DNA of 32,484 bases from Octopus bimaculoides. Taxonomy: Eukaryota. This document shows, piece by piece, positions 1 to 32,484 of this stretch. The stretch lies in contig NC_068987.1 of NCBI RefSeq assembly GCF_001194135.2, positions 74,274,926-74,307,409 of the forward strand. Direction: 5' to 3'. Position 1 is the first letter of the stretch; each line of letters opens with the position of its first letter. The notes under the pieces are model-generated. The model made no database searches and had not been told where the DNA came from. It saw nothing but the letters and a program-made list of their open reading frames with translations. The position numbers and the translations under genes were made by a program.

Positions 1-215
1 GTGTGTATGTGGGAGTGTGTTTATGTATGGGGGGCGTGTATGTTCGTAGTGTGTGAGAGTGTTCGGTGTGTGTGTGGTAGTTTGTACGTGTGTGAGCGTA
101 ATGTGTGTGCGCGTAGTCAGTGTGTGTGTGTGTGAGTGGTAGTTTGTGCGTGAGCACGTGTAATGTGTGTGTGTGTGTGTATTTGTGTGTGTGTATTTGT
201 GTGTGTGTGTGTGTG
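1..215. repeat. Degenerate (GT)n microsatellite
   Basis: GT dinucleotide runs with interruptions. Confidence 0.9.
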
Positions 216-218
216 AAT

Positions 219-387
219 CATGCCCGTCGCTAAGGGAGTGCACTGGACGGCACTGTCCCGTCACTATTCAATGGTGCACCTCAAATTTACTCCACTTTAG
301 TGACTTCACTTGAGCTTTACTACAAATTAGTGCCCACCCAGAATATTCTGAAGCACCCCCCGGCACCAAAGTGTGACGATGGGCCTG
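219..387. mobile_element. Possible old hAT-like MITE
   Basis: Imperfect terminal inverted repeats (catgcccgtcgc vs revcomp caggcccatcgt). 8-bp flanks gtgtgaat / gggtgcat match 6/8, like a decayed 8-bp TSD. Confidence 0.3.
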
Positions 388-718
388 GGGTGCATATAGT
401 ATGTGCGTCTGTAAGTATATGATCAGGCGCATTGCTAATTGTTAACTCTGTATGTACGCGCGCGCGCGTATAGTGTCTCAGCATTTGATCAAACGCATTG
501 CTGATTATTAACGATTCTTTGCCTTCCACTTTAAATTCAATGCAGTCTGTTTTACTTTGGCCGCCAGCTTATTTGTACCAAGTCCGAAAGATCTCCACAT
601 CTCTATTTTAAGAACCAAGTTTCGAACACTGAACCATTTTCTGTATTGATTTTTATATTATTGCAATAGTACCAATAGATGTGAGAGGTTGTTGTGCTCA
701 GCTGTGTCTATATTTCAT

Positions 719-784
<66 letters not shown>
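719..784. repeat. (CA)n microsatellite
   Basis: Perfect CA run. Confidence 0.97.
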
Positions 785-786
<2 letters not shown>

Positions 787-913
787 TTCCTGAGTCAATG
801 AAAGTGCTAAACAAGTCTTGAGATCGATAATCGACTAAGTGGCATACTGTAAGTTGTTATTACAAAATGTATTGTAAATATTCAATATAAATATTACCAT
901 ACAACTGTGCTTG

Positions 914-1153
914 TAGGCGTGGCTGTGTGGCAAGAAGTTTGCCTCCCGACCACACGGTTCCTAGTTCATTTCCACTGCGTGACGACAGCTTGAGCCTTGG
1001 GCAAGTATATTCTACTAAAGACCTGGCACGATTAAAGCCTTGCGCGTAAACCGAAATGAAACCCGTCATATGTATATATATATAGACACAACAGAATATG
1101 CTTCAACACACGAACTCACATAAAGAATCTTGCAAACCAAATCCCCAAACCAA

Positions 1154-1193
<40 letters not shown>

Positions 1194-1210
1194 TGTGTGT
1201 GTGTGTGTGT

Positions 1211-1242
<32 letters not shown>

Positions 1243-1397
1243 TGTGTGTGTGTTTGTCCCCTGCCACCGCTTGACAACCGGTCTTGGTTTGTTTACATCC
1301 CCTAACTTAGCGATTGGGTAAAAAGCGACCAATATAAGTACCAAGCTTTAAAAATAAAGTTTTACTGGAATGGATGTCTTCGACCGAACCTTTCAAG
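914..1397 (+). mobile_element. tRNA-derived SINE type A (bipartite, central microsatellite), diverged
   Basis: Head ggcgtggctgtgtggcaagaag...ggttc...ccttgggcaag and tail cgcttgacaaccgg...aacttagcg...taagtacc match other copies in the window (3737, 7000, 10897). Confidence 0.85.
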
Positions 1398-1789
1398 AAA
1401 TAAGCAAAAGGTGAAATGTAACTATAAACATACAAACAGTAGACCGTTTCTTTACATAATACGGCTTCTAACTGACTTAAGTTTTGTTTGTGAAGATGTT
1501 TTTTTTTTAGATTTGAAAACAAATTGCCGTTTACATGCTTCAGTCATGCTGGGGAACCGCTGTGAGGTCAAACAAATCGTCCCCAGTAATTATTTTTTTA
1601 ATGTTTGGTACCTATTCTGTCAGTTCTCTTTTGCCAAACCGCTAAGTTACATGGACGTAAACAAGCCAACACCGGCTGTCAAGCGGTATGTGGGGTGTGT
1701 GCTAACACAAACACAAAAACACACATACACACATACATACATAGACAAACATGCATACACACAGGCATATATACTTGCATACACACATA

Positions 1790-1804
1790 CATACATACAT
1801 ACAC

Positions 1805-1837
<33 letters not shown>

Positions 1838-1887
1838 CATACATATATACATACATATATACATACACACATACATACATACATACA

Positions 1888-1917
<30 letters not shown>
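1790..1917. repeat. (TACA)n microsatellite
   Basis: Long TACA/CATA run. Confidence 0.95.
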
Positions 1918-1918
<1 letters not shown>

Positions 1919-2150
1919 TGGGGCACTGGATATGTAACACACTACCTAAATACCAAATCTAGAGAAATTAGATTTCTCAGAACCAGAAAGGAGAAAGCTG
2001 ATTCGAAGACAGCAGATTCAAGCCATCGCTGGAACTGAAAAAATTTGTAAAACTTTCCAGAAGTTTATCATTTAAGTATATATGAGCATGTCTAGACATG
2101 CAACTATATGCATGAGAATACATACATTAAACAAAACACAAATCTGCACA
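1917..2150 (+). mobile_element. 5'-truncated R4/Dong-like RLE non-LTR retrotransposon 3' end (copy 1) in (TACA)n
   Basis: With two frameshifts it reads IGAL(G)YVTHYLNT-NLEKLDFSEPERRKLIRRQQIQAIAGTEKICKTFQKFII* (stop 2073-2075). This resembles the IGALG...Q...GT..I.K C-terminus of R4-clade ORFs. Short 3'UTR, then CATACATAC. Confidence 0.75.
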
Positions 2151-2172
2151 CATACATACATACATACATACA

Positions 2173-2342
2173 TTACAAGTGCAATCTGTGAGTGAAATAG
2201 TAAAAATATGCAAGACTTTTCTCAAGTTCTAAATGTGAATTTGTCTGTGTTAACTATATCCCGAAGATGGAGCCTTGTATCTTTGTTGGAAACCGGCTCC
2301 CTCCTCAGTGGAAGATTTATAATAATTAAATAATAGAAGAGA
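2173..2342 (+). mobile_element. 5'-truncated R4/Dong-like 3' end (copy 2) in (TACA)n
   Basis: Reads LQVQSVSEIVKICKTFLKF* (stop 2230-2232), homologous to the copy 1 C-terminus. About 110-nt 3'UTR ending GA|CATACATAC. Confidence 0.75.
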
Positions 2343-2451
2343 CATACATACATACATACATACATACATACATACATACATACATACATACATGCATGCA
2401 TACATGCATACATACATACATGCATACATGCATACATACATACATACATAT

Positions 2452-2563
2452 ATTCAAAAATACTTTGTTGATGTTGAAATTCCAATGAAGGAGCCTTGGA
2501 TTTAGGTTAGAAACCGGCTCTTTCTCTGTTGGCAAGAAATCTTGAAATAAAACTGAATAATGA
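2452..2563 (+). mobile_element. 3'UTR-only copy (copy 3) of the same retrotransposon group in (TACA)n
   Basis: Shares the GGAGCC-20nt-GGCTC motif with the copy 2 UTR and ends GA|CATACATAC. Confidence 0.65.
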
Positions 2564-2873
2564 CATACATACATACATACATATGGCGGGCCTTCGCACA
2601 GTTTTTTGTCTATCAAATTTATTTACAAGGTATTACTGGNNNNNNNNNNNNNNNNNNNNNNNNNNNNNNNNNNNNNNNNNNNNNNNNNNNNNNNNNNNNN
2701 NNNNNNNNNNNNNNNNNNNNNNNNNNNNNNNNNNNNNNNNNNNNNNNNNNNNNNNCCAGCAACGGAGTTTTGTTTCGTGGGGGTTTATTTTTTCTTTTCG
2801 AGGTTATTTCGAATGCTTTCAACGAATGTGACATCGAAATCACGCGTAAACGGTTCCTTTCCCAAAAAAAAGG

Positions 2874-2992
2874 AAAGATTTGGCTGTTATTTCTTGCACG
2901 TTATGCTACCACATAACAGGTATTTTGGGTCCTTTATCGCAAATAGCTGTTACATGGTAGCAGAGCGTGCTAGAAATAGCAGCCAAATCTTT
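2874..2992. repeat. Imperfect palindrome (52-bp arms, 15-nt loop)
   Basis: aaagatttggctgttatttcttgcacg... vs revcomp of ...cgtgctagaaatagcagccaaatcttt; 45/52 identical by manual count. Confidence 0.85.
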
Positions 2993-3736
2993 GGAGGTGA
3001 GATACGTTGAATGCACTCGAAAAAACCCTATGGAAAAAAACTAATTCACACCGAGGTTACGAATTGGTCTTTTACGAAATATTTACCGTATTTTTAAAGT
3101 CATTTTCACTTTAAAATACTTTTTAAATATGCCAAAAAAATTTTTTTTTGTAATGATATTCGCTTGAAAGTAATTTTAAAAAACATAAAAATATTGTTGA
3201 AAGAAAGCTAAAATATAAATACTTACTGTACGAACAACTTACATGTTTAAAATCACATTCACTTAAAAATATTCCTAAATGTTTAAGATATTGTGCTTAA
3301 TAAAAGCGAAAATAGAAAAATTTACTGTAAAAAAACAACTTGTATTTTTTTCATTGTTAAGTCATTGTGCCTAATTGAAAGATAAGAGTTTCTTCCTTTC
3401 AGATTAAGATTATTTTCGGAATATTTCCCCCATTATGCACCTCTAACTTAAAAACCACTTGTCTGATTTACGCGAAACTTGTTTCATTCTGTTGGTATTA
3501 ACATTTCAGGGTAACTTAGTTCATAGTATTTTCCCATTATGCGCCAGTTTGGCTTTGTAACATTGCAAGCAAGCAAGATTCAATCTGACTCTTAATGTAT
3601 TTATAGGCTGCAGCACAGATGTACTTTTTCATGCTAATGATGCAAACTTTAACTATATTTGGGAAACAGTTTTTGTGATTTTAGCCAATAAGATTGGTCT
3701 TTTCTCGATATTTCGGCAATTAGTAATTTAATTATA

Positions 3737-3867
3737 TAGGCGCAAGTGTAGCTGTGTGGTTCAGTCCCATTGCGTCTTGGGCAAATATTTTCTTCTATAG
3801 CCTTAGGCCGACCAAAGCCTTGTGAGTGGATTTGGTAGATGGAAACTGAAAGAAATCCGTCGTATCT

Positions 3868-3907
<40 letters not shown>

Positions 3908-4162
3908 GTCTATCTCTGTGTGTGCGCGCGTGTGTGTATATGTGTGTCTTTGTGTCTGTGTTTGTTTCCAACCACTGCTTGACAACCGATGTCGATGTAT
4001 TTACGTTTCCGTGACTTAGCGGTTCGGCAAAAAGAGATCGATATAGCAAGTACTAGGCTTAGCAGAAAGTAAGTACTGGAGTCGATTAATTCGATTAAAA
4101 ATATTTCAAGGCGGTGCCACAGCATGGCCGCAGTCTAATGACTGAAACAAGAGATAAAAAAT
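3737..4162 (+). mobile_element. SINE type A, near full length, (CT)n/(GT)n centre
   Basis: Head taggcgcaagtgtagctgtgtggttcagtccc; core gccttgtgagtggatttggtagatggaaactgaaagaa; tail ...aaggcggtgccacagcatggccgcagtctaatgactgaaacaag. Confidence 0.92.
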
Positions 4163-4339
4163 ATGTTCCCATAGAAACTGATGGATACAGCCATGAGGTT
4201 AGATTTAGGGTTTGAGTTAATATTTCCTGTGCATCGCAAAATTTCATTACTTTGTTAATTCATTTTCGTTTTTTTTTTCCTTCATTAAACATTTTCATCT
4301 CTAAAAGTTTTCTAATATTTTTTTTTATAATATTTATCT

Positions 4340-4455
4340 CAAAATCCTGTCGAGGTCGATAAAATAAGTACAAGTTGAACACTAGGTTTGATATAATAGA
4401 TCTACCCCGCCTTAGAAATTGCTGACCTTGTGCCAAAATTTGAAACCAATATTAA
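4340..4455 (+). mobile_element. SINE type B, 3' fragment
   Basis: cgaggtcgataaaataagtacaag...gaccttgtgccaaaatttgaaacc resembles the 3' half of the 4684 copy. Confidence 0.6.
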
Positions 4456-4683
4456 TTTCAAAATAAATAACTAAGTTATGACTGCCATAAAATCGTACTT
4501 CTTGTATGATACCGAAGGGTGGAGTGGGAAGATATTGCCCAATGTTGGGAAAGTCATTGGAAAAAAAGTGAAAAGTGGTAGAAACAGGCGTTTATTAAGA
4601 AAAAGGGGAAGGAACTCTTTATAGAAAGAGGAAGAGTAAAATAATGATGTGTGAATGAATTTGTAATAATAATGAAAGAGTGT

Positions 4684-4894
4684 AAGGCGGCGAGCTGGCA
4701 GAGACGTTAGCATGCTGGGCGAAATGCTTAGCGGTATTTCGTCTTTACGCTCTGAGTTCAAATTCCGTCGAGGTCGACTTTGCCTTTTATCCTTTCGGTG
4801 TCGATAAATTAAATACCTGTTGCGTACTGGAGCCGATTTAATCGACTGCCCCCCTCCCCCAAAAGCTTCGGGCTTTGTGCCAAGAGTAGAAAAG
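4684..4894 (+). mobile_element. SINE type B, full length, with 16-bp target-site duplication
   Basis: tRNA-like head ggcggcgagctggcagagacgttagca...gagttcaaattcc, then cgaggtcgactttgccttttatcctttcggtgtcgataaa. TSD aataatgaaagagtgt at 4668-4683 and 4895-4910. Confidence 0.93.
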
Positions 4895-5254
4895 AATAAT
4901 GAAAGAGTGTGAGGGTATGAGTTTAAGAATGAGGAAGAGACGTGACAACGTCAAATATACATCATCTAACTGCAAGACAAAAACATTTCCAGACTTGGAA
5001 ATACTGAAGGGAAGGCGAAGATCATCGAAAGAAATCTATATTCGAGGTGAATTGCAGAAAAAACAAAATAAGAAAAGAAAAGTTGCATAACAACGAGGAA
5101 CAAGAAGAAACGGAAGCACGACTCGAATAAGAAAAACTGAAAGAAATCAAAATGAAAGACAAGAAGAAAATGGAGCAAGGTTTGAAGCAAAAGCATTAAG
5201 GATTTCTGAAAGAAGAGAAAGTGATAGAGTGATTGAGAATATGGTGACAAATGT

Positions 5255-5408
5255 GGTGACAGACGACAGGATAATATATAGTAAGAAAATATCTGATGAC
5301 AAACTACTGAGGAGAATACAGTAACAAAGAAAATAGAAAGAGATTAGGAACATATTTGGTGACAGACGACAGCATAAAATACGGTAGGAAAGTATTTGAT
5401 GACAGATG
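5255..5408 (+). repeat. Diverged direct repeat (~50-bp unit, 103-bp period)
   Basis: ggtgacagacgacaggataatatatagtaagaaaatatctgatgaca vs ggtgacagacgacagcataaaatacggtaggaaagtatttgatgaca. Confidence 0.75.
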
Positions 5409-5479
5409 AGTGCAGAAGATACAGCACGAGGGAAAGAGAGTGTAAGAATGTATGGTGTCCGATAACTTAAGAACATAGC

Positions 5480-5513
<34 letters not shown>

Positions 5514-6999
5514 AAGCATTATTGTGACAGATGACCAGGAAACATAATATTTTCAAAGTCATGTATTTGTAATCTTTCTATATCTCTATACAATTTCTCT
5601 AAAAGTCGTTTGTATAATTTATTTCATACTCAAATATACCCGATCTTTTCTTTTTTACTGAAACTACGCTATTTTTTAATATATTTTATAACTTTGTTGT
5701 TTAGGCACAAGTCTATACTGATTGCAATCAAAATAATCTCATTTTTTTACAAGAATTCCTAGTTGCACATTATCCATTATGTGCCTTTCCTGTTCTTAAG
5801 ACAGCGAAGGGTGATTTGAGAGTGATTTTACTATTTTTAGCAGTTTGAGCGATCACTTAGAGACTCCCTTTTTTTTCCATGCAGAAGTGTTGGTTTGTTA
5901 TTCTCGTCATTGTCGTCATCGTTTCAATGTTCACATCGCCATGTTGATATGGGTTGGACAGAATTTTTTCAATGTTTCACCAAGGCTTTCCGATCTTTTC
6001 TGTTTGGCTTCCACTTTTCAATTTCTTCAATTTTTGCTCAAATTGATTTCTTATTTGGTGCATTGGTGAAGTTTTGTATTGTAATCATTGACATGAAATT
6101 CATTTTCGCTATAAATCAATAAATAAAGAGTTAATAGCTCTTAAAGTTTGCAAATTTTGGGTAATTTTAGCCAATCAAAAGCCATAGACATATAGGTGCA
6201 GGTTTCCAGTGTAACAAGCCAAGCATTTTCGCTTATTGAATGCTTAAAACACTTGAGGTATGAAGTGGTCGTGAGATGTACTAAAAATAATAGCTAAAGA
6301 GGCCTTAAATCACGCACCAGTTTTTTTTTTTCATAATCGTATGAATTTCTGTGTGTAGAATACAAATTTGCAAAAATTATCAGAAAAGTCCAAAATGTAA
6401 AAAAAAGTTACGAGGGCTTATGTGGTGTGAGTAAAGTAGAATTACGACAATATTTCATTTGTTTACAGTTGACAACACGAGCAGTCACGCACAAAATGAC
6501 AGTTTCCAAATCCTGTTTTCTGACTGTGTAAAAATTATATCAAAATTTAAACCTCTGTAACTTAAAAAAAAATCTGGAAAAAGTGAATTAGCTCTCGAGA
6601 TTCAGCATGGAAAATTACATCGATACACCAAATTTTGAAATTTTCAGTAAACTTTAAAATTTCCACAGGTGCAGCCAAACAGAAGAGATTCAAGCTTTCC
6701 TTTCTTTTTTACGCATCATAATGCATTTTTAAGCTAGTTCTTAAAACATCTAACCAAAGAGAATCCCTTAATGGGAAAGAAGCAAGATTATGGAAAAGTC
6801 ACATGGTTTGAACCTTTCCACAATCAGAGAAAAGGAATGTTGTTCTTTGCTTAAGCAAATCCGACGAGAATGGGAGTGCGATATTTCCAACAGCTCCATG
6901 TGAATTTCAAGCCCTCCAACAGCAACCTAGATACATATCTGAAATACTATGATTAGTAGTGATGGCCATATTACCTTTGATCATAGGTTTGCTGGATCA

Positions 7000-7428
7000 G
7001 GGCGTGGCTATGTGGTGAGAAGTTTGCTTCCCCAACACATAGTTCCAGGTTCAGTCCCACTCCACGGCACTTTAGGCATGTATTTTCTACTAAAGCCTCG
7101 AGCCAACCAAAGCCTTGTGAGTGGATTTGGTGGACGGAAATTGAAAGAAACCCGCATATATATATATGTGTATGTATATGTGTGTTTGTGTGCGTGTATG
7201 TGTTTGTGTGCGTGTGTTTATGTGTGTGTGTGTACCATTGCTTGATAATTGATGTTGGTGTGTTTACGTGTCTATAACTTAGTGGTCGGCAAAAGATATC
7301 GATAGAATAAGTACCAGGCGTTAAAAAAAATTATGCACTGGAGGTCGATTCGTTCGACTAAGAATTCTTCAAGGCGGTACCCCAGCATGGCCGCTGTCTA
7401 ATGACTGAAACGAGTAAAAAATAAAAGA
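7000..7428 (+). mobile_element. SINE type A, near full length
   Basis: Head ggcgtggctatgtggtgagaag...ggttcagtcccac, central TA/GT tract, tail ...aaggcggtaccccagcatggccgctgtctaatgactgaaac. Confidence 0.92.
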
Positions 7429-7522
7429 CAGACAATACATAAGATTATGTCATAACCCAAAAATAAACATTTTAACGAATTATTTTACCCCAGCCTCGCT
7501 TCTCTCTGTCTGTCTGTCTGTT

Positions 7523-7574
<52 letters not shown>

Positions 7575-9036
7575 NNNNNNNNNNCTCTCTTTTTTTTTTT
7601 TTATTCTGCTTCCATTTATCCTTCACTCCACGTCTTTTTTTTAAAGATATCGCCTACTTATTTAACCTTCTCCTGTCTTCCTGCCGCTTTCAAGGAATCT
7701 CTGTTACGAATTAAGATTTATGAGATGTTTTATTTCTATTTATTTACTTATTTAATTATGTAATTATTTGTTTGTTTGTCTATTCTTGTCATGTGAAATA
7801 TCAATTACATGGAGAATTACAACAAAACACATCCAATCAACCCCCAAACTCCCTTGTCTTCTGAGGCGAAGGGTATCAATCTTGGTTCTCTTTCTTTTCT
7901 GTTCTTTTCTGACTTATGAAAACTCGGACGTATGTGGGGGGGGGGGGTGAGACTTATCAGCAGTTTTTGCCATGTATACTGCTGAAATGTAGGTAATTAG
8001 CTTGATTTAATGCGTTTGAGATAAGTTCCAGAACGCAATCCTTATCTACAACCACTTGCTATGTATATAAATAATATGTATGTATATATATGTATGTATC
8101 TATTATCTATATTGTACACACAAACGCGCGCGCACGCACGCACACACACACACACACGTATGCACACATATACACACACATTTATATACACAAGAGATGA
8201 AGGAGAAGAATGGGGAATGATACATCTTTCTTCTCATCAAATTCGTGTAAGATTCCAATCCAACATGTGTTTCTACTGTATAAGTGCACTGATGTCTTTT
8301 GATGTAGCGAACGTTTTTTCTAGTTGGACATGCAACCAATGTCACTTCAGCTCTGACAGCCTAAGCAGGACAGAACCTTGCTCTGAAGTCCAGATCCCTG
8401 TTGAAGATTTTGTCGCCGCCATCCAAGGTTTGTCCAAGCTGAACCTCGTCAATCGGATCTCTCGAAATTGCTGAAGAACGTTTGCCAATCCAACAACACC
8501 TCGGAGTGGCAGAAACTGCCCTTTGCTCTCCCTCCGCGTAACGAATGGGAATAGTAGATCCCTCACTTCTTCCCTGAAACGGCAGTTTGAGCTGTCCGAA
8601 TCTACCCCAACCACTGTTCATCTCAGGTGAATCATCAGCTCAACTCCGAACAATGATCGGCCACCTAACTTAAAAAAGAAGGCTGTTAATGTCAAATACA
8701 GCGAATTTGACATTAAAGGGGCTGTTCGCCTTCTTTCCTCTTTGTCCTTCCTCATCCCGTGTATCACACACTCCCTCAACCAACTGAAGGCGAAACATCT
8801 TCCGGCCCCTCCAGATGATCACCTATACTGGCCCGACCCACCAAGTTTTCTACAACCCATCTCCACCCCTGACAATGGCAGAAAGGCAACTGCCTCTTTT
8901 TCAGCGGGTTCTAGCACTGGGTTCGATGGCTTACGGCCTCAGCATCTCAAGGATGGTATCTCCCTGTTAGCCGGTGATGCCGGGCTCGAACTCTTTGAGA
9001 ACCTAACGCAATTCATAAACTTATTCTCGTCCGAGT

Positions 9037-9625
9037 GTGTCCTTGCCTATATTCGTCCCGTTCTTTGGGGTCAAACTATTTAGTCTCACCAAGCCCAACG
9101 GTAACCTCCACCCCATAGCAGTTGGTTGTACTCTGCGACGGCTCACAGCTAAAGTGTGCCTGTCCTCAGTTTCTAACTGCCTCACCGAGGAATTTTCCCT
9201 TCTTCAGCTAGGAGTGGGTAGTAAGCTAGGTTGTGAAGCTGCTGTTCATGTCACCAGAGCTTTCACTAACTTGTCCTCTGAGTCTCCAAAGGTCATCTTC
9301 AAACTTGACCTTAAGAATGCTTTTAACGTCATGCTCCGTGCTGTAAGGGCGAATTCCCCACCATTTTATCACTTTGCCTGGCAAGCCTATCGGGAGCCCT
9401 CCTCGTTTGGTGACCACCTCATCCCATCTGCCTCTGGAGTTCAACAAGGTGATCCCTATTCGCATTGGGTATTGATGATGTTACCTAGATGGTAGCCGAC
9501 CTAGACCTAAATGTCTGGTACCTCGATGATGCTTGTTTGGAAGGCCCTCCTGACAAGGTACTTGTCACTGCGAGGACGATGATCGAAGAACTTGGTCGCA
9601 GAAGTCTTAGCGCTAACAGCTCTAA
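9037..9625 (+). pseudogene. Reverse transcriptase core of the CRE-like element (frameshifted, deleted)
   Basis: RT motifs DLKNAFN, QQGDP and YLDD lie across at least two frames with stops. Confidence 0.85.
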
Positions 9626-9775
9626 ATGTGGCCAGCATTGGAGGTCTACTCGCACTCAGAGTGGGAGCTGACGTTTGTTGGGGACTGAGATGCGGCTGTG
9701 GTAGGACCCTCAACCCCACAGGTCTTCACGGTCTGTCTTGCCTCCTAAATACTGGTCGCTTCGCTAATCATTAAG

Positions 9776-10222
9776 TTGGTCCTGGCTCGGATTAATATCC
9801 CCTCAGTTCTGGAGCCGTCGGGGTTATCCAGAAGTGATGGAAAGAGACCAGATGGTCTTACCCTCTGTCTCTGGGTTAGAGGTAGGTGTCTCATTTGGGA
9901 TTCCATAGTCTGCGACTCCTTTGCTCCCTCCCACATCCTGTATGCTGCAGTTAGTGGGAAGGTCACTGCTTCCGTAGCCGAACGGAAGAAAACCCTGAAG
10001 TATCGGGATCTGACAGCAAACTACCTCTTCCAACCTGTGGCGTTTGAGACGTTCAGAGGGACTGGACCACTAACCGTGAAGTTCTGGTCAACTTCGGCAG
10101 TTCGCCTCACCGAGGTGTCAGGTGATGCCTGTGAGGGCGCTTGGCTTTCCCAACGCCTTAGCCTCGCCATCGCCCGCGGTAAGGCTGCGAACGTGCTGGC
10201 TTGCTTTAGTAGGTTTCGTTAA
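9776..10222 (+). pseudogene. Restriction-like endonuclease domain of the CRE-like element
   Basis: 148-aa ORF with LEPSGL..DGKRPDGLT..W..G..LIWD...E.KK..KY..L...F.PVAFET. Confidence 0.85.
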
Positions 10223-10896
10223 GTCTTGTGATGTACGACAAGTTACGGTGATAAAAAAAAAAAAAAAAAAAAAANNNNNNNNNNNNNNNNNNNNNNNNNN
10301 NNNNNNNNNNNNNNNNNNNNNNNNNNNNNNNNNNNNNNNNNNNNNNNNNNNNNNNNNNNNNNNNNNNNNNNNNNNNNNNNNNNNNNNNNNNNNNNNNNNN
10401 NNNNNNNNNNNNNNNNNNNNNNNNNNNNCCCACAAACGATCTCAATACAGTTTTAGCAGAAAGATTTGGAAGAATTAGATGAAAGTTCTCCGGTAATTTT
10501 CTTTGATGTAAATTAATGTTTCTGTTAATTCTAAAATTTGCCAACAAAGTCTTATAGAAAGACAATGTTCTAAAAGATGCACACGTTTATATGTTATATA
10601 TGAAAATAAAAATTTATTTGCATTTATGTGCATTTTGTTGGTTCAGTTGCAGTACATTCATCCACAGTAGACATTTCTATGTAGCTTTGTTCAAAGTTTT
10701 ATCTATACGAGTAGCTGAAGCGAACTAGAGAAATCCAGTGTTTGATAGTCCTTCTTAAAGTATATTGTAGGTGAAAGATCATAGTCTTAATGCACATGAT
10801 AGTAAAGACTGCTTTGAAATACAATATGGTCATAGTTTTGGTGTATTTTAAACTTTTAGAATTTAAGGGAATAGATGATTTCATATGCTTAGTATC

Positions 10897-11610
10897 TTTT
10901 ATCTTCTAATTATTGTCTGTCATTAGACTGCGGCAATGCTGAGGCACCGCCCTGAAGAATTTATAATCAAATGTTTCGATCTAGTACTTTTTTTAAAGCC
11001 TGATGCTTATTCTATTGTTCGCTTTTGCTGAACTGCTAAGTTACGGAGACATAAACACACCAACACCGGTTGTCAAGCGGTGGTGTAGGTGAGGGACAAA
11101 CACACACACACACACACAATATATATATATATATATATANNNNNNNNNNNNNNNNNNNNNNNNNNNNNNNNNNNNNNNNNNNNNNNNNNNNNNNNNNNNN
11201 NNNNNNNNNNNNNNNNNNNNNNNNNNNNNNNNNNNNNNNNNNNNNNNNNNNNNNNNNNNNNNNNNNNNNNNNNNNNNNNNNNNNNNNNNNNNNNNNNNNN
11301 NNNNNNNNNNNNNNNNNNNNNNNNNNNNNNNNNNNNNNNNNNNNNNNNNNNNNNNNNNNNNNNNNNNNNNNNNNNNNNNNNNNNNNNNNNNNNNNNNNNN
11401 NNNNNNNNNNNNNNNNNNNNNNNNNNNNNNNNNNNNNNNNNNNNNNNNNNNNNNNNNNNNNNNNNNNNNNNNNNNNNNNNNNNNNNNNNNNNNNNNNNNN
11501 NNNNNNNNNNNNNNNNNNNNNNNNNNNNNNNNNNNNNNNNNNNNNNNNNNNNNNNNNNNNNNNNNNNNNNNNNNNNNNNNNNNNNNNNNNNNNNNNNNNN
11601 NNNNNNNNNN

Positions 11611-11643
<33 letters not shown>

Positions 11644-11807
11644 CAGGCTTCTTTCAGTTTCCGTCTACCAAATCCATTCACAAAGTTTTGGTCGGGCCAA
11701 GACTATAGTAGAAGATACTTGCCCAAGGTACCACGCAGTGGGACTGACCTCGGAACCATGTGGTTGCGAAGCAAGCTACTTACCACACAGCCAGGCCTGC
11801 GCTTATA
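10897..11807 (-). mobile_element. SINE type A spanning a gap in its central (TA)n
   Basis: Tail revcomp at 10897-11100, head revcomp at 11641-11807 (cttctttcagtttccgtctaccaaatcc...cttaccacacagcc). Confidence 0.88.
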
Positions 11808-12366
11808 CTTAGTATACTTAGTTTTTCTGCTTAGTAGTAGGGGAAAAAATACCTTATTTAGGCCAGAATTCATTCATATTCTTTATACTTTTTTATGTTT
11901 GCTGTATAAAATTCAATGAAGTAAATTGAGGATTTACCTATCGACTGAAGAACCGTGTAAATGCTTATCTTAAACAATTCTGTGTGTTCCTTATCATTCA
12001 ATGTGGTTAGCCAGATCTTGATTATATCAGAGTGCTAATAAGGTACCTGTCTGGATTCCAAATCCCCATTCTAACTGTATCTCTTTACGTTCTGTATTTA
12101 AATGACGCTCGGATTTACATTGCTTGTCATCAAGTTGGAGTCGATAAAATACAGTAATATCGTATTGTGTCGATTTAAGAGGACTTTTGGCCTTATGACG
12201 GTGTAAGAATTCAATGTTACACAAAAATAATAGGGAGAGGAAATGGAAGTGTGCTGCATTAATTAGAATGCAATATTTAGTAATGTTTATCAGTACATAA
12301 TAGAACCAATTTTGCGTTGAAAGCAACAAGCAGCGTAGAGCTGCAAAATTGTCAACTGTTTCGTTA

Positions 12367-12530
12367 CTGTATTTGATGGCATATAAGATGCACTTATGCC
12401 CCCCAAAACGTCTCAAAAATATCAAAAAAATGCGTAGTTGTGTTTCTCCATAAGCTTTAATGAACCCAAAACTTTTCCTCAGAATACATGTTACTGAAGT
12501 TTGACTGCATCTTATATTTTTGGGTGTCAT
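12367..12530 (+). mobile_element. pogo/Tigger-like DNA transposon end (remnant)
   Basis: TA|ctgtatttgatggcatataagatgcac resembles recalled pogo-type termini (TACCGTATTTT.CGG..TATAAGACGCAC), with an inverted tgcatcttata subrepeat near 12507. The other end was not identified. Confidence 0.4.
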
Positions 12531-13605
12531 TAATATCGACCACATATTCAATGAACGCGCTTTCTTTGTTTGCCGGCAGGGTACGATATAGCGCGGTATG
12601 AGGGAATCATCCCCATCACGCTACTCGCAGCTTACCGGCAAACAAGCAACGCTAGTAGACTGAGTATGTGTGGTCGACAATGTTTACAATGCTAGCGCTG
12701 TTTCTAATTAATATTTGAATTTATCCTTACGCATGCATTGTCAAGGCATACTAGGAGCTAGTTATACTATCTATATGTAGTCATCGACTGGCGATTCAGT
12801 TCGCCTTCAATTCGGTTCAGGAACGTGTTGATAATCCACAAAAATGGTGAAGCATCGATGTTCATCGATCCTGAATGGGATTTAAGGCGAGTTGTCTCGC
12901 TTCTTCATGACTTTTAGGTATTTTAACACCCGGAGCTTTCAGGGAGTCATCCCCACCGCGCAAAGACGCAGCCTACCGGCAAACAAGTAGGGCACATGTA
13001 TTGAGTGTGTGTGATCGATAATGTTTGCGACACTAGCGTTGCTCCTAATTCATATTTGAACAGTATATTGTGATAAAGAGTTCAATGACACGAAATTACA
13101 AAATGCAACTATTCACAAAATGCAACAATTCACATTTTCTTCCCCACACCCCACTTGAAAATAGCAACGCGTGATATGAATTGGTTAAGAAGTATCTTAC
13201 GTTCTCTACGTCACTTCCAGCGATGTTAGCAACTGTTGCTCTTAGATACGACGGCTGACAAACTGTTTATTTATTGAAATGTTATAACCATCGTCGATAT
13301 CAAGTCAGATGGCTTTAAACTGTATAGTAACAGCATACATAAAGCAAAGTGTTCTGAGTATTAGTTGTCTGAGCAAGTTTCCAAAGTCATTTCCTCTCCT
13401 TTGGTCTGATTACATCGCTACTTTTTTTTCTCTTTCTTTTCAATGTCTACTTTCTCACTCACTTCTCTCCCTCTCTCGCTGATTCTGTGTGTCTGTGTGT
13501 GCGCGCTCGCGCGTGTATTTTTACCCGTCATATATCCTGATCATTCGTATTTTTTTAAGTCTCCTCTCTCGTTTTCTCTCTATCTAGCTGTCCCTCTCGC
13601 TATCT

Positions 13606-13636
<31 letters not shown>

Positions 13637-13766
13637 ACAATGTACACATACACATTCACTCTTCCCCCTGCTCTCTCGCTCTCTCTGATTCTTTACTGTT
13701 ATATATATCCTATTTCTTTTTTGTTTTATATAAAACCCCTAGCCATTGCGAAATCTGTCTCTCCTT

Positions 13767-13807
<41 letters not shown>

Positions 13808-14489
13808 GTTCGCTCTTTCTCATTCTCTTTCTCTCTCGCACACGCGCACACTCACTCACACATATACACACACACGCACACATACTTACACACACTCTCC
13901 ATATGTCTAACATTTACTCTGTTACTCATCGTCTGTTTCTACTATCCCTTCATCGTTTGTTCATTGAAAAAAAAAAAAAAAAGCTTTCTCTTTCTCCCCC
14001 ACTCTTAGCCTTCTCTCCCTACTTTTGTCAGTCCATCAACATCGGATCTCCTCTGAGTTTTCTCTACCCTGAACATGTACGCGCACACACACACACACAC
14101 ACACACACTTTTCTACCTCATTTGTAAGCACTGTACTTTTACCTTATCCCACTTTCTTCTTAATGTTGTTTCTCCTACTGTATTTTCTTTGCCCTCCTCG
14201 ACACTCTGTCTCACTTTATCAGCTGGTCTCTTATTCTGAATCCTTTTTAGCGGGTTTCGTCATTAAAAATCGTCGTTGGTAGTTCACTATCTTAGGTAGG
14301 CTGCGTGTGAAGGTAAGAATGACCATACTTATATCGATGTTTCCATATTTTTTTTACCTGACACATTTGTGGTTGAAGAAAGACCGGAAGGGGGAGAGAT
14401 TACGTCATGTCGGCGAGTGAAAAGAAACGTTTCCCTAGGAGTGACGGATTACTGGCACAGAGAGGGTCTTCCATCGTCACAGTTGAAGA

Positions 14490-15140
14490 CGACGACTTCC
14501 GTGCTGAGTTTGACGGCGAAAGATGGACGGTAGAGCACTTCTTGAAAGGAGAACCTCCCGTACTGAGAAATAAGGTGAGCTGCAACGAGCACAGCCTGAA
14601 AGGAGAAGCCAAGTTTGAGTTCGAGACAGAGGTGAACAGGTGGATAGAGGAGGGCATCTTGATGCCAGGGAGTGAGGAGACGATGGGTGGTGTGCTGCCG
14701 TTGATGGCTGTGTTTCAGCCGACAAAGAATAAGGTTCTACCGGTGCTAGACTTCAGGGAACGGAACGAATATGTGTTCTATTATATGGGTGGTGAGGCAC
14801 CAGACGTGTGTGGAGAAACCCTTCGTGAGTGGAGACGAATGGAGGAGGGCGACTACGATCATCGACCTCAAATCAGCCTATCTGCAGCTCCATGTATCAG
14901 AGAAGTTGTGGAAGTACCAACTAGTGAACTACAGGGGCAGAACGTACTATTGTCTCGACTGGGTTTCAGCCTGAGTTCATATATCGACAATATCTCGGTA
15001 GATGAGAATGTGGCATCGGCAGAGGAAATCGCGGACTATCTTAGGAGGTTCGGGCTGACAACAAAACCATCAGAGGCTATAGAAGGAGGTACGGCGCTGA
15101 GGCTCAGGTTCGAAAGAGACAAAGTGGGTAGGTTTGTGTT
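14490..15140 (+). pseudogene. Retroviral-type RT fragment (catalytic YIDD degraded to YIDN, frameshifted)
   Basis: ORF track entries 14407-15153 and 14771-14974 together give the LTR-type RT motifs. Confidence 0.8.
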
Positions 15141-15458
15141 TCACAGCAGCTAGAGGTGGAAGGAATTACATCTGTGCAGGCTGGAGACGAAGTGTGGGCG
15201 AAGCCCCCGAGCGCTCGATGCACAATGCAGTGAGAAAAAGGAAGGGTGACAGCGATCAGTAATCCGAATAATGTATCAGTGGATGGAATGTCGAGTCACG
15301 TCCTGGATATTCGAAGGATATTCCAGGACGTGACGAAGAGGAGAAGGAAGGCAGTCCCGTAGCCCTACGGAGATCTCAAAGGAAAAGTCTCCCCACCCCA
15401 GGTGGATGGACGATTCCGAGACAGAACAGGAGAGCAGTGATCTTTAGATCAGGGGGCG

Positions 15459-15672
15459 TGTGGTGGAAAGAAGACCGGAAGGGGGAGAGATGACGTCACG
15501 TCAGCGAGTGAGAAGAAGTTTCCCTCTCTTTTTCATGCTGTCTGCGATGCGGAGACGTGAAGAGAGGTCGTGACAACACGTGTTAGCAATTGAACAATCT
15601 GTCGGCGGTACCCGATTGTAAGTCGAGGTAAGAACGACTTTATTTACGTGCCTTCAAACCGCATGTATAACA
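15459..15672 (+). repeat. 3' LTR
   Basis: Starts with TG, repeats 14368-14436, contains CCGGAAG and TGACGTCA (15491-15498). Confidence 0.75.
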
Positions 15673-15694
15673 AATATTTGAATACGTGAGTATA

Positions 15695-15868
15695 CGAGGG
15701 GGTGCTGAAAGGTTCCTGGCTTTGGGNNNNNNNNNNNNNNNNNNNNNNNNNNNNNNNNNNNNNNNNNNNNNNNNNNNNNNNNNNNNNNNNNNNNNNNNNN
15801 NNNNNNNNNNNNNNNNNNNNNNNNNNNNNNNNNNNNNNNNNNNNNNNACACTTTTCAGCACCCTATCG
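15695..15868. mobile_element. Mariner-type non-autonomous element spanning a gap
   Basis: TIRs TA|cgagggggtgctgaaagg and revcomp cgatagggtgctgaaaag; right flank is TG (decayed TA). Confidence 0.75.
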
Positions 15869-16279
15869 TGCGTGGGATGGTGAATGTGATACTTTAAATA
15901 CTTCAATTGCATAAAATAATTCACTTATTTATATAAAAATTGTTCTGGTTTATTAAAAAGAAATAATAAGTTGAAAGGGTGAGAGCACCTTATCACAAAA
16001 CTGTGGATGACATCGCGTCTAAGTGAATTCAACGTGATTTTAGGCCGGGGAGACTCAGAACAAATTGCTCGCGAATGACCTCGCAGCAAGGACAACTGTT
16101 TCACATTTCAGTTTAGTACAAACCTCGAGTTTAACAAGTGCGGATTCCGAAGAGATGTGGTTAAAGACTGATGACAAATACACTTTCAACGAAGGATATC
16201 TCAAAGTACACTTAACTGATATGGGGCAGAGACAGTTGCATAACTATGAGTGAAGGTGAGGGCGGAAGGAGGCGGTCTG

Positions 16280-16373
16280 TCACCCGAGTGGCACTTTTGT
16301 GGAGGCGTCACTTCTGGGTTTGGAGGCGTTTCCATCACCCGAGTGACATTTTTATGGAGGCGGCACTTTTGGG
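16280..16373 (+). repeat. 39-bp diverged direct repeat in a GC-rich patch (possible MITE interior)
   Basis: tcacccgagtggcacttttgtggaggcgtcacttctggg vs tcacccgagtgacatttttatggaggcggcacttttggg. Confidence 0.7.
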
Positions 16374-19300
16374 CCTGCTGTATAGACTGTGGGGCCCAGG
16401 GATGGCAAACTCTGGGCTACCTCGTGTGGCCACATTCTAGCGTGTTGCTAGACCGCTAGGCTGGAAGAGATCGAATAGGTAAACGCCAGAGAACAAGAAG
16501 CGTATGTAGAGCGGTGGGGTACTCTAGGAAGAAAAGGTCATCATGAACTGTGTAAGAATTCCAAAATCTCGAAGTCAACATTCTCGGCCATCAGAAAGAT
16601 GTCATTTTTTGAAAATGTTGGGAGTGAAGACTATAAATTCCGAGACTAGACCCCCGTAAATAATGTAATAGTCTTTTTGACATATTCTGGGATAAAAAAA
16701 AAGTACTGGTTTTAAGTAACCCGTTGGTTTGGGTCCGTGCAAATAATCATCTAGAGGTGTGGAAGAACGTTTCTTCTCAGTTGTTCGATGGACTTAGCAT
16801 CGAAAAACAGAGAGAAAAAAGACGGACTTCCCCCTTCGATGTCACAATTGCTGAATTTGGTGTTAACCGCCACCTTCTTTCCATTTCGTGTCTCAACAGC
16901 CACCATCCATCCATCCAAATGGAAGCATTTGGATTTGGTAGCCGACACTGACCGTCCCACTTTTTTTGAAAATTCAGTCGATTATCTTCTTTCGTTTCCT
17001 GGCAATGTTAATAAAGTGCCTGCATGCATACTTTGTATTCGTACATGTTTTTACTTGAAAAAGATCAAATATCACTTTCGTCACAAATATTATCTGAAGC
17101 CGACAACAGTTCACCAAACTGCTCATGAAACCAACGTCATTTCACCTCTGACATTTATCGTGAGGGGCATTCTTACTTCGGCGACGAATTTCCTTTTGAA
17201 GTTTCCGCCGTCGCCTTCTTGAGATTTGGATGCCGATTGACGTTTGTAGCCATAGCTTTTGAATTTGCCTTCGACTTGAAACAAGAAATACTTTGTGAGG
17301 TTTAAACTATTCATTTTGTCGTTTTAGAGAAGTAAACGAATAAGTTTCTTTAGTGATTATACGAAGAGTTGACAAGTAGAACAAGAAGAAAATCTGTTAT
17401 CTCTCTCTATATAAAAGTTTGCAGAGACCCTCGCTTCGGGAATACAGTTGATAAGCTTTGACTGGGGTAGACCCCTGAAGGAAGCTAGTCACCGGAGTAA
17501 GGATGTACCTTACTATAAATGTCAGAGGTGAAATTATGTTGGCTTCAAGAGTAGATAGGTAAACTCGGCTTCAGATAACACTTGTAATGTAAGTGTTATT
17601 TGATCTGTTACAAGTAAAGACATGTATAGCATAAATGACTCATACAGTCAGTGGATTGATATTACCAGAAAGAAGATAACCAAATTTTAAATATCGGACG
17701 AACAGTGTCGGCTACCGAATTCAAATGGGGAAAGGTAGCGGCTGGGACAGGCTAGCAGATGAGGGAGTGATGGAGTGAACGGCTAACAACATTGAACTAA
17801 AATGTTGGCTGTTAAAATGGAGTCGCAGTAGACCTATGATGAAAGATATTAAATAATGAGGTAGTTTAACACGCTTTAGCTTCTAAGCTGCTATAAACCT
17901 TGTTTTATACTTTTACAGAATTCCAATGGCAGATTCAATTAGCAATGAATAAGCTATTTAATTGTTTGCCAGTTTATAATTTCTTTTATTTATTATCTGA
18001 TTGTTTTTGTATAGACACCACATAATACGCCTATTCAAGTGTAAGTTATCCTTCTTAGTTTAGTTATTCTCTCTATTCGACTTTTCCTTAGTCGAAGATA
18101 CAATTGTACATTTCTTAGCTCCCACTTCTACATAATTTTAACTCCAAGTTGAGACGTTCAAATAATCCCGATTATTCCTTATACATGCCATCAGGTCATG
18201 GGAAGCAGAAGGTGAAATCATTTGTCGCGCAAAAACTTAACCTGCAAGAAGTAACAATCAAACCTCTAAAACGACACCCTACGTCTTAAAAAAACGAAAG
18301 GGGTTCTAGTTATTTTTCATTCGCAAAATATGCATTTTTTAAAAGGAAGTAAAAAATCTGAAAATCGGCTATAATAATGTAGCCTTCCAGTCTTATTGCT
18401 TTGAAGGAGAAAAAACTTGGAGAAAAAAGTTACCGAGGTTTAAAATCGGAAAAAAACTGGGTAATTTTTTAGCTAATAGCGAGACAGAAATTTTCTGCGT
18501 TTAGCGGAGCGGTGTCAACTTTAAGGTTGTACCCTGTAAAATTTATAGTTTAGCGTCTGACCTGTTCATTGTAGGTTTCTAAATAAACAGAAATACCTAA
18601 TAAAAATCAACACGTATCATCTTACTGTTTCTTTTGTCTCATCATTGATTGTATTTTTTTATCATTCAAAAAAAATTGTTATATTAATATTTTTGACCGC
18701 ATGTGTTTACTTTATGCGTACTTCAGTATTATGTATACCTGTCATGTATTTGTGTACATCATTAATATATAAGTGCAAGCGCGCTCATGTTGAGTAACGT
18801 TTTCATGCTTGGATTTGTAAACTACGCTAAGAATAACACCGGTCAACAAAGAATTTGTCCCAAGGAAAAGAATACCTGTATCTTATATGTTTTTGCATGC
18901 AGAATTCAAAAATAATGTAAAACTATCTGTATCACCCACAGTTTCTCTGTTCCACGATATCCCTCTCAGTTCCTGTTATGTGAGCTAAATTTCAGTTAAG
19001 CTGTTGAAATGTGAAGCTAACGGTTTAAGAAATACTCCTAATTAAATTTTTTATGAATAGAATTAACCTAGTGAAATCATAAATCCAGCTATCTGAGTCA
19101 ATGAGCCCCCAAAATATATGAAATGAAAAATATGTAAAAATAATAACACACAGAAGCACAGAAAAATATGTAATATACTAACAGAAAAATTAAAACAAAA
19201 CACGTGGGTGAAAAGAATATCGTGGTGTGAAGAATCAAGTGTGGAAAAATCAACATAGACAGCAGCGGCACAGACAATAGTGATCCACAACACAGCGTGC

Positions 19301-19569
19301 GGTTGTCATGGCAACAAGCTGCTAATGCCACGTTGTCTGTTGATTAGCTAAAATTACCTAAATTTCCCAACTTTAATTCAAAATAACATCAGATTCTTTA
19401 ATTTACGAGTTAAATAATTGGTTGATCATAATCAAAATTCGGAGTTGCAGCGATACACCAAAATTGAAAGCAGTCTGAGCAAAATTAAGGGGGCTAATTT
19501 TGCGAATGAGAAAGACTAGATCCACGAAAGGTTCATTGAATAATTTGATGCATTATATGAAATACGTCT

Positions 19570-19849
19570 TAGATGTATTATGTAAAAAATATACACTACA
19601 GCAATAATAAATTTTCTTATACTAATATTAAGCTAGACGTACCAACAATTTCAATTTTAAATATCGTGAACGAACATAAATCAACCAATCTTCCTTACTC
19701 TCATGACATATAGACAATGACTTACACAGTCATTCTTAATGCGTTTCTTTTTTTCTCAGCAGATTCAGACGTAAATATATTGAACGCTGTTGTATTCCGT
19801 CACTGGAGAACATCTTTCAGGCAAATGTGCGTTCATAGCACACTCGATT
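19570..19849 (+). repeat. 280-bp segment duplicated at 23377-23656
   Basis: Base-by-base manual comparison found no differences, including the T7 run. Confidence 0.92.
19760..19820 (+). CDS. Candidate short exon of an unidentified host gene (duplicated at 23567-23627)
   Basis: Strong acceptor gcgtttctttttttctcag (NAGNAG). Donor either GC-type CAG|gcaaat or AAT|gtgcgt at 19826. Two open frames: RFRRKYIERCCIPSLENIFQ or DSDVNILNAVVFRHWRTSF. Protein not recognised. Confidence 0.3.
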
Positions 19850-20557
19850 CATTAGCTTGAGTCCTTTTTACGTATAAAGAATGAATATCGAAATCATGGT
19901 TTGGTTTTCTCCGTTCACTGTGTTCATGACAATTTACTGTGAAATACAGAGCTAACTTATAGTTTTACCTTAAGTATTTTCATAGACAAAATTGAGGATA
20001 ATTTATAGGGAAGCAGACAAAATGCTTTGTAATAGTATATTATTACATTCCTTTGTTTTGAATTTAAATTTCCGGTGGCAACTGCAAACCATATGCTCTA
20101 TACAGCTAGCAACATCAAATAAGCAGTTATAGGGCTGATAGTCCAGATTTTTATTACCTTGCCTTATCAACGCTTGTCATGCTATTATTGTCCTGGTTAT
20201 ATGACTACCAGAGAAGCTCAACCAACCTGTTGTCATCGGCGCCATGATAAATAAAGAGAGCTTCCTACTTAAACGTCGTATTGTTTCATAGATTTATTAG
20301 TACAGGTATATATAACGTGACATACTGCAGTCATTGCAGTTTTATGACAGAGACAAATAAAAAGAGAACAAGAAAGATATTAATAATTCAAACTACACAC
20401 TACGTTGGTGTTTTCTATTTAGCTTACTGATTGCTTACTAGGAATTGCTATTTTGCCTGTTAGAGATAATGTAGCGACTCTCATGCAGCAATTACCTTTT
20501 AGTCTTTCACCGTTTTGCATCGGTTTTATTTGGACAAACCATGGGACTATGCATAAA

Positions 20558-20687
20558 TTTTCAGTTTCCATCTTCCAAATCCACTCGCAAGGCTTTGGTC
20601 TGCCCGAGGCTATAGTAGAAGACACTTGCCCAAGGTGTCACGCAGTGGGACTGAACCCGGAACCATGTGGTTGGGAAAGAAGCTTCT
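20558..20687 (-). mobile_element. SINE type A head fragment
   Basis: cagtttccatcttccaaatccactcgcaaggctttgg...gggactgaacccggaaccatgtgg is the revcomp of the SINE head. Confidence 0.85.
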
Positions 20688-20689
20688 TA

Positions 20690-21423
20690 GGATTTTTTTA
20701 AAACGGGGGCCACATTTTTCATTAACGAAACACTTTGAAACTTGGAACACTGGTAGAATGTGTCATATAAAACATCTTTTTCTCTTAGTCTTCTTAAAAA
20801 AAAAGAAATCCATAAATTATTCCATGTTAAAGTTGTCGTATTTCTGTAATTTCAACCAATCACTGACGTCCATTCAGCCGATATACATTAAGTGCCGACT
20901 ACATAAACAAACGATTCTGAAACAATNNNNNNNNNNNNNNNNNNNNNNNNNNNNNNNNNNNNNNNNNNNNNNNNNNNNNNNNNNNNNNNNNNNNNNNNNN
21001 NNNNNNNNNNNNNNNNNNNNNNNNNNNNNNNNNNNNNNNNNNNNNNNNNNNNNNNNNNNNNNNNNNNNNNNNNNNNNNNNNNNNNNNNNNNNNNNNNNNN
21101 NNNNNNNNNNNNNNNNNNNNNNNNNNNNNNNNAAGCAAATTTAAAATGAAAAAAGCAAATAAAACGAAGGTATGGAGATTAAATACGCTTTACATCGCTT
21201 AATCAGCCAAAGGAGTAAATATAAACAACTGAATACTTGTCAGTGATTGGTTGAAATTATCGAAATAAGATAATTTTTTACATGAAATAAATTCGAATAC
21301 AAAAATATTTTTCTGTTCTATAACACAAAATAGATAAGTATACGAAGTTTGAAAGTCTTTCCGTACCAAAAACACTACGTAAAACATTAATGAAAAATGT
21401 GGCCCCCGTTTTAAAATAGATCC
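20690..21423. mobile_element. MITE/foldback element with long imperfect TIRs and TA TSD (spans a gap)
   Basis: Left TA|ggattttttaaaacggggccacatttttcattaa and right ttaatgaaaaatgtggcccccgttttaaaatagatcc|TA. Internal inverted match tttcaaccaatcactgac / gtcagtgattggttgaaa. Confidence 0.85.
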
Positions 21424-21426
21424 TAA

Positions 21427-21513
21427 TAGACACTTGTCCAAGCCAAAGTGCCACACAGTGGGACTGAGCCAGGAAGTGGTTGGTAATCAAACTTTTTTCC
21501 ACACAGCTACGCT
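21427..21513 (-). mobile_element. SINE type A head fragment
   Basis: gacacttgtccaag...cagtgggactgagccagg...ccacacagctacgc. Confidence 0.75.

Positions 21514-32436: not shown

Positions 32437-32484
<48 letters not shown>
32437..32484. repeat. (GT)n microsatellite
   Basis: Perfect run to the window end. Confidence 0.95.

Follow-up and report, generated by a model that had tools for sequence, protein, structure and literature searches.

Among site-specific retrotransposons, RLE-type LINEs such as R2 are understood best, and they are under development as gene-insertion tools. In the R4 clade, the targets described in the literature that we searched are 28S rDNA (R4) and (TAA)n only. Elements of this clade have no N-terminal zinc fingers and carry a diverged Myb/SANT-like N-terminal domain (PMC7998251), and a further trait of the clade is that its 5′ end carries a self-cleaving ribozyme of the HDV-like type (PMC3774820). 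Other microsatellites serve as targets for the HERO and Togen families (for HERO, PMC4640811), and in the literature searched ACAY repeats are targeted by Waldo elements of the R1 clade only. In Octopus, 'Dong-R4' LINEs have been reported as abundant and recently active, without target information (PMC13282606). We found no R4/Dong element with an ACAT or ACTT target in the open literature searched; such families may already be deposited in Repbase or Dfam.

The lineage described here has its closest relatives in Dong of Bombyx mori and the Dong-like elements of insects, molluscs and cnidarians, which form its sister group in our RT tree (93%) and provide its best BLASTP matches. Both Dong and the lineage have a single ORF with RT, CCHC motif and C-terminal RLE, in which N-terminal zinc fingers were not detected, and both appear to insert into microsatellites in a specific orientation, the target repeat then following their 3′ end. 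Unlike Dong with its (TAA)n, the lineage seems to target a tetranucleotide, (CATA)n, replaced by (CTTA)n in sister families; it also forms a separate clade (100%), set apart by a distinct C-terminal signature, GTVKICKTFLKF, and by a distinct conserved 3′UTR hairpin with a UUGUU loop. Because its target is not (TAA)n, it is not Dong in the strict sense. R4 of Ascaris and Parascaris, the founding member, belongs to the same clade (99%) and is likewise RLE-type and site-specific, but it uses one 28S rDNA site whereas the lineage is found on a dispersed simple repeat. The Waldo elements WaldoAg1, WaldoAg2 and WaldoFs1 (R1 clade) have ACAY as their target, which is essentially the same repeat. However, Waldo is APE-type and of an unrelated clade whereas the lineage is RLE-type, and the target common to the two is convergent. 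R2 (R2Bm, R2Tg) has the RLE, CCHC and RT architecture of the lineage and is its sole match among solved structures. Binding of the R2 protein to 3′UTR RNA and target-primed reverse transcription are established, making R2 a mechanistic model for the lineage, although R2 belongs to another clade, has a 28S target and N-terminal ZF/Myb domains, and is without the hairpin sequence of the lineage.

The window, by which we mean the whole 32,484-nt stretch of Octopus bimaculoides DNA analysed here, is eukaryotic in character, with 38% GC, 9 assembly gaps and numerous microsatellites and SINE copies. Between 1701 and 2583, four ACAT-unit arrays detected by TRF alternate with three non-repetitive islands (I1 to I3), as follows.

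1701–1916, plus strand: degenerate CA/ACAT microsatellite, the 5′ part of the target tract, continuous with a SINE (TRF 1719–1917, period 4, 49 units, 82% matches)
1917–2150, plus strand: I1, 5′-truncated, with the last ~52 codons of an RT-RLE ORF and the 3′UTR
2151–2172, plus strand: (CATA) tail of I1, which is also the target and 5′ flank of I2 (TRF 2150–2173, 6 units, 100%)
2173–2342, plus strand: I2, 5′-truncated, with the last 19 codons and stop (2173–2232) and the 3′UTR (2233–2342)
2343–2451, plus strand: (CATA)n tail of I2, doubling as the 5′ flank of I3 (TRF 2342–2450, 27 units, 92%)
2452–2563, plus strand: I3, 3′UTR only with no coding part, of a third, I2-related family
2564–2583, plus strand: (CATA)5 tail of I3, closing the target tract on its 3′ side (TRF 2563–2583, 5 units, 100%)

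A first-pass annotation had proposed three islands in the same orientation, each bounded by TACA repeats, and the sequence, TRF and the translations confirm all three at these positions. I1 begins within an IIGALGY motif, and its frame is broken by frameshifts or stops ahead of 1950. The intact ORF end spans 1950–2072, with the stop at 2073–2075 and the 3′UTR at 2076–2150, and the terminus reads ...RRQQIQAIAGTEKICKTFQKFII before the stop. The annotation had correctly recognised a C-terminal coding remnant in I1 but had set its stop too early, the true end (FQKFII, then the stop) lying 2 codons further on. By tblastn, I1 is 47% identical over 1920–2066 to aa 502–550 of a related protein, P0080, and its nucleotide identity to copies at five other loci (L001, L003, L006, L010 and L013) is 74–77%. 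I2 encodes LQVQSVSEIVKICKTFLKF with its stop at 2230–2232 and is 84% identical in nucleotides to L005 and 74% to L004, whilst I3 is 78.6% identical to the second element in L001. The C-terminal peptides of I1 and I2 share 10 of 19 aligned residues (53%), and the 3′UTRs of I2 and I3 have a 42-nt block in common at 78.6% identity. With 3′UTRs that differ between the I1 type and the I2/I3 type and termini only 53% identical, the division into at least two subfamilies holds. So does the identical GA/CATAC junction that had been noted for two islands: I2 and I3 both end ...GA/CATACATA, and I1 ends ...CTGCACA/CATACATA.

Outside the stack, same-strand ACAT-type arrays make up ~1.2% of the non-N window (arithmetic on TRF output), yet such arrays hold both the 5′ and the 3′ junction of every one of the three islands, in one orientation; the stack is therefore not due to chance. 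Sensitive blastn found no further island copies in the rest of the window, and neither blastn nor a hairpin covariance model (see below) found an element 3′ end in the other ACAT tracts of the window, unoccupied examples of which lie at 31482–31714 and 28719–28753. A 29-bp tandem repeat (3.3 copies, 97% identity) is found at 31906–32002; it adjoins opposed ACAT/TATG tracts at 31482–31714 and 31739–31777, with no LINE insertion in either.

The 41-aa peptide of I1 and the 19-aa peptide of I2 gave no match in a word-indexed protein search, whilst an exhaustive profile search returned 28 related proteins. Two of these (P0022 and P0008) are read-through translations of I1-type copies and two (P0004 and P0011) of I2-type copies. 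The long relatives P0025, P0028 and P0080 combine the end of an RT and a CCHC motif with a PD..E RLE domain and the GTVKICKTFLKF terminus seen in the islands. The order in P0025 and P0028 is CRLC...H...C (CCHC), YWWN, HNKPDxxxWD...EFSCP (the PD-(D/E)xK RLE), IIGALGY and LIRKLQxxSxxGTVKICKTFLKF, and the CCHC and RLE motifs CRLC...H...C, HNKPDxxxWD and xxEFSCP are also present in octopod L005 and L006. A second profile search, with an alignment built on the long relatives, gave 189 proteins, some of which extend into the RT (FVDDLKLY). Pfam returned RVT_1 matches and a weak zf-RVT match for the relatives, and PDB matches of the lineage were to R2 retrotransposon proteins only. Since the ORF ends are continuous with CCHC, RLE and RT, the islands are 5′-truncated 3′ ends of RLE-type non-LTR retrotransposons, and the earlier reading of two of them as C-termini of an RLE ORF stands. 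Among the copies of the octopod families that we recovered there is no intact ORF; all are decayed.

Independent copies at other loci were obtained via exact-protein look-up and one metagenome scan. The ACAT junctions in this small sample comprise ~9 informative 3′ ends and ~6 informative 5′ ends, and the visible junctions are biased, since Logan contigs tend to break at microsatellites. In L005, an octopod-like Logan contig, (ACAT)5.5 is followed from nt 23 by an I2-family element that ends ...AAGAGA/TG(CATA)n. A second independent stack is present in another octopod-like Logan contig, L001. Here an I1-like copy with a decayed ACAT tail precedes an I3-like copy and CATACATACGTACA; I2 is missing, and the copies are truncated at other points than in the window. 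In L014, (ATAC)56 and (TACA)43 enclose a truncated copy of 1.3 kb, with unique sequence beyond both arrays and no element 3′ end upstream of (ATAC)56. Two loci from a JGI metagenome, L027 and L028, end in (ACAT)29 and (ATAC)18. The octopod-like Logan contigs L004 and L013 end in decayed ACAT/ACAC-like sequence, the L013 junction being uninformative, and the junctions of L003 and L010 are disrupted. An I1-family copy in L006/L009 (1582–1613), 74.6% identical to I1, ends CTGCAC/CCACA(CCTA)n and not in (CATA)n, which points either to a third variant of the target or to a tail that has mutated and become homogenised. The expectation that TACA follows the 3′ ends was thus borne out for the window islands, L005, L014, L027 and L028 but not for this I1-family copy. 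The target repeat is also found at the 5′ junctions of differently truncated copies (the three in the window, L005, L014 and L029) and of an apparently full-length copy in L016. That copies with many different 5′ ends adjoin the repeat points to target specificity rather than to a templated tail alone. To judge from these junctions, an R4-clade lineage with (CATA)n specificity is present in at least three sequence sources.

The sister families, which are four clusters at 70% identity, are found on (ACTT)n. L015 has a copy between (ACTT)34 and (ACTG/ACTT)223, and in L029 a 5′-truncated copy begins right after (CTTA)17. L016, L017 and L018 contain 2–5 copies each, all in a single orientation, with 30–200 repeat units between copies. 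The apparently full-length copy in L016 stands directly after (ACTT)n and consists of a 248-nt 5′UTR, an ATG and ~3.4 kb of coding sequence. Its 287-aa N-terminus has no Pfam match, which fits the absence of zinc fingers, a Myb-like domain being one that needs HHpred-level sensitivity; its 5′UTR has no Rfam match at E≤1, and sequence models frequently overlook HDV-like ribozymes. Counted from the junction onwards, the unit of the repeat is CATA or CTTA, and in one case CCTA, all of which fit a CNTA pattern.

We consider it likely that the islands are independent 5′-truncated insertions of at least two, and probably three, R4-clade RLE families that are sisters of Dong and specific for (ACAT)n/(CATA)n in a fixed orientation. 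Three copies would then be stacked in one (ACAT)n tract because the lineage inserts into such four-letter repeats. Could the stack instead result from a single integration, in which the RT jumped end-to-end between RNA templates to give an I1-I2-I3 chimera, each part with a short tail? The R2 reverse transcriptase is a known template jumper, and such an event would account for the single orientation of all three islands, for two short tails without mismatches (6 and 5 units) and for the joining, once again, of an I1-like and an I3-like copy in L001. The I1/I3 pairs of the window and of L001 are, however, truncated differently and I2 is missing in L001; moreover, the three tails are unequal (6 units at 100%, 27 units at 92% and 5 units at 100%) and stacked sister copies lie 30–200 repeat units apart, which is no jump product. 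Unequal tails and long repeats between sister copies argue against template jumping as a general explanation, and since the jump itself needs microsatellite-tailed RNAs and a microsatellite target, it concerns the history of the stack only. We therefore regard it as an unlikely origin even there, and favour independent insertions.

The sequences flanking the target tract belong to one inverted SINE copy, in two parts.

1545–1700, minus strand: left half of the inverted SINE copy that hosts the stack in its internal microsatellite (blastn)
2584–2639, minus strand: right half of that SINE copy, running into an assembly gap (local alignment)

With 1380–1720 as the query, blastn matched 7 other SINE copies in the window at 69–81% identity. 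On the other side of the stack, the 64 nt past the last tail align to the post-microsatellite part of the same-orientation SINE copy at 11600–11760, with a score of 48, where 200 shuffles reached 35 at most. Besides the copy split by the stack, SINE copies are located at 905–1400, 3737–4140, 6950–7390, 10988–11760, 27640–27840 and 29380–29800. This SINE, which we take to be octopod-like, has two conserved halves around a variable internal microsatellite of (TA)n, (TG)n, (CA)n, (GA)n or (CG)n. Since this position is occupied by a microsatellite in the other copies too, the LINE fragments entered a pre-existing repeat and did not bring the whole tract with them. On the evidence of its flanks, the original landing pad at this locus is the internal CA/TA-rich microsatellite of a SINE, and because the stack sits in such an internal repeat, SINE-borne microsatellites may seed targets for microsatellite-specific LINEs.

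This bears on whether the repeats are targets at all. Near-random insertion of elements that encode an (ACAT)n tail, as in CR1/L2-type LINEs, would make the stack and the upstream repeats a matter of coincidence or later growth. A templated tail alone would account for a repeat at the 3′ end of every copy, tails can be expanded by slippage, and the window has ACAT tracts that are unoccupied. Yet copies truncated at different points directly adjoin the repeat (the three in the window, L005, L014 and L029), an apparently full-length sister copy begins right after (ACTT)n, and the stack of the window lies in a microsatellite that is the SINE's own. Furthermore, same-strand ACAT tracts are only ~1% of the window and all copies at multi-copy loci have one orientation. 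Taken together, these observations make a tail without target choice highly improbable. The first-pass annotation had suggested (TACA)n specificity and not a tail only; with 5′ junctions of truncated copies against (ACAT)n three times in the window, in L005 and in L014, and with the stack in a SINE-borne microsatellite, we retain insertion into the repeat as the preferred reading.

For the placement of the lineage we used the RLE LINE references (R2, R8, R9, R4, Dong, CRE, HERO, NeSL, Utopia) in the supplement S5B alignment of PMC5678591. In BLASTP against these references, the conceptual proteins of 4 long copies matched Dong best (B. mori and the mosquito DongAa; 181–228 bits), followed by Ascaris R4 at 112–142 bits, with all other RLE clades at ≤90 bits. 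An RT tree was built by neighbour joining with Kimura distances over 560 columns, with 500 bootstraps counted as bipartitions; octopod RT enters it as one decayed copy, L004, to which the window islands are tied via C-termini and 3′UTRs. In this tree the new lineage including L004 is recovered at 100%, its union with Dong at 93% and that of both with R4 at 99%, whilst HERO, NeSL/Utopia and R2 lie on the other side of a 99% split. The BLASTP ranking and the bootstraps (100/93/99) agree with the R4/Dong-like identity first proposed, and the sequence comparisons support assignment of the lineage to the R4 clade, as sister to Dong. The C-terminal domain on its own gave a poorly resolved tree, in which support for uniting the four ACTT families is 50% only and which does not tell ACAT from ACTT as the ancestral target.

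The remaining alternative, that the islands are a Waldo-like ACAY-specific element (R1 clade, APE-type) or a HERO-clade microsatellite family, starts from a published ACAY-targeting lineage (Waldo; PMC3812793) and from reports of some HERO families on microsatellites (PMC4640811), but has a negligible chance of being right: the ORF end is continuous with CCHC and RLE, with no APE endonuclease, the RT groups with R4/Dong and not with the R1 clade, the HERO references split off at 99–100% bootstrap with all 3 in a 100% clade of their own, and HERO, NeSL and R2 reach ≤90 bits against the 181–228 of Dong.

A 30-nt hairpin is found 28–49 nt before the tail in I2, I3 and most sister copies. It consists of an outer stem of 4–6 bp, UU, an inner stem of 5–6 bp closed by a UUGUU loop, the returning inner stem, C and the returning outer stem. 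In the window the hairpin model matches I2 and I3 only.

2270–2299, plus strand: hairpin of I2 (covariance model 42 bits, E 7e-10; fold; covariation)
2491–2520, plus strand: hairpin of I3 (covariance model 36.3 bits, E 4e-8)

Covariation was tested on a hand-cut 30-nt core from 9 copies. Of the cells assigned to stems, 90.9% were paired compared with 71.8% in shuffles (0/500 reached the observed value), and 10 of 11 pairs showed changes on both sides; sequences and structure were picked by eye, which favours this result. Controls with slid partners paired at 19–51%. MAFFT and RNAalifold on loosely cut windows recovered 7 pairs only, owing to 3 sequences with a 5-bp inner stem. The model also matched 7 loci outside its 9-sequence set (L022–L025 and L027–L029; 6 distinct sequences), all on the plus strand, and at 6 of these 7, those with the tail on the contig, the hairpin lies 33–46 nt from the tail. 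I1-type copies are without the UUGUU hairpin. The 3′UTR of I1 has a palindrome, GCATGTCTAGACATGC, at 2086–2101, which may be a different RNA recognition element for the I1 family. By eye, this small palindrome is retained but varied in the I1-family copies of L001, L003 and L006.

Two sister copies depart from the usual layout. At 6806–7039 of L016, the hairpin of an (ACTT)n-family copy adjoins the reverse-complement (TAAG)51 and the usual 30–45 nt spacer is absent, which suggests a rearrangement or an inverted neighbouring insertion. In L018, a hairpin at 9533–9562 lies just past the ORF end (9524) of a long copy, with no microsatellite within ~300 nt downstream, and the copy seems to have an interrupted 3′ end. 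Stringent-type CR1/L2 LINEs (UnaL2) resemble the lineage in having a 3′ stem-loop shortly before a tandem-repeat tail, but differ in being APE-type and not target-specific. Rfam found neither UnaL2 nor an R2 RNA element in the stack region, and its miRNA-like matches there were sub-threshold and were discarded as microsatellite artefacts. A CR1/L2-type tailed LINE was likewise rejected, the repeat being present also at the 5′ junctions of truncated copies.

Target-primed reverse transcription is the general background to the mechanism that we propose, in which R2 and Dong serve as analogues. The element protein would bind its own RNA via the 3′UTR hairpin, and the N-terminal DNA-binding region together with the RLE would recognise and nick the (TATG)n strand. 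Through its (CAUA)n 3′ end, the transcript could then pair with the nicked repeat and prime target-primed reverse transcription, with incomplete reverse transcription giving rise to the 5′ truncations. Each new copy would bring or regenerate (CATA)n at its 3′ end and so leave a fresh target directly downstream, with the result that head-to-tail stacks would accumulate. The R2 and Dong biology that underlies this proposal has been described (PMC10499050, PMC7998251, PMC3774820).

Other retroelements were also observed in the window. Two minus-strand fragments belong to a different RLE lineage: 26577–27094 encodes an RLE domain (NRPDIILKD...IDMTIP...IPIVIGALG) and 24775–25077 a terminus, ...IQKIALLGTAHILRKTLSIQ, with its stop. 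Each is then followed by ~20 units of (TAA)n on the minus strand, the canonical Dong-type tail and target, so that the 32-kb window contains R4-clade elements of both the (TAA)n and the (CATA)n type. A decayed non-LTR element at 8742–10274 (plus strand) has a weak RVT_1 match and an RLE-like end (KRPDG...WD), then A22 at 10253–10274; by eye its RT stretch, HPIAVGCTLRRL...LQLGVGSKLGCEAAVH, is close to the Cre-1_BM (CRE-II) reference in the PMC5678591 alignment. At 14407–15153 (plus strand), a 248-aa ORF has retroelement-like motifs, VLPVLDFRERNEY and YIDNISV, and no Pfam match at E≤0.01; it may be a decayed pol fragment of LTR or DIRS type.

The lineage bears on how the target specificity of RLE LINEs evolves. 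It adds tetranucleotide targets to the two types that the literature searched gives for R4/Dong, with sister families one repeat-unit base apart, and it explains why, in cephalopods and other invertebrates, some ACAT and ACTT microsatellites contain stacks of LINE 3′ ends that all point the same way. Moreover, SINE-borne microsatellites can serve as landing pads for LINEs. Annotations of 'Dong-R4' pool lineages with different targets, which calls for caution in Octopus (PMC13282606). A series of targets differing by one base, together with a hairpin beside the tail, makes protein-DNA recognition and RNA-tail pairing separately testable. We give roughly even chances to a broader view, in which a widely distributed R4/Dong sub-clade, undescribed in the open literature searched, is specific for (CNTA)n and its families have switched by one base (CATA, CTTA and possibly CCTA), all keeping the UUGUU hairpin. 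If true, the (CNTA)n sub-clade would be a natural series for studying DNA target recognition by RLE LINEs and the pairing of their RNA 3′ end with that target, and perhaps for re-programming them.
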